Shown: piece after piece, positions 1 to 64,000 of the stretch | Numbering within the stretch: position 1 is the first letter of the stretch | Layout: every line of letters begins with the position of its first letter | Assembly: GCA_017533565.1 (NCBI GenBank) | Contig: JAFXHU010000026.1 | Coordinates: 1,949-65,948 of the forward strand | Length of the DNA stretch: 64,000 nucleotides | Reading direction: 5' to 3' | Origin: Clostridia bacterium | GTDB taxonomy: Bacteria; Bacillota; Clostridia; Oscillospirales; CAG-272 | Made by a program: the position numbers and the translations under genes | The notes under the pieces: model-generated | Seen by the model: the letters and a program-made list of their open reading frames with translations, nothing else | Told to the model about the DNA's origin: nothing | Database searches by the model: none

Positions 1-483
1 CTTCAAATGCACGTAATTGCCGTAAAGAGATACCGTTGACGCACCCCTTGCCGCCCTTACCTCGTCGGCGTAGCGCAAGGAGGAGGTCGTGTACATTCTT
101 GCCCCGCAGGCTTTTGCAAGGTCAAGCATATATTTTGCATCCGCTACCGTAAGGGCAAAGGTTTTGTCGATAAAGGTCGGCTTTCCAAAGGGCAAAACCA
201 GCCGCGCAAGCTCGGGATGACGCTCGGGGTCGTCGGGCGCGAAAATTATAAAAGCATCGCTTTCGGCGGCAAGAGCCTCTATCTTGTCAAGGTGCTTAAA
301 GCCGTGGCTTTCGCACCAAGCCGCCGTGCCGAGAGAGCCTTCCGCGGGTGAGTCGGTAAGCGCAAAGACTCCCGCAATTTCACACTCCACGCCTACCTCG
401 TCCGCCAGCTCGCGGTATCTTTTTGCAAAGTTGTTTGCGTGCCACTCGTCGATATAAAAGTCAACGAGTCCGATTTTAATCAT
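1..483 (-). CDS. Gfo/Idh/MocA-like oxidoreductase, first 161 codons (gene runs off left window edge)
   Basis: Open frame on the - strand from ATG at 483-481 (MIKIGLVDFYIDEWHANNFAK...). ATGA overlap with the stop of the upstream gene. Absent from the ORF track because it has no in-window stop. Confidence 0.45.
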   Translation of the reverse strand, partial: MIKIGLVDFYIDEWHANNFAKRYRELADEVGVECEIAGVFALTDSPAEGSLGTAAWCESHGFKHLDKIEALAAESDAFIIFAPDDPERHPELARLVLPFGKPTFIDKTFALTVADAKYMLDLAKACGARMYTTSSLRYADEVRAARGASTVSLYGNYVHLK

Positions 484-1547
484 AGCTTTACCTCCTCTTG
501 CTTCTCTGCCGAAAGGTAAAGCGCGTCGAGAAGCTTCATACTCTCAAGGATGTTATCAACGTGGTTTTTGTTCTTGATTCCCGTTTTGATTGACTCAAGG
601 AAGGCGGAGTCCTCCTTCAAATACATATTTTCAAGCTCGTGCGTGCTTGTTTCGGTTTCAAGAGCTTCCCCGCTTGTGAGATGAAACTGTCCGCCGTAAT
701 CGAGTCGCGCGCCCTTTTTGTCACCGAGAAAATCGATATAAAGCTCGTCGCGCTCTACGTTTTGCGCCCAAGCGCCCGAAAGCGAAATTGTCGCCTTGTC
801 CGTGCGGACGTGCGCGGTGACGAAGTCCTCTACGTCGTTTGTTCCGCCTTCAACGTCGGAGGTGTCCTCCGCCCACATACCGCGGTATCTGTATGTCTTC
901 ATATCCTTTGCCATTTCGGAGTAGGTCGTGGCACTTGCGGTTTTGATTTTTGCACCGCCGAGAACGTAAAGAATGAGGTCCACGAAATGAATGCCCCAGT
1001 CTATAAGCACGCCGCCGCCCGACTGTGCCTTCGTTGTGAATGCGCCGCCGAGTCCGGGAATGCTTCTGAAGGCGCGGAAGGAGCAATGAACGTGATAAAT
1101 GCTGCCAAATTCGCCGTTTTTATTCATTTCGCAAAGTCGCTCTACCGAGGATTGATAACGGTTGCAAACTCCGATATTGAGGATTTTGTTTTGCCTTTTT
1201 GCCTCGTTTGCCATTTCAACCGAAAGGGCGTAGCTTGTGGTGACGGGCTTTTCGCACATAACGTGCTTTCCCGCCTTAAGCGCGTCCATTGTAACCGTGT
1301 AATGCGCGTAGTTTGGTGTGAGAACCATTACCGCCGCGACCTCGGGGTCGGCAAGCGCGATTTTGTAATCGGTTATTACCTCTCCGACGAGGGAGGGGTA
1401 TTTTTCCTTCATTGCCTCCGCCTTCTCGGGGATAAGGTCGCAGGCGTATTTTACGTACACGCCCTCGATTTGTGAAAGCGCGGGAAAGTGCGCTCCCTGT
1501 GCAATTCTTCCGCAGCCGATGACCGCTATTACCGTTTTGTCGGACAT
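480..1547 (-). CDS. Gfo/Idh/MocA family NAD(P)-dependent oxidoreductase
   Basis: 355 aa. N-terminal Rossmann motif VIGCGRIAQ, EKP motif (MCEKPV), GGAGG RBS before the ATG. Confidence 0.85.
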   Translation of the reverse strand: MSDKTVIAVIGCGRIAQGAHFPALSQIEGVYVKYACDLIPEKAEAMKEKYPSLVGEVITDYKIALADPEVAAVMVLTPNYAHYTVTMDALKAGKHVMCEKPVTTSYALSVEMANEAKRQNKILNIGVCNRYQSSVERLCEMNKNGEFGSIYHVHCSFRAFRSIPGLGGAFTTKAQSGGGVLIDWGIHFVDLILYVLGGAKIKTASATTYSEMAKDMKTYRYRGMWAEDTSDVEGGTNDVEDFVTAHVRTDKATISLSGAWAQNVERDELYIDFLGDKKGARLDYGGQFHLTSGEALETETSTHELENMYLKEDSAFLESIKTGIKNKNHVDNILESMKLLDALYLSAEKQEEVKL

Positions 1548-1755
1548 AAAAGCCTCCTTTTTGTATGTAGCCTATACGCGAATATTTTTGTATAACCGCA
1601 ATTTAATTGTAGCATTTGCCGCGCAAGATGTAAATGGCATATCTAACTTTAAAATTTAGCATTTTTTAATATTTTTCCGTAAATATACGGCAAAAAATTG
1701 CATTTTTGTTGACTTTATTTCTGCCAAGTGGTAAACTTTATTCGGGAGGTGCGCT

Positions 1756-2619
1756 ATGAACAAGGCAAAATACCATATCAATTATTCCCGCGTCGGCGGC
1801 GAGCCGCTGGAGCTTGGGGATTACCTTCTTTACCAGGTGGGGCGTATGTATTGCGAGGCGGGCGGTGAAATTTTGCAGCATCGGCACGGGGAGCTTTTGG
1901 AGCTTACGGTTGTTACGGGCGGGTCGGGAAGCATTACCGTCGGTACGGAGGAAATTGCCGTTGCGGGCGGCTTTATACACGCCTCGTTCGTTGGAGAGCT
2001 TCACGCGATAAGGTCGAGCGAGAGCGACCCGCTTTGCTACGATTTCGTTTCCTTTTGGGCAAGGGGCGAAGAGCTTTCACGGATTAAATCGCTGATTGAC
2101 GGGTGTATCGCATCGGGTAAGCGAGGCTTTTCCGACGGGCGGGTTGCAAGACTTGTTACCTATATGATAGAGGAGTCGATGGAGACGGAATTAAATACGG
2201 AGGCGCTTTCCGCACTCGTTCGGCTCGTGCTTTTATATACCGAGCGCGCGCTTAAAGGAGAGGGTGAGGTGAGTCTTAACGTAAGAGCCGCGGACAGCAT
2301 TTGCTTTCGCGTGATGCGATACGTCGATGCGAATTTGTTTGACATATCCTCGCTTGAGGAGGTGGCGGGGGCTATGAATTACAGCTACGGCTACCTTTCC
2401 TCGCTTTTCAGTCGGACGACGGGACGCACGCTTACCGAGTATTACACCGAGAGAAGATTTGCCGCGGCACAGAGCCTGCTCCTTTCGGGAGTGCGGGCAA
2501 TGGAGGTTGCATCTCGCCTCGGCTTTTCGTCGGTCTATACCTTCAGTCGGGCATATAAAAACCGCTTCGGCTATCCGCCAACGAAAACAAGGGAGATAAA
2601 AAGAGCCACCCCGTGTTAA
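1756..2619 (+). CDS. AraC family transcriptional regulator (cupin N-domain plus C-terminal HTH)
   Basis: 287 aa. C-terminal AraC-type HTH (YLSSLFSRTTGRTLTEYYTERRF...GFSSVYTFSRAYKNRFGYPP). GGGAGG RBS. Confidence 0.85.
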   Translation: MNKAKYHINYSRVGGEPLELGDYLLYQVGRMYCEAGGEILQHRHGELLELTVVTGGSGSITVGTEEIAVAGGFIHASFVGELHAIRSSESDPLCYDFVSFWARGEELSRIKSLIDGCIASGKRGFSDGRVARLVTYMIEESMETELNTEALSALVRLVLLYTERALKGEGEVSLNVRAADSICFRVMRYVDANLFDISSLEEVAGAMNYSYGYLSSLFSRTTGRTLTEYYTERRFAAAQSLLLSGVRAMEVASRLGFSSVYTFSRAYKNRFGYPPTKTREIKRATPC

Positions 2620-2789
2620 ATTTTTGGTGGATCTTGCGGATATTTTTTATCTGCCGATTAAAACGGGCGGCGGCTTTGATGTAAACAATTATATACAAAA
2701 CGCGGGCGCATTTGCGCCCGCGTTTTTCGTTCCCTTTTATGCCTGCCCGAAACGGTGCGGATAAAAAGGGAAGAATAAAGCTTTTACGG

Positions 2790-5663
2790 TTAAAGCTCTA
2801 TGATTTTGGAAAGGTTTAGACCTTCGAGCAGCTCGCGCGGTGCTGCAATCACGGGGATTGCACTCTCGGTGGCTTCTTCAAGCATATTTGTAAGGTGCAA
2901 AAGGTCCTCCCGCGAGGTGTGAAGCGCCTCATTACGTCTTGCGAGAATATCCTCTCTGCTCTTTCCCGAAAGGTAGTGCGTATTTGCAAGCTCTCCCTCG
3001 CTTCTCGGCGTTGACACGGCTTCAAGCGAGCCTACGGTGCCGATAATATAGCGCGTAAGGTCGGGGGACTCCGCAACGAAATCGCGTATCATATCGGGTA
3101 CGGATTTAAAGGTGTCAAGGCTTGCCGTCGGGTTGGGGTCGCGGTAGGAATAGTAGCCCGTCGTGCCACTATTGCCTCGGCAGATAAAGCCCGTGCCGTA
3201 GGCTCCGCCCTTTACCCTGATTTCATTCCACAAAAGCTCGTAATCGAGAATAGTGCCGAGCGTCATAAAAGAGCCGTGATATTCCGTGTGCGCCTCGGTG
3301 ATATAATTCGTGACGAGGGTGGCAAAGGATACAGGCGCGGGAATGGCAATACCGACTGATTCACGCGGAAATTTCTTTATTGGCGAAGGCTTTGCAGGAC
3401 CTCCGCCCTCGCGCACCAAGCCGATAACGGCGTCGGCAAAATCCAAATCGGATTCACCCGTAATCGACACGGTAAGGCGGGAGCGTGTTAAATATTTTTC
3501 GGTAATTTCGGTAAATTTTTGAAGAAGCCGACCCTCTTCGTTCTCCTTTTCAAGCCGTTTTAATTCAAGAAAGAAGCTTATTCCTCCCTTGATTTCCTTT
3601 ACTGCCTCGTATTCGTCAAACGCCGCCGCACCAAGTCCGATACAGCTCCCGGGGGCGGAGGAGGGAAGAGCCTCCTTTGCGTAGGTGACGTTTTGGAGAA
3701 TTTTCCTTTTTAAAACCGTGGGGTCGTCGTATTTTCTGCCGTAAATCAGCTCGGGCAAAAGACCGAGCGCCTGCCGCTTGTTGCTGTCAAGAAGCGAGAG
3801 GGAAAGCTGTAAATACAGCCTTGGCTTTCCGTCCTTTTTGAATGCGGAGAGTCGCGGTGAAAAGCAGCCGAGCGTGGATTTTACCGCAATTCGCATCGCC
3901 TCCGCACCGTGACTGTGGGTGTCAAAATCGGTTTGCGACATCGTCATAAGGCTTGCCGCGACAACGTCCTCTCGGTCAAGGTCGGTAACGTCGAAAAACA
4001 AATCGACGTAGGATATTCCGCTTGTCGGAAGGGGGTGTAAAATTACCCTCGCGCCGAGTCTTTCGGTTGCTTTCGTCGGCGTTTCCTTCGGCGGGTCGGA
4101 AAGGTCGGAAATTTCAAGAGTCGGTATCGTTGCAATTGCCTCTGCGGTGTCGGGCGTAGCCTGCCATACCTCAAAAGCCTCGTATTTGTCAACAATTATT
4201 TGTTTTTCCCCCTCGGAGAGGCTTCGCTTAAGGCTTTGAAGCTCCGCCATTTCCCTTTTTGCATTTTCCTTTTCCGCGTTGGAGGACGGACGAAGCAGGA
4301 GCATACGCTCCTCGCCCTTGAAAACCGCCCTCAAAGCCTCGATGTAGTGGGGCGTGTTAAGCTTTGAGCGCAAAAATGTAAACAATTCGTTATATTTTAA
4401 GCCGAGCGTGGGGTAGTCGCCGCACACGGCGTCCTCCATAACCGAGGACATATAAACCATTCCGCGGGGGTAGCTGCCGTAATCAGCCTCCCTCGTTTGA
4501 AATTCCGCGGCGTTGAGATTTGCAAAAAGCTTCTCGGGGTCAAGGCTTTCGGACAAAAGCTTCGCGAGGGTGCGCCTGTAAAGCGAAATCAGCTCCTCCT
4601 CGCAGCCGTCCTTTACGTCGGTAAATCTCGTAACGAAAACGGGATATTTCATACCCGAAATCGGGTAGAAGGAAAAGTTTTTGCAAAGCCCGCTATCAAG
4701 CATAGCCTTTTTAAGCGGGGCGGAATTAACGTCGGCAAGCGAGTCCGCCGCAAGCGAAATCGAATAAAAGCCCGCCTTGTCGGAGTGAGAGCCAAACCTC
4801 GTTAAAAGGATAATGCGGGTTGCGTCCACCTCCTCCTCCTTGCTTCCGACGGGGTATTCAACCTCGAGCCTTTGCGCCGCTGTCGGCCTGCCCTCGGGGA
4901 TTTCGGTAAAGCATTCGCTTTTTTCGTAGCCTTCAAGATAGGAGTTTATTTTCCCGAGGACGGGGTCAAGCTCCACCGAGCCGTCAAGAAAGATAATCGC
5001 GTTTGACGGGTGGTAATATTTTTTGTGCGCCGCCTTGAAATCCCCGTAGGTTAGCTTCGGAATTGAGCTTGGATTTCCGCCGCTGTCAAAGCCGTAGCAC
5101 CCACCCTCAAACAAGAGCCTTCCCTCGTAATATGCCGAAAGCTCGTCGGGGGAGGAGTACGCGCCGCGCATCTCGTTAAAAACTATGCCGTTTCGCGAAA
5201 GCTCTCCGTCCTCGCCGAATTCAAGGCGGTGACCCTCCTGCAAAAATATATTCTCGTTTTCAAGCGCGAGGGGGTGAAGCACCGCGTCGAGATAAACGTC
5301 AACGAGGTCAAGAAACGCCTTTTTGTTAAGGCTTGATACCGGATAAACCGTTCTTTCTCCGTAGGTAAAGGCGTTGAGGAAGGTGTTTACCGACCCCTTC
5401 AAAAGCTCGGAAAACGGGTCCTTTACGGGGTATTTTTCGGAGCCGCACAGCACCGAATGCTCGAGTATATGAAACACGCCCGTGTCGTCGGTCGGAACGG
5501 TGCGAAAGCCGATGGCAAAGGTCATATTCTCGTCCTGTCTGTCAAGGAAGAAAAGGGGTGTCCCCGTTTTTTCGTGTGCGTATTCGACAAGCGTTGCCGC
5601 CTGCTCGGGGCATTCGGTTGCTTTTTTAAGCACGAAGCCGTGTAGATTACTGTAATTTTTCAT
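2790..5663 (-). CDS. M16C insulinase-family metallopeptidase (PreP-like)
   Basis: HxxEH zinc motif (HILEHSVLCGSEKYP), about 957 aa, typical M16C length. Start moved to MKNYSNLHGF at 5663, because the 5664-5750 extension is Arg/Lys-rich noise. Confidence 0.85.
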   Translation of the reverse strand: MKNYSNLHGFVLKKATECPEQAATLVEYAHEKTGTPLFFLDRQDENMTFAIGFRTVPTDDTGVFHILEHSVLCGSEKYPVKDPFSELLKGSVNTFLNAFTYGERTVYPVSSLNKKAFLDLVDVYLDAVLHPLALENENIFLQEGHRLEFGEDGELSRNGIVFNEMRGAYSSPDELSAYYEGRLLFEGGCYGFDSGGNPSSIPKLTYGDFKAAHKKYYHPSNAIIFLDGSVELDPVLGKINSYLEGYEKSECFTEIPEGRPTAAQRLEVEYPVGSKEEEVDATRIILLTRFGSHSDKAGFYSISLAADSLADVNSAPLKKAMLDSGLCKNFSFYPISGMKYPVFVTRFTDVKDGCEEELISLYRRTLAKLLSESLDPEKLFANLNAAEFQTREADYGSYPRGMVYMSSVMEDAVCGDYPTLGLKYNELFTFLRSKLNTPHYIEALRAVFKGEERMLLLRPSSNAEKENAKREMAELQSLKRSLSEGEKQIIVDKYEAFEVWQATPDTAEAIATIPTLEISDLSDPPKETPTKATERLGARVILHPLPTSGISYVDLFFDVTDLDREDVVAASLMTMSQTDFDTHSHGAEAMRIAVKSTLGCFSPRLSAFKKDGKPRLYLQLSLSLLDSNKRQALGLLPELIYGRKYDDPTVLKRKILQNVTYAKEALPSSAPGSCIGLGAAAFDEYEAVKEIKGGISFFLELKRLEKENEEGRLLQKFTEITEKYLTRSRLTVSITGESDLDFADAVIGLVREGGGPAKPSPIKKFPRESVGIAIPAPVSFATLVTNYITEAHTEYHGSFMTLGTILDYELLWNEIRVKGGAYGTGFICRGNSGTTGYYSYRDPNPTASLDTFKSVPDMIRDFVAESPDLTRYIIGTVGSLEAVSTPRSEGELANTHYLSGKSREDILARRNEALHTSREDLLHLTNMLEEATESAIPVIAAPRELLEGLNLSKIIEL

Positions 5664-5980
5664 AAAACCGTCCGTTTTTCTTTGTTTTTTACCATTACGG
5701 TACGCTTCGTACCGTCTTTGCTTTTTCAAAATTCGGGAGCGCGGCGGCATTTCGCCCGTCCATGCCGTATATAAAGTATCATTACAATATACCTTTTTAT
5801 ATTATATCATTCCTACCGTATAAAGTCAATATATGACGGAACAGAGCCGTAATTTTACCGCCCGACCTTTCTTTGGCTTTGGCTTTTGTACATTCGGTCG
5901 GATTTTTACCCGTCTTTCGCGGATTTTTTGAATACGGCACCGCACTTTTGCCATAATATATTCGGGCAGGAAAAAAATAA

Positions 5981-5997
5981 TTTAGAATTATTCTAAA
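5981..5997. promoter_or_regulatory. Fur/PerR-box-like perfect palindrome TTTAGAAT-T-ATTCTAAA
   Basis: 8-1-8 perfect inverted repeat, 18 bp upstream of the -35 of the Fur-family gene promoter. Confidence 0.45.
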
Positions 5998-6014
5998 AAA
6001 ATTCATAAAACCTA

Positions 6015-6043
6015 TTGACAAGCGGCGGCTTGGTGTGTATAAT
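6015..6043 (+). promoter_or_regulatory. Sigma-A promoter of the Fur-family/rubrerythrin unit
   Basis: TTGACA (6015-6020), 17-bp spacer, TATAAT (6038-6043). Confidence 0.6.
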
Positions 6044-6046
6044 GTA

Positions 6047-6063
6047 TTTAGAAAGCTTCTAAA
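6047..6063. promoter_or_regulatory. Second Fur/PerR-box-like inverted repeat TTTAGAA-AGC-TTCTAAA
   Basis: 7-3-7 inverted repeat immediately downstream of the -10 box. It shares the TTAGAA half-site with the 5981 box. Confidence 0.4.
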
Positions 6064-6081
6064 AAATTCGGAGGATGCGCG

Positions 6082-6447
6082 ATGACAAAGCAAAGAGCAA
6101 CAATACTCGACATTGTTCGCTCGGACAAGGCACACCACACCGCCGAAGAAATTTATCATATTGCGAACGAAAGGCTTGGCGGAATATCGCTTGCAACCGT
6201 TTACAACAATCTTCACGCGCTGGAGGAGGCGGGGCTGATAAGGCGAATTACCGCGGAGCATTTTGCGGACAGATATGATAGCTCGTTTGTACCTCACGGT
6301 CATTTGATATGCGAAAGATGCGAGAGAGTTACCGACTTTAACATCGACGGATTTGAAGCGCTTTTGTCCGATGCAATCGGAAATTCCTTTTCCTCTTATG
6401 AGTTAAAGGTACGGCATTTATGCACTAAATGCAGAGAAAACGCATAA
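6082..6447 (+). CDS. Fur family transcriptional repressor (PerR-like by context)
   Basis: 121 aa. Winged-helix N-domain ([11 protein letters not shown]...[16 protein letters not shown]), C-terminal CxxC...CxxC. Sits directly upstream of rubrerythrin. Confidence 0.8.
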
Positions 6448-6487
6448 CACTTTTAAAAAACATATAAATTCAAAGGAGAATTTTAAA

Positions 6488-7021
6488 ATGAATCTCAAGG
6501 GAACAAAAACCGAACAAAATCTTATGACCGCGTTTGCGGGCGAGTCGCAGGCAAGAAACAAGTACACCTACTTTGCTTCCGTTGCAAAGAAGGAGGGCTA
6601 CGAGCAGATTGCCGCAATCTTCCTCCAGACCGCAGATAACGAGAAGGAGCATGCAAAGCTCTGGTTCAAGGCACTTGGCGGACTTGGTGATACCGCGGCT
6701 AACCTTGCCGCAGCTGCAGAGGGCGAGAACTACGAGTGGACCGAAATGTACGACCAGTTTGCAAAGGACGCAGAGGAGGAGGGCTTCAAGGCTCTCGCTT
6801 ACCAGTTCCGCGCAGTGGCGGCAATCGAAAAGGCACACGAGGAAAGATATCGCGCACTCCTTAACAACGTGGAGATGAAGCAGGTGTTCGAGAAGGGCGA
6901 AATGGCAATGTGGGAGTGCCGCAACTGCGGTCACCTCGTAATGGGTACAAAAGCACCCGCTGTATGCCCCGTTTGCGCACATCCCCAGGCATATTTTGAA
7001 ATCAGAAAAGAGAATTACTAA
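6488..7021 (+). CDS. rbr: Rubrerythrin
   Basis: 177 aa. Diiron four-helix motifs (ExxH x2) and a C-terminal rubredoxin-like CRNCG...CPVC. Confidence 0.9.
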
Positions 7022-7042
7022 TACCCGAAACGGGTAATTTGA

Positions 7043-7072
7043 ACACCGCCGAGCAATCGGCGGTGTTTTTTT
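7043..7072 (+). terminator. Intrinsic terminator after rbr
   Basis: ACACCGCCGA / TCGGCGGTGT stem followed by a T-run. Confidence 0.75.
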
Positions 7073-7241
7073 CTGTTAAATAACAAAAATCGGAAGAATA
7101 TCCCCGAACAATATTCCTGTAAAGCATAGATATTTTGCCGATAGCAGGGCAAAATGCTGCCGATAGAGAATTCAAAGCGGATAAAAAAACGCGATATCCG
7201 TTTTGCATAAATTAAGCCCGCCCTTTTGACAAAGGCGGGTT

Positions 7242-7487
7242 TTATGCATCTATTTCCAAGCTATCCGACCCGAAAATCTCGTCGTCAAGAAATTCGGAAA
7301 GAGTCATACCAAAGCCCCTTGCGATAAGGATAACCGTGCTCAAGGTTACCGTTTTGTTGCGTCCGTTCATTATGCATTGCATACTTCCGTGCTGGATGCC
7401 CGACGCTTGCTCAAGGCGGTATTGTGATATTCCTTTTTCCTTTAAAAGCGCCGTAATGCGCCTCGCCACCGCATCGTTAACAGTCAA
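7242..7487 (-). CDS. XRE family HTH transcriptional regulator
   Basis: 81 aa. HTH_3-like ISQYRLEQASGIQHGSMQCIMNGRNKTVTLSTVILIARGFGMTLSEFL. TTG start. Confidence 0.8.
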   Translation of the reverse strand: MTVNDAVARRITALLKEKGISQYRLEQASGIQHGSMQCIMNGRNKTVTLSTVILIARGFGMTLSEFLDDEIFGSDSLEIDA

Positions 7488-7582
7488 GACGGTATACCTC
7501 TCTAAAAAAGTGTGTAGATTTACCTACATATTTATTTTAGCAAGTAAAATGCAAAAATATAAGAAGGTACACCTACATACTG

Positions 7583-7611
7583 TTGATTTTTTCGGCAGGA
7601 CTTGTTATAAT
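7583..7611 (+). promoter_or_regulatory. Promoter of the SLOG-family gene
   Basis: TTGATT, 17-bp spacer, TATAAT (7606-7611). Confidence 0.5.
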
Positions 7612-7630
7612 ATGTAGGTACACCTACATA
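7611..7630. promoter_or_regulatory. Operator-like perfect palindrome TATGTAGGT-AC-ACCTACATA
   Basis: 9-2-9 perfect inverted repeat that starts at the last base of the -10 box. The half-site ACCTACATA recurs at 7522-7530 and 7571-7579. Confidence 0.5.
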
Positions 7631-7647
7631 AAAAAGGGGGGGAGATT

Positions 7648-8106
7648 ATGAAAATTGCATTTTTCGGACATTCCTGCTTTCAAGCGAGCGAGGCTCTTGC
7701 AAAACAGTTGGTTTCTCTTTTGGAGTGCGTGACGGGCGAGAGGGAGGTGGAATTTTATCTCGGAGGATATGGCGAATTTGATGATTTTGCACTTGAATGC
7801 TGTAAAACGTATAGGTCATCACACAAGAACGCGTCATTGGTATTCGTAACACCGTATATCACCCATAGCTATCAAAAGCTTCACGGCCTGAACAAGGTCT
7901 TTGACTACATTATTTACCCCGAAATCGAGGACAAACCAAAGCGATTTGCTATAACCTACCGCAATAGATGGATGGTTGAGAGCGCGGATTTTGTTATATG
8001 CGCCATATCACAGCATCGCGGCGGTGCGTATCAAGCGTTTCGTTATGCTGTTCGGCTGGGAAAACCCATTTACAACCTCCTTTTGACGCCGGAAAACGGT
8101 CTATAA
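7648..8106 (+). CDS. SLOG/DUF1273 (YpsA/YoqJ-like) family protein
   Basis: 152 aa. MKIAFFGHS..., LGGYGEFDDFA and FVTPY pattern resembles the DUF1273 Rossmann-like fold. Divergent from the XRE regulator. Confidence 0.55.
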   Translation: MKIAFFGHSCFQASEALAKQLVSLLECVTGEREVEFYLGGYGEFDDFALECCKTYRSSHKNASLVFVTPYITHSYQKLHGLNKVFDYIIYPEIEDKPKRFAITYRNRWMVESADFVICAISQHRGGAYQAFRYAVRLGKPIYNLLLTPENGL

Positions 8107-8209
8107 AAAGCCACATAATAATATTTAACCTTTCAATTATTGATTTATATTTTATTTTGTGTTAAAATAGGTAGGAAGGAATTTCGGCTGTGCCGTTTTG
8201 GGAGGAAAT

Positions 8210-8902
8210 ATGAAAATTCTCGTTGTTGACGATGAAAAGGATATAAGAGAGATTTTAAGGCTTTTGCTCGAGAATGCGGGCTACGAGGTTTTGGAGGCAC
8301 AGGACGGTGTCGCTGCGGTCGGACTGCTTGGCGAGGACCGCGGCGTTGACCTCGTTATTATGGATATAATGATGCCGCGTATGTCGGGCGTGGAGGCTAC
8401 CGAAAAAATTCGCGCCTTTTCCACCGTGCCCGTGCTTTTTCTTACGGCAAAGAGCTTTGACTCGGATAAAAGCTCCGCATACAACGCGGGCGGCGACGAC
8501 TATCTCGTAAAGCCGTTTTCCGCTCCCGAGCTTTTGATGAAGGTCGATGCTCTTACGCGCAGATACAACACCTACGGAGCAAAGGAAAGCGAGAATACCG
8601 AGGCAATCCGACTCGCGGGCGGGGTGGTGCTTTTCCCCGAAAAGCGCGAGGTTATGAAAAACGGAGAGCAAATAGAGCTTCGCGACAAGGAATACGAGGT
8701 GCTTGTTTATCTCGTTAAAAACCGCGGTAGGGTGGTTGGTGCGGACGAGCTTTACGAGGCGGTTTGGGGCGAGATGTCACTCCCGTCCTCCTCCAACAAT
8801 ATTACGGTACATATCCTCAATCTTCGCAGAAAGCTTGAGGACAATTCCTCATCGCCAAAGGTTATAAGGACGGTGTGGGGAAAGGGTTATCAGGTGGACT
8901 GA
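8210..8902 (+). CDS. OmpR-family response regulator
   Basis: REC domain (MKILVVDDEKDI...DIMMP...K) plus winged-helix Trans_reg_C (TVWGKGYQV). ATG at 8210 follows a GGAGG. Confidence 0.9.
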   Translation: MKILVVDDEKDIREILRLLLENAGYEVLEAQDGVAAVGLLGEDRGVDLVIMDIMMPRMSGVEATEKIRAFSTVPVLFLTAKSFDSDKSSAYNAGGDDYLVKPFSAPELLMKVDALTRRYNTYGAKESENTEAIRLAGGVVLFPEKREVMKNGEQIELRDKEYEVLVYLVKNRGRVVGADELYEAVWGEMSLPSSSNNITVHILNLRRKLEDNSSSPKVIRTVWGKGYQVD

Positions 8903-10416
8903 TGCCGCGTACTGTATTCAGAAAAAGCTTTCGCTCTATGCGGCTTGCGATGCTTACGGCAACGGTTATTTCCGTCGGTCTTGCAATCGGGGCGTTTCTC
9001 CTTATCCAGCTTGGGGCGACAAGCTATATAAAAAACAACTACATTTCAGAGGAAAATAAGCTCAAGCGCGAGATGGAATATGCCCGCGAGCTTCAGGAAT
9101 ACGTAATAGAAAACGACCTTTCGAGCGGTGACGTAGAGATGCTCGCAAAATGGGCGCAGGGTAACCGCTATCTTTACGTTATGATTCACAAGGACGATAA
9201 GCTCCTTTTTGAAACGGGAAAATTCGACGACGAATTTAAAAAACCTACCGATACGCCCGACGAGGGTAACACGGAGCAGCCGCCCGAGCCGCCCGTGGGC
9301 GATGAAAATACCGAGGGCGGCACCGAAAACGGGGATACCACCGAGTCGGACGCAGAGACGGGCGAGGAGGACGGACGCGGCTCGATAGGCTCGGGTATTA
9401 CCGTCGATATGCCTACGCGCGAGGAGCTTGTGAAATACGCCATAGAAAACGGCGCGCATCTTATTACTATGTCAGATGTCTCCGTGCTTGTTTCAATGGC
9501 AGACTTTTCGGAGTATCTTTACTACGATATAACTAATATTACGGCTATTCTTGCCGCGGTGATAGTTCTCGCCTCTTCGGTGCTTCTTTATTCTCACGGA
9601 GTGACGCGGCGTATAACGAAGATTGCGGGCGACGTGGCGATTGTCGTTGACGGAAATATGTACCACTCCATTCGCACCGACGGAAAGGACGAGCTTGGCA
9701 GGCTTTCTCACGACGTCGAGAGTATGAGAAGCACGATGCTCGAAAACCTCAAAAAGGAGAGGGAGGCAATGGACGCAAACGCGGAACTTGTCACCTCTAT
9801 GTCGCACGATATACGCACACCGCTTACCGTTTTGCTCGGCTATCTTAACGTTATGAAGCTTCATTCCACCGACGAGGAGATGTTAAGCTATATTCGTGCA
9901 TCGGAGAAAACCGCGCTTCGTCTTAAAAAGCTTTCGGACGATATGTTTAACTACTTTTTGCTTTTCGGAGGCGGAGCGTCCGAGGTGGATTTACAGGATT
10001 ACGACGCTTACACGCTTTTGGACCAGATGCTCTCGGAGCACGTGCTGCTTTTGAGGGAGCAGGGCTATAACGTGGAGTCGGACGTTGCGGAAATTAGCGG
10101 CGGAAAGCCTACCGTAAGGACGGATGCAAACCACCTTAAGAGAATAGTGGAAAACGTGATTTCAAACGTTTTTAAATATGCGGACATTGAAAAGCCCGTT
10201 TTGTTTTCGGGCAGGGTAGAGGGCGAGAGCGTGTACGTTTCCGTCACCAACGGAGTAAGGACGGATTCTGCCGATGCGGAGAGCAACGGAATCGGAATTA
10301 AAACCTGTCGCAAGCTTGCGGGCGAGATGGGCGCGCGCCTTGAAACCGAGGAGGCGGACGGAAAATATACGGTTACGCTCACCCTTCCGCTAACGGCAAC
10401 GGAGGAAAAACGATGA
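8902..10416 (+). CDS. Sensor histidine kinase (two TM segments, acidic low-complexity extracytoplasmic insert)
   Basis: H-box SHDIRTPLT and a HATPase_c C-terminus (N-box/G-box region). The ATGA overlap with the regulator stop supports the 8902 start. Confidence 0.85.
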   Translation: MPRTVFRKSFRSMRLAMLTATVISVGLAIGAFLLIQLGATSYIKNNYISEENKLKREMEYARELQEYVIENDLSSGDVEMLAKWAQGNRYLYVMIHKDDKLLFETGKFDDEFKKPTDTPDEGNTEQPPEPPVGDENTEGGTENGDTTESDAETGEEDGRGSIGSGITVDMPTREELVKYAIENGAHLITMSDVSVLVSMADFSEYLYYDITNITAILAAVIVLASSVLLYSHGVTRRITKIAGDVAIVVDGNMYHSIRTDGKDELGRLSHDVESMRSTMLENLKKEREAMDANAELVTSMSHDIRTPLTVLLGYLNVMKLHSTDEEMLSYIRASEKTALRLKKLSDDMFNYFLLFGGGASEVDLQDYDAYTLLDQMLSEHVLLLREQGYNVESDVAEISGGKPTVRTDANHLKRIVENVISNVFKYADIEKPVLFSGRVEGESVYVSVTNGVRTDSADAESNGIGIKTCRKLAGEMGARLETEEADGKYTVTLTLPLTATEEKR

Positions 10417-11336
10417 TAAGCTTTATTAACGTAAAGGACGACGGGGGCACGCGGGAGCTTCTTTCCTCGCTTCCCGCGGAGCTTTTGGAATACGGCGAGC
10501 TTCTTTTGGAGGACTTTCGCGCGATTGCGGAGGAAATAGAGGAGGCGGCTGTATGCGTAAGCGACGGCTGTATGCTCGTGCGGGTGCTTGACGGCGGGGA
10601 GTATATGTTTATTTTCCCGATTATGCTTTCGGCGGAGGGCGACACCGCGGGTGCGCTGCTTTCGCTTTCGGAATACGTGCGTCGGGAGCTGCTTCCGTTT
10701 TTGCTTACCGACGTGCCGCGCGAGGGGCTGGGGCTTCTTTGCGAGGTATTTGCTCACGTAGATGCAAGGGCATACGCGGACGACGAGGATACCTTCGCCG
10801 CCATAGTTAAAAACGAGCTTGATTTGATAGAGGAATATCCGACGGTGGAGCTTGACGGCTTGACCCTTTCACCGCTTGCCGACGGTGATGCCGCCGATTA
10901 TGCGCGCCTCTGCTCGGACGGGGAGGCTAACAAGTATTGGGGCTTTGACGACCTTGCCGACAATCCGACGGGCGACCCCGAAATCTTTATGCTTATAGCC
11001 GAGAGGGAGAAAAGGGACGGAATTGCTCTTTCTCTCGCGATACGCCGCGCGGGAAAATATATCGGCGAGGCGGTTATCTATAACTGTGATTTTAAGGGCG
11101 AGGCGGAGATTGGCATTCGCATCCTTTCCGAATACCGCGGGGCGGGTGTGGGCGTTTCGGCTCTCGACGCTCTTTTGAACTACTGCAAAAAAATCGGAAT
11201 TTTAGCCGTGCGGGCAAGAGTAAGGGCGGAGAATACCCCCGCAATACGAATGACGGAGAAGCGGCTTGCCGAAACGAAGCGGGAGGACGGGGTGGTTTAC
11301 TTTTTCGCTCCCGTCGGCGGCTTTGAGCTTGGGTAG
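10413..11336 (+). CDS. GNAT family N-acetyltransferase with an uncharacterised N-terminal domain of about 150 aa
   Basis: C-terminal acetyl-CoA-binding pattern (YRGAGVGVSALDALLNYCKK...RARVRAENTPAIRM). ATGA overlap with the kinase stop. Confidence 0.7.
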   Translation: MISFINVKDDGGTRELLSSLPAELLEYGELLLEDFRAIAEEIEEAAVCVSDGCMLVRVLDGGEYMFIFPIMLSAEGDTAGALLSLSEYVRRELLPFLLTDVPREGLGLLCEVFAHVDARAYADDEDTFAAIVKNELDLIEEYPTVELDGLTLSPLADGDAADYARLCSDGEANKYWGFDDLADNPTGDPEIFMLIAEREKRDGIALSLAIRRAGKYIGEAVIYNCDFKGEAEIGIRILSEYRGAGVGVSALDALLNYCKKIGILAVRARVRAENTPAIRMTEKRLAETKREDGVVYFFAPVGGFELG

Positions 11337-11413
11337 GCTTTGCCTTCGCTTCGGCGCGGGGCTTCGCCTTGGATTGGGCGCGGGCTTACCTTGAATTTGG
11401 GGCGCGCCGCCAC

Positions 11414-11442
11414 TTGACACGCGCGCGTGTTTGTGCTATACT
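11414..11442 (+). promoter_or_regulatory. Sigma-A promoter
   Basis: TTGACA, 17-bp spacer, TATACT. Confidence 0.55.
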
Positions 11443-11472
11443 TACAGGGTAAAAAACGTTTAAGAGGGTAAT

Positions 11473-12264
11473 ATGAAAAACAAATCGGTTATTTTAAGCC
11501 GCACCGCAATCACCTTTCTTGTCGGAAGCTTGATATTCGCGGGCTTTGCGGTATATTTCTTCGTGACTCCCTCGCTTATGCAAACGCAAAAAACCTGGGG
11601 CTGGTTATCGGTTGTGTGCGCGGTATTCTTTCTTCTTTCCACGCTTATGGTGCCGCTTTTCTACGTCGTTGACAAAAAGGGCATTCGCATTCGCTACATA
11701 ACGGGAGATAAGGAAAATTACGAGTGGAAAAACGTTGAAGGCGTGGTTGCCGAATACGACACGCTCGTTCCCTTCATTTTCGATACCTATCGCATCGACG
11801 GTGACGATTATACCGTTTATATGTTCTATAAGGAGGGCCGTATGGAGCGCTCCGCCGCACTCGCGAGGGCAATTAAGTTTCACTCCGGGAAGGCGGTTGT
11901 AGGTCTTATCCCCGACGGTCTTTCGGCAGGTGCGGCAAGGCGCTTTAAGATTTCTTACGGAAAGGCTCCGAATTCCGACGCGGCACAGGCGGCGGAAAGA
12001 GCGGTAAGAAAGACGGTCCGCGATGCGGCGGCATCCGTAGAGGGCGCGAAGGGTGCTTCCTTCAGCTACTCCTACGTGACGAAGGACGGCGGCTGTGAAA
12101 AGCGTCCCTACGTAGATTACACCTATATTCTCACGGTAAAGGGAGAAGAAAAAACGCCCGTAACCGTCACGCTTTTGAGCGTGAAAAGAAAGGGTAACAA
12201 CCTGAAGGTGATTTTTGAAGCCGACAGGGATACCGTTGCGGCGGAGCTTGAAAAAGCGTTTTAA
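11473..12264 (+). CDS. Hypothetical membrane protein (two N-terminal TM helices, possible bacterial PH-like domain)
   Basis: 263 aa. Good RBS (AGAGGG). Two hydrophobic helices followed by a soluble domain. No family recognised. Confidence 0.55.
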   Translation: MKNKSVILSRTAITFLVGSLIFAGFAVYFFVTPSLMQTQKTWGWLSVVCAVFFLLSTLMVPLFYVVDKKGIRIRYITGDKENYEWKNVEGVVAEYDTLVPFIFDTYRIDGDDYTVYMFYKEGRMERSAALARAIKFHSGKAVVGLIPDGLSAGAARRFKISYGKAPNSDAAQAAERAVRKTVRDAAASVEGAKGASFSYSYVTKDGGCEKRPYVDYTYILTVKGEEKTPVTVTLLSVKRKGNNLKVIFEADRDTVAAELEKAF

Positions 12265-12275
12265 ATCAAATTAAG

Positions 12276-12297
12276 CAGCCTTCCGCGAGGAAGGCTG
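12276..12297 (+). terminator. Hairpin after the 11473 gene
   Basis: CAGCCTTCC-GCGA-GGAAGGCTG stem-loop with a weak T tract. Confidence 0.45.
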
Positions 12298-12455
12298 AAC
12301 TTTTAACGCCGCCGAAAATAGGGCAAAAATCCGACGTCATCGCAAGGGAAAGTCGGGTTTAATGCCTTCGCAAGGAATACAAAAATAAAAAGCCCTCGTA
12401 CGCAGGGTTAAATTTAACGCCGCCCCGTGCGGCGGATATTAAGCGGAGAAGGGAG

Positions 12456-15050
12456 GTGCTTGCCGTGAAAAGCACGGTTATCGGAATAATCGCTCACGTT
12501 GACGCGGGTAAAACCACGCTTTCGGAGGCTATGCTATATACGTCGGGCGCGGTTGACAGGCTTGGCAGGGTTGATAAGGCAAGCACGCATCTCGACACGC
12601 ACGCGCTCGAGCGAGAGCGCGGAATTACCGTTTTCTCCTCGCAGGCGGAGTTTACCGCGGGGAATACTAACGTTACCCTTATCGACACGCCCGGGCATAT
12701 CGACTTTTCCTGTGAAACCGAGCGCACCCTCGCCGTGGAGGATTACGCCGTGCTTGTCGTAAGCGCGACCGACGGTGTTACAGCGCATACCAAAACGCTT
12801 TGGCGGCTGCTTTCCGCGCGGAAAATCCCCACCTTTATTTTCGTAAACAAAACCGACCTTTCGACACGTCTGCGCCGCGAGCTTCGCGACGAGCTTCGCA
12901 CCGCCCTTTCGCCGAGGTGCGTGGATTTTATTGCGGAGGGGACGGAGGAATTTTACGAGGACGTCGCATCCTCCTCCGAGCGTCTTATGGAGAAATATTT
13001 TAACACGGGTGCGGTGGAACCGTCGGATATTGCCGAGGCTATACTCTCGCGAAGGATATTTCCCTGCTTCTTCGGGTCGGCTCTTAAGCTCTCGGGAGTG
13101 AGGGAGCTTTTGTCGGGTCTTGACCGCTTTACGGTTGCAAAAAATTACCCGACGGATATGCTCGGCGCGCGGGTTTTCAAGATTATGCGCGACAAAAACG
13201 GAAGGCGCGTCACGTTTTTAAAGGTGACGGGCGGAAAAATCGCGACGAAGGATATTATAGAGCTTTCAACCCCGTCGGGCGCGGTATCCGAAAAGGTGGA
13301 GGAAATCCGCGTGTTTTCCGCGGAGCGAAGCCGACCCGTGTCACAGGCAACGGCGGGTGACGTGGTTGGAATTTACGGACTCAATTCAACCGCGGCGGGA
13401 ATGGGCATCGGCTTTGAGCCGAATGATACCGCAATGCTTGCGCCTGCGCTAAACTACCGAATTATTTTACCCGAGGGGGCAAGCCCCTACGAAATTTACC
13501 TCCGCCTTGGCGAGCTTGCCGAGGAGGAGCCTTCGCTCTCGCTTTCGTATATTGCCGAAAGCTCCGAAATCCGCGTAAGCCTTATGGGAGAGATACAGCT
13601 TGAGGTTTTGCGCCGACTCATACTCGACAGGCTCGGCGTTGAGGTGTCCTTCGACGAGGGGAAAATACTCTATCGCGAAACCGTGGCAAGCACGGTAAGG
13701 GGCGCGGGGCATTTTGAGCCGATAGGGCATTATGCGGAGGTGCATATAGAGATAGAGCCGCTTCCCGAGGGCAGCGGCGTGGTTGCCGCAACCGATTGCG
13801 ACAGGGATATTCTCGCGCTCAATTGGCAAAGGCTGATTATGACGCATATTGAGGAAAGAAGGCACAAGGGCGTGCTTGTCGGCGCACCTCTTACCGACGT
13901 GCGAATTACCGTAAAGGGCGGGCGCGCACACAACAAGCATACCGAGGGCGGCGACTTTCGCCAGGCTACCTACCGCGCGGTAAGGCAGGCGCTTATGAAG
14001 GCGGAGTGCGTGCTGCTCGAGCCGACCTTTGATTTCACGATAGAGGTACCCGTGTCAAATTTGGGAAGGGTTATTACCGATATTTCAAATATGTCGGGAA
14101 GGATTTTTTCCACCGATACCGCGGGCGGACTTGCCACCGTTATCGGAAACGCGCCCGTTTTGACGGTGCGCTCCTATCCCGAAGCAATAAGGGCGTTTAC
14201 GCGCGGGGAGGGAAGTATCACGCTTACCCCCGCGGGCTATGCTCCCGCACATAACAGCGAGTCGGTTATTGCCGAGATTGGCTATAACGCGGAGCTTGAC
14301 GAAAGGCATCCCGCAGGCTCGGTTTTCTGTCGCGCGGGGGCGGGATACTCCGTGCCGTGGTATGAGGCTGACGAGAAAATGCACGCCCCGCCGCAGGACG
14401 AAGGTGGCGCGGCGGACGGCGAGGACGGCGAAATTCCCGCAAGAGCAAGGGCGGTCAAATACGGCGGCACGCTCGAGGAGGATAAGGAGCTTATGCGTAT
14501 TTTCGAGGCAACCTACGGCAAGCCGAAAAAGCGTACCGTCGGGCAAGGGCGTGTAAACTCCGCCACGGAGCAAAAGCCGAAAGCACCCAAAAAGCAGGTG
14601 CGCCGCGGCGAGGACTACGTAATTATCGACGGATACAACGTTATTCACGCCTGGGGAGAATTAAAGGCGGCAAGCGAGATTGATTTTTCGCTCGCAAGAG
14701 AGGCACTGATTCGCCTTATGTGCAGCTATTCTGCATTTAAAAGATGTAACGTTATTATCGTTTTCGACGCCTATATGGTAAAGGACGGAAGGGGAAGCAC
14801 CGAAAAATACGGAGGCGTCACCGTCGTTTATACAAGAGAAAGACAGACCGCCGATGCGTTTATCGAGCGCGCGACCTACGAAATGGCGGAGGATAATTAC
14901 GTGAGAGTCGTCACCTCGGATATGGAGGAGCAGTTTATTATTCTCGGCAACGGTGCGTACCGAGTAAGCCCGAAGGAGCTTCGTGCGGAGCTTGACGGGG
15001 TGGCTCTTGAAATAGAGGAAGCCATTGAAAAATACAAAAAGAAAAGATAA
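12456..15050 (+). CDS. Translational GTPase (EF-G/Tet(M)-like, five domains) fused to a C-terminal Rae1/YacP-type NYN endoribonuclease domain
   Basis: G1 AHVDAGKTT, G3 DTPGH, G4 NKTD. The C-terminal 150 aa or so (YVIIDGYNVIHAW...IVFDAY...VVTSDMEEQFI) is collinear with B. subtilis YacP/Rae1. The alternative GTG start at 12465 has better RBS spacing. Confidence 0.85.
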   Translation: MLAVKSTVIGIIAHVDAGKTTLSEAMLYTSGAVDRLGRVDKASTHLDTHALERERGITVFSSQAEFTAGNTNVTLIDTPGHIDFSCETERTLAVEDYAVLVVSATDGVTAHTKTLWRLLSARKIPTFIFVNKTDLSTRLRRELRDELRTALSPRCVDFIAEGTEEFYEDVASSSERLMEKYFNTGAVEPSDIAEAILSRRIFPCFFGSALKLSGVRELLSGLDRFTVAKNYPTDMLGARVFKIMRDKNGRRVTFLKVTGGKIATKDIIELSTPSGAVSEKVEEIRVFSAERSRPVSQATAGDVVGIYGLNSTAAGMGIGFEPNDTAMLAPALNYRIILPEGASPYEIYLRLGELAEEEPSLSLSYIAESSEIRVSLMGEIQLEVLRRLILDRLGVEVSFDEGKILYRETVASTVRGAGHFEPIGHYAEVHIEIEPLPEGSGVVAATDCDRDILALNWQRLIMTHIEERRHKGVLVGAPLTDVRITVKGGRAHNKHTEGGDFRQATYRAVRQALMKAECVLLEPTFDFTIEVPVSNLGRVITDISNMSGRIFSTDTAGGLATVIGNAPVLTVRSYPEAIRAFTRGEGSITLTPAGYAPAHNSESVIAEIGYNAELDERHPAGSVFCRAGAGYSVPWYEADEKMHAPPQDEGGAADGEDGEIPARARAVKYGGTLEEDKELMRIFEATYGKPKKRTVGQGRVNSATEQKPKAPKKQVRRGEDYVIIDGYNVIHAWGELKAASEIDFSLAREALIRLMCSYSAFKRCNVIIVFDAYMVKDGRGSTEKYGGVTVVYTRERQTADAFIERATYEMAEDNYVRVVTSDMEEQFIILGNGAYRVSPKELRAELDGVALEIEEAIEKYKKKR

Positions 15051-15062
15051 TTTTTGAATTTT

Positions 15063-15099
15063 AAAAAGGGGCGGCGGTAAGCGCAGCCCCTTTGATTTT
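15063..15099 (+). terminator. Intrinsic terminator after the GTPase-NYN gene
   Basis: AAAGGGGC...GCCCCTTT stem followed by TTGATTTT. Confidence 0.6.
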
Positions 15100-15108
15100 A
15101 ATAAGAAA

Positions 15109-15147
15109 ACCCCGCCCCGTGTTAAATTACGGGGCGGGGCGCTTTTT
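15109..15147. terminator. Bidirectional hairpin terminator between convergent genes
   Basis: ACCCCGCCCCG / CGGGGCGGGG stem, A-run on the left and T-run on the right. Confidence 0.7.
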
Positions 15148-15193
15148 GCGTTGCATTGTTTTTTTTGTAAAGCTTTGTTTACGCTTTTTGGGG

Positions 15194-17530
15194 TTATTCC
15201 TCCTGCCAGCTCTCCATCGGGATAACGGCTGTATAGCCGTTTTCCTCAATCGGCTCTATGACGAGGGCGGAGGATATTTTGCTCGTACCGCCGTGCGTTA
15301 CGACAAGGCGGGAATATTCGCTTCTGTCGTTTTCTCCCTCAAAGCTTCGGGTGGTGGGTAACAGGAAGTCGTAGCAATCGCGAACCGAAAGGCTTCCGTC
15401 GCCGACAAGGGTGACCTTTATTTGCTGTCCGTCCCTGTGCGTCATTACGCAGGTTCGTCCGTCAAGCTCCGCGGTAATCTCCGCGCTCTTGAAATGTGCA
15501 ACCGCGTATGCGCGCTCGGGTGCGGTAAGCTCCAGCTCGTCCTGTATTACGAGCGTTTTTCTATCGTTTGTGAGAAGCATTCCGCGCCTCGCAAAGCCAA
15601 CCTTATCCTCGTAAACCGTGCCGTTATCTATTACGGCAAAGGCGTTTTTGCCCGAATGGTGACGGGTGATTTTACCCGTACAGTTACCGCCCTGTCCGTA
15701 ATCTACCGAGGGAAGCGATAGAACGTTATTGCCCTCCGCGCACCGCTTGTAAAGGTGGTAGTTTCCGAAATATCCCTCTTTAATATTGTAGTAGTCCGCG
15801 CCGAGGTCGGTAAACCAAAGCACTCCGAAATTGTGATAGACGAACGAGCCTGAATCAAGCTGGTTGTGGCTTCCGCCGACGGGGTTGTAGCCTCCCATAA
15901 TTCCCGCGTAAAGCTTTCCCGACTCCCAGCCGTCCCTTACGACGAGGGCGTCGATGCCCTCCATAAAATAATCAAGCTCAAGGGAGGTGAGCGCGGGGAC
16001 CTCGTTTCCTCTTACCGCGGGGTGGTAGAGAAGGTCGTAAAGGCTTGCCTTTTTACCTCTTTTGATATGGTCCTCGCGGAGCGCGTAGAGCATACAGTCA
16101 CCCGAAACGGTGGCAAACATATTGAAAATAGAGGTATCCTGCTTGGAGGTGTGACCGTCGTGGTAGCTCCAGCCGACGAAATCGTTTGACTCCGAGTTGA
16201 GTGCGTAGTAGCAGGTCTTGTCAAGTCCGAGCGAGAGCGAGAGTCCGAGGTCGGTGCCGAGGGCATCGTAAATTGCAGCAATAGCACGGAAAAGCGAGGC
16301 TGTGCCGTATGCCCAATAGGTGTTGGACTCCACGTAAGAGCCGTCGGGACAGTATTGCATAAGCACAAGCTCTCCCGCGGTAAGGTAGGCAAGGCAGGCG
16401 CCGAGCGTTTCCTTTATAACCGCCTGCTCTCCCTCGGTGAATACAGGCTTTGTCTGCTCGGAAAGCATAGCGAGGCAGGCAACCGTAAGACCGCCCGTGC
16501 ATACCGCATTCCAGTTGTCGGGCTTGTGCTTAAATCTCCAGCCTGTGCCCTGTCGCGCGGACGGATAGGTGGAGGTGTCCTCGATTATAGAGCGCCAGCC
16601 CTCGTAAACTCCGAGGCGGTAAATTCCGCGAATGATGGCACCCGTGTCAAGCTTTAGCATTTGCCAAGCGTCGTAAAGCCAGTCGTACGTAACCGCCGCG
16701 TAGCACGCCGCGCCCGCACAGTTAAGGAAGTGACCGGGACCCCAATGCTCCCAGGAGCAGATTTCCTTAATAGTATAATACGCCTTTATTGCGAGGTCCT
16801 CGTTTTTCGTAAGGTTATACACAAACGCCATTTCCATCGCCCTTTGTGCGTAGCCCTCGGCAAAGCTGCTTCGTCCTCCGTCGTCGTAGCCGTCCTCCTG
16901 CACCTTTCTCCAAAGCCTGTCGGCGAGGGCGGTGCCGTCCGCGTTTAGCTTGAAGTCGGGGCGTGCGGCAACCTCGTCCGCCCATTTAACCTCGTCAAGA
17001 AATACCTCCCGAAGCGCACCGTCCGCGCTTTCGTAAAGCTCGCGAAGCCTGCTCATATACTCGCGCGAGGTGAAAATGTAGGGGTGGCGATTGCCCCTTG
17101 CCTCAAAGAGGGCGAGAATACCGTCGGATATTCTTGCGAAAACGGCTCTCTCCTCCTCGGTTGCGGGGGCGTATGCCGCCTTCGGGTTGGGAATGCGCTC
17201 CACGTCAAAGAGCATTTCGGCGGAAGCTCTCATCATATACGCCTTGTCGTCGGTGTGGTTGACGCTTAAAATTTCGGGGTCGGGGTCAACGAGTATAAGA
17301 CCCGTGGAGTCGAGGTTGATATATACGCCCTCTATTTTCGTCGAGAACTCCGCACCGTCGATTAAAACGCTGTCCGCCCTCCATTCGGGTAAAAGCGCAT
17401 CGGTGGGGATATAAAGCACTCCGTCCCTTAATACGGGGGCGGCGGAAAGCGTTACGCGCTCTCCGTTTTTGAGCGCCTTTGCCGTGCGAAGCCTTAACGC
17501 AAGGGCGGGCTTTCTTTCGGTGATTTTCAT
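15194..17530 (-). CDS. Heparinase II/III-like polysaccharide lyase family protein
   Basis: About 778 aa. The HNQLDSGSFVYH motif and alpha/alpha-toroid-like centre are typical of the Hepar_II_III family. Start moved to MKITERK (17530), which has an AGGAGA RBS. Confidence 0.7.
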   Translation of the reverse strand: MKITERKPALALRLRTAKALKNGERVTLSAAPVLRDGVLYIPTDALLPEWRADSVLIDGAEFSTKIEGVYINLDSTGLILVDPDPEILSVNHTDDKAYMMRASAEMLFDVERIPNPKAAYAPATEEERAVFARISDGILALFEARGNRHPYIFTSREYMSRLRELYESADGALREVFLDEVKWADEVAARPDFKLNADGTALADRLWRKVQEDGYDDGGRSSFAEGYAQRAMEMAFVYNLTKNEDLAIKAYYTIKEICSWEHWGPGHFLNCAGAACYAAVTYDWLYDAWQMLKLDTGAIIRGIYRLGVYEGWRSIIEDTSTYPSARQGTGWRFKHKPDNWNAVCTGGLTVACLAMLSEQTKPVFTEGEQAVIKETLGACLAYLTAGELVLMQYCPDGSYVESNTYWAYGTASLFRAIAAIYDALGTDLGLSLSLGLDKTCYYALNSESNDFVGWSYHDGHTSKQDTSIFNMFATVSGDCMLYALREDHIKRGKKASLYDLLYHPAVRGNEVPALTSLELDYFMEGIDALVVRDGWESGKLYAGIMGGYNPVGGSHNQLDSGSFVYHNFGVLWFTDLGADYYNIKEGYFGNYHLYKRCAEGNNVLSLPSVDYGQGGNCTGKITRHHSGKNAFAVIDNGTVYEDKVGFARRGMLLTNDRKTLVIQDELELTAPERAYAVAHFKSAEITAELDGRTCVMTHRDGQQIKVTLVGDGSLSVRDCYDFLLPTTRSFEGENDRSEYSRLVVTHGGTSKISSALVIEPIEENGYTAVIPMESWQEE

Positions 17531-17704
17531 AATAATTCTCCTTTCGGCTGTAGGGTGGGCGAGCTGCCTTTGCATCCCGCCACACAGGTCAAATATAGCA
17601 CAGATACCTCGCATTGTCCATACGGATTGATAAAATATGGCATTTTACCGATAATTTTTGTGTAATATTTTGGCGCGCGTTAATAATTATTAAGAATACA
17701 ATAT

Positions 17705-17733
17705 TTGACAAATTGTTAAAAGTGTGTTAAAAT
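17705..17733 (+). promoter_or_regulatory. Sigma-A promoter of the MFS transporter gene
   Basis: TTGACA, 17-bp spacer, TAAAAT. Confidence 0.55.
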
Positions 17734-17790
17734 AAATCTCGGTGTTAACCAAATCCAACGCCCGCGGTGCGGGTAACAAGGAGATTTTTT

Positions 17791-19245
17791 ATGAAGCTCA
17801 ATTACAAGAGAACGATTCTCGTCGGCTTTGCCTTCTTTCTTATCAGCGCGTTTTGGCAGGCGTACGATGCTATCGTTCCACTTATCTTGACGAATCACTA
17901 CGGACTTTCACAAACGGTGTCGGGCACGGTAATGTCGCTCGATAACATTCTTGCGGTATTCCTTCTGCCGATTTTCGGTGCTATTTCGGACAAGATTATG
18001 ACGCGTCTCGGAAGAAGAACTCCGTTTATTATAGTCGGCACCGTCGCGGCTGTTATAAGCTTTATTTTCCTCGCGGTTATGGACGCGGCACAGCTTTCCC
18101 GTCTTGCCGACGAAGGAATTATCGACGCCTATAACGCTACGAAGGCGGCACTCGACTCCGCACGCGAGGCGGGTAACGAGGCTCTCGTTGCTCTGCACGA
18201 GGAGGGGCTTGAAAAAATTGCGGAGCGCGTACACGAGATAACCCTCGGCAACCTTTGGCCCGTGGTTGGCTTTATCGGAGTTTTGCTCGTCGTTCTTTTG
18301 TCGATGGCTATTTTCCGTTCGCCCGCGGTTGCTCTTATGCCCGACGTTACCGTAAAGCCCTTGCGCTCAAAGGGTAACGCAATTATCAATCTGATGGGTG
18401 CTGCGGGAGGCATTCTCGTGCTTGCTCTCGGTATCGTTTTCGGCACGTCGAAGAATCTTTATATGAGCTACGTAGGGTACGTTCTCGCCGTCATCGGAAT
18501 TATGGTCGCGGGTCTTGTCGTATTCGTTCTTACCGTAAAGGAAAAGACCTGGGCACAGGAAATGGAGGCGGAGTCCGAAAGACTCGGTATAGAGGAAAGG
18601 ACTGAGTCGGACGGCGGCGAAAAGAAAAAGCTTTCAAGACCCGAGCTTATCTCGCTTATGCTCATTTTGGCGTCGGTTGCTCTTTGGTATATCGGATATA
18701 ACTCCATTACGAGTAAGTATTCGGTATATGCCACGAACATTCTCGGCTTCGATTATAACGCAACGCTCATAGTGGCACAGGCGGCGGCTATCGTTTCCTA
18801 TATTCCCGTCGGTATCGTTTCCTCCAAATTCGGAAGAAGAAAGACTATTCTTGCGGGAGTTGCGATGCTTGCAACCGCATTTTTGCTCGGCTACTTTATC
18901 ACCCCCAACGTTCATCCTCTCGTGATGTACCCCATATTTATGCTTGCGGGCATCGGCTGGGCTACCATTAACGTAAACTCCTTCCCAATGGTTGTGGAGC
19001 TTGCGCGCGGCGGCGACGTCGGAAAATACACGGGCTACTACTATACCGCTTCTATGGCGGCACAGATTATTGCACCCATTCTTTCGGGCGCGCTTTACGA
19101 CCTTCTCGGTATGCGCCACGTATTCTTCATCTTCGGAACGGTATTCGTTGCGCTTTCCTTCGTGACTATGTTCTTCGTAAAGCACGGAGATGCAAAGCCC
19201 GAAAAGCAGGACGCGCTCGAGGCTCTTGCGGGTGCGGAGGATTGA
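17791..19245 (+). CDS. MFS transporter (SLC45/GPH-like, with an inserted cytoplasmic loop)
   Basis: 12-TM pattern and a D-K-x-x-x-RLGRR loop motif. ATG at 17791 follows AAGGAG. Confidence 0.85.
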   Translation: MKLNYKRTILVGFAFFLISAFWQAYDAIVPLILTNHYGLSQTVSGTVMSLDNILAVFLLPIFGAISDKIMTRLGRRTPFIIVGTVAAVISFIFLAVMDAAQLSRLADEGIIDAYNATKAALDSAREAGNEALVALHEEGLEKIAERVHEITLGNLWPVVGFIGVLLVVLLSMAIFRSPAVALMPDVTVKPLRSKGNAIINLMGAAGGILVLALGIVFGTSKNLYMSYVGYVLAVIGIMVAGLVVFVLTVKEKTWAQEMEAESERLGIEERTESDGGEKKKLSRPELISLMLILASVALWYIGYNSITSKYSVYATNILGFDYNATLIVAQAAAIVSYIPVGIVSSKFGRRKTILAGVAMLATAFLLGYFITPNVHPLVMYPIFMLAGIGWATINVNSFPMVVELARGGDVGKYTGYYYTASMAAQIIAPILSGALYDLLGMRHVFFIFGTVFVALSFVTMFFVKHGDAKPEKQDALEALAGAED

Positions 19246-19326
19246 TAAAACAAAGGACGGGATATATTTTAAATACCTCGGCTTGGTTAAAATATATCCG
19301 AATGCTATTTTGAAAACGGAGGCATT

Positions 19327-20172
19327 ATGCACCCCGCTATTCTGATTACTATTATTGTTATCGGCTCGCTTGCCGTGCTTGCAGTCCTTATGCTGCTTTT
19401 ACGGCTGTATATGATAAAGCCGGGCAGGCGTAACGGTGAAATGAAAAAATATGCAAACGTGCGGTATGCACATCGCGGACTTCACGACGGGGGACGGGCG
19501 GAAAACTCGCTCTCGGCATTTTCTGCTGCAAAGGCGCACGGCTACGGCATAGAATTTGATTTACGGCTTTCGGGCGACGGCATTCTCGTCGTCCACCACG
19601 ATGCAACTCTCAACCGCACCTGCGGCATAGAGGGAAGGGTTATCGACAAAACCGCAAGCGAGCTTTCCGCGCTCTCTCTTTCGGGCACGCCCGACGGAGT
19701 CCCCACCTTTCGCGAGCTGCTTTCGCTTATCGACGGCGCGGTGCCGTTGCTCATAGAGCTTAAGCAGGCGGCGGGAGAGTCCGGGGTCGCGGAGGCGTTT
19801 TTGCGGGAGATAGAGGGCTATAACGGCGACTTCATAGTCGAGTCCTTTAACCCAGGAGTGCTTCGCACGGTCAAAAGGGCGCGCCCCGATATACTTATCG
19901 GGATACTGTCGTATAAATATTCAACCGATAAAAGGTATAAGGGAAGGCTTCTCTTTTGGCTGCTTGAAAGGCTTTATCTCAATTTCCTTATGCGCCCCGA
20001 CTTTATATCCTACGAGAAGGACGGCTTTGACGTTAAAAATCTTCGCTATATAAGGAGAAAATTTAACACGCCCCTCCTTGCTTGGACGGTTAAGAGCGCG
20101 GAGGAGGAAAGAAAGGCGTACGGCGACGGCTTTGATACGGTAATATTCGAGGGATATATTCCCGAGGAATAA
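19327..20172 (+). CDS. Glycerophosphodiester phosphodiesterase family protein (membrane anchored)
   Basis: GDPD motifs AHRG...ENS...G..IEFDLRLS.DG..VVHHD after an N-terminal TM helix. Confidence 0.85.
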   Translation: MHPAILITIIVIGSLAVLAVLMLLLRLYMIKPGRRNGEMKKYANVRYAHRGLHDGGRAENSLSAFSAAKAHGYGIEFDLRLSGDGILVVHHDATLNRTCGIEGRVIDKTASELSALSLSGTPDGVPTFRELLSLIDGAVPLLIELKQAAGESGVAEAFLREIEGYNGDFIVESFNPGVLRTVKRARPDILIGILSYKYSTDKRYKGRLLFWLLERLYLNFLMRPDFISYEKDGFDVKNLRYIRRKFNTPLLAWTVKSAEEERKAYGDGFDTVIFEGYIPEE

Positions 20173-20311
20173 TGTAAACGATTATTTGCAAAAAGAAAAC
20201 TGAAGCTGCGGGCGCGCCATCGGCGCGCCTCGCTTATGAAATGCGCCGAGCGTATTTTTACGGTGCGCCGACACAAACGAAGCAAAACCGCTTTCGGCGG
20301 TAGGAGAGAAT

Positions 20312-21439
20312 ATGAAATTACAGCTTGTTGCTACCTGTCTTTTCGGGCTTGAGCATCTGCTCGGAGAGGAGATAGACGCCCTCGGCTACGAGAGAATTTC
20401 CACTATAAACGGACGTGTCACCTTCCTTGGCGACGAGGAGGCGGTGGCTCTTTCCAACGTCTTTTTAAGATACGCGGAGAGGATTTATATAAAGGTCGGC
20501 TCGTTCAAGGCGGAAAGCTTTGACGCTCTTTTCGAGGGCACGCGCGCGCTCAACTGGGCGGATTTTATCGGGCGAAGCGACGCCTTTCCCGTCACGGGTC
20601 ATTCGATTCACTCCGCGCTTCATTCTATCCCCGATTGCCAGGCTATTATAAAAAAGGCGATAGTGCGCTCTATGTCCGAAAGGTACGGAATTTCGGTTTT
20701 CCCCGAGGAGGGAATTAAATACCGAGTGGAGTTTTTCATTCTTAACGACGAGGCTACGCTTATGATAGACACCTCGGGAGAGCCGCTTCACAAGCGCGGC
20801 TACCGCAAGGAGTCAAACGCCGCACCGATACGCGAAACGCTTGCCGCGGCTATCGTCGCAACCTCCCGCCCGCGTGAGGAGGTGCTGCTCTGGGACCCAA
20901 TGTGCGGAAGCGGCACGATAGCGATAGAGGCTGCAATGCGTATGAGGAATATCGCACCCGGTATGCGCCGTCGTTTTGCCGCGGAGGCATATCCCTACAT
21001 CCCCGAGCGCGTATGGAAAAACGCGAAGGAGGAGGCACTCGAGGGCATCGTGCAGTCAAGCTTTGAGGCTTTTGCCTCGGATATCGACGGGGAATGCCTT
21101 CGTATTACGAAGGAAAACGCCTATCGCGCGGGCGTGCTTAACTCAATAAAGATTTTTAGGCAGGACGCAAGGAAAATCGGCGCACAGGGACGGCGCGGCA
21201 CTATCGTAACTAATCCGCCCTACGGCGAAAGACTCGGCGAAAGGTCGGAGGTGGAGGCTCTTTACCGCGAGCTTGGCAGACATTTTAAGACGCTTGAGCC
21301 GTGGCAGGCGTACATCATAACCAGCCACCCCGAGTTTGAAAAATTCTACGGCAGACGCGCGGATAAGGTCAAAAAGCTCTATAACGGAATGATACCCTGT
21401 TATCTTTATCAATTTTTCAAAAATCCGAATAAAAAATAG
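20312..21439 (+). CDS. THUMP-domain class I SAM-dependent RNA methyltransferase (UPF0020/YpsC-like)
   Basis: 375 aa. DPMCGSGT SAM motif and NPPYGERLG catalytic motif. Confidence 0.85.
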   Translation: MKLQLVATCLFGLEHLLGEEIDALGYERISTINGRVTFLGDEEAVALSNVFLRYAERIYIKVGSFKAESFDALFEGTRALNWADFIGRSDAFPVTGHSIHSALHSIPDCQAIIKKAIVRSMSERYGISVFPEEGIKYRVEFFILNDEATLMIDTSGEPLHKRGYRKESNAAPIRETLAAAIVATSRPREEVLLWDPMCGSGTIAIEAAMRMRNIAPGMRRRFAAEAYPYIPERVWKNAKEEALEGIVQSSFEAFASDIDGECLRITKENAYRAGVLNSIKIFRQDARKIGAQGRRGTIVTNPPYGERLGERSEVEALYRELGRHFKTLEPWQAYIITSHPEFEKFYGRRADKVKKLYNGMIPCYLYQFFKNPNKK

Positions 21440-21520
21440 CTCGTTTGATTAAAATTTCCATTACAAAGTATTTGTGCCGCCGTGTTTTTTGCGAAAAGAC
21501 GGAGGTATAGGTTATAATAC

Positions 21521-21549
21521 TTGACTTTATTCTCGTACTGTGTTATAAT
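21521..21549 (+). promoter_or_regulatory. Sigma-A promoter of mntP
   Basis: TTGACT, 17-bp spacer, TATAAT. Confidence 0.6.
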
Positions 21550-21619
21550 GACCCACGGCGCTTTACGCTCGCGCGGGCGAAAATATTGTACGCTTTTACG
21601 TAATTAAAGGGTTAAATTT

Positions 21620-22201
21620 ATGCAATTATACGTGCTTATCGTTTTGGCGGTGGGGCTTGCGGGAGATGCCTGCGCCGCGGCAATATGCAAGGGGCTTGCC
21701 ACCCCGAAATTACGGCTGAAGCATATGCTTATCACGGGGCTTTGGTTCGGAGGGTTTCAGGCAGTGATGCCCGTTATCGGCTACATACCCGTAAAGCTTC
21801 TCGGCCCTGCAATGGAGAAATATATTACGAATATAGACCACTGGGTTGCCTTTTCGGTGCTTGCCTTTCTCGGCGTGAAAATGATTTACGAGGCGATAAC
21901 GGGAGGGGAGGAGGAATGCGTTGACTGCTCCTTTGCTCCGCGTGCGATGGTGGTTATGGCTGTCGCGACAAGCATTGACGCTCTCGCCGTTGGCGTAACC
22001 TTCGCGCTTACCGATGCGAATATATTCGTTGCCGCCCTTCTTATCGGTGTTATAACCTTCGTCCTTTCGGCACTCGGCGTGAAAATCGGTAACGTTTTCG
22101 GCGTAAAATATAAAAAATACGCGGAGCTTGCGGGCGGTGCGGTGCTTGTGCTTATCGGATTAAAAATTTTGCTTGAGCATCTCGGAGTAATCGCTTTTTA
22201 A
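21620..22201 (+). CDS. mntP: Manganese efflux pump MntP
   Basis: 193 aa, six TM segments. Duplicated DA-motif halves (GDACAAAI...; SIDALAVGVTF). Confidence 0.85.
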   Translation: MQLYVLIVLAVGLAGDACAAAICKGLATPKLRLKHMLITGLWFGGFQAVMPVIGYIPVKLLGPAMEKYITNIDHWVAFSVLAFLGVKMIYEAITGGEEECVDCSFAPRAMVVMAVATSIDALAVGVTFALTDANIFVAALLIGVITFVLSALGVKIGNVFGVKYKKYAELAGGAVLVLIGLKILLEHLGVIAF

Positions 22202-22337
22202 AATAAAACGGCAAAAATGCAAATAAAAGTTGTCACTTTTAGAAAAATTAACAGATTTTAGAGTTTATTTTTAATATAGGTATTGCAAAAGATTTTATTT
22301 TAGTGTAAAATAAGTAGGAAATAAAAAGAAAGGTAAC

Positions 22338-22772
22338 GTGGTATTCAACGTGAGCAAAAGACTTAACGAAAGATTTCTCAAAAGCTTTCTTGAGCTTGAT
22401 CGGCTTTGCTGTGAAAAATTTGGCGTGGCAACCGGCGGCGTAACCGAATATATTAACAGACTTAATAACGCGCGCTTTGCTCCCGACAGGGATATCGTTT
22501 TGCCGCGTCTTGTAAAATACAGAAACATTCGCAATCTTTTCGCGCACGAGCCGGGCGCAATCCGCAAAAGCGAGGAGGTTACGAAGGAGGACGTTAACTG
22601 GCTTTTCCGCTTCCGCCTCGATATGCAAAAAAAGCGCGACCCTATAAGCAAGTATTTGAGGAAGGCGCGCCGCTTTGCAAGAGCAAGAAAAATCAAGCGT
22701 GCGCTCTTTATAACTCTTATCGCGCTTCTCGTCGTTGCGATAACCGTTATCGTTTTGTGGATTGTATTTTGA
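22338..22772 (+). CDS. Hypothetical C-tail-anchored membrane protein with a HEPN-like RNxxxH motif
   Basis: 144 aa. KYRNIRNLFAHEPG contains R-N-x-x-x-H. Basic stretch followed by one C-terminal TM helix. Own promoter TTGCAA-17-TAAAAT at 22283-22311. Confidence 0.5.
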   Translation: MVFNVSKRLNERFLKSFLELDRLCCEKFGVATGGVTEYINRLNNARFAPDRDIVLPRLVKYRNIRNLFAHEPGAIRKSEEVTKEDVNWLFRFRLDMQKKRDPISKYLRKARRFARARKIKRALFITLIALLVVAITVIVLWIVF

Positions 22773-22790
22773 TTTGACCCTTATGAAAAT

Positions 22791-23570
22791 ATGAGATGTA
22801 ATTATCACAATCACACCTACCGTTGCGGCCACGCGAGCGGCACGGAGGAGGAATATATAAAAAAAGCGATAGCCGAGGGTATTACTACCGTCGGCTTTTC
22901 TGACCACACACCGTATTTTTTCCCAAACGGCTACCTTTCCTACTGCCGTATGGAGCCGCACGAAATCGGCGGTTATTTTGACACGCTCCTTCGCCTTCGC
23001 GAAAAATACTGCGGCTATGCGGATTTAAAAATCGGTTTTGAGGCGGAGTATTATCAAGGCTATTTCCCAAGGCTTCTTCAGGAATACAGAAAATATCCGC
23101 TCGATTATCTTATTTGGGCGGGGCATTATATCGGGCACGAAGGGGCGGAGGATTGCTTCTGTGCCTTTGATTCCACAACGGAAATGTCAAAAATGCGTGC
23201 CTACGTCAATAATGCGATTGCGGCAATGAATACGGGACGCTTCTCAATTCTCGCGCATCCCGATATGGTTAACTTCGTCGGGGACAGGGATTTTTACCGA
23301 CAGGAGTCCGCCCGTCTTATAAGAGAGGCAAAGCGGCAGGGTATTCCCCTTGAAATAAATCTCAACGGTATTCGCGACAAAAGGTACTACCCGTGTGACG
23401 ATTTTTGGCGTGTTGCCGGCTCTCTCGGCGCTTCGGCGGTTATCGGCTTCGACGCGCACCAGGTGGCACACGTTGCAGACCGTGCGGAAATTATAGCGGG
23501 TCTGCGCTACGCGGATAAATTCGGCGTGGAGCTTGTCGATGAGGTAAGGCTTCGCGACCCGAAAATTTAA
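22791..23570 (+). CDS. Histidinol-phosphatase HisJ family (PHP domain)
   Basis: N-terminal NYHNHTYRCGHA metal-binding motif. 259 aa. Confidence 0.8.
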   Translation: MRCNYHNHTYRCGHASGTEEEYIKKAIAEGITTVGFSDHTPYFFPNGYLSYCRMEPHEIGGYFDTLLRLREKYCGYADLKIGFEAEYYQGYFPRLLQEYRKYPLDYLIWAGHYIGHEGAEDCFCAFDSTTEMSKMRAYVNNAIAAMNTGRFSILAHPDMVNFVGDRDFYRQESARLIREAKRQGIPLEINLNGIRDKRYYPCDDFWRVAGSLGASAVIGFDAHQVAHVADRAEIIAGLRYADKFGVELVDEVRLRDPKI

Positions 23571-23619
23571 AAATTGCATTTTGCTATGTGCCCGCGACTC
23601 GTCGGGGCTTGAAAATTGA

Positions 23620-23835
23620 ACATTACTCTGCGCAAGGGGCGAAAGCCTTCAAGCGGGGAAAGTGCGGTGAAAATCCGTCGCAACAGCCATTGCCGTTAAA
23701 GTCGGAAGGCCCGTCGCAGAGAGTGTATATATTCCTTGGGCAAACGGAGGAAGAAGATACGGGCGGCGCTTTGCCTTTGGCTTTTGCCGCTTCAATTCCC
23801 GAATGCCCTCTTTATGCAAAGGGGGCTTTTTGTTT
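23620..23835 (+). promoter_or_regulatory. Cobalamin-riboswitch-like leader with terminator
   Basis: GGGGAAAGTGCGGTGAAAATCCG core (23654-23678). GCCATTG...CGGAAGGC resembles the GCCACTG...GGGAAGGC pairing. Terminator GCCCTCTTT/AAAGGGGGC plus a T-run at 23805-23831. Confidence 0.5.
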
Positions 23836-23870
23836 GTCCGGATGCTGTTAAAAAAAGAAAGGAGAAAAAA

Positions 23871-24365
23871 ATGAAAACAGCAACGACCGGACGGAGAAGA
23901 ATTTTTGGCGTTATAGCTTCTCTGTTGATTCTCGTATTAACGCTTTCGGCACTTATCGGCTGCCAAAACAAGGGAGGCGACGTTGCCGACTCCGGCACTG
24001 CTACCGTGGTTGTAGCGGTGGGAGAGGACGTGCGCTCCTATGAAATTCCGCTCGACAAGCTTGACGGTGAAAAGGGGGCAATCGTCCTTCTCGATTACCT
24101 GAAGGAGGAGGGAAAGCTCGACTACACCGCCGTCGATAGCGGATACGGACCTTATCTTACCAAGGTCGGACATCTTGAAGAAAAGGCGAGCGAGAACATT
24201 TACGTCGGCATCTGGACGAGTGTGGAGTCGGACGTTGACCGCGAGAGCATCTATTCTACCACGGTGGAGTACAACGGCGTGGAGCTTTGCTCCTCAAACG
24301 TCGGAATGGGAGAGCTTAACGTTCCGGACGGAGCGATTATTTATTTCGGCGAAATAAAGTACTAA
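23871..24365 (+). CDS. DUF4430 (transcobalamin-like) lipoprotein
   Basis: Signal peptide with lipobox LIGC. GGAGAAAAAA RBS. Sits next to a small S-component-like membrane protein. Confidence 0.6.
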   Translation: MKTATTGRRRIFGVIASLLILVLTLSALIGCQNKGGDVADSGTATVVVAVGEDVRSYEIPLDKLDGEKGAIVLLDYLKEEGKLDYTAVDSGYGPYLTKVGHLEEKASENIYVGIWTSVESDVDRESIYSTTVEYNGVELCSSNVGMGELNVPDGAIIYFGEIKY

Positions 24366-24385
24366 AGTCTTTATAAAAATCGGAG

Positions 24386-24928
24386 GTGAACGGGGTGGAA
24401 AAAAGAAATAATTCCTTCGTACGCGCCGTTTGCCGAATAGGGCTTATGGCGGCGGCGATAGAGTGTGCAAAGCTCGTGCTTGCGAGCCTTCCCAACATAG
24501 AGGTCGTGACCCTTTTTATCGCGGTGTTTTCCTTTGTTTTCGGCTGGGAGGGGCTTGTCGCAACTGTTATTTTCGTGGCGATAGAGCCGCTTATTTGGGG
24601 CTTTGGCACCTGGCTGATTTCCTACCTAATCTATTGGCCGCTCGTTGCGGTTGTATTTTGGCTTCTCGGGCGGTTGACGTTTAGGCGTGTCCTCGTAAAG
24701 GCTGCCGTCGCGACGGCATTGGCGGTTTTGCTTACCGTATTTTTCGGAGTTTTAACCTCGCTTGTCGATATTGGACTTTTTAGCGGAAGGTTCGATAATT
24801 TTTTCGCCCGATTTGCCGTTTATTACGCACGGGGTGCGGTGTTTTACCTTTTGCAAATCGGAACAAACGCCGTAGTCTTTCCGATTTTGTTTCACCCGAT
24901 GACAACAAAGCTTTACAAATTGAAATAA
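24386..24928 (+). CDS. ECF-transporter S-component-like membrane protein
   Basis: About 180 aa with 5-6 TM helices. Translationally close to the DUF4430 gene. The GTG at 24395 is an alternative start. Confidence 0.45.
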   Translation: MNGVEKRNNSFVRAVCRIGLMAAAIECAKLVLASLPNIEVVTLFIAVFSFVFGWEGLVATVIFVAIEPLIWGFGTWLISYLIYWPLVAVVFWLLGRLTFRRVLVKAAVATALAVLLTVFFGVLTSLVDIGLFSGRFDNFFARFAVYYARGAVFYLLQIGTNAVVFPILFHPMTTKLYKLK

Positions 24929-24932
24929 TCCC

Positions 24933-24966
24933 CGCCCCGTCGCATTTGCGTCGGGGCGTTTCTTTG
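24933..24966 (+). terminator. Intrinsic terminator
   Basis: CCCCG(T)CGC-ATTT-GCG(T)CGGGG stem followed by CGTTTCTTT. Confidence 0.5.
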
Positions 24967-25006
24967 CGTGGGAAAAAACGGTTTTTTTGCCGTTAACAAA
25001 ATGCAC

Positions 25007-25035
25007 TTGATTTATTGCTCCATCACGTGTATAAT
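25007..25035 (+). promoter_or_regulatory. Sigma-A promoter of the alarmone synthetase gene
   Basis: TTGATT, 17-bp spacer, TATAAT. Confidence 0.6.
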
Positions 25036-25066
25036 ACTGTTAAAGGATATTTTTCGGAGGATAAAA

Positions 25067-25723
25067 ATGAGAACTCTTACGACGGAGGAGAAGGAGGGCG
25101 TTTTAAAGGAAATCGCACCGCATGCCGAGCAGTATATGCGGACGATGTCCTACTTTCGCTGTGCAATGATGGAGGTTGAAACGAAATTCCGCGTTATCAG
25201 CGAGGATTTTAGCTACCGCCACGACAGAAACCCTATTGAAACGGTCAAATCGCGCCTTAAATCACCCGAGAGCATAAGGCGAAAGCTTATCAAAAAGAAC
25301 GGGGAGTTTACCGTTGAAAATATAGAGAAAAGCATTTTTGACGTTGCGGGAGTGCGAGTGATTTGCAGCTTCCTTGACGACGTATATTCGCTTGCGGAAA
25401 GCTTCCTTGGGCAGGATGACGTAAGGCTCATAGAGATAAAGGACTACATAAAAAATCCAAAGCCAAACGGCTACCGAAGCCTGCATCTTATCATAGAGAT
25501 ACCGATTTTCCTTTTTGACGAGAAAAGGCATATGAAGGTTGAAATACAAATGCGTACAATTGCGATGGATTTTTGGGCGAGCCTTGACCATCATATGCGC
25601 TACAAAAAGGACGGCGCGGTTATTACCGACAAAACCCGCGAGGAGCTTTTGCGCTGCGCAACCCTTTCCGCGGAGCTTGACGGCAGTATGAACGAGCTTC
25701 GCCACGAGATTCTCGGAGAGTAG
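25067..25723 (+). CDS. Small alarmone synthetase (RelQ/RelP-type GTP pyrophosphokinase)
   Basis: About 218 aa. RelA_SpoT synthetase motifs (DVAGVRVIC..., GYRSLHLI, EIQMRTIAMDFWASLDH). ATG at 25067 follows GGAGG. Confidence 0.85.
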   Translation: MRTLTTEEKEGVLKEIAPHAEQYMRTMSYFRCAMMEVETKFRVISEDFSYRHDRNPIETVKSRLKSPESIRRKLIKKNGEFTVENIEKSIFDVAGVRVICSFLDDVYSLAESFLGQDDVRLIEIKDYIKNPKPNGYRSLHLIIEIPIFLFDEKRHMKVEIQMRTIAMDFWASLDHHMRYKKDGAVITDKTREELLRCATLSAELDGSMNELRHEILGE

Positions 25724-26081
25724 AGGAATATGAAAACGACCCCACGGGGTAGTTTTAACAAATTAAAAGCTTAATTAAGGAGCTATTTGCTCCCGCGCCC
25801 GTCGAGGTCGCGGGAGCAAAACCCGGATTTTCGCCGCCGTAGGGGCGCGGTATTCCTTTGCTCGGCTGCGTCGGGGTGGGGGCGTGCGGTTTTAAGGCTT
25901 GTGCGGTGTGGCGAATTTTGCGAACCGGTTTTGTCCGTTTTGGGCGAAGGGAGAGCTTGCGATATTCTAAAGGCTTTAGGTGTGATGAGTGCTGGGTGCG
26001 GTTTTTGCGGACAAAACGCGTTCCTCGGCAGAGTAGCAGCTCCCGACACCCGAGGTGCGGATTGAGGATTGGCCGGATATG

Positions 26082-26110
26082 AAAAAAGACCCCGAATGGG
26101 GTCGTTTTTT
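26082..26110. terminator. Bidirectional hairpin terminator
   Basis: A6-GACCCC-GAAT-GGGGTC-G-T6. Confidence 0.7.
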
Positions 26111-26116
26111 CATATA

Positions 26117-26147
26117 AAACCAAAGCCCCGAAGCCGTAGCTTCGGGG
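26117..26147 (-). terminator. Hairpin immediately downstream of tRNA-Thr
   Basis: CCCCGAAGC-TACG-GCTTCGGGG stem followed by CTTTGGTTTT on the - strand. Confidence 0.55.
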
Positions 26148-26152
26148 GTGTC

Positions 26153-26228
26153 TGGAGCTGCTACCCGGATTCGGACCGGGGACCTCATCCTTACCAAGGA
26201 TGTGCTCTACCAACTGAGCCATAGCAGC
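26153..26228 (-). tRNA. tRNA-Thr (anticodon GGU), CCA encoded
   Basis: The reverse complement GCTGCTATGGCTCAGTTGGTAGAGCACATCCTTGGTAAGGATGAGGTCCCCGGTCCGAATCCGGGTAGCAGCTCCA folds as a 76-nt cloverleaf: 7-bp acceptor stem, anticodon loop TTGGTAA. Confidence 0.95.
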
Positions 26229-26261
26229 ATATCAAAAGGATATTTCCTCGTGACGCATGAT

Positions 26262-26290
26262 ATTATACCAAAACTTTTTCCATTTGTCAA
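26262..26290 (-). promoter_or_regulatory. Consensus sigma-A promoter of tRNA-Thr
   Basis: On the - strand: TTGACA, 17-bp spacer, TATAAT. The -10 box ends about 33 nt upstream of the mature 5' end. Confidence 0.7.
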
Positions 26291-26607
26291 TAGGTTTTTG
26301 AAAATATTTTCATAATGGAGAAAATATCCGATATTTGACCGTTTTTGGGGTTAAAGGCCGCCGCCCTTGCCGCGGGGAACGCGTTTCTTTGCGGCTTTTT
26401 TCGTTTTGTGCCGATTGCGTTTTTGAGTTTTTCGGCTTTTGCGTATTTTCGGATTTTCGTTTTGTTCTGCTTGCGTTTGCGTTAAGCCCTTACGACGCGA
26501 GTAAGACAAAAGGGTGTTTGCGTGCTTTGCCAAGCGCCGCTTTCGCTAAACGCTTACCCCGCGCACAAGGTCAAACGGTTGATGTTCTATACCAAGCTCC
26601 GTTTTCG

Positions 26608-27981
26608 CTAAACGCTTACCTCGTGCATAAGGTCAAACGCCGACCTTTTGAGTCCGCGGTTCGATACGGCGAGGAATATTACGCTTATAACGAAGGAGAT
26701 GCTCTCCGAAATCGGCATACACCACCATATTGCATCGATGCCGAATACCGCGGGAAGTATAATTACCAGCACTATCGGAAGCAAAAGCCCGCGAAGTATT
26801 GCGACGGTAAAGGACATCCATTGCTTCAAAATGGATTGGAAATAAAAGCTTGCGGCGAGGGTTATTCCCACAAGTGGAAGCGCGAGCGAATAAATGCGAA
26901 TAATGCGCGGTCCTATCGCGACAATCCTATCGTTTACGTCCATATAAATTCGCAAAACGGTTTCGGGAAAAAGCTCGACGAAAAGGAAGCAAGTAAGGCT
27001 TAACACCGTGGCGGAAATAAGGGCAACTTTGAGCGAAGCCCGCACCCGTGTCAGCTTTTTTGCTCCGAAATTTTGCGAGGCAATGGGCTGCATTGCCGTT
27101 CCCGTGGCGTTGAGAAGACAGTAAAACATTACCGTAACTGTAGCCGCCGTGCCGTAAACGGCAAGATGGTCGGTGGTAAGCTCCGTAACGATTTTGTTGT
27201 TGAACACGGTGGTTGTAACTCCAAAGGCAACCTCAATCGCAAACGCCGAAATACCGAGCGTAAAAATTCTCCAAAGCCGTGTGCCGATTCGGTTGGGGCG
27301 CACGAGCTTAAGACAGCACTTTTTCGTAAAGAAATAGGAAAAAATGATTACGAAAGCCACCAGCTGTCCTATCGAGGTGGCAAGTCCCGCGCCCGCAACT
27401 CCAAGCCCCGCACCGAAATCGAATACCAAAAGCACGTCCAAAATCATATTGATTACACCGCCCACAACGGTGGCTACGGTAGGGATTACCGCCTCTCCGT
27501 CGTTTCGCATAAAGGAGGCAAGCGTCGCGCACAGCGTAAATGTGGGGGAGATTATTGCAACGCTCCTCATATACGAAACGGCAAGCTCCAAAACAACGGG
27601 GTCATCCGCGCCGAAAAAGACGAGAAGCTCGCGCGGAAAAATAACGAAGGAGAGCATAATCAAAAGCGAGGAAAGAAGCGCAAGCGCCGTTGCAACCGTG
27701 AAATATTGGTTAGCCGAGTGGGAGTTGCCCGCCCCCTTTCGGTTTGCAGCCATAACCGAGCCGCCCACTCCCGCAAGCACACCGGGGGCAAACATCATCG
27801 ACCACATAGGGTTGATGCAGGCAATGGCGGAGGAGCCGTTTGCGCCCGCGTAATGCCCGACGCAAATCATATCGACCGCGGAATATATCGTTTGAACTAT
27901 CGTGCTTCCGACCGCGGAAATAAAAAGGAGAAAGAAAACTTTGTTTACCCGCCCGTTAAGAAGGTCAACCTTCATATTCAA
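26608..27981 (-). CDS. MATE family efflux transporter
   Basis: 457 aa, 12-TM pattern, typical MATE N-terminus (FFLLFISAVGSTIVQTIYSAVDMICVGHY). Confidence 0.9.
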   Translation of the reverse strand: MNMKVDLLNGRVNKVFFLLFISAVGSTIVQTIYSAVDMICVGHYAGANGSSAIACINPMWSMMFAPGVLAGVGGSVMAANRKGAGNSHSANQYFTVATALALLSSLLIMLSFVIFPRELLVFFGADDPVVLELAVSYMRSVAIISPTFTLCATLASFMRNDGEAVIPTVATVVGGVINMILDVLLVFDFGAGLGVAGAGLATSIGQLVAFVIIFSYFFTKKCCLKLVRPNRIGTRLWRIFTLGISAFAIEVAFGVTTTVFNNKIVTELTTDHLAVYGTAATVTVMFYCLLNATGTAMQPIASQNFGAKKLTRVRASLKVALISATVLSLTCFLFVELFPETVLRIYMDVNDRIVAIGPRIIRIYSLALPLVGITLAASFYFQSILKQWMSFTVAILRGLLLPIVLVIILPAVFGIDAIWWCMPISESISFVISVIFLAVSNRGLKRSAFDLMHEVSV

Positions 27982-28025
27982 ATCTCCTTTCTTCGTTTTT
28001 TAATGCAGTTTGTTTGGGTGCGCTT

Positions 28026-28520
28026 TTACCACTTGATATTTACGCGCTTTACGAGCAGAGCGCCCGCAGTGCCGACCGCGATACCCGCAACGGTTCCCGA
28101 AATCAAAAGGAAGGGCAGGTAGTAGCCGATTATGTTTGTTTCAAGAAGAATGCAGGCAACGCCGATTTGCGCGACGTTGTGCGCTATTCCGCCCACCGTG
28201 CTTACGGTAACGGGCGAAAGCGGAGTAAGCTGCTTTAAGAGTATCATAAGCAAAAGGCTTAAGGCTGCTCCGGCGAGGCTGTACCAAAGGCTTACGGTGT
28301 TTCCGAAAAGCACCGAAACGAGTATAACGCGGATTATTGATATTACGAGGGCGTCCCATTTTCCGAGCTTGTAAAGGGCGAAAACCACCGCTATATTGGC
28401 AAGCCCGACCTTTATCCCCGGAATGGGAACGAAGGTGGGAAGGCGCGACTCTATAAACGAGAGTATCATCGCAAGCGACACCACAACCGAGAGGGTGACG
28501 AGCCTTTTCGTTTTTTTCAT
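28026..28520 (-). CDS. Gx transporter family protein (formerly heptaprenyl diphosphate synthase component I-like)
   Basis: 164 aa, 5 TM helices. ESRLP...PG.K.GLANI motif. Confidence 0.7.
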   Translation of the reverse strand: MKKTKRLVTLSVVVSLAMILSFIESRLPTFVPIPGIKVGLANIAVVFALYKLGKWDALVISIIRVILVSVLFGNTVSLWYSLAGAALSLLLMILLKQLTPLSPVTVSTVGGIAHNVAQIGVACILLETNIIGYYLPFLLISGTVAGIAVGTAGALLVKRVNIKW

Positions 28521-28634
28521 TATATATCCTTACGACACGGGCGTGTCAAATCAATTTCAATTTTGTGTAAGCTTTTATTTACGTTTTGCACCGATGCATC
28601 GGTGCGTTTTTTTTGTGCAAGGTCTGCCCTACGG

Positions 28635-29030
28635 TCAGCTTACAAGCTCAAATCCGCTGTCGTCCTTTCCGACGATTTGAACGGTTAGCTTGTTTGGCAG
28701 GCAGGTGCGGCTTTGTCCGACGTATTTGATTTTACCGCGCGTGACGCAGGTTTTGTCGGGACAGTTTGCCTCCGTCAGATATGCGGCGCCGTTTTCGATT
28801 ACGAGAACGTTTGTCACGGGATTTTCCGCCGTGGCGGTAGCACCGCTTAACTCGTAGGTTGCGTTTACGTTAAGGGGATATTCGCCGACGGTAACTCCGT
28901 CAACGCTTACAACAACGAGGCTTCCCTCCCTTCGGAAGGCTAAAACGAGGGTCAGCGAGATTACGGCAACGAGAAGGATTGCGGATATAACGATAATATC
29001 CCATTTATGCTTTTTTATAAGCTCCGTCAT
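28635..29030 (-). CDS. NusG domain II-containing membrane-anchored protein
   Basis: About 131 aa from MTELIKKHKWD (GGAGGAGG RBS). N-terminal TM helix. C-terminal CPDKTC...C pattern typical of NusG_II proteins that sit next to Gx transporters. Confidence 0.65.
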   Translation of the reverse strand: MTELIKKHKWDIIVISAILLVAVISLTLVLAFRREGSLVVVSVDGVTVGEYPLNVNATYELSGATATAENPVTNVLVIENGAAYLTEANCPDKTCVTRGKIKYVGQSRTCLPNKLTVQIVGKDDSGFELVS

Positions 29031-29139
29031 TTTTCCTCCTCCTTTTGCTTTTTGGATTTTAAATTTATGAATTGGCCTTGCGCTTTCCCTACAACGCCGC
29101 CCCGAAAAGGGGCGGCGCATAGGCTTTTGCTTTTAAAAA

Positions 29140-29952
29140 TCAGAAATGCGCTCCGCAGATAAAGTTACCCTCGTGAATGCAATGAACGGGACAAACTCCC
29201 GCGCAAGCACCGCAGCCGGTGCATTTCGAATAATCAATGGTAGCGAGATTGTCAACCACGTGGATTGCATCGTGGGGACAGGTTTTTTCGCACTTTTTAC
29301 AGCCGATACAGCCGTTGGTGCAATATTTTCTTACGTTTGCGCCCGTGTCGTGATTGGAGCATTCGACAACTACGCGCGAGGTATCGTTTATAAGGTGAAT
29401 GATGCCGTTGGGGCAGATGCGCGTGCAAATACCGCAGCCGACGCATTTTCTCGGGTCAACGCGCGCAACGCCGTTTTCGATGCTTATCGCGTTTTCGGGA
29501 CATACGTTTACACAGTCGCCGTAGCCGAGGCAGGCGTATATGCAATACCTATCGCCGTTGTAGGCGAGGTTTGCCGTGCGGCAGGTCTTTTGACCGACGT
29601 AGTCGTACTTCTTCTGCACGACGTCGCAGGTGCCGTTGCAGGCAACGTAGGCAACCTTTTCAACGACGTCCTCCGCAGCAACTCCGAGCGTGTCGGCAAT
29701 AGCTTTTGCAGCCCCGTCGCCGCCGGGCGCGCAGAGATTAGTGCGGGTTTCCGTACCGTCGGCAAGTGCCTTCGCATATCCGTCACAGCCCGAATAGCCA
29801 CAGCCGCCGCAGTTTGCACCGGGAAGGCAATCGCGAATGGCAACCGCCCTCTCGTCCTCCTTTACCGCGAAGAAAATGGAGGCTACCGTAAGCAGCGCGG
29901 CACAAAGAATGCCGATTGCCGCAAGAATTAAAACGGGAATTAAAATTTCCAT
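29140..29952 (-). CDS. rnfB: Rnf complex subunit B (polyferredoxin)
   Basis: N-terminal TM helix, CGGCGYSGC cluster and several CxxCxxCxxxCP ferredoxin motifs. Confidence 0.9.
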   Translation of the reverse strand: MEILIPVLILAAIGILCAALLTVASIFFAVKEDERAVAIRDCLPGANCGGCGYSGCDGYAKALADGTETRTNLCAPGGDGAAKAIADTLGVAAEDVVEKVAYVACNGTCDVVQKKYDYVGQKTCRTANLAYNGDRYCIYACLGYGDCVNVCPENAISIENGVARVDPRKCVGCGICTRICPNGIIHLINDTSRVVVECSNHDTGANVRKYCTNGCIGCKKCEKTCPHDAIHVVDNLATIDYSKCTGCGACAGVCPVHCIHEGNFICGAHF

Positions 29953-29961
29953 AGATCCTCC

Positions 29962-30564
29962 TTATGCGAAAAGGTTCTGTACCACACCGTTAAAGCCGAG
30001 GAATGCCATTGCGACAATCGAGGCGGCAATAAGCGTTATGGGAAGACCGCGCACGGGCTTCGGCGAGGGACAGTTCTCGATGCGGGAGCGAACGCCCGCG
30101 AAGAGTATCATAGCAAGAAGAAAGCCAAGACCTACGCCAAGGGATGCGGACATAGAGGTAAGGAAGTCTCTTGCCGTATCGATATTTTCCTCCGCGATAC
30201 CGAGAACCGCGCAGTTGGTGGTGATAAGCGGGAGATAAACGCCGAGCGACTTGTAAAGCGAGGGGATAAACCTTTTAAGAATAATCTCCACGAACTGTAC
30301 GAGCGCGGCGATAACGAGAATGAATACGATTGTGCGAAGGTAGGTAAGCTCGAATTCCTTGAGAAGGTATTCGTAAATAGGCCAGGTAACCGCCGTTGCG
30401 CAAAGCATAACGAAGATTACGGCAATACCCATACCCGCCGCCTGCTGGAATTTCTTCGAAACTCCGAGGAAGGGGCAAATACCCGTGGTTTTTGCAAGGA
30501 CGTAGTTATCGGTAAGAATACCTGCAAGAAGCACGGTCAAAAGAGTTTTAAGCATTTCAGGCAT
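29962..30564 (-). CDS. rnfA: Rnf complex subunit A
   Basis: DNYVLAKTTGICPFLGVS motif. 6-TM protein. The ATG at 30555 is an alternative start. Confidence 0.9.
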   Translation of the reverse strand: MPEMLKTLLTVLLAGILTDNYVLAKTTGICPFLGVSKKFQQAAGMGIAVIFVMLCATAVTWPIYEYLLKEFELTYLRTIVFILVIAALVQFVEIILKRFIPSLYKSLGVYLPLITTNCAVLGIAEENIDTARDFLTSMSASLGVGLGFLLAMILFAGVRSRIENCPSPKPVRGLPITLIAASIVAMAFLGFNGVVQNLFA

Positions 30565-31348
30565 TTTCCTCTACCTCCTTCTTTTCTGCAATTTCCGCTT
30601 CCTTTATCTGCTCCGCAGCCTCGGAGGCGTCGGACGCAAGCTCGGTAATTTCGGAGCAGGACGTCTTCGTGCAAAGGTGTGCGGAGGGACAGCCGTCGCA
30701 GGAGAAGCTCTTGCGCTTTACGCCGCCCTTCTTTTCGGTGATTTTATTCATAACGGCAATCATAATACCGAAAATGAGGAAGCCGCCCGGAGCCTGTGCG
30801 AGAATCGGGATTCTGATATCGTAGATAAAGGGAATTTTTATTGCCTCGACGCCAAACGCCGCAAGACCGGAAAGGACGGTGCCCGAGCCGAAAACCTCGC
30901 GCACGAGTGCCATTGCCAAAAGCGCGACGGTAAAGCCAAGACCCATTCCGAGTCCGTCGAGCGCGGAGTCAAGCGGCTTGTTCTTTCTTGCGAACATTTC
31001 CGCACGTCCGAGGACGATACAGTTAACGACGATAAGCGAAAGCCATCTTCCGAGAAGGTCGTAAATCGGCTCGAGATAAGCCTGCATAAGCATTTGCACC
31101 GCGGTAACGAATGCCGCGATAACGACGATGTAGCAGGGGATTCGTACCGAGTCGGGAATAACCTTGCGAAGCAGGGAGATAACTACGTTAGAGCCGATAA
31201 GAACGAGGGTTGCCGCAATACCCATAGATACCGCGGAAACGATGCTCGTCGAAACGGCAAGCGCGGGACAGGTGCCAAGCACGAGAATGAGAACGGGGTT
31301 TTCCGCGATAATACCGCGAAGAAGTATAGATAATTTATTCTGTTTCAT
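30557..31348 (-). CDS. rnfE: Rnf complex subunit E, with a Cys-containing acidic C-terminal tail of about 55 aa
   Basis: ENPVLILVLGTCPALAVS motif. The tail is KRKSFSCDGCPSAHLCTKTSCSE...EEVEENA. Confidence 0.9.
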   Translation of the reverse strand: MKQNKLSILLRGIIAENPVLILVLGTCPALAVSTSIVSAVSMGIAATLVLIGSNVVISLLRKVIPDSVRIPCYIVVIAAFVTAVQMLMQAYLEPIYDLLGRWLSLIVVNCIVLGRAEMFARKNKPLDSALDGLGMGLGFTVALLAMALVREVFGSGTVLSGLAAFGVEAIKIPFIYDIRIPILAQAPGGFLIFGIMIAVMNKITEKKGGVKRKSFSCDGCPSAHLCTKTSCSEITELASDASEAAEQIKEAEIAEKKEVEENA

Positions 31349-31369
31349 TATTATTCTCCTTTCGCGGAA

Positions 31370-32665
31370 TTAATTTGATGCTTCAAGCGCGATTACAACG
31401 TCGAAAGCGTCGAGCAGCGCCTGTTGATAATAAACGGTGGTGAAGGTTGCGCCCGCAATAACCGCAGGACCGGTTGCGGTGGAGGGAATCTGGTCGATGA
31501 TTACCGAATAATCGTCGCTTTCCTCGGGAACGAGGGTGGAGAAGCCGAGGTCGAGAATTTCCTCGCGGCTTGCTCCGCGAATGCTCTCGTAGAAGTATTC
31601 CTTTGCACAGGCGTCGCCGTAGTTTTTGGACTCGCCCTGCTTCGTGGTGATAACGTCGATAACCCTGCCGTCGGGGGTGATGGATACGGTAAAGTAAATG
31701 TTGGTGTTTTCTCCGCCGTAAACGTGCTCGCCCTTCGTATGGTAGCTGCCCACGGTAACCATTTCGATTACGTAGTTGCCGCTGTCGGTTTTGGACACCT
31801 TAAGAACGTTGCTCTTAAAGCCGTTTACACCGATGGTTATTTCGGTGAGGCTCGATGCGGAGTAGGCTGCGTACGCCTCCTCTGCCGCCGTCCTTTGGTC
31901 CGACGTGGGTGCGGTAGTCGCGCCCGTCTTGTCGTATGCACCTACCGCAAGCTGTGCGGTGCCCGATTTTACGCCGACGAGTGCTTCGCCGATAAGCATT
32001 ACTACGCCGTCCTCGCTGCTGTCGGTAAGGTAAACCGCAGAAACGCCCGAAAGGCTTTCGGTAGCAAACCATCTGGTGAATTTCTTGCCCTCCGTGCCGA
32101 GCGCGACGTTGAGATTGTCGGCAAAAATTTGCTCGGGTGTACGGGTATCTACCGCTTCGCCTTTAAGAGTGCCGTATGCCTGAAGCGCGGCAAGCACTCC
32201 GTCGTAGTAGGCGGCGGAGGTCAAGGAGTTGGGGGTCGCACCCGCGGCAATTATCTTGCCGACGGTATCTACGGTTGCGTTGTTGTACGAGCCGTTAAGG
32301 CTTCCCTCAAGTCCGTAGGTTTCGTTTGAGGAGATGCATTTCGTGTTAACGATTTTGCCCTCGTTATCAATACCAATCATAAGGGTAAAGCCGTTTGCGT
32401 AGCCCTTCGTCACGGTTTTGAAAACGTAGCCCTCGTTTGCGCGCCACACGTCGGTGACGGCGGGGAATGCCGCAAGCTGCTCAAGCGACTCAAGCTTTTC
32501 AAAGCCCGTGCCGCCGGGAAGCACCTCGAGAAGCGCTTCGTTTGCCGCGGCGTTTTGTCTTTTTGCGATTTCGGGCGCGGTAAAAATATTTATGCCCGAA
32601 AGAAGGAGCGCAACTACAAGACAGATTGAGGTAAGAACTATCGTAGGTTTAAGCTTTTCGAGCAT
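31370..32665 (-). CDS. rnfG: Rnf complex subunit G, double length, with two FMN-bind-like modules
   Basis: 431 aa, N-terminal TM helix. Two GAT motifs (IAAGATPNS and VIAGATFTT). Position between rnfD and rnfE. Confidence 0.8.
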   Translation of the reverse strand: MLEKLKPTIVLTSICLVVALLLSGINIFTAPEIAKRQNAAANEALLEVLPGGTGFEKLESLEQLAAFPAVTDVWRANEGYVFKTVTKGYANGFTLMIGIDNEGKIVNTKCISSNETYGLEGSLNGSYNNATVDTVGKIIAAGATPNSLTSAAYYDGVLAALQAYGTLKGEAVDTRTPEQIFADNLNVALGTEGKKFTRWFATESLSGVSAVYLTDSSEDGVVMLIGEALVGVKSGTAQLAVGAYDKTGATTAPTSDQRTAAEEAYAAYSASSLTEITIGVNGFKSNVLKVSKTDSGNYVIEMVTVGSYHTKGEHVYGGENTNIYFTVSITPDGRVIDVITTKQGESKNYGDACAKEYFYESIRGASREEILDLGFSTLVPEESDDYSVIIDQIPSTATGPAVIAGATFTTVYYQQALLDAFDVVIALEASN

Positions 32666-33624
32666 TACGCCTTACCTCCTTTCTTCGACACCGCGCCAAG
32701 AGGCTTCGGGGCGCAGAGCTTTTCGATATAGGGGGAGATAATGTTCATAAGAAGAATTGCGTAGGACACACCCTCGGGAAGGCTTCCGAAATAACGGATA
32801 ATCACGGTAAAGAGCGCACAGCCGAAGGCGAATACAACCTTTCCCCAGCTTGTGACGGGGGAGGTGACGTAGTCGGTTGCCATAAAGATTGCGCCGATAA
32901 GAAGGCCGCCGCCAAGCACGTGGTAAACCGAGGCGGTGAGGTCAAAGCCTCCGAAAAGGAGCGAAAGCAGGAAGGTCGCGCCGACAAATACGACGGGAGT
33001 GTGCCAGGTGATTACCTTTTTGATAAGAAGGTATGCAAATCCGACGAGCAGCGCAATTGCACAGGTTTCGCCAATTGCACCTCCGCGGTTGCCGACGAGC
33101 ATATCGGTAAGAGAGGGAAGGGCGGTTGCATCTGCGCCCGCCTTTATAGCCGCGAGGGGGGTTGCTCCAGCGGTAAGCTCGGAAAAGGCGGTTTTCGTGC
33201 CTCCCGCAACGGTTGTGCCGAAGGAGATGAGCATAAAAATTCTCGCGGTGATTGCGGGGTTTGCAAAGTTACAGCCGATTCCGCCGAAAAGGCACTTTAC
33301 AACTACGATTGCGAAAACCGCGCCGACCATAACCTGCCACCATTTCGTGGAGGCGGGAAGCGTAAGCGCGAGCAAAAGTCCCGTAACTGCGGCGGAAAGG
33401 TCGCCGATTGTCTGACGCTTTTTCGTTATAAGGTTGAAAACGAACTCGGAAAGCACCGCAGAGCAAACCGAAATTGCGATAAGCAAGAGCGCCTTCAGTC
33501 CGAAAAGCACAACCGCCATAACGGCTGCGGGTGAAAGTGCGATAAGCACGTCGAGCATTATTTTTCTCGTGCTTGCTCCCGAATGAAGGTGGGGAGAGGT
33601 CGATACTATTAAATTATTAGCCAT
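32665..33624 (-). CDS. rnfD: Rnf complex subunit D
   Basis: Start at MANNLIVSTSPHLH (33624). NQR2/RnfD family pattern with the TAGATPLAAIK flavinylation motif. Confidence 0.9.
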   Translation of the reverse strand: MANNLIVSTSPHLHSGASTRKIMLDVLIALSPAAVMAVVLFGLKALLLIAISVCSAVLSEFVFNLITKKRQTIGDLSAAVTGLLLALTLPASTKWWQVMVGAVFAIVVVKCLFGGIGCNFANPAITARIFMLISFGTTVAGGTKTAFSELTAGATPLAAIKAGADATALPSLTDMLVGNRGGAIGETCAIALLVGFAYLLIKKVITWHTPVVFVGATFLLSLLFGGFDLTASVYHVLGGGLLIGAIFMATDYVTSPVTSWGKVVFAFGCALFTVIIRYFGSLPEGVSYAILLMNIISPYIEKLCAPKPLGAVSKKGGKA

Positions 33625-33635
33625 TTTATTCTCCT

Positions 33636-34973
33636 TTACTTCTTGTCCTTCATATGGTCGTGGTGCTCTCTTACCACTCCCTTTGCAAGGCGGTTGTTTT
33701 GTACGAGGGGACGAAGCGCGGGGCATACGAAGGAGCAGCAGCCGCACTCCATACAAAGGTTGATTTTATATTCCTCGAGCCTTTGAACCTTGTCCTCCTT
33801 GGACTCGATTTCAAGAGCCTTCGAGAAGGCGGTGGGGGTAAGACCCATCGGGCAGGCGGTAACGCATCTTCCGCAGTGGATACATGCGGTGGAGTCATTC
33901 TTCACCGACTCCTCGCGCGTCATAACGGTGATGGCGTTCGTCGTCTTTCTTACAGGCTCGTCAAGCGAGCGAATCGGCACGCCCATCATAGGACCGCCGT
34001 AAAGCACCTTTCCGATTTCGCCCTTCGTTTCGCCCGCAAAGGCGATAACCTCGCCGATAGGCGTGCCGACGCAAACGGTAACGTTCATCGGATTTGCGAT
34101 AGCTCCGCCGTCAAGGGTGAGCGTTTTTTCAACGAGGGGCATACCCGTTTTTACGTAATCGGCAATCGTTGCAAGCGTGCTTACGTTAATCACGATAACA
34201 CCGACGTCGGCGGGAAGCTTTCCCTCGGGAACGATTCTTCCCGTGGTGTTGTGGATTATGATTTTTTCCGCGCCCTGCGGATATTTGGAGGGGAGGACGG
34301 TCACGCATACGCCCTCGACGTCCGCCATTGCCTCGCGAACGCTCGCGATAGCCTCCGCCTTGTTAGACTCGATACCGAAAACTATTCTCGTTACGGTGGG
34401 GGCAAAGCTCTTAAAGAGAAGCACGCCCTCCTTTACCGCGTCGATGCGGTCAATCATAGTGCGCGTGTCGGAGGTGATATACGGCTCGCACTCCGCGGCG
34501 TTGATAACGACCGTGTCGATGCCTCCCTTTTTGAGGGCGTCAAGCTTTACCGCGGTGGGGAAGCCCGCACCGCCAAGACCGATAGAGCCGGATTTTCTTA
34601 CAGCCTCGATAAAGCTGTCAAGGTCGGTTACCGTGGGGGGGACGACCTCCTCCGAAACCGTCATTTCTCCGTCGGACTGGATTCTGATTGCCTGTACCGT
34701 TTTACCGTTGGGGCAAAGGTAAGGCTCGATTTTCGTAACCTTTCCCGAAATGGGGGAATGCACCGCACTCGAAACGTATCCCGCAGGCTCCGCAACAAGC
34801 TGTCCGACCTTTACGGTGTCACCCGCCTTTACCACGGGGGTGGAGGGTGCGCCGATTTGTCCTCCCATAGGGAGAAGGACCTCTTTGGGCGGCGGCATCT
34901 TTACCGCGGGCATAGCGGCGGTATTCTTGCGATGGGGTACGTGCGTGTTACCCAAAAACTTAAACCCAAGCAT
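33636..34973 (-). CDS. rnfC: Rnf complex subunit C
   Basis: Start at MLGFKFLGNTHVPH (34973). GLGGAGFPT NADH/FMN motif. Two 4Fe-4S motifs (CIHCGRCVTACP, CMECGCCSFVCP). Confidence 0.9.
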   Translation of the reverse strand: MLGFKFLGNTHVPHRKNTAAMPAVKMPPPKEVLLPMGGQIGAPSTPVVKAGDTVKVGQLVAEPAGYVSSAVHSPISGKVTKIEPYLCPNGKTVQAIRIQSDGEMTVSEEVVPPTVTDLDSFIEAVRKSGSIGLGGAGFPTAVKLDALKKGGIDTVVINAAECEPYITSDTRTMIDRIDAVKEGVLLFKSFAPTVTRIVFGIESNKAEAIASVREAMADVEGVCVTVLPSKYPQGAEKIIIHNTTGRIVPEGKLPADVGVIVINVSTLATIADYVKTGMPLVEKTLTLDGGAIANPMNVTVCVGTPIGEVIAFAGETKGEIGKVLYGGPMMGVPIRSLDEPVRKTTNAITVMTREESVKNDSTACIHCGRCVTACPMGLTPTAFSKALEIESKEDKVQRLEEYKINLCMECGCCSFVCPALRPLVQNNRLAKGVVREHHDHMKDKK

Positions 34974-35063
34974 TGAAATATTCCTTCCGTTTTGTCGGTT
35001 ATCCCTGCGCCGAAATTGCTTTCGCGCGCAAAAATAACAGTATTTTATAATTTTATCCTTCCT

Positions 35064-35093
35064 ATTATAACCCAAAATCGGGCTGTTTGTCAA
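35064..35093 (-). promoter_or_regulatory. Candidate rnf operon promoter
   Basis: On the - strand: TTGACA, 18-bp spacer, TATAAT. Confidence 0.5.
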
Positions 35094-35112
35094 GGTCGCG
35101 CGTAAAAATACA

Positions 35113-35130
35113 TTGTTAAATAAATAACAA
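35113..35130. promoter_or_regulatory. Rex-box-like inverted repeat TTGTTAA-ATAA-ATAACAA
   Basis: One mismatch to the clostridial Rex consensus TTGTTAA-N4-TTAACAA. Lies 20 bp upstream of the -35 box. Confidence 0.4.
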
Positions 35131-35233
35131 GAGTGCGCGCGCACGGGGGCGCGCTTTGTGCAAAATGGCAATCGCCGACGGGTAGAGAGGCGGAAAACCG
35201 ATTGTTTTAAAAGGCGAAAGGCTCGCCGCGTGT

Positions 35234-35310
35234 ATTTCTCGCAAAAAACAAAAATGCCGCTGCACCGATTTCTCGCAAAAAACAAAAATGCCGCCGCGTG
35301 GATTTCTCTA
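35234..35310. repeat. 34-bp-period tandem repeat (2.3 copies)
   Basis: ATTTCTCGCAAAAAACAAAAATGCCGC occurs at 35234-35260 and 35268-35294 (27/27 identical). A third phased GATTTCTC lies at 35301. Confidence 0.8.
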
Positions 35311-35432
35311 AAAAGGCTTTCGTGCGGATTAAGGCGAAAAGAAAAGGCTAACTCGCGGAGCTTGTCGGCGGCGGTAGAAGGGCTTTGTACCTATTGCTTG
35401 CAAAAAGGAAAGCTATCTCACGTATCTCATTC

Positions 35433-35467
35433 AAAAAAGCTCCCGCGCCGATTTCGGACGCGAGAGC
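35433..35467 (-). terminator. Intrinsic terminator after apbE
   Basis: On the - strand: GCTCTCGCG...CGCGGGAGC stem followed by T6. Confidence 0.65.
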
Positions 35468-35473
35468 GTGTGA

Positions 35474-36538
35474 TTATTCAACAAATTCAACTCCGCTTGT
35501 CGAGGCGATATTGAAATCGTTATCAATCCAAATAACCTCGATAGGCTGACTGAAATTTTTGAGAAGGGCAATACCCTCCGAGTAGCTGACGCAAAACAGC
35601 GCGGTTGAAAGCGCGTCGGCAAGAGCCGAGTCCTCGGTTATCACGGTTACGGAGGAGAAGTAGCGCGCGGGCATAAGCGTGTCGGGGTCGATTATATGGT
35701 GGTAATTTACGCCGTCAACGGCAAAATACCTTTCGTAATTGCCCGAGGTAACGCAGGCGGTTTGTCCAAGCTTGAATTTTGCGGCAAACTCCGCGCTTGA
35801 TTTGTCGGGGTTTGTAAGGTTTGTTTGCCATTTTTCACCGTTTGGGTCAAGACCTATCGTGCGAATATTTCCGCCGATATTGAGGGCAACGTGATTTGCG
35901 CCCATTTCGCAAAGCCGCTCGTAAAGCCTTTCGGTTGCGTAGCCCTTTCCGATAGCTCCGACGTCAAGCGAAGCCGACGGGTCGGATATATATACCGTGC
36001 CCGCCTCCCTGTCGATAACGAGAGAGTCGATAAGCGTGTGCGCCTCCGCCGCCTTCAGCTCCTCCTCGCTCGGAAGGGCTGCCGCCTCCGGATTGTCGGC
36101 TGCGTTTTCGCGCGCATTGTGCCAAATTTTTAACACGGCTCCCATCATAACGTTGGTTTTGCCGTCCGTGAGTGTAAACAATTCTTTACAGTATTCAAGG
36201 AAGGAAAGAAGCTCCGCATCCACCCTTATCGGCGTGCCGTTTCCCGCCCCTTGGTTGATTTTGCGAATATTCGTTACTCCGCTGTAATCGTAGTAGATGT
36301 CGAAAAGCTTGTGGTAATAGGAAAGAAGGCTCTCCGCCTCGCTTACGTAGGAATTGAAATCCTCGTCGGAAACCTCACCGAGGACGGTAAGCGTCGATTC
36401 GGTGTTAAAATAGACGTAGGAGATTGTTTTCCCCCGCGTTTTATAGGTTTTTGATTTTTCCCCGTTGCAGGAGGAAAGCGAAAGGAGCGCGGTTATTATA
36501 AGTACCGCACAAAGGATTGACGATATAAATCTTTTCAT
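35474..36538 (-). CDS. apbE: FAD:protein FMN transferase ApbE (lipoprotein)
   Basis: Lipobox LSLSSC. ApbE family motifs (DVGAIGKGYA, NIGGNI, SGNYERYF). Start taken at MKRFISS. Confidence 0.9.
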   Translation of the reverse strand: MKRFISSILCAVLIITALLSLSSCNGEKSKTYKTRGKTISYVYFNTESTLTVLGEVSDEDFNSYVSEAESLLSYYHKLFDIYYDYSGVTNIRKINQGAGNGTPIRVDAELLSFLEYCKELFTLTDGKTNVMMGAVLKIWHNARENAADNPEAAALPSEEELKAAEAHTLIDSLVIDREAGTVYISDPSASLDVGAIGKGYATERLYERLCEMGANHVALNIGGNIRTIGLDPNGEKWQTNLTNPDKSSAEFAAKFKLGQTACVTSGNYERYFAVDGVNYHHIIDPDTLMPARYFSSVTVITEDSALADALSTALFCVSYSEGIALLKNFSQPIEVIWIDNDFNIASTSGVEFVE

Positions 36539-36688
36539 TTTTCCTCCTTTAAACAAATGCTTTTAAAGCCGTTTGGCTTTTTGATATTTTATCCAAGCGG
36601 GGGACTCTTTAAGCCTTGCGGGATTTATCCCGTTGATTTTACCGTAATATTTTAAGCTTTACGAGTCTTATCGCTTTAATTTTACTGT

Positions 36689-36719
36689 AAAAAAGGGACT
36701 TTTTCAAGCCCCCTTTTTA
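36689..36719 (-). terminator. Hairpin terminator after the lipoprotein gene
   Basis: On the - strand: AAAAGGG...CCCTTTT stem followed by a T-run. Confidence 0.45.
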
Positions 36720-36741
36720 TTTTTGCCGTTTGGCTGTTAAA

Positions 36742-37704
36742 TTATCTTACGTAGCCTGCTGCGCGAACAAGAGCTGCCTTGTAGCCGCCTGCGTAAATGG
36801 TGCAGCCTGTAACCGCGGTAGCGTCGATGCTATCGATTTCAGCAGCGGTCTTGCCAACGGTAGCGTTAGCGAATGCCTGTGCCTGTGCATACCACTCTGC
36901 GATAGCACCGCCGTAGGCAACCATATTGTAGCTGTCACCCTGCTCGTTCTTGGTGCCCGCGTACTTGTTAAGAGTAATGGAAAGGCTCTGGTCAGCTTCG
37001 CTGATTTCAAGGGTGTACGTTGCCTCTGCGGAATCAAGCATAGAAGCAACAACCTTGCCGCCTGCCATTGCTACTGCCGCAAAGTCAGCGGAAATTGTAG
37101 CACCGTCCTCGAGGGAGCCGGAAACTGCAGCGTCGATTGCAAGACCGAGTGTAACGGTGTCTGCGGTCTTAAAGCTTACCGCACGCTCGTAAGCGAATGC
37201 CTTTGCGATAAGAGCCTTGAATGCGGGCATAGAGGAAAGCATCGTGCAGCCTGCGACAAGACCTGCGTCTTCGCCGTCAACCACGAACTCAAGCTCCGCG
37301 ATTTCGGCAGCAGTCTTACCAATAAGGAACTGCTCAAAGGCCTTTGCCTCGTTTTCCCAGGAATCGGACATACCGGTGTAGCCGTCGCCCTTTTCAACCT
37401 TGGTTTCAACTCTGGAAACGGTGGTGATGTCGGTCCTTTCGCTGTTAAGAGCGATAGCAGGCTCTGCGCTGTCAAAGCGAGCGGCAACGATTTTTCCGTC
37501 CGCATCCCAAACGAGTGCGAGTGCGATAACGGTAGCCTTACCTCTTCCGTTAACGGAGCCAAGACCCTCGTCAACTACGAGAGCGAGGGAGTAGTCCTTC
37601 TCGGTGGGGGTATTCTCGTTGTTATTATTGTTGTTGTTTGCACAGCCAACAAGCGCGAGTGCGAGAATAGAGAGAAGAAGCAAAACAGAAACGATTTTCT
37701 TCAT
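36742..37704 (-). CDS. Lipoprotein with two tandem FMN-bind-like repeats (PplA-like architecture)
   Basis: Lipobox LVGC followed by a poly-Asn linker. Two repeats of about 140 aa each end in GKTAAEI...(A/T)GCT(M/I). Own consensus promoter. Adjacent to apbE. Confidence 0.6.
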   Translation of the reverse strand: MKKIVSVLLLLSILALALVGCANNNNNNNENTPTEKDYSLALVVDEGLGSVNGRGKATVIALALVWDADGKIVAARFDSAEPAIALNSERTDITTVSRVETKVEKGDGYTGMSDSWENEAKAFEQFLIGKTAAEIAELEFVVDGEDAGLVAGCTMLSSMPAFKALIAKAFAYERAVSFKTADTVTLGLAIDAAVSGSLEDGATISADFAAVAMAGGKVVASMLDSAEATYTLEISEADQSLSITLNKYAGTKNEQGDSYNMVAYGGAIAEWYAQAQAFANATVGKTAAEIDSIDATAVTGCTIYAGGYKAALVRAAGYVR

Positions 37705-37783
37705 TGTGGATTCTCCTTGTGTTTTATTTATTTTTTTATGAACGCTTTTTCGCACGCCGTTATTATACGGCGCTCGGACATAC

Positions 37784-37812
37784 ATTATACATAAAAGCCT
37801 TGCATTTGTCAA
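37784..37812 (-). promoter_or_regulatory. Consensus sigma-A promoter of the lipoprotein gene
   Basis: On the - strand: TTGACA, 17-bp spacer, TATAAT. Confidence 0.65.
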
Positions 37813-37913
37813 CCGCTTTTTAAAAATTCATTAGCAAATCGCTGTTTTTGGGTTTTAAAAGACATTTTTTGGGGCTATGTTGCGGTAAAACGCCCGCTTT
37901 TGACTTTTTGGGA

Positions 37914-38921
37914 TTAAAGAAGCCGTATGCCCGCCGCGCCGCAGCCTCTGACGGTTTCCTCGTCCCAAATGGAGGACTGCACCTCTCCGATATGGGCGCA
38001 CCCCATCATAAGCATACAAAGCCGTGACTGTCCTATTCCCCCGCCGACGGTAAGCGGAAGCTCGCCGCGAAGAAGTGCGGAGTGGAAGGGAAGCTCCGCC
38101 CTTTCCGTACAGCCGCGAATTTCAAGCTGACGGCGCATAGATTCCGCGTTTACGCGAATGCCCATAGAGGATATTTCAAGTGCCGAGCCAAGCACCTCGT
38201 CCCAAAACATTATATCCCCGTTAAGCTCCCAATCGTCGTAGTCGGGCGCTCTGCCGTCGTGGGGCTTTCCGTCCGAAAGCACTCCGCCGATTTGCATTAT
38301 TAAAACCGTGCCGTACTCCCGCGTTATTTCGTTTTCGCGCTCCTTCGGCGAAAGGGTGGGGTATCTTTGCAAAAGCTCCTCGCTCGTTATGGCGTACATA
38401 TCGCGGTTGAGCCTTACCGAAATCTCGGTAAAATGCTCGCGAAGCGCATCGGAGGTGTCGCATATTGCGTTGACGATGTCCGTAGCGGTGCTTTTGAGGT
38501 AGGCGAGCGTGCGCTCCCCATCGGTTATAACTCGCTCCCAGTCCCACTGGTCAACGTAAATCGAATGCGTGTTGTCAAGCTCCTCGTCGCGCCGTATCGC
38601 GTTCATATCGGTATAAAGACCGTTGCCCTCGTAAAAGTTGTATTCCTTAAGAGCAAGACGCTTCCATTTTGCAAGCGAGTGTACGACCTGCCCGCATTTT
38701 CCGACGTCTGGAATGTCAAAGCTTACGGGGCGCTCCGTGCCGTTGAGGTTGTCGTTAAGACCCGACTCCTCCGTAACGAAAAGAGGGGCGGAAACGCGGC
38801 GCAAGTTAAGCCTTTCGGAAAGGGTGGCTTGAAAGGTTTGCTTTATAAACGAAATCGCCTTTTGCGTCCTGTATAGGTCGAGGGAGGATTTGTACCCCCT
38901 CGGTATAAAAAGCTTACTCAT
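37914..38921 (-). CDS. asnA: Aspartate--ammonia ligase
   Basis: 335 aa. N-terminus YRTQKAISFIKQTF...RVSAPLF and class II aaRS-like core typical of AsnA. Confidence 0.9.
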   Translation of the reverse strand: MSKLFIPRGYKSSLDLYRTQKAISFIKQTFQATLSERLNLRRVSAPLFVTEESGLNDNLNGTERPVSFDIPDVGKCGQVVHSLAKWKRLALKEYNFYEGNGLYTDMNAIRRDEELDNTHSIYVDQWDWERVITDGERTLAYLKSTATDIVNAICDTSDALREHFTEISVRLNRDMYAITSEELLQRYPTLSPKERENEITREYGTVLIMQIGGVLSDGKPHDGRAPDYDDWELNGDIMFWDEVLGSALEISSMGIRVNAESMRRQLEIRGCTERAELPFHSALLRGELPLTVGGGIGQSRLCMLMMGCAHIGEVQSSIWDEETVRGCGAAGIRLL

Positions 38922-39023
38922 TGTTCTCCTTTCGCACCCGCGTGCTTTTTGTTTGCTCGGTAATATAAGCCGTAAATAAAGGCAAACCGACGAAAAAGGC
39001 GGGGGCGTGTGAAAAAAATAGTT

Positions 39024-39062
39024 TTAAAAAGGGGCGCGAACCGACTTTTTCGCAACCCCTTT
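39024..39062 (-). terminator. Intrinsic terminator after guaB
   Basis: On the - strand: AGGGGTTGCG...CGCGCCCCT stem followed by TTTTT. Confidence 0.6.
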
Positions 39063-39088
39063 GATTTTGTGGTTTTGTAAATAAAGGT

Positions 39089-40588
39089 TTACTTTACGCT
39101 GTTGCGAAGAGTGACGTCGTGATAATCTCCCTCTACGATGGAGGTTGCCGAAACGAGCGTAAGCTTTGCCTTCTCTTGAAGCTCGGGAATGGTGATAGCT
39201 CCGCAGTTGCACATAGTGGATTTAACCTTGTAAAGCGACATTTCAACACCGTCGTGAAGCGGTCCTGCCGCGGGGACGTAGGCGTCAACGCCCTCCTCGA
39301 AGGAAAGCCCCGCCTTGCCGCCAAGGTCGTATCTTTGCCAGTTTCTTGCGCGGTTGGAGCCTTCGCCGAAGTACTCCTTATACTGTACGCCGCCGATTGT
39401 AACCTTCGGCATCGGCGACTCGTCGAACTTCGCAAAATATCTTCCCATCATAATAAAGTCGCTTCCCATCGCGAGCGCGAGCGTCATATGATAATCGTGA
39501 ACGATGCCTCCGTCGGAGCAAATGGGGATGTAAATTCCCGTCTTTTCATAATATTCGTCGCGTGCGGCAGCCACCTCGATAACCGCGGTAGCCTGACCTC
39601 TGCCGATACCCTTGGTTGCGCGGGTAATGCAAATAGAGCCGCCGCCGATACCAACCTTTACAAAGTCTGCGCCCGCCTCCGCAAGGAACATAAAGCCGTC
39701 GCGGTCAACGACGTTTCCTGCGCCGACCTTTACCGTGTCGCCGTATCTTTCGCGAATAAATTCTATCGTCTTCTTCTGCCAAACCGTATATCCCTCGGAG
39801 GAGTCGATGCAAAGCACGTCTGCACCCGCCTCCACAAGCGCGGGAACTCTTTCGGCGTAATCGCGGGTGTTGATGCCCGCGCCGACCATATATCTCTTAT
39901 CCTTGTCAAGCAGCTCCTGCGGATTTTCCTTGTGCTGCGAGTAGTCCTTTCTGAATACGAAATACTTGAGCCTTCCGTCCTTGTCGATAATCGGGAGGGA
40001 GTTGAGCTTATGCTCCCAGATTATATCGTTCGCAAGCTTAAGGGTTGTTCCCTCGGGTGCGGTAACGAGCTTTTCAATCGGGGTCATAAAGTCCTTTACA
40101 AGCTCGCCCTCCGACATACGGCTTACGCGGTAGTCGCGGGTCGTTACTATGCCGAGAAGCTTGCCCGTCGAAGTTCCGTCATCGGTTACAGCCATAGTGG
40201 AATGCTGCTTTTCCTCGTAAAGACGAAGCACGTCGGCGAGGGTGTTTTCGGGAGTGAGGTTGGAGTCGGAAACGACGAAGCCCGCCTTGTAATTTTTAAC
40301 ACGGGTAATCATTGCCGCCTCGTTTTCTATGGACTGGTTGCCGTAGATGAAGGAGATACCGCCCTCCTTTGCAAGTGCGATTGCCATAGTGTCGTTTGAA
40401 ACCGACTGCATTATCGCGCTGACAAGCGGAATGTTAATTGAAATGGGGCATTCCTCCTCACCCTTGCGGTACTTTACGAGGGGGGTGCGAAGATTAACGT
40501 TTTGAGGCACGCAGCGCTCGTCGGTATAACCGGGAATGAGAAGGTATTCCGAAAAGGTGCGTGACGGTTCGGTAAAGTAGGTTGCCAT
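39089..40588 (-). CDS. guaB: IMP dehydrogenase (with CBS pair)
   Basis: 499 aa. Catalytic loop [14 protein letters not shown] region between the barrel halves. Confidence 0.85.
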
Positions 40589-40700
40589 TTGTTTTTCCTC
40601 ACTGTATTTTAATTTTTATCAATCTGTTTTACGGGCAAGGCAATTTTAAAATCCGAAATCGCTTTGCGGGTTTCATATCCCTACGGATATGCTTTGAAGT

Positions 40701-40729
40701 ATTTTAGCATAGGTAAATAGAGATGTCAA
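40701..40729 (-). promoter_or_regulatory. Sigma-A promoter of guaB
   Basis: On the - strand: TTGACA, 17-bp spacer, TAAAAT. Confidence 0.6.
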
Positions 40730-40737
40730 CGGGTATT

Positions 40738-41334
40738 TTAATTTTTGTAGTCGGTGAGAGCCTCCGCCTTTTCTATCACTATCTGCTGCGAGGCGGGAAT
40801 TCCGCCGCCGTTGCCGTCGGTTGAAAGATGTGCGGTGCGGCTTACGATTTCGTCAACGACCTCCATACCCTCGATAACGTAGCCGAATGCTGCGTATTTT
40901 CCGTCGAGGTGGGGCGAGTCTTCAACGCAGATAAAGAATTGACAGGACGCGGAGTCGTAGGCTTCGCCGCGCGCCATTGAAACCGCGCTTCTTACGTGGC
41001 TTATTGCGTTTGCGTGACCGTTTTCGAAAAATTCGCCCTCGATATACGTTCCGCTGTTACCTCTGCCCGTACCCTCGGGACAGCCGCCCTGTACCATAAA
41101 TCCCTCGATTACCCTGTGAAAGGTAAGCCCGTCATAAAAGCCGTCCTCAACGAGCTTTACGAAGTTTTTAACCGTCTTCGGCGCGTTTTCGCGGTCAAGC
41201 TGTATAACCACCACTCCGATGTCCTTTATCGTCAGCCTTACGTAATTTGCCTTTTTCTTGCAGGAGGCAAGCGAGCCGATAAGAAGCACGCAAAGCAGGG
41301 TGATTGCGATGATTTTGTAAACAGTTCTTTTCAT
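40738..41334 (-). CDS. Cyclophilin-type peptidyl-prolyl isomerase (lipoprotein)
   Basis: Lipobox LASC. FHRVIEGFMVQGG and SMAR...SQFFI cyclophilin motifs. Confidence 0.9.
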   Translation of the reverse strand: MKRTVYKIIAITLLCVLLIGSLASCKKKANYVRLTIKDIGVVVIQLDRENAPKTVKNFVKLVEDGFYDGLTFHRVIEGFMVQGGCPEGTGRGNSGTYIEGEFFENGHANAISHVRSAVSMARGEAYDSASCQFFICVEDSPHLDGKYAAFGYVIEGMEVVDEIVSRTAHLSTDGNGGGIPASQQIVIEKAEALTDYKN

Positions 41335-41389
41335 TTTTGAATCTTTCCGTTCGTTTTTTGTATTTTGCTTTTATAATTCCCGTTTTGGG

Positions 41390-42418
41390 TTATATACATT
41401 TCGTTATAAAAAGGTCGATTGCCGTGTAGCCCGTAACGCCGCCGAATTTTGCTCCCGCATCGACTCTTTCAAGCTCGGCAAGGATATTGACGATTCTCTC
41501 GGGGGTGAATTTCGGAGCAGCTCCGACGTAATGCTTCAGGCGGTAGGCGTTCATTCCCGTTTTTGCCTGTATATCCGCAAAGCCGAGTCCGTCCTTCAGC
41601 ATCATTACCACCTCCGCAAGCTCGGAGTAGGTGCGCGCCAGCATACCGAAAATTACCACGGGGTCAACCCTTCGCGATTTCATTTCGTCAAGCGCGGTAA
41701 GCGCGAGCCGTTTATCCCTTGCAAGCACGGCGTTGGTGAGCGCGTAGGTGTCGCATTCGGGGGTGGAGGAGGCAACGAGGACTACGTCCGCCTCGGTAAT
41801 CTCGCTTTTGCCTTTCGCGTGGGCAAAGGCGCAAAGCTTTTGAACCTCTCCGTGAAGCACCGACATAGAGTGTCCCGCGCGAAAGAGAAGGGAGGAAAGC
41901 GTATCGCGCGAAGCCGTAATCCCCTCCGCCTCGAAATGCTTTGAGAGCCAGGAGAGTAGCGCCGCGTCGGTGGAGGCGGTAAAATTGAGTATGCCCACCG
42001 TTTTTCCAAAGCGCTTTTCAAATTTACTTTCTCTTTTCGCCGTGCCGAGGACGAGTCCATCCTCCGCAACGAGGAAAACGAGCGTCGCGTAATCGTATTC
42101 GCCGAGAAGCTCCACGGTTTCCTCGAGAAGCTTTAGCTCGGAGTCCTTCATTTTTTCAAAATTCGGGTATCTCCATTCTATGAGCTTTTTGTCCGACATC
42201 ATAGGTGCGGAGGTTATATCGTCGCGGATTTTGGCAAAGCTTACCTCCGCGCCGTCGTATATCGCGTGGTTAAAGGTCGCAAACGCGCCGTCCTCCACGG
42301 TAGCCTCGCGTATCCTTTCGAGGTAATACCGCTTCAGGTAATCCTCCTCGCCCGCGAGAATGAAGCAGCCCGAAAGCCGCCCCTCCTTTATCCGCGATTT
42401 AAGTTCGTTTATATCCAC
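41390..42418 (-). CDS. holA: DNA polymerase III delta subunit
   Basis: 342 aa. N-terminal CFILAGEEDYLK pattern and typical HolA length. GTG start with GGGAGA RBS. Confidence 0.8.
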   Translation of the reverse strand: MDINELKSRIKEGRLSGCFILAGEEDYLKRYYLERIREATVEDGAFATFNHAIYDGAEVSFAKIRDDITSAPMMSDKKLIEWRYPNFEKMKDSELKLLEETVELLGEYDYATLVFLVAEDGLVLGTAKRESKFEKRFGKTVGILNFTASTDAALLSWLSKHFEAEGITASRDTLSSLLFRAGHSMSVLHGEVQKLCAFAHAKGKSEITEADVVLVASSTPECDTYALTNAVLARDKRLALTALDEMKSRRVDPVVIFGMLARTYSELAEVVMMLKDGLGFADIQAKTGMNAYRLKHYVGAAPKFTPERIVNILAELERVDAGAKFGGVTGYTAIDLFITKCI

Positions 42419-42430
42419 TTAAAATTCTCC

Positions 42431-42865
42431 CTATTCGGTGACGGAAAGGTGAAGGCGCACGCGCTTTTCCTGTCCGCCGACGTTCATATCGTAAATGAGC
42501 TGCAGCTCGCCGCCGCTTCCGCAAAGGGTGGAGCGTATTTTCTTCGTATTAACCGTCATATCGAATTTGTACGGGGGTACGGAATATACGGTGCGGCACT
42601 CCTCCCCCTCCTCGAAAACGAGGTCAACGACGACGCTTCCGCGGCGGGACAGTATAACTCCGCCCTCCCTTTTAACGAGGGTGACGTCGGTGCGCTGTCC
42701 GTCCTCGCCCTCCTCCGCGTATCTTACGGTTAGCACTCCGTCCTCGTCGGAAAGAGAGCCGACGGCGGCAATTACCGTTCTTTCGGGGTCGCCGACGGGA
42801 AGCCCGTTTTCGGTATTGTCAATCACCGACCTTACGGTGACGCTTACGCATTTTATGGTTTTCAT
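42431..42865 (-). CDS. DUF1934 (YwiB-like beta-barrel) protein
   Basis: About 144 aa. The alternating beta-strand pattern and ...GGELQLIYDMNVGG... resemble DUF1934. GAGGGA RBS before the ATG at 42865. Confidence 0.55.
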   Translation of the reverse strand: MKTIKCVSVTVRSVIDNTENGLPVGDPERTVIAAVGSLSDEDGVLTVRYAEEGEDGQRTDVTLVKREGGVILSRRGSVVVDLVFEEGEECRTVYSVPPYKFDMTVNTKKIRSTLCGSGGELQLIYDMNVGGQEKRVRLHLSVTE

Positions 42866-42890
42866 ATTATCCCTCACGGATTTCGGTTAT

Positions 42891-42919
42891 TTAAAAGTGG
42901 CTGTCGTTCTGACAGCCAC
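42891..42919 (-). terminator. Intrinsic terminator after mgsA
   Basis: GTGGCTGTC-loop-GACAGCCAC stem followed by TTTTAAAT on the - strand. Confidence 0.55.
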
Positions 42920-42955
42920 CTTGATAGCCGCGAGGAAAAATCGCGGCTTCGGAAT

Positions 42956-43384
42956 TTATTTGCTTCTTTTCGTGTTGTAGTCGCTCTTCGGGTTGATGAT
43001 TTCGCGCCAGTTGAGCGAGCCGCTTTCAAGCGCGGTTACAAGCACCTCCGCCGTGGCAATATTCGTCGCAACGGGCACGTTGTAAACGTCGCAAAGACGG
43101 AGAAGGTTTATTTCCGCCTCGCTCGGCATAGAGTCGGAGGCAGTGTTCCTGAAATAGAACACAAGGTCGATTTCGTCGTAGGATACCATAGAGGCGATTT
43201 GCTCGGTTCCTCCCGCGCTTCCCGCAAGCAGGGTCTCGATTTCAAGACCGGTTGCATCGGAAATGTACTTGCCCGTTATATGAGTGGCGTAAATGTGATG
43301 CTTGCAAAGAATAGGGCAGTAGGCAATACAAAACTGTGCCATAAGCTCCTTTTTGTTATCTTCTGCGATTAAAGCAATGTACAT
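42956..43384 (-). CDS. mgsA: Methylglyoxal synthase
   Basis: 142 aa. IALIAEDNKK..., ATHITG, GGTEQI and FYFRN motifs. Confidence 0.9.
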   Translation of the reverse strand: MYIALIAEDNKKELMAQFCIAYCPILCKHHIYATHITGKYISDATGLEIETLLAGSAGGTEQIASMVSYDEIDLVFYFRNTASDSMPSEAEINLLRLCDVYNVPVATNIATAEVLVTALESGSLNWREIINPKSDYNTKRSK

Positions 43385-43598
43385 ATGGAATCCTCCTTGT
43401 TAATATACTTTGTCAGTAAAATTGCTAAATAAAAATGACCATATCTCGCATTTTACACTATTATAGCACACGGATAAGGCTTTGTCAATCAATCAAAATC
43501 ATTTTTTCGCAAAATAATTACCCGCACGTACACACCCACGCTATGCAATTTATACAAACGGCAGAAAATATAACAGCCAAAAATTTTACTTTTATCCA

Positions 43599-43627
43599 TT
43601 GCAAAATGCAGACGAATAATGTATAAT
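43599..43627 (+). promoter_or_regulatory. Sigma-A promoter of pfkA
   Basis: TTGCAA, 17-bp spacer, TATAAT. Confidence 0.65.
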
Positions 43628-43669
43628 ATTGTAAAGAATAATTAAGCTATACCCATTTGTGAGGTTGAA

Positions 43670-44734
43670 ATGAAAAAATTTAAGAATATAGCGGTACTTA
43701 CCTCGGGCGGCGATGCTCCCGGAATGAACGCCGCGGTGCGTGCCGTGGTTCGTACGGCAATCTCCCACAACGTTCGCGTTATGGGAATTTTCAGAGGATA
43801 CTCGGGACTTATTGACGGGGATATCCGTCCGCTCGGACTTCGCGACGTGTCAAACGTTATTAACAAGGGAGGCACGGTGCTTTACTCCGACCGCTGCCCC
43901 GAATTTCAAACGGCGGAGGGAATGGCAAAGGCGGTCGATACCTGCAAGCGCCTCGGAATTGACGGCATAATCGCACTCGGCGGCGACGGAACCTTCCGCG
44001 GTGCTACCGAGCTTACCGCAAACGGCGTGCCCTGCATCGGCGTGCCCTGCACAATCGATAACGATATTGCCTCCACCGACAACACAATCGGCTTCGATAC
44101 CGCGATGAACACGGTTATCGAGCTTGTTGACAATCTTCGCGACACCTGCGAATCCCACGCAAGATGCAACGTTGTGGAGGTTATGGGTCGCGGCTGTGGC
44201 GAGATTGCGCTCTCCACGGGAATTGCCTCCGGAGCTACCGCAACACTCATTCCCGAGTTTTCCTATGACGTTAACGATATTTGCGCCCGTATCAAGAAGG
44301 CAAGGGAGCTTGGAAAGCGTAATTTCATCGTCATCGTTTCGGAGGGCGTCGGAAATCAGGTAGGACCCGACCTTGCAAAGACGATAGAGACGGAAACGGG
44401 TGTTGAAACGAAGTTTGCCCGCTTTGCCCATATCGTAAGAGGCGGAAGCCCCACGCTTAAGGACAGAGTCCTCGCATCCACGATGGGAGCAATCGCGGTG
44501 GAGGAGCTTTTGAAGGGTAACTCCAACCTCGTAATTTGCGAAAAGAAGGGCAAAATCGTCGCGGTTGATATTAACTATGCTCTTATTCTTGACAGAATGT
44601 ATAAGAATAAGCTGAAGGACGGCGACCTTGACCGCTTCAGCGAAAAGGAAATTGAAAAAATGAAAAAGGAAATCCGCGAAAAGCAGCAGACGATGGCTCG
44701 CCTTTACGGTATCTCCAAAACGATTAACCTTTAA
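43670..44734 (+). CDS. pfkA: ATP-dependent 6-phosphofructokinase (with a charged C-terminal extension of about 35 aa)
   Basis: IAVLTSGGDAPGMNAA, GGDGTF, PCTIDNDI and MGR motifs. Confidence 0.9.
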   Translation: MKKFKNIAVLTSGGDAPGMNAAVRAVVRTAISHNVRVMGIFRGYSGLIDGDIRPLGLRDVSNVINKGGTVLYSDRCPEFQTAEGMAKAVDTCKRLGIDGIIALGGDGTFRGATELTANGVPCIGVPCTIDNDIASTDNTIGFDTAMNTVIELVDNLRDTCESHARCNVVEVMGRGCGEIALSTGIASGATATLIPEFSYDVNDICARIKKARELGKRNFIVIVSEGVGNQVGPDLAKTIETETGVETKFARFAHIVRGGSPTLKDRVLASTMGAIAVEELLKGNSNLVICEKKGKIVAVDINYALILDRMYKNKLKDGDLDRFSEKEIEKMKKEIREKQQTMARLYGISKTINL

Positions 44735-44743
44735 AAATACGAA

Positions 44744-44773
44744 GGGGCGTTGCCAAGCGGCAACGCCCCCTTT
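44744..44773. terminator. Hairpin terminator between convergent pfkA and the nucleoside hydrolase gene
   Basis: GGGGCGTTGCC-AAGC-GGCAACGCCCC, a perfect 11-bp stem. Confidence 0.7.
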
Positions 44774-44807
44774 CGCTAACACACCCAAACGGTGCGTTTT
44801 TGGGCGG

Positions 44808-45701
44808 TTATTTCGTCAGCTTGTCTATCATATCGTTCATAAGCGGGTCGCGGTTGATATGGTAAACGTAGCGCATCGGCTTTTCAATCGGCTCGCCTTC
44901 GTAATTGCCCGCGTAGTCGGGAAGCCGCGTTTTTTCTATGCGCGACAGCATAAACCTCTCGCCCTCGTTAAGCAGCCAGCCGACCGCCGTAACGTCCCAA
45001 AGCACGCGGGTCCAGTCCTTGCCCTCCTGCTCCCTCATAGCCTCTATCACGTACTGTGCGAGGTGGTCGCAAAGCTCGTTTTTGCCGAGAAGCCGACAGC
45101 GAAGCTCGTCGCAGGAAATATAAAACGCGCTTACCGTGCCGTTGCAGGGAAGCTGTACAAGCGGTGCGGCGGAGGACATAACCACTCTTGCCGCGGCAAT
45201 ATCCTGGCGCATATTGTATTCGTCGGTTTTTCCAAAGTGATGCGCGTGACCTCCGAGCCATACTATTACGGTTCTTTCGGCGATTTCGGGGTTTAAAAGC
45301 AACGCGCTTGCCACGTTTGTGATTGCTCCGATTGCGATAACGTAAAGCGGGCTTTCCGCGGTGTATGCCATAGCTCGGCTTGCAAGGTCGCGCGCCGCCT
45401 CGGAGATTACGGGCGTGCTTTCATCGGGGAGATAGCCCGTCGAACCGCGGAATACGTCCTTTTTTATATTCATAATATCGAGAAGCAGATTGATTTCTCT
45501 GAAGCTTTCCTCCATACCCCTTTCGGTGTTGATGTGCGGGAAGGAAAAGGGTGCGGCGTAAAGCGCAACGGTGTTTATCCTGTCCGCCGAGCGCAGAAGA
45601 TAGCTTATGGCGAATTGGTCGTCAACCTCGTTGAAGGCGTCGGTGTCGATAACCGCGTCAACTCTTTTGTGCGGAGTGTCAAGCCTTTTTATAATATCCA
45701 T
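44808..45701 (-). CDS. Nucleoside hydrolase (IUNH family)
   Basis: N-terminal DTDAFNEVDDQFAI aspartate cluster. 297 aa. Confidence 0.85.
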   Translation of the reverse strand: MDIIKRLDTPHKRVDAVIDTDAFNEVDDQFAISYLLRSADRINTVALYAAPFSFPHINTERGMEESFREINLLLDIMNIKKDVFRGSTGYLPDESTPVISEAARDLASRAMAYTAESPLYVIAIGAITNVASALLLNPEIAERTVIVWLGGHAHHFGKTDEYNMRQDIAAARVVMSSAAPLVQLPCNGTVSAFYISCDELRCRLLGKNELCDHLAQYVIEAMREQEGKDWTRVLWDVTAVGWLLNEGERFMLSRIEKTRLPDYAGNYEGEPIEKPMRYVYHINRDPLMNDMIDKLTK

Positions 45702-45942
45702 TGCCTTTAACCTCGTTTTTTCTTTAGTTTATCACCGTTTTTCGGACTTGTCAACCGAAATTTTGACAGCACCCGACGGCTCTTGAAAGTACCCGCCGAT
45801 TGCTTTCGCGAAGCGCCCGCCGATTTTTTCACGAAGCACCCGACGATTGCTTTCGTAATGCGGGCGGAGATTATTATTCTCGCCTCGGTATGTCGCTTCG
45901 CAAAACGAATATATCGCATATTTGGCGCAAAAATAAAAACAG

Positions 45943-45971
45943 TTGACAAAGAGATAGGCTTGTGCTATAAT
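45943..45971 (+). promoter_or_regulatory. Consensus sigma-A promoter of the MarR/acyl-CoA ligase unit
   Basis: TTGACA, 17-bp spacer, TATAAT. Confidence 0.65.
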
Positions 45972-46041
45972 GATAACCGATGAAAGTTGACAGGTAAACA
46001 TTCAACCTCAATACCGCGAAAGGGGGAGAGCTTTAGGACGG

Positions 46042-46512
46042 GTGGAAACCATCAGATACGAAAAATTTACACGCGCCATCGATGGAATACACAAATCGGT
46101 GAACAAGCTTAAAATCGCGATTGCGCCTCGCCACGGTGTAAAGGGCGTACACGTTTTTTGGATTTATAAGCTTCTCGAATACCCCGAGGGGCTTACCGCG
46201 GCGGAGATTGCGTCGGTAAGTATGATTGACAAATCCCTCGTTTCCCGCGAAATTGCCGCATTAAAGCGCGACGGATATATCGAGGCGCGCGGCGCGGAGG
46301 GCGGAAAGCGCGGCTATAACGCAAGGCTCGTCCTCACCGAAAGCGGTGTTGCATTGGCAAAAAGCCTCGTTGCGGAGGTAACGCGGATACAGGCAGCCGT
46401 GTCCGAGGGAATATCCCAAGAGGAGCTTGCGGTATTTTACAGCACGCTTGAAAAGCTGAACGAAAGATTTACGCGCGTTACCGCCGCGTATTCGGAGGAC
46501 GGCGAGGACTGA
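46042..46512 (+). CDS. MarR family transcriptional regulator
   Basis: 156 aa. Winged HTH (LTAAEIASVSMIDKSLVSREIAALKRDGYI). Confidence 0.85.
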   Translation: METIRYEKFTRAIDGIHKSVNKLKIAIAPRHGVKGVHVFWIYKLLEYPEGLTAAEIASVSMIDKSLVSREIAALKRDGYIEARGAEGGKRGYNARLVLTESGVALAKSLVAEVTRIQAAVSEGISQEELAVFYSTLEKLNERFTRVTAAYSEDGED

Positions 46513-46567
46513 CCCGAATTATTTGCGGCGAATACCTAATTAAATTATTCAGTAAGGAGAAATATCA

Positions 46568-48247
46568 ATGAAACCCGAAAAGAAGATTAGAGAAAGAGTC
46601 GATTACCGCGACATACGCGAGATGGTAGAGGATATCGGAGAAAGATGGGCGGACAGATATGCCTACTCCTATCGCATTAATCCGAGGGATAAGGAGGTTG
46701 TAAGAAAGACCTATCCCGAGCTTCGCGACGACATTCGCGGACTTTCCTCCGCTTTTATAAAGCACGGAATTGCGGGAAAGCATATTACGCTTATCGGAAA
46801 ATATTCCTACAACTGGGTGCTTGTTTATTACGCGTCGATGTGTACGGCATCGGTGCTTATCCCTCTTGACAAGGATTGGACTGCCGCCGACCTTACCGCG
46901 ACGGCACAAAAGGCGGACACCGAGGTGCTTATCGCAGATAAGGCAATCGCGGAGAAGGGTAAGGAGATTGCCGAGGCCCTCGGCGTAGAGCTTATTATAA
47001 CCGAGGAGGGAATAGACGCCCTCACCGCGGAGGGAAGGGAGCTTTTCGCATTAGACAGCACCCCCTACTACGCTACCGAAATCGACCCCCGCGCGCTCGC
47101 GCTTCTCGTATTTACAAGCGGCACGACGGGAAAGGGAAAGGGCGTTATGCTCTGCCAGGGCGGTATCGTCTGGGACCTTGCGGACGTTGTTCAGTATATT
47201 GATTTCTCCAAGAAGTCTATCGGCGTGCTTCCTCCGCACCATACCTATTGCTCGAGCGTGTCAATATACGGACAAAACAGCGTGGGCATAGAGGTTTATA
47301 TTTCCTCGGGACTTCTCGCTATTTCAAAGGAAATACAGGAGCAAAAGCCCGGACACATAGTTCTCGTTCCGCTTTACGTCGAAACCTTCTACCGCAAGAT
47401 ACAGGCTTCGCTTGAAAAGCAGGGCAAAACCAAGCTCGTTTACCGTATGATAAAGGTATCTAACTTCCTTCGCAAGCTTGGAATTGACCTCCGCAAGAAA
47501 TTCTTCGGCAAGATTACCGAGGCGTTTGGCGGCAACCTTGACCACCTCGTATGCGGCGGTGCTGCAATTAACCAGGATATTATCGACTTCTTTGACGGTA
47601 TCGGTATCACAATTCTCAACGGCTACGGCATTACCGAATGCTCGCCGCTTATTTCCGTAAACCACTCTTATCGCATCGTTGACGGCTCGGTAGGCTTTGC
47701 AATCGACGGTGACGACGTCCGCATTGACGAGCCAAATGAAAACGGCGAGGGCGAAATCTGCGTAAAGGGACCGAACGTAATGCTCGGTTATTTCAAGGAC
47801 GAGGAGGCTACCGCCGAGGCTATGACCGAGGACGGATACTTCCGCACGGGCGACTACGGTAAGATTACCAAGGAGGGCGCAATCGTCATCACGGGAAGAA
47901 AGAAAAACCTTATCATTCTCTCCAACGGAAAGAACGTGTATCCCGAGGAAATCGAGAGCGAGTTTTCCGCCGTTCCCGGTGTGCTTGACACCATTGTTTA
48001 CGAGGGTAAATCAAAGAGAGGTATGGAGCACAACGCCATCGTTGCGGAGTTCTACCTTGACCCCGATTTCGTCAAGAGCCACGGCATAGAGGATAAAAAG
48101 GCGTATATCAAAGCCTACGTTGACCAATACAACGCCACCGCGGTTCAGTATAAGAAGATACAGGTAATAAAGGTGCGTGACGAGGATTTCCCGAAGAATA
48201 CGCTTCGCAAGATTATGCGCTTTAAGCTCGATACCTCTATCGACTAA
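46568..48247 (+). CDS. AMP-dependent synthetase/ligase (long-chain acyl-CoA ligase-like)
   Basis: 559 aa. AMP-binding motif FTSGTTGKGKGV, then GYGITE, then TGD...G....GRKK. Confidence 0.85.
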   Translation: MKPEKKIRERVDYRDIREMVEDIGERWADRYAYSYRINPRDKEVVRKTYPELRDDIRGLSSAFIKHGIAGKHITLIGKYSYNWVLVYYASMCTASVLIPLDKDWTAADLTATAQKADTEVLIADKAIAEKGKEIAEALGVELIITEEGIDALTAEGRELFALDSTPYYATEIDPRALALLVFTSGTTGKGKGVMLCQGGIVWDLADVVQYIDFSKKSIGVLPPHHTYCSSVSIYGQNSVGIEVYISSGLLAISKEIQEQKPGHIVLVPLYVETFYRKIQASLEKQGKTKLVYRMIKVSNFLRKLGIDLRKKFFGKITEAFGGNLDHLVCGGAAINQDIIDFFDGIGITILNGYGITECSPLISVNHSYRIVDGSVGFAIDGDDVRIDEPNENGEGEICVKGPNVMLGYFKDEEATAEAMTEDGYFRTGDYGKITKEGAIVITGRKKNLIILSNGKNVYPEEIESEFSAVPGVLDTIVYEGKSKRGMEHNAIVAEFYLDPDFVKSHGIEDKKAYIKAYVDQYNATAVQYKKIQVIKVRDEDFPKNTLRKIMRFKLDTSID

Positions 48248-48285
48248 AAACGGACGGATATACCGACCCGTGTAAAATTTAATAC

Positions 48286-48317
48286 GAAAAAACGGCAGAT
48301 TTTTCTGCCGTTTTTTC
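48286..48317. terminator. Bidirectional intrinsic terminator
   Basis: A6-CGGCAGA-TTTT-TCTGCCG-T6. Confidence 0.8.
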
Positions 48318-48350
48318 TTTGGCTTATGTAAACGATTGTTTTCAAACGCC

Positions 48351-49172
48351 TTAACCGATGGCGTCGGGATTTACGGAGTCCACCGCGCGGCGAATGTCAA
48401 AGCCGTTCGCGATAAGCAGCTGCTCGGCACTCTGCCCGTCAACTCCGAGCAGCTCTGCGGTTATTCTAATCATTCTTGCGCGGAGCTTTTTGTTCGTCGG
48501 CTTCAAATTTATCATAAGGTTTTCGTAAATATAGCCGAGCTTTATCATAACCGAAGTGGAAATCATATTAAGCACCATTTTATGCGCGCTTCCCGCCTTC
48601 ATTCGCGACGAGCCTGTAACGACCTCCGCGCCCGTGTCGGTGAATATTGCGATTTCGGCATTGCGAAGCAACGGGGAGTCGGGATTTGAGGAAAGTCCGA
48701 CGGTAAGCGCGCCGCACTCCTTTGCATATTCAACCGCGCCAAGCACGTATTCCGCCCCACCTGCAACCGAAATTCCCACAACGCTGTCCCCCTCGTTGAT
48801 TTCGCGGAGTGAAAGGTCGCGCCTGCCCGCTTCGCGGTTATCCTCCGCACCCTCCACGGCATTGCGGAGCGCACCGTCACCGCCCGCAATTATTCCGACG
48901 ACAAGCTCCGAGGAAACGCCGAAGGTCGGGGGACATTCGGATGCGTCAAGCACACCGAGCCTTCCCGAAGTTCCGCAGCCGACGTAGAAAAGTCTTCCGC
49001 CCTCTGCCATTCTTTTTGCGATTGCGTCAACCGCGAGGGCAATGCTTTCGGTTGCCTCGCCAACCGCCCTTGCCGCATTTAGATTTTCAAGCTGCATAAC
49101 GCGCAGCATCTCGCCCGTTGACATTCTGTCAATATGGGTGGAGTTTGGATTTCTTTCTTCTGTTTTTAACAC
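48351..49172 (-). CDS. murQ: N-acetylmuramic acid 6-phosphate etherase
   Basis: TEERNPNS..ID motif and SIS domain (GCGTSGRLGVLDASECPPTF). GTG start with GGAGG RBS. Confidence 0.85.
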   Translation of the reverse strand: MLKTEERNPNSTHIDRMSTGEMLRVMQLENLNAARAVGEATESIALAVDAIAKRMAEGGRLFYVGCGTSGRLGVLDASECPPTFGVSSELVVGIIAGGDGALRNAVEGAEDNREAGRRDLSLREINEGDSVVGISVAGGAEYVLGAVEYAKECGALTVGLSSNPDSPLLRNAEIAIFTDTGAEVVTGSSRMKAGSAHKMVLNMISTSVMIKLGYIYENLMINLKPTNKKLRARMIRITAELLGVDGQSAEQLLIANGFDIRRAVDSVNPDAIG

Positions 49173-50269
49173 GGGGTGCCTCCTTTAAGACGCTTTGCGA
49201 GAATTAACGCACCGCAAATCGGTGGATTTTCCGCGGCTTTTACGTTATATTTGCTTGGGGTATTAAGCGCGGATTTTATAAGAGGAAAGAGTATATCCGC
49301 CCTCGCGCAAAGTCCGCCTGTGATAACTATTGCCTGTGATTTTTCGCCCGTGTCGGTCGATTCGATAAGCCGCGCGATTGCCGCCATATTTTTCTTGAGT
49401 ATATCGACTGCAGCCTCTACCCCCTCGCCCGCGAGGTCCAAAACCACGGGTGCAAGCGATGCTATTTTCCGCTTTCCGCCCTCGTAAAGCTCGCCGAGCG
49501 AGCCGAGTGCCGAGCCGCCGAGCCTTGCCGCGATAGCCTCCGAAAGCGCGTCCGCCTCCCTTCGCTCCTCACAGCCGAGCGTGTGCATTACCGCGTCCCG
49601 CCCGATGGCAAAGCCGCTGCCGCCCTCCTCAAATAAATAGCCCCAGCCGCCGTGACGGGTAAGCGTGCGCCCCTTTTTTGTAAATGCAATCGTGCCCGTG
49701 CCTATAATCACCACCGTGCCGTCCGAGTCGCCGAGTGCCGATGCAACCGCGTTTTCCGCATCGCTTCCGTTATTGAAATCGACAAAGCCGAATTCGGAGA
49801 GAAGTCCGCGGATTTTCTCCCTGTTTGTGCCCGTGATGCCGCCCGCAATCCCCGCAAAGCAGAACACCGAGGCAGTGGAAATATCGCCGACGACCTCGCC
49901 GATTCCGCGGGTGAGTATCTCGCGCGTTTTCGCAAAGCCGACGTCCACGGGGTTACAGCCCTCGAGCGTTACGGTGCGAATGATATTGCCCCCCTCGTCG
50001 GACAGGGCAAGCTCGGTCTTTGTTCCTCCGCCGTCAATGCCGAGAAAATAATGATTTTCCCCCTCCAAAAGCAGCGAATTTATATCTGTTTTTAAAGCAG
50101 CGGCAAGCTGTGGCAGGACGGCACTCGGAGCTATTGCCGCGCCGCTTTCCCACTTGCTTACCGTTTTTTCGGAATAGCCGAGAAGCTCTCCAAGCTCCCT
50201 TTGCGTCATATTTAACCGAATGCGCCGTTCCTTAAGCCGCGCTGCAAAAAGCCTGTAAATATCTGCCAT
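49166..50269 (-). CDS. XRE-type HTH domain fused to a BadF/BadG/BcrA/BcrD-type ATPase (MurK/GlcNAc-kinase-like)
   Basis: N-terminus LNMTQRELGELLGYSEKTVSKWESG, then FLGIDGGGTKTE (ASKHA phosphate-1 motif). 7-nt overlap with the murQ start. Confidence 0.75.
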   Translation of the reverse strand: MADIYRLFAARLKERRIRLNMTQRELGELLGYSEKTVSKWESGAAIAPSAVLPQLAAALKTDINSLLLEGENHYFLGIDGGGTKTELALSDEGGNIIRTVTLEGCNPVDVGFAKTREILTRGIGEVVGDISTASVFCFAGIAGGITGTNREKIRGLLSEFGFVDFNNGSDAENAVASALGDSDGTVVIIGTGTIAFTKKGRTLTRHGGWGYLFEEGGSGFAIGRDAVMHTLGCEERREADALSEAIAARLGGSALGSLGELYEGGKRKIASLAPVVLDLAGEGVEAAVDILKKNMAAIARLIESTDTGEKSQAIVITGGLCARADILFPLIKSALNTPSKYNVKAAENPPICGALILAKRLKGGTPC

Positions 50270-50373
50270 TTTACCTCCTTTAAACGAAAGGTTTATGCCG
50301 TAATACGCATTAACACTACTATTTTATACCGTCTTTACGGATTTTGCAAGATATTTGTCGTGGGAATATGAAT

Positions 50374-50398
50374 AAAACTCCACTAATCGTGGAGTTTT
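50374..50398 (-). terminator. Intrinsic terminator after the nuclease gene
   Basis: AAAACTCCAC-loop-GTGGAGTTTT. Preceded by a second GC hairpin at 50410-50432. Confidence 0.7.
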
Positions 50399-50438
50399 AT
50401 AAAAGGGGAGGGGAGCGCTGTTCGCGCTCCCCGTTGGG

Positions 50439-52325
50439 TTATTCTGCGAGTATAAAGGTGGCGGGGCGAAGATTTGTTTCATAAGTGCGGAAGGTGACCG
50501 TTCCGTTGTTATCTTGGTAATAAGAGAATGTTCTGCCGCTTGAGCCCAAATAATACTTTCCACTCTTTGTCAAGTCTAACGCCGTGGTGCTTGATGTGAG
50601 AGATTTGGAGCTTGAGCCTGTTCCGTAATAGGTCTTTTTACCTTCGGAATCCTTTGAATAAATATGGTATGTATTGTTGGATTCCTCGATGTAAAGCTTT
50701 AACGCCTGTGATTTGTCGGTTGTCGCCGCACCTACTCCGCTTGATATATCACCCGTAAAATAATATGTGATGTTATTGAGTGTTATAGTGAGGTAGTACG
50801 CCGTTTCTTCCGACTCGGTGGGGGTGTCGGGCTCGGTTGTGCCGCTGTCGCCCTCGCTGCCGCTGCTGCCGCCGTCCTCCGTGCCGTCGTAAATGCTGTA
50901 ATCTCCCGTTGCAAAATCAATGGTAAAGCCGGGCTGCTCGTTGTAAACGAAAACGCAGAAGCATACGTCCGCGCCGTTATCCTCAACGCTCCAGCCCTCC
51001 ATAATAACGCCCGTGGCAACGAGGTTATTGCCCTCGAATACGGGAGTTACGCGGTACATAACGTGTCGGTCCTCTCCCGCGGATTTGTATTCCTTCATCA
51101 CGTCAAGCACCAAATTTTCAAAAATTTGCATATAGACCTGATTGAAGGACTGCGTGCCCGTGATGAGGTTTTGACGGTTTGCATCCTCGCCCGCGAGACT
51201 GTGCGCGATGAGGTGACTGCGGTTATAAAGAGATGCACCCGGGACGTTTTCCTGTACTATCGGGTCGCTTGCGGTGCTTATCCAGCCCGTCGGCTTTACC
51301 GAGCTTATGTCGCCGCGCTCCTTGGTGGGCATAAGGTCAACGCCAAGGCAGGCAACCGCCGTGCCGCATCTGCCGAGCGAGTCGAGGGGAGAGTAGTATT
51401 CGTAGCTTTCGCTTACTATTTGATTGTTCGTAAAGAAGGGCGTGCCGCCGTTGAGCGTAACGTAGCCGATTTGCTCCTTTTGACTGTATTTCGGGATAGA
51501 GCCGACGTCAAAGCTCGGCATCGTAAGCGCGGGTGCTTCGGTTTGAAGGGTGACACCGTAAACCGCGTTGAGCGTAAGGTCAGAGCCGACGGTAATGCTT
51601 ACCGTCCTGCTTTCCGAAATAACCGCGCCGTCACCGTCCGCCCAGTAGGAGAAATCGCCCTCCGCGCTTCTTTCGTCCGCGGTAAGGGTCAAGGACTGTC
51701 CGCTTTTGTAAAGCCCCTTCGTAAATCCGTCCTCAAGGGTCGCGCCGCTTACGTTTACAAGGTAATAGCACTCGTTTGCGAGCCTGTCGGTGCGGTAGTT
51801 GAAATAAATTTGCGCCGCCGCTCCGTAATCGAGCATATCCTTTATAAGCGTTGTCAGTTTAGCGTCGGAGGAGTTGTTAAGTTGGAAATGCGAGTATTCA
51901 AGCACGCTGTATTTTAAGGGGTCGCTGTAAACGTATCCGCCCTCCGTCGATATACATACCACGGCATAGAAATCGTCCGCAATCATTTTGGCGTTAAAGC
52001 CGTCGAAGTCGAAGCAGTAATAGGATACTCCGTTTGCCGTTTTTTGTCTGCCCTCGTAGGGCACGGAGTATTTTTCGCCGCCCTTTTGGTAGGACTCCTG
52101 TGCCTCCGACCAAACGAGGACGCTTACACCGTAGGGGTCGGAAACACCCTCGAGCGAAACGTAGTAGCGCATTACGACGGTATTCTCAAGTAAAAGCGAA
52201 GCGCCGCCGAAGCGTGCGCTTTCCGTCGGTTGCTCGCTTACGGTATCGTTGCTTGCCGCAACACCAAAAATAACCGTGCCGATAATAAATAAAAGCACGG
52301 TTAATATAACAAGAAGCTTTTTCAT
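50439..52325 (-). CDS. Secreted multidomain DNA/RNA non-specific endonuclease (Endonuclease_NS_2-like core)
   Basis: Signal peptide. Central LGRCG...NRSHLIAHSLAGEDANRQNLITGTQSFN motif. Gly/Ser/Thr/Glu linker followed by a C-terminal domain of about 130 aa. Confidence 0.65.
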   Translation of the reverse strand: MKKLLVILTVLLFIIGTVIFGVAASNDTVSEQPTESARFGGASLLLENTVVMRYYVSLEGVSDPYGVSVLVWSEAQESYQKGGEKYSVPYEGRQKTANGVSYYCFDFDGFNAKMIADDFYAVVCISTEGGYVYSDPLKYSVLEYSHFQLNNSSDAKLTTLIKDMLDYGAAAQIYFNYRTDRLANECYYLVNVSGATLEDGFTKGLYKSGQSLTLTADERSAEGDFSYWADGDGAVISESRTVSITVGSDLTLNAVYGVTLQTEAPALTMPSFDVGSIPKYSQKEQIGYVTLNGGTPFFTNNQIVSESYEYYSPLDSLGRCGTAVACLGVDLMPTKERGDISSVKPTGWISTASDPIVQENVPGASLYNRSHLIAHSLAGEDANRQNLITGTQSFNQVYMQIFENLVLDVMKEYKSAGEDRHVMYRVTPVFEGNNLVATGVIMEGWSVEDNGADVCFCVFVYNEQPGFTIDFATGDYSIYDGTEDGGSSGSEGDSGTTEPDTPTESEETAYYLTITLNNITYYFTGDISSGVGAATTDKSQALKLYIEESNNTYHIYSKDSEGKKTYYGTGSSSKSLTSSTTALDLTKSGKYYLGSSGRTFSYYQDNNGTVTFRTYETNLRPATFILAE

Positions 52326-52363
52326 TTTATCTCCTATGGATGTGTTAGAATGAGCTTTTTTTC

Positions 52364-52393
52364 ATTCTACCACGCCCGCCCGTGAAAAGTCAA
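52364..52393 (-). promoter_or_regulatory. Promoter of the nuclease gene
   Basis: On the - strand: TTGACT, 18-bp spacer, TGgTAGAAT (extended -10). Confidence 0.5.
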
Positions 52394-52444
52394 TATTTTT
52401 TTGAGAGTAATTAACATTTTTTAAAAAAACCTTTTCAAAATGCG

Positions 52445-52624
52445 TTATTTTGCAGATTGTTTAGCAATTTTTTCGCCTTGCGCGCCTTTCGGTGGCGTGG
52501 GGGAGGGGTATGGGATAAGCCGAGTGCGGTGATGAAACGAAAGCAAAACGGGTTCAAAATAACGGGAAAACTGTTTGAGTTTAATATTATCGTCCTCGAG
52601 GTCTATAATTGTAACTTTAAACAT
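52445..52624 (-). CDS. 59-codon ORF, probably a truncated gene start read into flanking sequence
   Basis: AGGAGA RBS plus ATG (MFKVTIIDLEDDNIKLKQFSRYF...). The 3' half runs out of the AT-rich islet into GC-rich DNA. Below the ORF-track cutoff. Confidence 0.3.
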   Translation of the reverse strand: MFKVTIIDLEDDNIKLKQFSRYFEPVLLSFHHRTRLIPYPSPTPPKGAQGEKIAKQSAK

Positions 52625-52640
52625 TTTTATTCTCCTTTTT
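52617..52640. repeat. Left copy of the 24-nt direct repeat TTAAACATTTTTATTCTCCTTTTT
   Basis: Identical 24-mer at 53162-53185. On the - strand it carries AGGAGA-N6-ATG-TTT-AA. Confidence 0.85.
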
Positions 52641-52648
52641 TTGTTTTT

Positions 52649-52954
52649 TTACTTCTCTTTTTTGATACCAAAATATGCAACTGTACCACGGTTACGCTTT
52701 CCATCATCATTGTAAAAATGATCTACAATCTGCTTTTTAGCCTCACGGTTGAGGTCATATGTATTCCCCTTATACTTTGGCTTTTTCTTATCCGATGCCG
52801 ATACTATCATATTTGGAAGTCGAGCATCGATTTTTCCAATGATATGATAATCAGAATTCAATTTCGGTTTTCCGTTTTTAGTTTTTGACCAAGCTTTTTC
52901 GCTAGGGATAAGACGCACATCTTTGTGCTTTAAGCTGTAATTTACACTTGACAT
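52649..52954 (-). CDS. Hypothetical Lys-rich 101-aa protein (orphan, AT-rich islet)
   Basis: AGGAGA RBS 7 nt before the ATG. About 22% Lys+Arg. No family recognised. Confidence 0.55.
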   Translation of the reverse strand: MSSVNYSLKHKDVRLIPSEKAWSKTKNGKPKLNSDYHIIGKIDARLPNMIVSASDKKKPKYKGNTYDLNREAKKQIVDHFYNDDGKRNRGTVAYFGIKKEK

Positions 52955-52976
52955 AATAATTCTCCTATGTTATAAT
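52948..52976 (+). promoter_or_regulatory. Consensus sigma-A promoter P1, overlapping the RBS and start codon of the opposite-strand 101-aa ORF
   Basis: TTGACA (52948-52953), 17-bp spacer, TATAAT (52971-52976). The CAT of the ORF start lies at 52952-52954. Confidence 0.65.
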
Positions 52977-52982
52977 AAATTT

Positions 52983-53097
52983 GCCACTTGACCTGAACAG
53001 GTTAGTATCGGGGAACTCCGCGATACCAGAGAAGACACTTTGGCTTTTATGGTGAGACTTCTCAACGACCACCCTCATTTGAGGGTGGTTTTTCTTT
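52983..53097 (+). ncRNA. Candidate sRNA of about 115 nt (P1 to terminator)
   Basis: Bounded by the consensus promoter and a 9-bp GC-rich hairpin plus T-run. Internal stems GTATCG/CGATAC and GAGAAG/CTTCTC. No SD-preceded ORF. Confidence 0.45.
53068..53097 (+). terminator. Strong intrinsic terminator
   Basis: ACCACCCTC-ATTT-GAGGGTGGT followed by TTTTTCTTT. Confidence 0.8.
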
Positions 53098-53161
53098 ATG
53101 AGAAAATATTACCGCTTTCGATATTTCGCATATACATCTTTTGCATTCTTAAAACCAAAAC

Positions 53162-53185
53162 TTAAACATTTTTATTCTCCTTTTT
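53162..53185. repeat. Right copy of the 24-nt direct repeat
   Basis: Identical to 52617-52640. Here the ATG opens only a 6-codon ORF, MFKFWF-stop (53149-53169, - strand). Confidence 0.85.
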
Positions 53186-53213
53186 AATTTATAGGGTTTT
53201 AATTTATAGGGTT
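53185..53213. repeat. Two direct copies of TAATTTATAGGGTT (15-bp period) abutting the -35 of P2
   Basis: Copies at 53185-53198 and 53200-53213, 14/14 identical. The second copy overlaps TTGACT. Confidence 0.8.
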
Positions 53214-53240
53214 GACTTTTGTTTAAATATGGTATATACT
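53212..53240 (+). promoter_or_regulatory. Sigma-A promoter P2
   Basis: TTGACT, 17-bp spacer, TATACT. Confidence 0.6.
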
Positions 53241-53246
53241 ATGTAC

Positions 53247-53321
53247 AGTTCCGTTGGGAACACTTAGCCTAACCCTGGTAGGGTTAGGCAAACGCTTAAC
53301 ATCTTGTTGGGCGTTTTTTTA
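53247..53321 (+). ncRNA. Candidate sRNA of about 75 nt (P2 to terminator)
   Basis: Three hairpins: GTTCC/GGAAC, GCCTAACCCT/AGGGTTAGGC (10 bp), and the terminator AACGCTTAAC/GTTGGGCGTT plus T7. Convergent with the integrase remnant. Confidence 0.4.
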
Positions 53322-53504
53322 TTTTTTCATGTGTTTTTGTATATAATGATGGTGCCTTCGTTTTAACGAATACCGACCTACATCTTGAATTTTGTTTATC
53401 GGAACATTTGTGATTGCATTTTTATGAACGCCCCCAAATCTCGGAAGTGTAGTATCTGTTTTAGGGTGGAGCTTTTGGGTAGGTCTAAAACGCTTTTCGC
53501 GCAT
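53319..53504 (-). pseudogene. C-terminal remnant of a tyrosine recombinase/integrase
   Basis: The 61-aa ORF ...INKIQDVGRYSLKRRHHHYIQ resembles the ..IQ..LGH.S...T..Y.H catalytic-Tyr end of phage integrases. No N-terminal part is present. Confidence 0.35.
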
Positions 53505-53534
53505 TAAAAAGGATTAAAATAAATAATATACTTG

Positions 53535-53563
53535 TTGACATTTTGGGAAAAAGCGGGTATAAT
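53535..53563 (+). promoter_or_regulatory. Consensus sigma-A promoter of the DUF1292 gene
   Basis: TTGACA, 17-bp spacer, TATAAT. Confidence 0.7.
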
Positions 53564-53594
53564 TAAAGAAAAATGATACTTGGCGAGGTGTGAA

Positions 53595-53906
53595 ATGGAA
53601 GAAAGAGAAATAAATCAAATAGACAAAATTCTCGACGAGAATAACGAGGACAACATATTCCTTTACGACGAGGACGATAACGAGCTTGAGTTTGAGCAGG
53701 AGGCGGTTATCCCGATGGACGGCTCGGTTTACGTAATTCTCGTGCCCGTGACTCCTATGGACGGGGTTGGCGAGGACGAGGGCGTTGTCTTCGTAATCGA
53801 GGAGGACGAGGACGGCGAAGCGGTGCTTTCTCTCGTTATCGAGGACGAGATTATTGACGCGGTTTTTGATGAATACGACGGACTTTTGGCGGAGGATGGG
53901 GAATAA
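53595..53906 (+). CDS. DUF1292 domain-containing acidic protein
   Basis: About 103 aa from MEEREINQ. DEDDNELEFE...YVILVP...FVIEEDEDGE pattern. Confidence 0.7.
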   Translation: MEEREINQIDKILDENNEDNIFLYDEDDNELEFEQEAVIPMDGSVYVILVPVTPMDGVGEDEGVVFVIEEDEDGEAVLSLVIEDEIIDAVFDEYDGLLAEDGE

Positions 53907-53994
53907 CCCATCCTTTCCTGCTTTTTGGCGATGCCTATTTGCTGCGGCTTTTTGGGAGCTTGCGGCGAAAATACATAGTTAGGATGAAGGTTTA

Positions 53995-55329
53995 ATGGAA
54001 AAATTCGGCAAACGCAATTTAATAACGCTTCTCGTTTTCGGCATAGCGGGTCAGATTGCCTGGAGCGTTGAAAATATGTATTTCAATCTTTTCGTTTACG
54101 ACGTGATTGATAAAAATCTTGACGCCGTCACCCTTATGGTGCAGTTAAGCGGAGTGGTTGCAACTCTTGTGACGTTGCTTGCGGGCGCTCTTTCTGACAG
54201 ACTCGGTAACAGGCGGAAATTTATCTCGCTCGGCTACTTGATTTGGGGAATTACGGTTTCGCTTTTTGGCTGTATAACCCCCGAGCTTGTCGGAAAAATA
54301 TTCTCGCTTGACGAGGTGCGCGCGGTTTCGGCGGCTCTCGTTTTGGTAATAATTGCCGACTGCGTTATGACGCTTTTCGGCTCTACGGCAAACGACGCCG
54401 CATTTAACGCTTGGGTAACCGATAACACCCGTCCCGCCTTTCGCGGAAGCGTGGAGAGCATAGTTGCGGTGCTTCCGCTTTTCTCAATGCTCGTGGTTGT
54501 CGGCGGCTTCGGTATGCTCGTCGGTCTTATCGGCTATACCGCCGTTTTTATCGCGCTCGGAGTGATTATAACCGCCTGCGGAGCTTTCGGACTTTTCTAC
54601 GTCAAGGACAGTGCGGAGCTTTCGCCGAAGCACGGCGGCTTTTCGGATATAATTTACGGCTTCCGTCCGTCGGTAATCCGCGGTAACGCCGCGCTTTACG
54701 TAACCTTTCTTATCGTAGGTGTGTACGGCATAGCCTGTCAGGTGTTTATGCCCTATTTGATTATCTATATGCGGGAGTCGCTCGGCTTTTCCGCCCTTGA
54801 ATACAGCGCGGTTTTCGCAATAGCCATACTCGTCGGTGCGGCAATGAATCTCGTCCTCGGGCGAATTTCCGACCGAAGGGAAAAGACGGAGCTGCTTTAT
54901 ATCGCGGTTATTATATTCTCGGCGGGACTTTTCGCGATGTATATGGCTCGCGAGATGCTGCACGTGGCTAACCTCGTTTTCTTCGGGCTTTCGGGCTTTG
55001 CAATGATAACGGGATATATCTTCGTAGCACAGCTTACGGGCGCGATAATGCGCGACCTTACACCGAAAAACGACGTCGGAAAAATGCAGGGCGTGAGAAT
55101 GGTATTCGCCGTGCTTATACCTATGATTTTCGGTCCGATGATTGGAAATTCCATCAACAAATCAAAGGGTCTTTTGCTTGAAAATGCGGGAGCCGACGCT
55201 ATGACGACCTCCTACGTGCCCGCACCCGAAATCTTTCTCGTTGCCTCGGGAATTTCTATGCTTTCGCTGCTTCTCGTCTATCTTTTGAAGCGCGTTGCCG
55301 CAAGGAGGAGTGAGCTTGGAGAGGATTGA
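53995..55329 (+). CDS. MFS transporter
   Basis: 444 aa, 12 TM segments. GALSDRLGNRRKF loop motif. Confidence 0.85.
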   Translation: MEKFGKRNLITLLVFGIAGQIAWSVENMYFNLFVYDVIDKNLDAVTLMVQLSGVVATLVTLLAGALSDRLGNRRKFISLGYLIWGITVSLFGCITPELVGKIFSLDEVRAVSAALVLVIIADCVMTLFGSTANDAAFNAWVTDNTRPAFRGSVESIVAVLPLFSMLVVVGGFGMLVGLIGYTAVFIALGVIITACGAFGLFYVKDSAELSPKHGGFSDIIYGFRPSVIRGNAALYVTFLIVGVYGIACQVFMPYLIIYMRESLGFSALEYSAVFAIAILVGAAMNLVLGRISDRREKTELLYIAVIIFSAGLFAMYMAREMLHVANLVFFGLSGFAMITGYIFVAQLTGAIMRDLTPKNDVGKMQGVRMVFAVLIPMIFGPMIGNSINKSKGLLLENAGADAMTTSYVPAPEIFLVASGISMLSLLLVYLLKRVAARRSELGED

Positions 55330-56164
55330 CCTTCATTTACATACGACCGCCTCGGACGGCACGGATTCCCCCGCGGAGCTTGTGCAAAGGGCGGGCAAAA
55401 TGGGACTTGGCATAATTTCGGTGACCGACCACGATACCGTGGAGGGAATTTCGGAGGCGCGCGCGGCACTCCCCGAAAATATGCGCCTAATAAACGGTGT
55501 GGAGCTTTCCTCCGCCGTTTTTGGGGAGGGCGGCTTTCGCTGTCATATTCTCGGATACGGCTTTGACCCCGACTCGGAGGCTATTCGCTTTGCGATTAGG
55601 GAGGGAATTAAAAAGCGTCGCGAAAAGCTTTACGCCCGCATAGATTATATCAAATCAAATTTCGGCATATCCTTTAGCGGGGAGGAAATCTCCGAGCTTG
55701 AGGGGCTTAATTCGGTAAGCAAGCTGCATATTGCAAGGCTTTTGATTAAGCACGGATATGCACGAAGCGTCGGAGAGGCGATAGACAAATATATCGGAAA
55801 GCGCGCACCCGATGACAGAATAGATGCCGCCCTTGCCACCGAGGCAATAATCTCGGCGGGAGGTGTTGCCGTTTACGCTCACCCCATCGGCGGCGAAAGA
55901 GAGAAAAGGCTTGAACCTCGGGAGCTGCTTCGCCGTGCCGAAATTTTACACGGTATGGGGGTTTCGGGTCTTGAGGCCTATTATTCTCGCTATACCGCCC
56001 GTGACCGCGCCCCAATTCTCTGTGTGGCAAGCGAGCTTTCTATGCTCGTCAGTGCGGGAAGCGACTACCACGGTGAAAACAAAACCGTGCCGCTCGGCTG
56101 TCTTGACGCGGACGGAGCCGAAATCGACACGTCGGCGGTTACTCTGCTTAAAAAAATCAAGTAA
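55316..56164 (+). CDS. PHP-domain metal-dependent phosphoesterase (TrpH/YciV-like)
   Basis: IDLHLHTTASDG and TDHDT motifs. A TTG start at 55316 fits the AGGAGG RBS. The frame is open from 55295. Confidence 0.8.
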   Translation: MERIDLHLHTTASDGTDSPAELVQRAGKMGLGIISVTDHDTVEGISEARAALPENMRLINGVELSSAVFGEGGFRCHILGYGFDPDSEAIRFAIREGIKKRREKLYARIDYIKSNFGISFSGEEISELEGLNSVSKLHIARLLIKHGYARSVGEAIDKYIGKRAPDDRIDAALATEAIISAGGVAVYAHPIGGEREKRLEPRELLRRAEILHGMGVSGLEAYYSRYTARDRAPILCVASELSMLVSAGSDYHGENKTVPLGCLDADGAEIDTSAVTLLKKIK

Positions 56165-56242
56165 AGCCGTCCGATTTTCCCGCAATTTGTTGACAACGCT
56201 TATATTTTATGATACTATAATAAAAAAACAACGAGGTGTAAT

Positions 56243-56740
56243 ATGGAGTTTTGTACATACTGTGGCGCACGGCTTGATGCCGGCGTATCCTTTTGCCCCA
56301 ATTGCGGTGCAAAGGTAGAAAGAAGCGAGAGCTTTGCGAAGAGCGAGCCTATCGACAGCGCATTTACCTCCGCGGGCGGCGGATATTCCGCCCCGAGCCG
56401 CGACTATACCGAAAGCAAGGGTGTTGCGATACTCTCCTTCCTGATTCCGCTTGCGGGTCTTATTATGTGGCTTATGTGGAAGGATGAAAAGCCGGGAAAG
56501 GCAACCTCCGCGCTAAAGGGTCTTTTTGCTGTGCTTTGCTGGAATATTCCGATTGCGGGTATTATTCTTTACTTCGTTTGGAAGGAAGAAAAGCCTGATT
56601 TTGCAAAAATCGGTCTTATCTGGGGTATTCTCGGCTTCGTTCTCGGCATTGTGTTCGGATTTATTTACGGTATCGCAATTGTAATGCTGGAGCTTGCGGG
56701 CTATGAATCCTATGCCGCAATTGCAGGTATGCTTATCTAA
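56243..56740 (+). CDS. Zinc-ribbon domain membrane protein
   Basis: N-terminal CTYCG...CPNCG, then a four-TM-like region. Paralogous to the next gene. Confidence 0.7.
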   Translation: MEFCTYCGARLDAGVSFCPNCGAKVERSESFAKSEPIDSAFTSAGGGYSAPSRDYTESKGVAILSFLIPLAGLIMWLMWKDEKPGKATSALKGLFAVLCWNIPIAGIILYFVWKEEKPDFAKIGLIWGILGFVLGIVFGFIYGIAIVMLELAGYESYAAIAGMLI

Positions 56741-56803
56741 AAAAACACGGCATCCCTTTACGGGGTGCCGATCTATTACGTATTTTGACTGTGTGAGGCT
56801 TAT

Positions 56804-57250
56804 ATGAAATATTGCTCCTATTGCGGAAGTAAAATAGAGGACGGCGCGGCGTTTTGCTCGGGCTGCGGCGCAAAGGCGTCACCCTCCGCTTCGTCCTTTG
56901 AGGCTTCGTTTGGCTCGGAGGGCGCTCGCCCCGGTGATACCCGCGATTTTACCGAAAGCACGGGTGTTCTTATTCTCTCGTTGTTTATTCCCATCGTAGG
57001 CTTGATTTTTTATCTTATATGGAACGAAAGCCACCCCGGAAAGGCTAATTCCGCGCTGAAGGGACTTTTGATTTCGATTTGTCTCGGAGTGCCGCTGCTC
57101 GGTATAATTCTTTATTTCGTTTGGAAGGAAGAAAAGCCCGATTTTGCGAAAATCTCGCTCGTTTCGGGTATAATTTCGTTTATTATACCGATAGTAGCCT
57201 TCGTTCTTTATTTTGCGATTATCATCGCTATGGTGTTTGCGTCGGTGTAA
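56804..57250 (+). CDS. Zinc-ribbon domain membrane protein (tandem paralog)
   Basis: CSYCG...CSGCG. Shares the ...PGKA.SALKGL....PI.GIILYFVWKEEKPDFAKI block with the 56243 gene. Confidence 0.7.
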   Translation: MKYCSYCGSKIEDGAAFCSGCGAKASPSASSFEASFGSEGARPGDTRDFTESTGVLILSLFIPIVGLIFYLIWNESHPGKANSALKGLLISICLGVPLLGIILYFVWKEEKPDFAKISLVSGIISFIIPIVAFVLYFAIIIAMVFASV

Positions 57251-57380
57251 CCGCGGGAGCTGATGCCTACGCGGTATTCCTTGCCATCGCGCTCCTGTGA
57301 TAAATCACCGCCGTTTGCCAAATCACCGCAATTTTTAAAAGCATCGCGGCTTATCAAAGCCGCCCCTTGGCGGATAACAG

Positions 57381-57420
57381 AATCACGCCCGTCGGACGAC
57401 GGGCGTGATTTTTGCTTTTT
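57381..57420. terminator. Bidirectional intrinsic terminator
   Basis: AATCACGCCCGTC-GGAC-GACGGGCGTGATT (13-bp stem) followed by TTTTGCTTTTT. Confidence 0.75.
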
Positions 57421-57441
57421 GCGATTTGCCGTGGGGCGGGG

Positions 57442-57621
57442 TTATTCCTCCTCGCCGTTTTGCTCGGACGCCTTGACTGCCGCGAGGCGGTTTATCGTCC
57501 AGTTGATAAGATAGGTGGAAAGCATAATTATCGCAACAATCATAAGCACTCCGAGCATACCGATGCCCATATACTTAAGGTTGGTGATAAACGCCATAGG
57601 GTCGAAAATAAATTTGTTCAT
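57442..57621 (-). CDS. OadG-like small membrane protein (putative decarboxylase gamma subunit), missing from the ORF track
   Basis: 59 codons. GGAGG RBS 7 nt before the ATG. Single TM helix KYMGIGMLGVLMIVAIIMLSTYLI and an acidic tail. Lies 11 nt downstream of the beta subunit gene. Confidence 0.5.
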   Translation of the reverse strand: MNKFIFDPMAFITNLKYMGIGMLGVLMIVAIIMLSTYLINWTINRLAAVKASEQNGEEE

Positions 57622-57632
57622 TTGCTACCTCC

Positions 57633-58886
57633 TTAACCTGCAAAGAAGCCAAGCACGAGTGCGCCCGCGATAACCGATGCAATCTGTCCCGAAACGTTTA
57701 CGCCGATAGAGTGCATAAGGATAAAGTTTTGGTTATCCTCCTCAAGCGCCATCTTGTGTACTATTCTTCCCGACATGGGGAATGCGGAAATACCTGCCGC
57801 GCCAATCATTGGATTAACCTTTTCAAACTTGAACACGCCCGCGAGGAGGTTGTAAAGCTTTGCAAAGAGGACGCCGCCCGCGGTGTCGAATATGAAGGCG
57901 ACAAGACCAAGACCCATAATAAGGAGGGTGTTGACGTTAAGGAACTGTGCCGCGGTCATATTGAAGGCGATTGTGATGCCGAGGAATATGGTGATAAGGT
58001 TTGCAAGCACCTTTTGCGCGGTTTCGGAAAGCGAGTCGAGGACTCCGCACTCTCTTATAAGGTTACCGAACATAAGGAAGCCGATAAGCGAGCCTGCGCC
58101 CGGGGCGAACAGGCAGGCGATGATTGTAATGATAATCGGGAAAAGGATACGGGTAGTCTTTGAAACGCTCGTCGCCTTGTAGGACATTCGGATTCTGCGC
58201 TCGTTTTTGGTGGTGAGCATCTTGATTACGGGCGGCTGGATTACGGGAACGAGAGCCATATAGGAGTACGCCGCAACGGTTATCGCGCCGATGTAATTAG
58301 AGCCGAGGGTGTTTGCAACTACGATGGAGGTGGGGCCGTCCGCCGCGCCGATGATTGCAATGGAGGCGTAGTCCTTTGCCTCGGGGAAGAATACCGAAGC
58401 AAGGCAGAGGGTAAAGAAGATACCGAACTGTGCCGCCGCACCGAAAATCATAAGCTTCGGATTGTTAAGAAGCGGACCGAAGTCGATCATTGCACCGATA
58501 CCGATAAAGAGGATAAGCGGGAAAAGCTCGTTTGCAATACCCGCGTTGTAAAGGGTATTGAGCGGCTCCGCCGCGCCCGAGAAGTGATATACAGCCTCGG
58601 AGATATTAAAGCATTCGGGACACATACCGTCGGTGTGAAGTCCGACGTCGGAAATATTTGCTCCGCAAACCGAGCAGAATTGCTGGATAATTCCGGGGAA
58701 ATTCATAATAATTGCGCCAAATCCAATCGGGAGAAGGAGGGTCGGCTCCATTCCCTTTTTGATGGCAAGGTATATAAGCACACCGCCGATGACCCACATT
58801 ATCATCATCATCCAGTTGGGAGTGCCGTTGGTTTTACCGACGAAAAGCGCGCCGATAGAGCCAAACAAATTCTCAAAGAGGTTCAT
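57633..58886 (-). CDS. Sodium-ion-translocating decarboxylase beta subunit (OadB/GcdB/MmdB family)
   Basis: Start at MNLFENLF (58886). PIGFGAI, GAMIDFGPLL, GAADGPTS and AAYSYMALVP motifs. Confidence 0.85.
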   Translation of the reverse strand: MNLFENLFGSIGALFVGKTNGTPNWMMMIMWVIGGVLIYLAIKKGMEPTLLLPIGFGAIIMNFPGIIQQFCSVCGANISDVGLHTDGMCPECFNISEAVYHFSGAAEPLNTLYNAGIANELFPLILFIGIGAMIDFGPLLNNPKLMIFGAAAQFGIFFTLCLASVFFPEAKDYASIAIIGAADGPTSIVVANTLGSNYIGAITVAAYSYMALVPVIQPPVIKMLTTKNERRIRMSYKATSVSKTTRILFPIIITIIACLFAPGAGSLIGFLMFGNLIRECGVLDSLSETAQKVLANLITIFLGITIAFNMTAAQFLNVNTLLIMGLGLVAFIFDTAGGVLFAKLYNLLAGVFKFEKVNPMIGAAGISAFPMSGRIVHKMALEEDNQNFILMHSIGVNVSGQIASVIAGALVLGFFAG

Positions 58887-59061
58887 TTTTAAATCCTTTC
58901 GTTTAAAATCGTTAAGCCTTTGTGAATAAACTGTCAATCATACGGAAAAATTATACTACAAAAGAAAATAAAAATCAAGACATAAGTTAAAAAACGTATA
59001 ATTACTTCAAAAACGGAAAACATTTAACTATAAAACGGGCAAAAGCCCAAACGGAGGGAAA

Positions 59062-59466
59062 ATGAAGCATTATACCTGCCGCTTTTGCGGCAATTTAGTT
59101 GCAATGATAAACGATACGGGAAGGAATATCGGCTGCTGCGGTAAAAATATGACCGAGGTTGTCCCGCAAAAGTGGGACGGAAGGGACGAAAAGGGGGAAA
59201 AGCACACCCCGATAATTGAAAACGACGGCGGCAGGGTGCGCGTAAGCGTAGGGCCAAAGAACAACCGCCACCCGCAAACGAGCGAGCATTCGATTGGCTG
59301 GGTATGCCTTGTCACAAGCGAGGGAAGCCACAGAAAAACGCTCTCTCCCGACGGGGAGGACACGGCGGAGTTTCTTCTGTCAAGGGGGGAGCGTCCGATT
59401 GCCGCCTTCGCCTACTGTAATCTTCACGGCGTTTACGTCACCGAGTGCAAGGACGGCTGTATTTAA
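59062..59466 (+). CDS. dfx: Desulfoferrodoxin-family superoxide reductase
   Basis: N-terminal desulforedoxin-like CRFCG...CCG. Centre-II motifs EKHTP...H...H...C..HG. Confidence 0.85.
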   Translation: MKHYTCRFCGNLVAMINDTGRNIGCCGKNMTEVVPQKWDGRDEKGEKHTPIIENDGGRVRVSVGPKNNRHPQTSEHSIGWVCLVTSEGSHRKTLSPDGEDTAEFLLSRGERPIAAFAYCNLHGVYVTECKDGCI

Positions 59467-59475
59467 GCGTTTTTA

Positions 59476-59515
59476 TAAAAAAGCACCCACCCGTGTCAAA
59501 TTTCGGGTGGGTGCT
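59476..59515 (-). terminator. Intrinsic terminator after the mgtC-like gene (may also stop dfx)
   Basis: AGCACCCACCCG...CGGGTGGGTGCT 12-bp stem. T6 on the - strand. Confidence 0.75.
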
Positions 59516-59576
59516 TCGCTTCTTTCTTGCATTTCTTGTTTTTTGGGGGCTTAACCCAAAATGCAAACAATTGTTG

Positions 59577-60284
59577 TCAAATGCTTTCTATTGCGAAAAC
59601 CACGTATTCAAGCTCCTCGAGCGCGGCTACCATTGTTTTCGGGGAAAGGGAGGAATATTCCTTTGCGGTGGTGTGGACGTTAGCCTCGATGCCCACGTTG
59701 CCCACGGTATTGCTTCGCGGAGGGGTGACCTGTATATCCGTGGTGGGAAATTCGTTTTCGAGGTGCGAAATCATATCGCGCACCGCGCGGTCGGAGGTGA
59801 TTTCGATATAAATACCGAAGCGCGTGTTCTTTCTCGTAATCTTGTATTCAAGGCGCGCCATTATCGTGGTCGCAAGCACCGCAAGGAGGAAGATAACCAC
59901 CGCCCCCTCGTAAAATCCGATGCCGAGTGCAAGACCTATCGCTGCAACGGTCCAAAGCCCCGCCGCGGTTGTAAGCCCCGTAATCTGGAAGCGTCCCTTT
60001 ATTAAAATCGTACCAACGCCGAGAAAGCCGATGCCCGATATAACCTGTGCCGAGATACGGAGCGGGTCGGAGCTGTATCCGAGGATTTCGTAGGCGTAAA
60101 TACCCGTCATTGCGGTAAGCGTCGCACCGAGGCAAACGAGAATGTGCGTGCGCATTCCCGCGGCGCGCCCCTGCTTTCCTCTTTCCATTCCGATAATACC
60201 GCCGACTGCGGTCGCGACAAGTGCGCGGAATACCGTCGTCCAAAGCACGTCAAGAGTGCCGAGATATTCAAAAAAAGCTCTCAT
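59577..60284 (-). CDS. MgtC/SapB family membrane protein
   Basis: Start at MRAFFEYLG (AAAGGAGGA RBS). GGIIGMERG....AGMRTH motif and an ACT-like C-terminus. Confidence 0.85.
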   Translation of the reverse strand: MRAFFEYLGTLDVLWTTVFRALVATAVGGIIGMERGKQGRAAGMRTHILVCLGATLTAMTGIYAYEILGYSSDPLRISAQVISGIGFLGVGTILIKGRFQITGLTTAAGLWTVAAIGLALGIGFYEGAVVIFLLAVLATTIMARLEYKITRKNTRFGIYIEITSDRAVRDMISHLENEFPTTDIQVTPPRSNTVGNVGIEANVHTTAKEYSSLSPKTMVAALEELEYVVFAIESI

Positions 60285-60591
60285 ATTATCCTCCTTTTTC
60301 GCACGGCGGGCGGGATTTGCCGCCAAATGCGGATCTCAAGATACTGCCTTTATTACATTTTAGCATAACAATCCGATTAAGTCAAGTACACAAACGCCGC
60401 ACAGAATAAATTAAAAAAATTATAAAAATCGTAGAAAATATTATTTTATTTTACCTTTCTCTTGAAATTGTGCGGTTAAATGTGGTATAGTTATAATTGG
60501 GCGGAAATGCGACGGAGAAATCCGCCGAGTTTCGCTTTTTATTTTTGACAGGCTTTTTATTATCATAATTCTCAAAGGAGAAAGGACAACA

Positions 60592-62400
60592 ATGAATAAA
60601 CTCGTGAACTTCACTCTTGAAGCGGGCGAATTCGGACTCGTTGAAATCCTATCGCTTTTCTGCGGACTTGCTCTTTTCCTTTACGGAATGGAGGTTATGG
60701 GCGATTCGCTTAAAAAAAGCGCGGGAAACAGTCTTAAGGCTATTCTTGGAAAAATGACCTCTAATCCCATAAAGGGATTTTTGCTCGGACTTGCGGTTAC
60801 CCTCGTAATCCAGTCCTCCTCGGCTACGACGGTTATGGTCGTCGGCTTTGTAAACTCGGGCACTATGACGCTTTTGCAGTCGGTGGGCGTTATCATCGGC
60901 GCAAACGTCGGTACTGCCGTCACCGCTTGGCTCACCGCGCTTAACTCGCTCGGAGGAGAGCAGGGCGAAAGCCTCGTCGGTATTCTCTCCTGGCTGAAGC
61001 CCGACTCCTGGGTTCCTATCGTTGCGGTTATCGGCATTTGCCTTATAATGTTCGTAAAGCGCGGAAGGAAAAAGGATATCGGCGCAATTCTTCTCGGCTT
61101 TGCCGTTCTTATGACGGGTATGACGATGATGTCCGACGCGGTTGCCCCGCTTAAGCACAACGAAACCTTTACGAACATTCTCACGATGTTCTCTAACCCC
61201 GTGCTTGGTATTCTCGCGGGCATCGTGCTTACCGCGATTATACAGTCGTCATCCGCCTCCGTCGGTATTTTACAGGCGCTCACCGCTACGGGTGCGATAA
61301 GCTTTGGCGCGGCAATTCCCATCGTAATGGGCCAGAATATCGGTACCTGCGTTACCGCGATGATTTCCTCGCTCGGCGCAAACAAAAACGGAAAGCGCGC
61401 GGCGGTTATTCACCTTTCCTTTAACGTTATCGGCGTGGTTGCCGTTTCGGTTCTTTTCTATTCGATAAACGCAATCTTCGGCTGCTTTAACGGACTTATC
61501 GGAGGGTTCACCAACGCTTGGGATATTGCGATAATTCACACGGTGTTCAAGCTTATCTGCGTGGCTCTTATCGGACCGTTTTACAAGCAGCTCGAAAGGC
61601 TTTCGAAGCTTATCGTTCGCGATAAAAAGGACGAAAACGAAACCAACAGCCTTCTTGACGAGCGTCTTCTCGGCACTCCCGCAATCGCGGTGGAGCGCGC
61701 TACGCAGGTTGCAAGGACGATGGCTACCCTTTCGGGCAAGGCTATCGCGGACGCAATCTCGCTTCTTGAAAATTTCGATGCGAAGGTCGCAGACTCGGTG
61801 CGCGACGTGGAGGGCAAGGTTGACGTCCTCGAGGACACCATCGGCTCATATCTTGTAAAGCTTTCCGCCTGCGAGCTTGACAGCGCCGACTCCGAGCAGG
61901 TTACAAAGCTGCTTCACATAATCGGCGACTACGAGCGCATCTCCGACCACGCGGTTAACATCGTGGAGTCGGCGGAGGAGATGAAGGACAAGAAGCTCTC
62001 CTTCTCCCCCGAGGCAAAGCGCGAGCTTGCCACCCTTGCGGCGGCGGTCACCGAAATTCTCGCAATTACCGAGGCGGCGTTTGCAAGCAACGACGTTAAT
62101 ACGGCGGCGGACATCGAGCCTCTTGAGCAGGTCGTTGACGAGCTTCGCGATAAGATTCGTCTTAATCATATTATGCGACTTCAAAAGAGCGAGTGTACAA
62201 TCGAGCACGGCTTCGTGCTTTCCGACCTGCTTACCAATTTTGAAAGAGTTGCCGACCACTGCTCCAACATCGGCGGCTGCGTAATCGAGATTTCCGCCTA
62301 CGACGCGCTTGATATGCACAAGTATCTTGCGGGTGTTCGCGACGGCAGCGGCGATTACGAGGAAAAGTGCGAGCTTTTCAGAAGCAAGTACGCTTTATAA
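60592..62400 (+). CDS. Na/Pi cotransporter family protein with C-terminal PhoU-like repeats
   Basis: 602 aa. Duplicated QSSSAT/QSSSAS motifs. C-terminal PhoU-like D..V...E...D repeats. Confidence 0.85.
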   Translation: MNKLVNFTLEAGEFGLVEILSLFCGLALFLYGMEVMGDSLKKSAGNSLKAILGKMTSNPIKGFLLGLAVTLVIQSSSATTVMVVGFVNSGTMTLLQSVGVIIGANVGTAVTAWLTALNSLGGEQGESLVGILSWLKPDSWVPIVAVIGICLIMFVKRGRKKDIGAILLGFAVLMTGMTMMSDAVAPLKHNETFTNILTMFSNPVLGILAGIVLTAIIQSSSASVGILQALTATGAISFGAAIPIVMGQNIGTCVTAMISSLGANKNGKRAAVIHLSFNVIGVVAVSVLFYSINAIFGCFNGLIGGFTNAWDIAIIHTVFKLICVALIGPFYKQLERLSKLIVRDKKDENETNSLLDERLLGTPAIAVERATQVARTMATLSGKAIADAISLLENFDAKVADSVRDVEGKVDVLEDTIGSYLVKLSACELDSADSEQVTKLLHIIGDYERISDHAVNIVESAEEMKDKKLSFSPEAKRELATLAAAVTEILAITEAAFASNDVNTAADIEPLEQVVDELRDKIRLNHIMRLQKSECTIEHGFVLSDLLTNFERVADHCSNIGGCVIEISAYDALDMHKYLAGVRDGSGDYEEKCELFRSKYAL

Positions 62401-62532
62401 TCGAAGCAAGGAAACCCCTTTATCCTTTGCGGCTTGGATTTTGACCCGACAGCCGCACCAAAAACGTAATTCTTCAAGCGTCGCGAGTTCGGGCGTGTAT
62501 GCCCCCCGGTGCTTAAAGTAAAAGGAGAAAAT

Positions 62533-63821
62533 ATGAAAGACAGAAAATTAAGCATAGAAACCACCTGCGTTCAGGGTGGATACAGCCCGAAAAGCGGAGA
62601 GCCGCGCCAAATTCCGATTATACAGTCAACGACCTTTAAATACGCCACGAGCGAGGATATGGGAAAGCTTTTTGACCTTGAGGCATCGGGATACTTCTAC
62701 TCCCGCCTTCAAAATCCCACCTGCGACACCGTTGCAGCGAGAATTTGCGCTCTTGAGGGAGGCACTGCCGCAATGCTCACCTCCTCGGGACAGGCGGCAA
62801 ACTTCTTTGCGATATTTAATATCGCGGGCGTGGGTGATCACGTCATTTCCTCCTCGGCAATTTACGGAGGCTCGTATAACCTTTTTGCGGTTACGATGAA
62901 GCGTATGGGTATTGATTTACCTTCGTTTCCCCCGACTCCACGGAGGAGGAGCTTCGCGCGGCATTCCGCCCAAATACGAAGGCACTTTTCGGAGAAACGA
63001 TAGCTAACCCCGCGCTTAACGTTATAGATATAGAGCTTTTTGCAAGGGTCGCGCACGAAAACGGCGTGCCGCTTATTATCGATAATACCTTTGCTACGCC
63101 CGTAAACTGCCGTCCCATCGAGTGGGGCGCGGATATAGTTACCCACTCCACCACGAAGTATATGGACGGACACGGCTCCGCTGTCGGCGGCTGTATCGTC
63201 GATTCGGGCAAATTCGACTGGTCGCGCTATCCCGAAAAATTTGCGGGGCTTTGCACTCCCGACGACTCCTATCACGGTATTACCTACGTTGAAAAATTCG
63301 GACTTGAGGGCGCGTTTATCACTAAATGCACGGCACAGCTTATGCGTGATTTCGGCTGTACGCAGTCGCCGCAAAGCGCCTACCTTCTCGGCTTGGGGCT
63401 TGAAAGCCTGCACGTAAGGATGCAGCGCCATTGCGAAAACGCTCTCGCGGTAGCGACCTTTCTCAAAAATCACGAGAAAATCAGCTGGGTAAGATACCCG
63501 GGTCTTGAGGGTGACAGGTATTACGAGCTTTCGCAAAAGTATATGCCAAACGGCACCTGCGGCGTAATAAGCTTCGGCGTAAAGGGCGGACGCTCCGCCG
63601 CGGAGAGATTTATGAAGGAGCTGAAGCTCGGTGCTATTGAAACGCACGTTGCCGATGCGCGCACCTGCTGCCTCCACCCCGCAAGCGCAACGCACAGACA
63701 GATGAACGACGAGGAGCTTCTCGCCGCGGGCGTAAGCGCAGACCTTGTAAGATACTCCTGCGGTATTGAAAACAAGGACGACCTTATCGCGGACATTGCC
63801 GACGCGCTTGAAAAGGTTTAA
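62533..63821 (+). pseudogene. metY: O-acetylhomoserine sulfhydrylase (MetY-type PLP enzyme) interrupted by a single-nucleotide frameshift
   Basis: The N-terminal frame (MKDRKLSIETTCVQGGY...MKRMGID) stops at 63003. Homology continues in the next frame from about 62915 (TFVSPDSTEEELRAAFRPNTKALFGETIANP...STTKYMDGHG). Confidence 0.7.
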
Positions 63822-63853
63822 AATTCCCAACCACTCGGCGAAAGGAGAGAGAT

Positions 63854-64000
63854 ATGCCGATTAAAATTCCAAACGAGCTTCCCGCGGTAAGGGTGCTTGA
63901 GGAGGAAAACATCTTCGTTATGACCGAGACGAGGGCTATAACACAGGATATACGCCCGCTTAAAATACTCATACTCAATCTTATGCCGACGAAGGTGGAT
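63854..64000 (+). CDS. metA: Homoserine O-acyltransferase MetA (N-terminal part; gene runs off right edge)
   Basis: [23 protein letters not shown]...[12 protein letters not shown] is the canonical MetA N-terminus. AGGAGAGAG RBS. Confidence 0.8.

Follow-up and report, generated by a model that had tools for sequence, protein, structure and literature searches.

A single clostridial gene encoding a translational GTPase fused to a Rae1/YacP-type NYN endoribonuclease

The gene at positions 12456 to 15050 of the window (the whole 64,000-nucleotide stretch of Clostridia bacterium DNA analysed here) is an intact single gene encoding an EF-G/Tet-superfamily translational GTPase, a tether and a Rae1/YacP-type NYN endoribonuclease. 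This architecture has been known since 2015. A fusion of a Tet-like GTPase to NYN_YacP was recorded in ten Clostridiales species by Atkinson (2015, BMC Genomics, PMC4342817) and in 'some Clostridia' by Matelska et al. (2017, NAR, PMC5499597), and the window protein, with the same architecture and from the same taxonomic group, is a member of that fusion family. Both papers only record the fusion and file the GTPase under Tet, and no experimental characterisation or functional study of it was found in the literature. Thus, an initial sequence-only reading, in which no described characterisation was known, was correct as to experiments but not as to the architecture, which had been published. 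What we add to the 2015 and 2017 papers is that the GTPase falls short of Tet membership, that it belongs to a subfamily of its own with unfused members, and that the fusion is far more widely spread.

Reading of the sequence showed that the ORF at 12456..15050 on the forward strand is free of internal stops. The single 864-codon frame described earlier is therefore continuous, but its start is likely an in-frame GTG at 12465, which gives 861 aa. This GTG is preferred because the one at 12456 falls within the ribosome-binding site (GGAGG) and the homologues all begin at the MK of 12465. The window protein is 100% identical to NCBI MBR3681357.1 (861 aa). The features are listed below; Pfam domain positions are in the 864-aa numbering of the ORF-finder start.

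12445..12456, forward strand: Shine-Dalgarno region GGAGAAGGGAGG, 8 nt 5' of the likely GTG start, read from the sequence
12465..15050, forward strand: fusion-protein coding sequence (861 aa and a stop codon), beginning 3 codons downstream of the ORF-finder start at 12456
12477..13130, forward strand: G domain (GTP_EFTU), Pfam residues 8-225, E 4.5e-48
13167..13397, forward strand: domain II (EF-G_D2), Pfam PF22042, residues 238-314, E 1.7e-10
13503..13652, forward strand: domain III (EFG_III), Pfam PF14492, residues 350-399, E 1.1e-06, 29 bits against a cut-off of 27
13659..14006, forward strand: domain IV (EFG_IV), Pfam residues 402-517, E 7.9e-18
14010..14258, forward strand: domain V (EFG_C), Pfam PF00679, residues 519-601, E 5.5e-16
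14265..14384, forward strand: conserved C-terminal extension of the GTPase, ..SVFCxxGAGYxVPWxEADxxMH, residues 601-640 (861-aa numbering)
14385..14618, forward strand: tether, comprising an acidic variable part (14385-14435), a semi-conserved helix motif (14436-14522) and a basic variable part (14523-14618)
14619..15047, forward strand: Rae1/YacP-type NYN endoribonuclease domain, Pfam NYN_YacP (PF05991), residues 722-863, E 3.8e-45
15065-15099 and 15110-15147, no strand assigned: two G+C-rich hairpins with T runs past the stop codon, read from the sequence

The second hairpin is bidirectional and common to the fusion gene and the convergent gene at 15194-17614 on the reverse strand; a terminator scan called 15110-15139 on both strands. 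On the 5' side, an Rfam scan of the leader and the gene surroundings gave chance-level matches only, the leader fold was unremarkable (z = -1.8), and the gap upstream of the gene is short in most relatives (median about 81 nt). No conserved attenuator was found by these three analyses. The neighbouring genes in the window encode a two-component system, GNAT and MFS proteins and products without known function.

Pfam detected six domains on one polypeptide, and the five EF-G-type matches all exceeded their cut-offs. The complete five-domain GTPase with intact G1, G3 and G4 read earlier from the letters was confirmed by these domains and motifs, and GTP_EFTU, EFG_III, EFG_IV, EFG_C and NYN_YacP were found together by hmmscan as anticipated. 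The G domain carries G1 AHVDAGKT, switch-I RGIT, G3 DTPGH, G4 NKTD and G5 GSALK, and its G' insert is short. G1 to G5, including His78 of DTPGH, are invariant in a 21-sequence alignment and nearly all invariant in a 76-sequence alignment that reaches down to about 42% identity. Domain IV is the best-conserved part of the protein: in the 76 sequences, its mean top-residue frequency is 0.80, and 35 of its 117 positions are at least 98% conserved. Its tip bears the family-specific motifs GxGHFEPLxHYAEVH and AGRAHxKHTEGGDFRQATYRAVRQ. The AlphaFold2 model matched EF-G structures in Foldseek at E about 1e-48.

Domain V is followed by the C-terminal extension, which is conserved in the fused proteins. 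Because the unfused homologues also possess the extension and end 2-10 residues after MH, where the tether starts in the window protein, we assign it to the GTPase rather than to a linker. Together, the domain IV tip motifs and this extension define the subfamily at the sequence level.

Comparison with NCBIfam models placed the window protein below the cut-offs for both Tet and EF-G. The best-scoring model was tet_protect (NF012153), with 411 against a cut-off of 775, and the Tet model NF033148 gave 268 against 1100; the EF-G models gave 269.5 against 659 (TIGR00484) and 330 against 583 (NF009381). A true Tet gene used as a control (L091) passed with 853 for NF012153 and 1254 for NF033148. The fused protein of Agathobacter rectalis and the unfused Clostridium and Bifidobacterium relatives scored 389-474, and all failed the Tet cut-offs.

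Like the window protein, Tet(M) and Tet(O) are EF-G-like GTPases of five domains; all have a short G' insert, and loop I of domain IV is shorter than in EF-G (by 4 residues in the window protein). Among PDB entries they also give, by a slight margin, the highest whole-length sequence match to it (identity about 30%), and Tet-type genes are only 30-31% identical to it. Alignment to Tet(O)/Tet(M) breaks off at about residue 595, which leaves the C-terminal extension without an aligned Tet counterpart. Unlike Tet(M)/Tet(O), the window protein is encoded off mobile elements and carries a nuclease. With EF-G, it shares the fold, the loop III His and all GTPase motifs, but it differs in the reduced G', its own invariant His-rich tip motifs, the extra C-terminal extension and the nuclease. 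When domain IV alone was compared, T. thermophilus EF-G was matched at 1.8e-12, whereas Tet(O)/Tet(M) were matched at 3e-5 to 1e-4. Loop III of Tet(M) (L505-Y-Y-S508-P-V510) is held to displace the drug and to be the functionally most important loop (PMC4750697). At equal length, the window protein has GRAHNKHT where Tet(M) has GLYYSPVS; its His489 (861-aa numbering) aligns with His573 of T. thermophilus EF-G and is invariant in the 21-sequence alignment.

The identical NCBI protein is named 'TetM/TetW/TetO/TetS family protein'. Since all the Tet and EF-G NCBIfam cut-offs were failed and the Tet(M) loop III sequence is missing, this resistance name is probably wrong. For the same reason, the earlier description as EF-G/Tet(M)-like placed the protein in the right superfamily but overstated its kinship with Tet(M). 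These comparisons indicate that the GTPase belongs to a subfamily of its own, distinct both from EF-G and from the tetracycline ribosomal-protection proteins; this subfamily is inherited vertically.

Unfused members of the subfamily occur in Clostridium sporogenes/botulinum and Bifidobacterium, where they are chromosomal in many assemblies. In some annotations, the subfamily bears the label 'ribosome protection-type tetracycline resistance related proteins, group 2'. The unfused 'group 2' GTPases are 39-46% identical to the window protein over residues 1-640 and have the same domain IV and C-terminal-extension motifs, but they possess neither the tether nor the NYN domain. No NYN gene was present in the examined flanks of the unfused GTPases; in C. 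sporogenes/botulinum, the unfused GTPase adjoins an HNH_4 gene and variable defence-type islands. The existence of these members shows that the GTPase works without an attached nuclease.

The segment between extension and nuclease had been taken for a plain low-complexity linker of about 60 aa. This was not borne out, since the conserved extension (residues 601-640) is followed by an acidic stretch, a semi-conserved helix and a basic stretch. The helix motif is D-x-EL-x-x-IFE-x-TYG. The tether is about 89 aa long in the window protein and 75-144 aa (median 92) across the family, in which the polarity is kept, acidic first and basic after. In the AlphaFold2 model, pLDDT is below 50 at residues 617-668 and 685-713, with a helix at 670-684 between them. 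Thus, the tether is predicted to be flexible and largely disordered.

The NYN_YacP match scored 154.3 bits against a gathering threshold of 24.6 and covered profile positions 1-144 of 166. The C-terminus aligns with residues 2-142 of B. subtilis YacP/Rae1 (PDB 5MQ8/5MQ9) at E 3e-23, with DGYN, FDA and TSD..EQ in register. The collinearity noted earlier therefore holds, and the three acidic positions are joined by a fourth Asp (TAD). D722-GYN, FD768A, TAD797 and TSD819..EQ (861-aa numbering) are invariant in the 21-sequence alignment, and DGYN and D768 are at least 98% conserved in the 76 sequences. The active-site signature of NYN_YacP is four Asp plus GYN (Matelska 2017, PMC5499597), and the window protein has the D-GYN and at least four active-site Asp by which that paper delimits the family. 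The fold signature common with B. subtilis Rae1/YacP (D-GYN, four Asp, TSD..EQ) suggests that the chemistry of the fused NYN is likely the same as that of Rae1, with translation-coupled mRNA cleavage probably shared. The conservation of G1-G5 and of the NYN active-site residues, nearly all of which are at least 98% conserved in the 76 sequences, indicates that both activities are under selection.

The fused NYN is 48% identical to C. difficile YacP over residues 8-134 of 175, and its C-terminal tail is shorter than in stand-alone YacP, by about 22 Pfam positions or about 24 residues relative to C. difficile YacP. Rae1 itself, about 170 aa long, is a free protein whose gene lies in a cysS-mrnC-rlmB-yacP-sigH region, and this canonical locus is seen in C. 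difficile. This layout is absent here: the domain is fused, its tail is shortened and its neighbours are different. Unlike Rae1, the fused NYN is covalently tethered to a factor-site GTPase and lies in an unrelated, variable genomic context.

All of the 120 closest database proteins are fused with the same continuous architecture. The best 80 loci from GTDB species genomes are all from Clostridia, and each carries a full-length fused gene. At E<=1e-30, the C-terminal part has matches in about 249 clusters formed at 50% identity, and the fused form spans Lachnospiraceae, Oscillospiraceae and other Clostridia. Kinship was tested by nearest-neighbour family concordance (UPGMA clustering was uninformative), which was 44/48 against 25.6 expected by chance. 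This suggests that the fusion gene is inherited mostly vertically. Plasmid records with the fusion were limited to Monoglobus (518 kb) and A. rectalis (252 kb), both large and non-mobilizable, and the A. rectalis copy is surrounded by housekeeping genes. A viral-contig scan gave one fused copy; the remaining relatives were unfused or ordinary Tet genes. When ORFs from the 80 loci were clustered, no recurring gene cluster was found beside the fusion gene. The recurrent neighbours are generic families (ABC ATPase, MATE, response regulator, histidine kinase) at scattered positions. Neither the 64-kb window nor the 80 loci (about 20 kb around each) contained a second, stand-alone NYN gene. Short database proteins that appeared to be stand-alone close relatives of the fused NYN were rejected as truncated or frameshifted pieces of fused genes.

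As to function, the likeliest role, proposed from homology, is that of a GTPase that settles on a stalled ribosome and keeps the nuclease close to the mRNA there, a reading for which we judge the chances to be evenly balanced. The GTP form would dock at the factor-binding site of a stalled ribosome or of one unable to advance, and the highly conserved domain IV tip would probe the decoding centre. Docking would keep the tethered nuclease at high local concentration next to the mRNA of that ribosome, and the nuclease would cleave this message on the ribosome or next to it. The simplest arrangement would place the cut on the side where mRNA enters the bound ribosome. When ribosomes collide, the entry side would be the space behind the stalled leader, the site now proposed for Rae1 cleavage. 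The truncated mRNA would feed tmRNA rescue, and GTP hydrolysis would release the factor. Overall, Rae1 recruitment would be hard-wired in the fusion.

In an EF-G/Tet-type factor, the A site is occupied by domain IV itself. Delivery of a nuclease into the A site, as the sequence-only reading had it, would therefore be sterically awkward, although a ribosome-targeted nuclease remains a sensible reading. The premise of the sequence-only reading that Rae1 cuts in the A site is also outdated: Rae1 is now located at the rear of stalled or collided ribosomes (Deves et al.), and Tetreault et al. (2026, PMC13622287) connect it with ribosome collisions and with tmRNA rescue. Since the Rae1 cut site is far from the factor-binding site of the same ribosome, our model needs a long reach or action on a collided pair. 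SmrB of E. coli and Cue2 of yeast offer a functional analogy, by inference only, as nucleases that are brought to stalled or collided ribosomes, where they cut mRNA and so start rescue. They differ in having the unrelated SMR nuclease fold and in being recruited by a disome interface or ubiquitin rather than by a factor-site GTPase. Conserved neighbours in the 80 loci, Rfam and the leader fold gave no independent functional clue. Furthermore, the nuclease may serve the role of the unfused-type GTPase in a way outside the proposed model.

One alternative is that assembly or sequencing wrongly joined two separate genes into the single ORF. A few database entries do resemble separate short NYN or EFG_C+NYN proteins, but they are frameshifted or truncated fused genes: GTP_EFTU and EFG_IV ORFs lie directly upstream in 2/3 loci, and the third has a 1.5-kb stretch without called genes. 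In addition, the continuous ORF recurs in the 120 proteins and 80 independent loci from other assemblies, down to 41% identity, so the chance of a mis-join is negligible. It is improbable, too, that the protein is a ribosomal-protection protein against tetracycline or another antibiotic, with the nuclease as a new twist. Resistance was suggested by Atkinson (2015) and is implied by the NCBI product name, the best NCBIfam model and the marginally best PDB matches. However, the scores are about half the curated cut-offs in a test that the true Tet gene passes, loop III carries an EF-G-type His in place of the Tet(M) sequence, and domain IV alone matches EF-G far better than Tet. Unlike mobile tet genes, the fusion is mostly vertical, in varied chromosomal contexts with no recurring partner gene, and its close unfused relatives are chromosomal.

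It is unlikely, though less so, that the GTPase brings the nuclease to rRNA or tRNA instead of mRNA, whether for RNA processing or to take ribosomes out of service, for instance through a cut close to the decoding centre of damaged or idle ones. The original prediction for NYN_YacP was a role in rRNA/tRNA maturation, the stand-alone yacP gene is grouped with mrnC and rlmB, a factor-site-bound protein has its C-terminus close to rRNA, and the basic segment beside the NYN domain could bind structured RNA. Nevertheless, nothing in the present data points to rRNA, and the fused NYN, close to canonical C. difficile YacP, keeps all Rae1-type residues. The earlier suggestion of a stress or phage-response effector found no support. 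Tetreault et al. (PMC13622287) speculate that Rae1 or SmrB could act against foreign mRNAs, and the HNH_4 gene and defence-type islands beside the unfused C. sporogenes/botulinum GTPase are in line with a nuclease of the abortive-infection or toxin-like kind that phage attack would set off on ribosomes. Against this, PADLOC models matched neither the fusion protein nor either neighbour, the 80 loci have no conserved partner, antitoxin or island around the fused gene, the phylogeny follows taxonomy, and viral contigs yielded the one fused copy. We consider a conflict-system effector highly improbable.

Returning to the docking model, we tentatively propose, at somewhat less than an even chance, that the fusion is a GTP-gated, factor-site-docking mRNA nuclease, in which the GTPase senses a blocked ribosome and licenses the tethered NYN. 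It would be a clostridial, hard-wired form of the Rae1 collision/no-go pathway, and in Clostridium sensu stricto and Bifidobacterium the same task would fall to the unfused GTPase, acting together with a separate nuclease or in some other way. If this is true, the fusion would be the first translational GTPase known with its own effector nuclease, and a function would be found for a GTPase subfamily that is as yet uncharacterised and at present carries a mistaken tetracycline-resistance label. The fusion bears on how Rae1 locates and engages stalled or collided ribosomes: the natural union of a Rae1-type domain with a factor-site GTPase gives a pointer to the place on the ribosome at which a nuclease of this kind can act. 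According to a 2026 CART preprint, there is no ribosome-bound Rae1 structure because binding is transient. If the proposal is true, the fusion would provide a means of trapping Rae1 on the ribosome for structural work, and the protein, once arrested by a non-hydrolysable GTP analogue, could serve in practice to capture the ribosome complex. Members of the family abound in Clostridia of the human and animal gut, Agathobacter rectalis among them, and their routine annotation as TetM-family tetracycline-resistance genes probably inflates resistome counts.

The EF-G/Tet-like GTPase and the Rae1/YacP-type nuclease are encoded by one ORF at 12456..15050 on the plus strand, which runs without internal interruption. 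The following Pfam domains were detected in the product.

Residues 8-225, plus strand: GTP_EFTU (Pfam, E = 4.5e-48)
Between GTP_EFTU and NYN_YacP, plus strand: EF-G_D2, EFG_III, EFG_IV and EFG_C (Pfam)
Residues 722-863, plus strand: NYN_YacP (Pfam, E = 3.8e-45)

All six exceeded their gathering thresholds. The last 186 residues matched B. subtilis YacP/Rae1 (PDB 5MQ8/5MQ9; E = 3e-23). The DGYN, FDA and TSD..EQ motifs were in register with this protein, and a fourth acidic motif, TAD, was also aligned. The fused NYN domain is without the last ~22 positions of the Pfam profile (~24 residues relative to C. difficile YacP). An earlier sequence-only reading had proposed a single ORF with a GTPase and an NYN nuclease, and had expected GTP_EFTU, EFG_III, EFG_IV, EFG_C and NYN_YacP on one polypeptide. 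Since the ORF is intact, the domains lie on one chain and the motifs align with YacP/Rae1, this observation is confirmed. The proposed frame (12456-15050) also holds, but probably not its start. The GTG at 12456 falls within the GGAGG ribosome-binding site, and the identical protein already in NCBI (MBR3681357.1) and all homologues begin at the MK equivalent to 12465. Thus, the in-frame GTG at 12465 is the likely start codon, giving 861 aa.

As judged from the sequence, the fusion gene looks monocistronic, because a terminator-like hairpin follows the upstream gene, a separate ribosome-binding site serves the fusion gene, and two hairpin-T terminators lie downstream. Nearby genes encode a response regulator and histidine kinase, a GNAT protein, an MFS transporter, a GDPD protein, an RlmL-like methyltransferase and two unknown products. 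The ORFs flanking the fusion gene are:

11473-12264, plus strand: ORF of 263 aa with hydrophobic N-terminal segments
15194-17614, minus strand: convergent ORF of 806 aa, which has a bidirectional terminator in common with the fusion gene

No Pfam, NCBIfam or PADLOC match was obtained for these two ORFs, and no conserved neighbour of the fused gene was found across 80 loci. The canonical yacP locus of C. difficile (cysS-mrnC-thyX-rlmB-NYN-sigH-tuf) is quite unlike the fusion locus. No Rfam element was found in the leader. The sequence TTTAACGCCGCC occurs twice in the 5' leader (12301-12313 and 12413-12435), and its second copy supplies the 5' arm of a G+C-rich hairpin (12418-12435), which immediately precedes the ribosome-binding site. 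The leader fold was not significant (z = -1.8), and the upstream gap is short in most relatives. Elsewhere in the window, an AdoCbl-II (cobalamin) riboswitch at 23636-23720 (plus strand; 39.5 bits, Rfam gathering threshold 36.5) lies just upstream of a plus-strand run of ORFs at 23736-25723. The sole tRNA of the window is tRNA-Thr (anticodon GGT) at 26153-26228 on the minus strand.

The best 120 database matches were all ~860 aa and all carried PF05991, with identity down to 59%. With one genome scanned for each GTDB species, over 586 stretches were confirmed, and the best 80 spanned the whole query at 41-60% identity. These 80 came from Oscillospiraceae, Lachnospiraceae, Ruminococcus, Flavonifractor, Intestinimonas, Blautia, Butyrivibrio, Herbinix, Anaerovorax, Fusibacter and others. 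The mis-join considered in the sequence-only reading was not borne out, as the same architecture recurs in these 120 proteins and 80 stretches. When the C-terminal 265 residues served as query in a full HMMER scan, 2811 clusters (50% identity) matched at E<=1e-3, of which 249 reached E<=1e-30; among the best 150 entries, full-length proteins mostly measured 830-960 aa. In the nearest-neighbour analysis, 44 of the 48 labelled sequences had a nearest neighbour from the same family, against 25.6 by chance. The protein tree tracks taxonomy, which indicates mostly vertical inheritance.

Short, apparently stand-alone proteins turned out to derive from fused genes with a frameshift or truncation. In three relatives' loci (L081 3921-6681, L082 4461-7071 and L083 4511-6549), the fused gene is broken into two or three ORFs. 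Those of L082 are two with a 26-nt overlap, and in L083 1.5 kb without called genes lies upstream of the NYN ORF. These broken copies may reflect indels in the assemblies, pseudogenes or genes that are truly split. Two genome bins labelled as non-clostridial, Alloprevotella sp. (L042) and Thermoflexaceae (L064), carry a clostridial-type fused gene (44-46% identity) on short contigs; binning contamination is likely here, rather than transfer. One family member of 1156 aa (P0145) carries ~330 inserted residues in the G' region of its G domain, made up of low-complexity Gly/Ser/Asp/Arg-rich repeats. Lengths of 1000-1070 aa occur in several further members.

Conservation was analyzed in 76 sequences with about 42-60% identity to the window protein, and in a second set of the 21 closest. 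Across the 76, G1-G5, with His78 of DTPGH among them, vary hardly at all. In the NYN domain, the motifs DGYN, FDAY, TAD, TSD and EQ show no variation among the 21 closest sequences and are still strongly conserved in the larger set. Conservation is highest in domain IV (mean top-residue frequency 0.80; 35 of 117 positions at least 98% conserved in the 76 sequences). It bears two His-rich tip motifs, GxGHFEPLxHYAEVH and AGRAHxKHTEGGDFRQATYRAVRQ. Domain V is followed by a conserved extension (residues 601-640 in the 861-aa numbering) that ends ..SVFCxxGAGYxVPWxEADxxMH. Beyond it come a mostly acidic stretch of variable sequence, a semi-conserved helix (D-x-EL-x-x-IFE-x-TYG), a basic stretch, likewise variable and net positive in 96% of members, and the NYN domain. 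Thus, the region that had been read as a plain low-complexity linker does join the two modules, but it is not uniform. In the AlphaFold2 model (mean pLDDT 72.8; globular domains 70-90), residues 617-668 and 685-713 were below 50, with a helix at 670-684, and the W632-D722 distance varies between 75 and 144 residues among family members (median 92). Therefore, the nuclease is predicted to sit on a long flexible tether.

The GTPase falls below the cut-offs of both candidate classes. The top NCBIfam model, tet_protect, gave 411 bits against a cut-off of 775, and the EF-G models gave 270-330 bits against 583-659. The fused A. rectalis orthologue and unfused relatives were also below the cut-off (389-474), and the control, an authentic Tet gene recovered in the viral-contig scan, passed (853 and 1254). 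Whole-length PDB matches were nearly equal (~238 bits for Tet(O)/Tet(M), ~225 bits for EF-G). With domain IV alone, T. thermophilus EF-G matched at 1.8e-12, whereas Tet(O)/Tet(M) matched at 3e-5 to 1e-4. GLYYSPVS, the functionally most important loop (loop III) of Tet(M) (PMC4750697), aligns with GRAHNKHT of the window protein, whose His matches EF-G His573. In contrast to EF-G, loop I is four residues shorter. MBR3681357.1 (12465-15050) and the A. rectalis orthologue (L085 4102-6903) are both named 'TetM/TetW/TetO/TetS family tetracycline resistance ribosomal protection protein' in NCBI. With the 'TetM/TetW/TetO/TetS' model (cut-off 1100), they gave 268 and 262 bits, respectively, and the true Tet gene 1254. 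The current annotation is probably wrong, an over-annotation.

In the viral-contig scan, unfused proteins of 651-754 aa matched residues 1-640 at 39-46% identity, whereas Tet-type genes were only 30-31% identical. The unfused proteins share the domain IV motifs and the C-terminal extension, and end 2-10 residues past its MH, at the very point where the fused protein passes into its acidic tether. Their loci contained no NYN domain. According to a profile search they are chromosomal proteins, 651 aa long in Clostridium sporogenes/botulinum and 662-724 aa in Bifidobacterium. Their database names vary: 'GTP-binding protein', 'elongation factor G', 'TetM... family' and 'ribosome protection-type tetracycline resistance related proteins, group 2' all occur, and the literature search met the last label only in genome reports. 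The GTPase with its extension thus forms a subfamily of its own, separate from both Tet and EF-G, which gained a tethered Rae1-type nuclease or, in some lineages, lost it.

In two closely related loci of C. sporogenes/botulinum type (L147 395-3575 and L165 8001-11178), a ~390-aa gene with an HNH_4 endonuclease domain lies ~50 nt past the unfused GTPase. The islands beyond it differ, with DNA methylases in one and HATPase_c_3-Z1-DUF4420-AIPR in the other. The HNH_4 gene may work together with the GTPase, or it may belong to the border of a defence island. At L087 2717-3949 (minus strand), an unfused copy that resembles the Bifidobacterium proteins adjoins a prophage-type GH25-LysM-CW_7 lysin, which is probably why the contig was filed as viral; this GTPase seems to be a chance neighbour at the edge of a prophage.

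What the analysis shows is a single chain with two catalytic modules, both intact and conserved together, joined by a flexible tether and inherited vertically; the mechanism built on this is inferred. In EF-G and Tet complexes, the A site is occupied by domain IV. Therefore, a tethered domain would act outside the A site. The interpretation in the sequence-only reading, a GTPase delivering an A-site mRNA nuclease, was partly right, but was built on a model of Rae1 cleavage in the A site that has since been revised (Deves et al. 2025). On collisions, tmRNA tagging depends on Rae1, and no structure of ribosome-bound Rae1 is available, its binding being transient (Tetreault et al. 2026, PMC13622287).

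The GTPase would dock on a ribosome unable to proceed, and the conserved tip of domain IV would read the decoding centre. The tether would let the nuclease reach nearby mRNA; the simplest cut site would be the entry side of the bound ribosome, and in a collision this side corresponds to the gap behind the leading ribosome. Cleavage would yield a truncated message for tmRNA. We regard this docking on a halted ribosome, with nearby mRNA cut for tmRNA, as the most likely reading, with about an even chance of being right. Cleavage directed at rRNA or tRNA instead is possible but rather unlikely. Antibiotic protection by a GTPase that scores below the Tet cut-offs is improbable, and an effector of a conflict system still more so; PADLOC gave no hits. 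An assembly artefact, with the architecture so recurrent, is scarcely credible. The remaining probability falls to something else.

The architecture is not new, having been published (Atkinson 2015; Matelska et al. 2017) and entered in databases. The sequence-only reading knew of no characterisation; the architecture had been published, but the literature search found no experimental study of the fusion, which is a timely subject for study. Moreover, its over-annotation as a TetM-family protein could inflate gut resistome counts.

Follow-up and report, generated by a model that had tools for sequence, protein, structure and literature searches.

A conserved, putatively pseudoknotted small RNA whose promoter overlaps the start of a basic protein gene in mobile elements of gut Clostridia

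A conserved module of about 460 bp was detected in a 64,000-nucleotide stretch of a Clostridia bacterium contig (GenBank: JAFXHU010000026.1; hereafter the window). On comparative evidence the module is made of two real genes, one for a small RNA and one, on the opposite strand, for a 101-aa basic protein, ORF101. Its normal home, judged in the same way, is a group of uncharacterised temperate, integrase-carrying rolling-circle elements of gut Clostridia, and the copy in the window is a 0.5-kb remnant of such an element. The most likely role of the RNA is that of a brake, or an immunity factor, directed at the later genes of the element. Our working model, which we hold tentatively and at close to an even chance, is that the RNA is a countertranscript which, together with its head-on promoter, gates the read-through from the replication genes into ORF101 and the genes downstream, and that, as an immunity-like RNA, it can be retained alone. 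Confirmation would provide a compact example of mobile elements in Firmicutes being controlled or excluded by an RNA. The RNA could also be a marker for detecting these elements.

The small RNA is predicted to be about 115 nt long (52983-53097, + strand), with the predicted start at G52983, 7 nt past the -10 box, and the end in the T run of the terminator. Its promoter is TTGACA-17-TGnTATAAT, with 12 of 12 consensus positions plus the TG. The -35 box TTGACA is at 52948-52953 and the extended -10 box TGTTATAAT at 52968-52976 (TG at 52968-52969, TATAAT at 52971-52976), both on the + strand. The exact pattern TTGACA-N17-TATAAT occurs seven times in the window, compared with 0.00 expected from 100 shuffles, so consensus promoters are a real signal in this genome. 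At the other end lies an intrinsic terminator (53067-53097, + strand), a 10-bp stem with a 4-nt loop (53067-53090) and a T run to 53097. It is unidirectional; we rejected a bidirectional terminator, as the - (ORF) strand has no T run after the hairpin. A terminator was found in 37 of the 39 loci as a hairpin of -11.5 to -22.5 kcal/mol with a T run, a few nucleotides past the RNA core, and its stem sequences vary among loci. The first-pass annotation of this DNA had described a + strand promoter with TTGACA and TATAAT 17 bp apart, a + strand unit ending in a strong terminator and, in the promoter spacer, the Shine-Dalgarno sequence AGGAGA (52961-52966, - strand) of an ORF with its ATG at 52952-52954 (CAT on the + strand), and all of these are present where it had placed them. 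We infer transcription of either strand.

The 115-nt RNA has a predicted folding energy of -44.9 kcal/mol (z = -5.06), and none of 200 shuffled sequences was as stable. In the alignment of the RNA, 88.4% of the cells at paired positions can pair, compared with at most 45% in slid controls, and none of 500 shuffles matched the observed values. Compensatory changes are seen in 24 of the 29 base pairs, and the window RNA scores 78.8 bits with the covariance model (R1). By this pattern of covariation the + strand unit is a genuine conserved small-RNA gene with five covarying helices including a pseudoknot. The 5' strand of helix P1, GCCA (52983-52986, + strand), pairs with UGGC at 53041-53044 in the loop of P5, forming an H-type pseudoknot. 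In the alignment P1 corresponds to columns 3-9 paired with columns 84-90, with changes on both sides in six of seven pairs and variants such as GCCA/UGGC, GACCA/UGGUC, GUAGCA/UGCUAC and GCGGUA/UACCGC; its first G is found 6-7 nt after the -10 box across the loci. P2 (52989-53004, + strand) is a hairpin of variable sequence. P3 (53005-53026, + strand) has a two-part stem, of which the 3' side CGCG is conserved and the apical part variable; its columns 47-51 pair with columns 64-68 in 100% of the cells and covary in five of five pairs. The most conserved region of the RNA is P4-P5 (53029-53063, + strand), in which P4 (53029-53034 with 53058-53063) and P5 (53036-53039 with 53051-53054) enclose an invariant A/AGA internal loop. 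P4 pairing is found in 95.6% of the cells with covariation in five of six pairs, P5 pairing in 94.7% with covariation in three of four, and the alignment columns A75, G76 and C78 are invariant. Between the window and its closest relative, the locus L047, there is hardly any change in the promoter, in P1 and P4-P5 or in most of the terminator stem, while P2 and P3 are swapped: the P2 sequences are exchanged with compensation and the P3 hairpins differ in their apical part.

Known RNA families do not account for this RNA. None of the 4,227 Rfam families, including ctRNA_pGA1, ctRNA_pT181, ctRNA_pND324 and C4, reached its gathering score over 52983-53097, where the only match at E<=10 is a chance one of 13.7 bits, and the RNA of 14 further loci had no Rfam match either. 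This covariance search, which the first-pass annotation had proposed, thus gave no match to a known housekeeping RNA; tRNA and tmRNA identities were also rejected. We regard the RNA as a well-supported new small-RNA family, with a covarying pseudoknot, that is absent from Rfam. The first-pass annotation had also stated that the + transcript has no ORF preceded by a Shine-Dalgarno sequence. This has to be amended in so far as an unconserved 41-codon ORF starting with TTG exists; its point that the strand is non-coding stands, since the covariation is of the RNA type, and on this ground we rejected a coding role of this ORF.

Promoter and T-run direction mark the + strand as the functional one, and in the core helices G.U pairs outnumber A.C pairs by 43 to 15 in the transcribed sense. 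These observations bear on a very different explanation, that the conserved structure is one of single-stranded DNA rather than RNA, for example a single-strand origin for the complementary-strand synthesis of a rolling-circle element. Such an origin would be well placed in a non-coding gap that lies beside a rolling-circle Rep gene in many loci, and the orientation relative to the element is strictly conserved. It would, however, need neither the sigma-A type promoter nor the hairpin/T-run terminator that are conserved on one strand, and copies in host context without Rep retain promoter and structure. Together with the excess of G.U pairs this makes the DNA explanation very improbable.

With its terminator placed within 3-5 nt of the pseudoknotted domain, the layout also resembles an aptamer with its expression platform. 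A domain that senses a ligand or factor could control its own terminator, and since the DNA past the terminator corresponds to the upstream gene in antisense orientation, read-through would make a long antisense RNA across the upstream replication genes. We consider this highly unlikely, because the terminator overlaps no helix of the fold, conserved anti-terminator pairing was not seen, the terminators are strong with full T runs and the downstream sequence of copies without ORF101 is unrelated. A riboswitch or cis-regulatory leader was rejected outright, as nothing is encoded downstream on the RNA strand; what follows there is the 3' end of a convergent gene or, in copies without ORF101, unrelated host DNA.

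ORF101 (52649-52954, - strand) is the first gene past the RNA in the operon of the element. The -35 box of the RNA promoter overlaps its start codon, and CTCCT is found in the promoter spacer of most loci. In this case of dual coding, identical bases serve as RNA promoter and as ribosome-binding site, start codon and first codons of ORF101. Codons 2-5 of ORF101 (52940-52951) coincide with the -35 box and the A/T-rich DNA preceding it, and their synonymous sites are frozen. All 36 ORFs compared have TCA as codon 2, although four to five codons are used at other Ser positions. AAT stands at codon 5 in all 37 ORFs and GTA at codon 4 in 31 of 37. Further along the gene, Ser and Asn codon usage is mixed, as at Asn27 with 15 AAC and 14 AAT. 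TTGACA is found at this position in 40 of 41 loci, followed in nearly all loci by a -10 box TAnnnT at 17-bp spacing, mostly with the preceding TG. The sole exception, L032, has GCT as codon 2 and has thus lost the overlap of promoter and ORF, and a separate replacement promoter, TTGACT-17-TATATT, is present upstream of its RNA. RNA copies without ORF101 have unrelated spacers and lack CTCCT, yet they retain TTGACA, the 17-bp spacing and TGnTAnnnT. The invariant TTGACA, the frozen codons, the replacement in L032 and the promoter kept in ORF-less copies indicate that the promoter is under selection at the DNA level.

ORF101 had been called an orphan, which proved wrong: we found 553 homologues, of which the best 120 are 70-96% identical. 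An exhaustive HMM search gave 102 representatives only. The alignment has 35 invariant columns. The protein is basic and hydrophilic (pI 9.96, 19 Lys, GRAVY -1.11) and has no membrane segment (maximum 0.42 in a 19-residue Kyte-Doolittle window). It has no match in Pfam, NCBIfam (E<=1), PHROGs or PADLOC, and none in a PDB profile search. Its AlphaFold2 model (pLDDT 85.5) found no Foldseek match in PDB (best E 2.5) or in BFVD (best E 0.69). Profile searches and structure prediction therefore agree with the first-pass annotation, whose reader had not recognised the family. From sequence and model, ORF101 represents a new family of conserved proteins that is absent from Pfam and has no known fold. 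HMM matches to the giant MBG-repeat proteins P0154 and P0218 look like noise summed over repeats and were not taken as relatives. As ORF101 follows Rep, we also considered the gene V single-stranded DNA-binding protein of filamentous phages and rejected it: the hhalign probability with M13 gVp is 0.3%, no fold match was found in BFVD or PDB, and the gene position is the sole similarity.

In the elements, the space between the replication and early genes upstream and ORF101 is taken up precisely by the RNA gene. ORF101 heads a conserved operon with genes for membrane or secreted proteins and an ATPase. In 28 of 36 loci the closest gene upstream of ORF101 points the same way; the median gap of about 150 nt matches the RNA gene in length, and in L047 the stop codon of the upstream gene abuts the RNA terminator. 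Among the element genes of this stretch, all protein genes lie on one strand and the RNA alone points against them. The replication genes are either Rep_1 or Rep_OBD with an SF3 helicase. A tyrosine integrase and a Cro/CI-type HTH gene on the opposite strand indicate a temperate lifestyle, and some elements adjoin tRNA genes. Pfam and PHROGs searches with ten neighbouring proteins recognised only Rep_OBD with the helicase. The ATPase-like protein (c2) has 448 relatives, all hypothetical; its structure model is poor (pLDDT 62.5) without a BFVD match, and a PDB sequence search was negative. A tblastn search of ORF101 against GenBank phages and PLSDB plasmids found nothing, and IMG/VR gave a single contig. 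The elements are abundant and unclassified in animal and human gut Clostridia, and almost all of them are missed by phage, plasmid and viral catalogues. Our literature search found no prior description, general comparators only.

The first-pass annotation had suspected a decayed mobile element, and this holds, since the intact element L047 matches exactly the segment 52596-53097, at 85% identity. The homology to all other loci is limited to 52621-53109. The remnant sits in an AT-rich island (about 52330-53580, GC 0.33-0.40 compared with about 0.53 in the flanks), and the host context of this copy was found in eight contigs. Behind ORF101, which is 94% identical to its L047 counterpart at the protein level, lies a 59-codon ORF (52445-52624, - strand), the truncated start of the next gene of the element (84 aa in L047). 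Only its first ~10 codons are inside the L047 homology (MFKVTIIDLE compared with MYKLVITDLD). The RNA gene of the window copy is fully equipped and ORF101 has no recognisable promoter.

In total the RNA gene was found in about 60 loci (~65 copies). The covariance model detects it in 41 loci that had been fetched by the protein, always directly upstream of and antisense to ORF101, and a search seeded with the RNA sequence added 22 loci. Several RNA copies scoring 55-92 bits have no ORF101: one in a purely host context (L078), two each in L061 and L042 and three in L066. The DNA downstream of the ORF-less copies is unrelated host sequence. In L043 and L044 the RNA is intact and ORF101 truncated. 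RNA and ORF101 are duplicated together as tandem pairs in L009 and L059. The tandem RNA copies inside the single element L066 have the same P3, so a rule of one hairpin type for one specificity is not evident.

The ORF strand has no promoter within 300 nt upstream in 32 of 36 loci, a rate that is the same as for the control strand, and a scan of the window found none of at least 9/12 on this strand. ORF101 would therefore be reachable only by read-through from upstream, and with no ORF-strand promoter between the co-directional genes the operon mRNA would contain the complement of the RNA. This layout supports the expectation in the first-pass annotation that any mRNA entering ORF101 from upstream would carry the full complement of the small RNA. 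Its other proposal was a switch between two mutually exclusive promoters, for the RNA and for ORF101, which overlap and share the -10 region, based on the - strand hexamer TATAAC that does overlap the + strand -10 box. In every locus the last base of this hexamer is C (TATAAC, TATATC, TGTAGC and similar), only three of six positions match in its -35 partner, the predicted - strand start would fall inside the Shine-Dalgarno sequence, and the promoter scan finds no overlapping promoter on the ORF strand. We consider such a switch most improbable and retain neither the claimed - strand -10 box nor the mutual exclusion.

The countertranscript model would work as follows. The consensus promoter of the RNA covers the DNA of the ribosome-binding site and ATG of ORF101 and would fire head-on into read-through, interfering with transcription toward ORF101. 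It would also supply an abundant RNA with perfect complementarity to the leader that any ORF101 mRNA carries. Expression of ORF101 and of the genes behind it would then stay off unless strong early transcription overrides the RNA promoter. Pairing would not extend directly over the ribosome-binding site, because the RNA 5' end lies ~17 nt upstream from the Shine-Dalgarno sequence. Being diffusible, and retained with its promoter where ORF101 or the whole element has decayed, the RNA probably also acts in trans, repressing related elements in an immunity-like way. The regulatory effect, its direction and the action in trans are what we infer from this arrangement. RNA genes that survive without the ORF in host DNA suggest an RNA-only immunity function, and the immunity-type reading of the module, though conjectural, is the most attractive one.

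The pseudoknot, the invariant internal loop and a P4-P5 region that hardly varies in elements that are otherwise divergent exceed what a simple antisense RNA needs, which suggests a role for a protein or for tertiary structure. The RNA could instead belong to a new class of structured, pseudoknotted RNAs that act through their fold, in a hitherto unrecognised family of temperate elements or viruses of gut Clostridia, as a partner of ORF101 or as a domesticated RNA-only immunity or anti-element factor; we would give this perhaps one chance in a handful of being the correct alternative, or a little better. A narrower version, which is less probable still, is a functional RNA that forms an RNP with ORF101 or with another element or host factor, for genome handling, for packaging or as a decoy, with the promoter overlap coupling the expression of both genes. 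It would explain the invariant unpaired nucleotides along with the pseudoknotted fold and the near-invariant P4-P5, the abundance implied by a consensus promoter and the very tight linkage to the basic, aromatic-rich ORF101, the best-conserved protein of the element. The tandem co-duplication of the two genes in L009 and L059 fits as well, and arrays of RNA genes suggest a dosage requirement. On the other hand, RNA genes persist without any ORF101, also in host-only contexts, P2 and P3 are freely exchanged, and the predicted fold of ORF101 gives no hint of RNA binding.

The first-pass annotation had likened the module to toxin-antitoxin systems. Type III systems have short RNA repeats in tandem that precede, in the same orientation, the gene for an endoribonuclease of the ToxN/AbiQ family. 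We rejected a ToxIN-like system, as the RNA lies on the opposite strand and forms no short-repeat array, and the protein has no PADLOC or Pfam match. A type I system of the SymE/SymR kind, with ORF101 as a toxin targeting nucleic acids and the RNA as antisense antitoxin, would explain the persistence of the module, including its fixation as a solitary copy in the host of the window. An antisense RNA promoter inside the start of a protein gene is the arrangement of SymR/symE (PMC1891008), the modules have multiplied in tandem, and RNA-only or broken-ORF copies (L042, L043, L044) are what would remain if the toxin decays and the antitoxin stays. Type I toxins are, however, small, hydrophobic toxic proteins (PMC6563280), and ORF101, with 101 aa, a GRAVY of -1.11 and no membrane segment, is hydrophilic. 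It matches neither SymE/AbrB nor ToxN, Pfam or PADLOC, lacks its own promoter in 32 of 36 loci and is fixed as the first gene of a multi-gene operon, and the RNA covers neither its ribosome-binding site nor its ATG. A toxin-antitoxin function is thus unlikely, and ORF101 is not taken as a SymE, with no Pfam or NCBIfam match at E<=1 and no PDB match of its AlphaFold2 model at E<2.

Among known systems, the module as read in the countertranscript model is comparable to the plasmid ctRNAs, such as RNAII of pMV158 and RNAI/II of pT181, in which a short RNA with a strong constitutive promoter is encoded opposite to the operon mRNA, is closed by an intrinsic terminator and has full complementarity to the mRNA leader, in a rolling-circle replicon. 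Promoter (40 of 41 loci) and terminator (37 of 39) likewise delimit a short discrete RNA here. Unlike in the ctRNAs, the target is not the replication initiator: the RNA lies downstream of rep and faces ORF101, with the Rep genes upstream, behind the RNA terminator, so it would not control Rep synthesis. It is also larger, has a five-helix pseudoknotted fold, leaves the ribosome-binding site uncovered and matches no ctRNA of Rfam.

RNA-based control of immunity or anti-repressors in temperate phages is represented by sar of P22, c4 of P1/P7 and the CI RNA of P4, the targets of which are known; c4 and CI are processed from longer transcripts. They share with the RNA described here that a small, stable, constitutive RNA of a temperate element represses downstream genes, which in our case we can only propose, and that such a function can survive in prophage remnants. 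In contrast to them, our RNA has its own promoter and terminator and a presumed target, and it has neither sequence or structure similarity to these RNAs nor a match to the Rfam c4 family.

In E. coli the SymR promoter is embedded in symE (PMC1891008), and the module resembles this pair in that the RNA promoter lies within the 5' end of the opposed gene, which encodes a non-membrane protein of ~100 aa. In our module the overlap with the ATG is limited to the -35 box, and the RNA start lies 29 nt upstream of the start codon. Furthermore, symE has its own LexA-controlled promoter, whereas ORF101 has no promoter and no AbrB/SymE similarity. MtlS of Vibrio cholerae is a cis-antisense RNA of ~120 nt that opposes the 5' region of its target mtlA, and in MtlS/mtlA as in convergent-promoter interference systems the RNA level is set by transcription from the opposite direction (PMC6597380). 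Unlike our module, mtlA is a chromosomal metabolic gene, and MtlS/mtlA lacks a conserved pseudoknot, a promoter that overlaps the start codon, and stand-alone copies.

We also searched for further sites at which the RNA might pair. No other target site that co-varies was detected in the rest of the elements, searches elsewhere in each element for exact 10-mer complements of the RNA gave no consistent site, and RNAduplex of the RNA against the ORF gave unrealistically long duplexes only. If immunity were based on pairing, elements should escape by altering the conserved part, yet they do not. A 12-nt match links RNA positions 53037-53048 with codons 57-60 of ORF101 and is limited to the lineage of the window and L047.

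On the + strand of the window, a TTGACA -35 box (52948-52953) is followed after a 17-bp spacer by a TATAAT -10 box (52971-52976) with an extended -10 TG before it, and the predicted ~115-nt RNA (52983-53097) ends in a 10-bp G+C-rich hairpin and a T run (53067-53097). ORF101, the 101-codon gene of a basic protein on the - strand (52649-52954), starts at the CAT at 52952-52954 and has its AGGAGA ribosome-binding site (52961-52966) within the spacer of this promoter. The sequence thus contains the promoter, ORF start, AGGAGA and terminator as the first-pass annotation had claimed. The 64-kb window contains the exact consensus TTGACA-N17-TATAAT seven times, where 0.00 occurrences were expected, and consensus promoters are therefore meaningful in this genome. 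One of the seven lies at 53535-53563 (+), just upstream of a DUF1292 gene (53580-53906). The terminator hairpin is not followed by a T run when read on the ORF strand. A scan upstream of the window ORF101 found no - strand promoter matching in at least 9/12 positions, and the RNA gene is therefore the sole fully equipped part of the window copy.

ORF101 had been described as an orphan, but a protein search returned 553 relatives, the top 120 of which share 70-96% identity across their whole length. The family has 35 invariant columns, including the N-terminal MS-VNYSLKHK. Among 1.84 billion cluster representatives, an exhaustive HMM search detected only 102 members, indicating that the family is compact and strongly conserved. 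No match to ORF101 was found among the Pfam, NCBIfam, PHROG and PADLOC models or the PDB sequences. The structure prediction proposed for the ORF gave a confident AlphaFold2 model (pLDDT 85.5) of mostly beta strands and one helix, but this model has no neighbour in PDB or BFVD. The protein is strongly basic and hydrophilic, with a pI of 9.96, 19 Lys, 9 aromatic residues, a GRAVY of -1.11 and no membrane segment. Two giant surface proteins of MBG/YDG repeats, P0154 and P0218, match the ORF101 profile via 6-9 weak stretches. These matches are probably repeat-summed noise; a distant beta-grasp-like relationship may exist.

Homology of the window to all other loci is limited to 52621-53109, which is ORF101 plus the RNA unit. 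The predicted RNA folds at -44.9 kcal/mol (z = -5.06), far better than shuffles. An alignment of 39 upstream regions, made without use of structure, backs five helices: the P2 and P3 hairpins, the long interrupted P4-P5 hairpin and P1, in which the first nucleotides of the RNA pair with the P5 loop. As P1 crosses P4/P5, the fold is an H-type pseudoknot. Standard pairs occupy 88.4% of the alignment cells, compared with 36-45% when the partners are slid by 1-3 columns, both-sided changes occur in 24 of the 29 pairs, and none of 500 shuffles reached the observed pairing values. P1 changes as whole classes (GCCA/UGGC, GACCA/UGGUC, GGUCA/UGACC, GUAGCA/UGCUAC, GCGGUA/UACCGC). After the core, 37 of 39 loci have a terminator made of a hairpin and a T run, with stems that vary in sequence. 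A covariance model built from the non-pseudoknotted helices matches 41 of the loci fetched via the protein, always directly upstream of ORF101 on the opposite strand, and matches the window once. By these sequence comparisons, the RNA is a conserved gene. The covariance check suggested for it thus found a conserved RNA with our own model and, for the window copy and 14 further ones, no matching Rfam 15 family. Plasmid and phage countertranscript or immunity RNAs are closest in kind, but the window RNA is a member of no catalogued RNA family. The finding is real: a well-supported new small-RNA family coupled to a new protein family. Positions 53037-53048 of the RNA (ACUUUGGCUUUU, the P1 3' strand in the P5 loop) are exactly complementary over 12 nt to ORF101 mRNA codons 57-60 (KKPK, 52774-52785). 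This complementarity is common to the window and L047, the intact element closest to it, and absent in other lineages, and so may be chance.

The promoter is conserved as well. In 40 of 41 loci TTGACA is present, separated by a constant 17 bp from a TAnnnT hexamer, mostly with TG, and the first G of P1 sits 6-7 nt past the -10 box, which would place the P1 helix at the very start of the transcript. The -35 box, as the reverse complement of ..TGTCAA, constrains the coding of ORF101: codon 2 is TCA in 36/36 sequences, while other Ser positions draw on four or five codons, and codon 5 is AAT in 37/37, compared with AAC 15 and AAT 14 at Asn27. The single locus with GCT at codon 2 (L032) has its own TTGACT-17-TATATT promoter between its ORF and RNA. 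The core helices contain 43 G.U and 15 A.C pairs, an excess which favours the + (RNA) sense. The two-promoter switch proposed earlier is not supported, as there is no credible - strand promoter: the candidate hexamer has C as its last base at every locus, and transcription from it is predicted to start inside the Shine-Dalgarno sequence.

A search of metagenome contigs led by the RNA sequence gave 28 matches in 22 loci, with ORF101 alongside in 19 of the copies, a contig end in two and no ORF in seven (three in L066, two in L061, one each in L078 and L068). Six of these seven retain TTGACA/TTGACG/TTGACT, the 17-bp spacing, TGnTAnnnT, the terminator and compensated helices, and their spacers have lost the ribosome-binding site; the L068 copy has no evident promoter. 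The L078 and L061 RNAs are set among ordinary host genes, and in L061 only ORF codons 1 to 3-4 are left, exactly the stretch that doubles as promoter. Moreover, L042 has a frameshifted ORF101 with two extra RNA genes, and L043 and L044 have truncated ORFs with intact RNAs. Tandem RNA plus ORF modules number two in L009 and three in L059. RNA genes also form arrays, two to four genes long and with a promoter and terminator for each gene, at L066 8005-8532, L061 2285-2552, L042 5713-6116 and L059 270-1540, some without an ORF and some alternating with diverged ORF101 paralogues.

A DNA structure acting as a single-strand origin is an unlikely explanation for the unit, given that a linear promoter and terminator are conserved and copies exist without Rep. 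Type III toxin-antitoxin and riboswitch layouts were also considered and fail on strand and arrangement.

ORF101 is carried by integrative elements in Clostridia MAGs (Oscillospiraceae, Christensenellaceae, Lachnospiraceae and unclassified bins) from ruminant, rabbit and human guts. On one strand the elements encode a tyrosine integrase and a Cro/CI-type HTH gene; the other strand has a long series of genes for small proteins, a Rep of the rolling-circle type (Rep_1, or Rep_OBD plus SF3 helicase), ORF101, several proteins that are N-terminally anchored or secreted, a ~670-aa protein bearing a signal peptide and a C-terminal membrane anchor, and a ~750-aa P-loop protein with multiple membrane segments and 448 hypothetical relatives. 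Some elements adjoin tRNA genes. Pfam or PHROG annotation is almost absent, and none of the proteins downstream of ORF101 has a recognisable family. Neither GenBank phages nor PLSDB plasmids contain the ORF101 family, and IMG/VR has it in one contig. The carriers are mobile elements of gut Clostridia that form an unclassified group, and those of loci L001-L047 (e.g. L005, L009, L014, L027) are apparently an undescribed family. As an impression only, the order of their genes is reminiscent of small temperate viruses of the ssDNA or membrane-associated kind.

The RNA gene occupies a ~150-nt gap between co-directional genes in 28 of 36 loci, with gaps clustering at 121-190 nt, and in 32 of 36 loci no ORF-strand promoter was found in or just upstream of it, a rate equal to that of the control strand. 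For the regulatory mechanism, we infer that ORF101 and the genes behind it would be transcribed by read-through from the early and replication genes, in a transcript complementary to the RNA over its full length. RNA polymerase bound at the RNA promoter, or firing from it, would cover the DNA of the ORF101 ribosome-binding site and ATG and meet the read-through head-on. The distal operon would be repressed through interference and duplex formation for as long as early transcription stays too weak to occlude the RNA promoter. MtlS/mtlA is documented to behave comparably (PMC6597380), and SymR/symE is a precedent for the embedded promoter (PMC1891008). That RNA-only copies have survived with selected promoters points to a function in trans, for which an immunity-like effect on incoming relatives would be the simplest candidate. 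We consider this combination of read-through repression and a trans role tentative, at slightly under an even chance. The same layout might suggest a type I toxin-antitoxin pair with ORF101 as putative toxin. However, type I toxins are defined as small hydrophobic peptides (PMC6563280), which ORF101 is not; it also has no promoter of its own and no defence or toxin-antitoxin family match, and it is the first gene of a conserved operon. Some features fit antisense repression poorly: ~17 nt separate the 5' end of the RNA from the Shine-Dalgarno sequence, and the pseudoknot, an invariant A/AGA internal loop and the near-invariant P4-P5 exceed antisense needs. A search found no second target site. 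These points together keep in play a role dependent on the RNA fold, possibly together with ORF101, which we regard as rather unlikely.

The window holds a decayed remnant of such a mobile element. The closest relative of its ORF101 (94% protein identity) is in L047, and nucleotide identity to L047 (85%) is confined to 52596-53097. It begins at the RNA terminator, which in L047 abuts the upstream gene's stop codon, and stops ~10 codons into the next element gene, in the window a truncated 59-codon ORF. The two copies are nearly identical in the promoter, in P1 and P4-P5 and along most of the terminator stem, whereas P2 and P3 are swapped for different, internally compensated hairpins. This 0.5-kb remnant is part of an AT-rich island of 1.25 kb, which is bordered by a secreted nuclease gene and the DUF1292 gene; eight metagenomic contigs contain the remnant with flanks identical to these. 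A perfect 24-nt direct repeat (TTAAACATTTTTATTCTCCTTTTT; 52617-52640 and 53162-53185, 545 bp apart) brackets the module. It comprises the ribosome-binding site and ATG of the next element gene, and its upstream copy opens a 6-codon ORF only (MFKFWF*). The repeat is probably the trace of a tandem module duplication, as intact in L009 and L059.

A second promoter and terminator unit lies 90 nt past the first RNA (53182-53326, +), with TTGACT (53212)-17-TATACT (53240) and a T-run terminator at the end of a ~81-nt predicted RNA of three hairpins (-37.4 kcal/mol, z = -7.09). Its -35 box is adjoined by two perfect 15-nt direct repeats (TTTTAATTTATAGGG). It has a weak, sub-threshold ctRNA_pGA1 match (24.9 bits, E 0.024) and is not homologous to the element loci. 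At 52470-52535, in the island and within the 59-codon ORF, there is a short G+C-rich segment (CGCCTTGCGCGCCTTTCGGTGGCGTGGGGGAGGGGTATGGG...). The neighbouring gene (50439-52325, -) encodes a secreted-looking DNA/RNA non-specific endonuclease of 628 aa (Endonuclea_NS_2, E 7e-19) with a long N-terminal extension. Elsewhere, the window has an AdoCbl-II (cobalamin) riboswitch at 23636-23720 (+), just over the gathering score with 39.5 bits, and a tRNA-Thr(GGU) gene at 26153-26228 (-).
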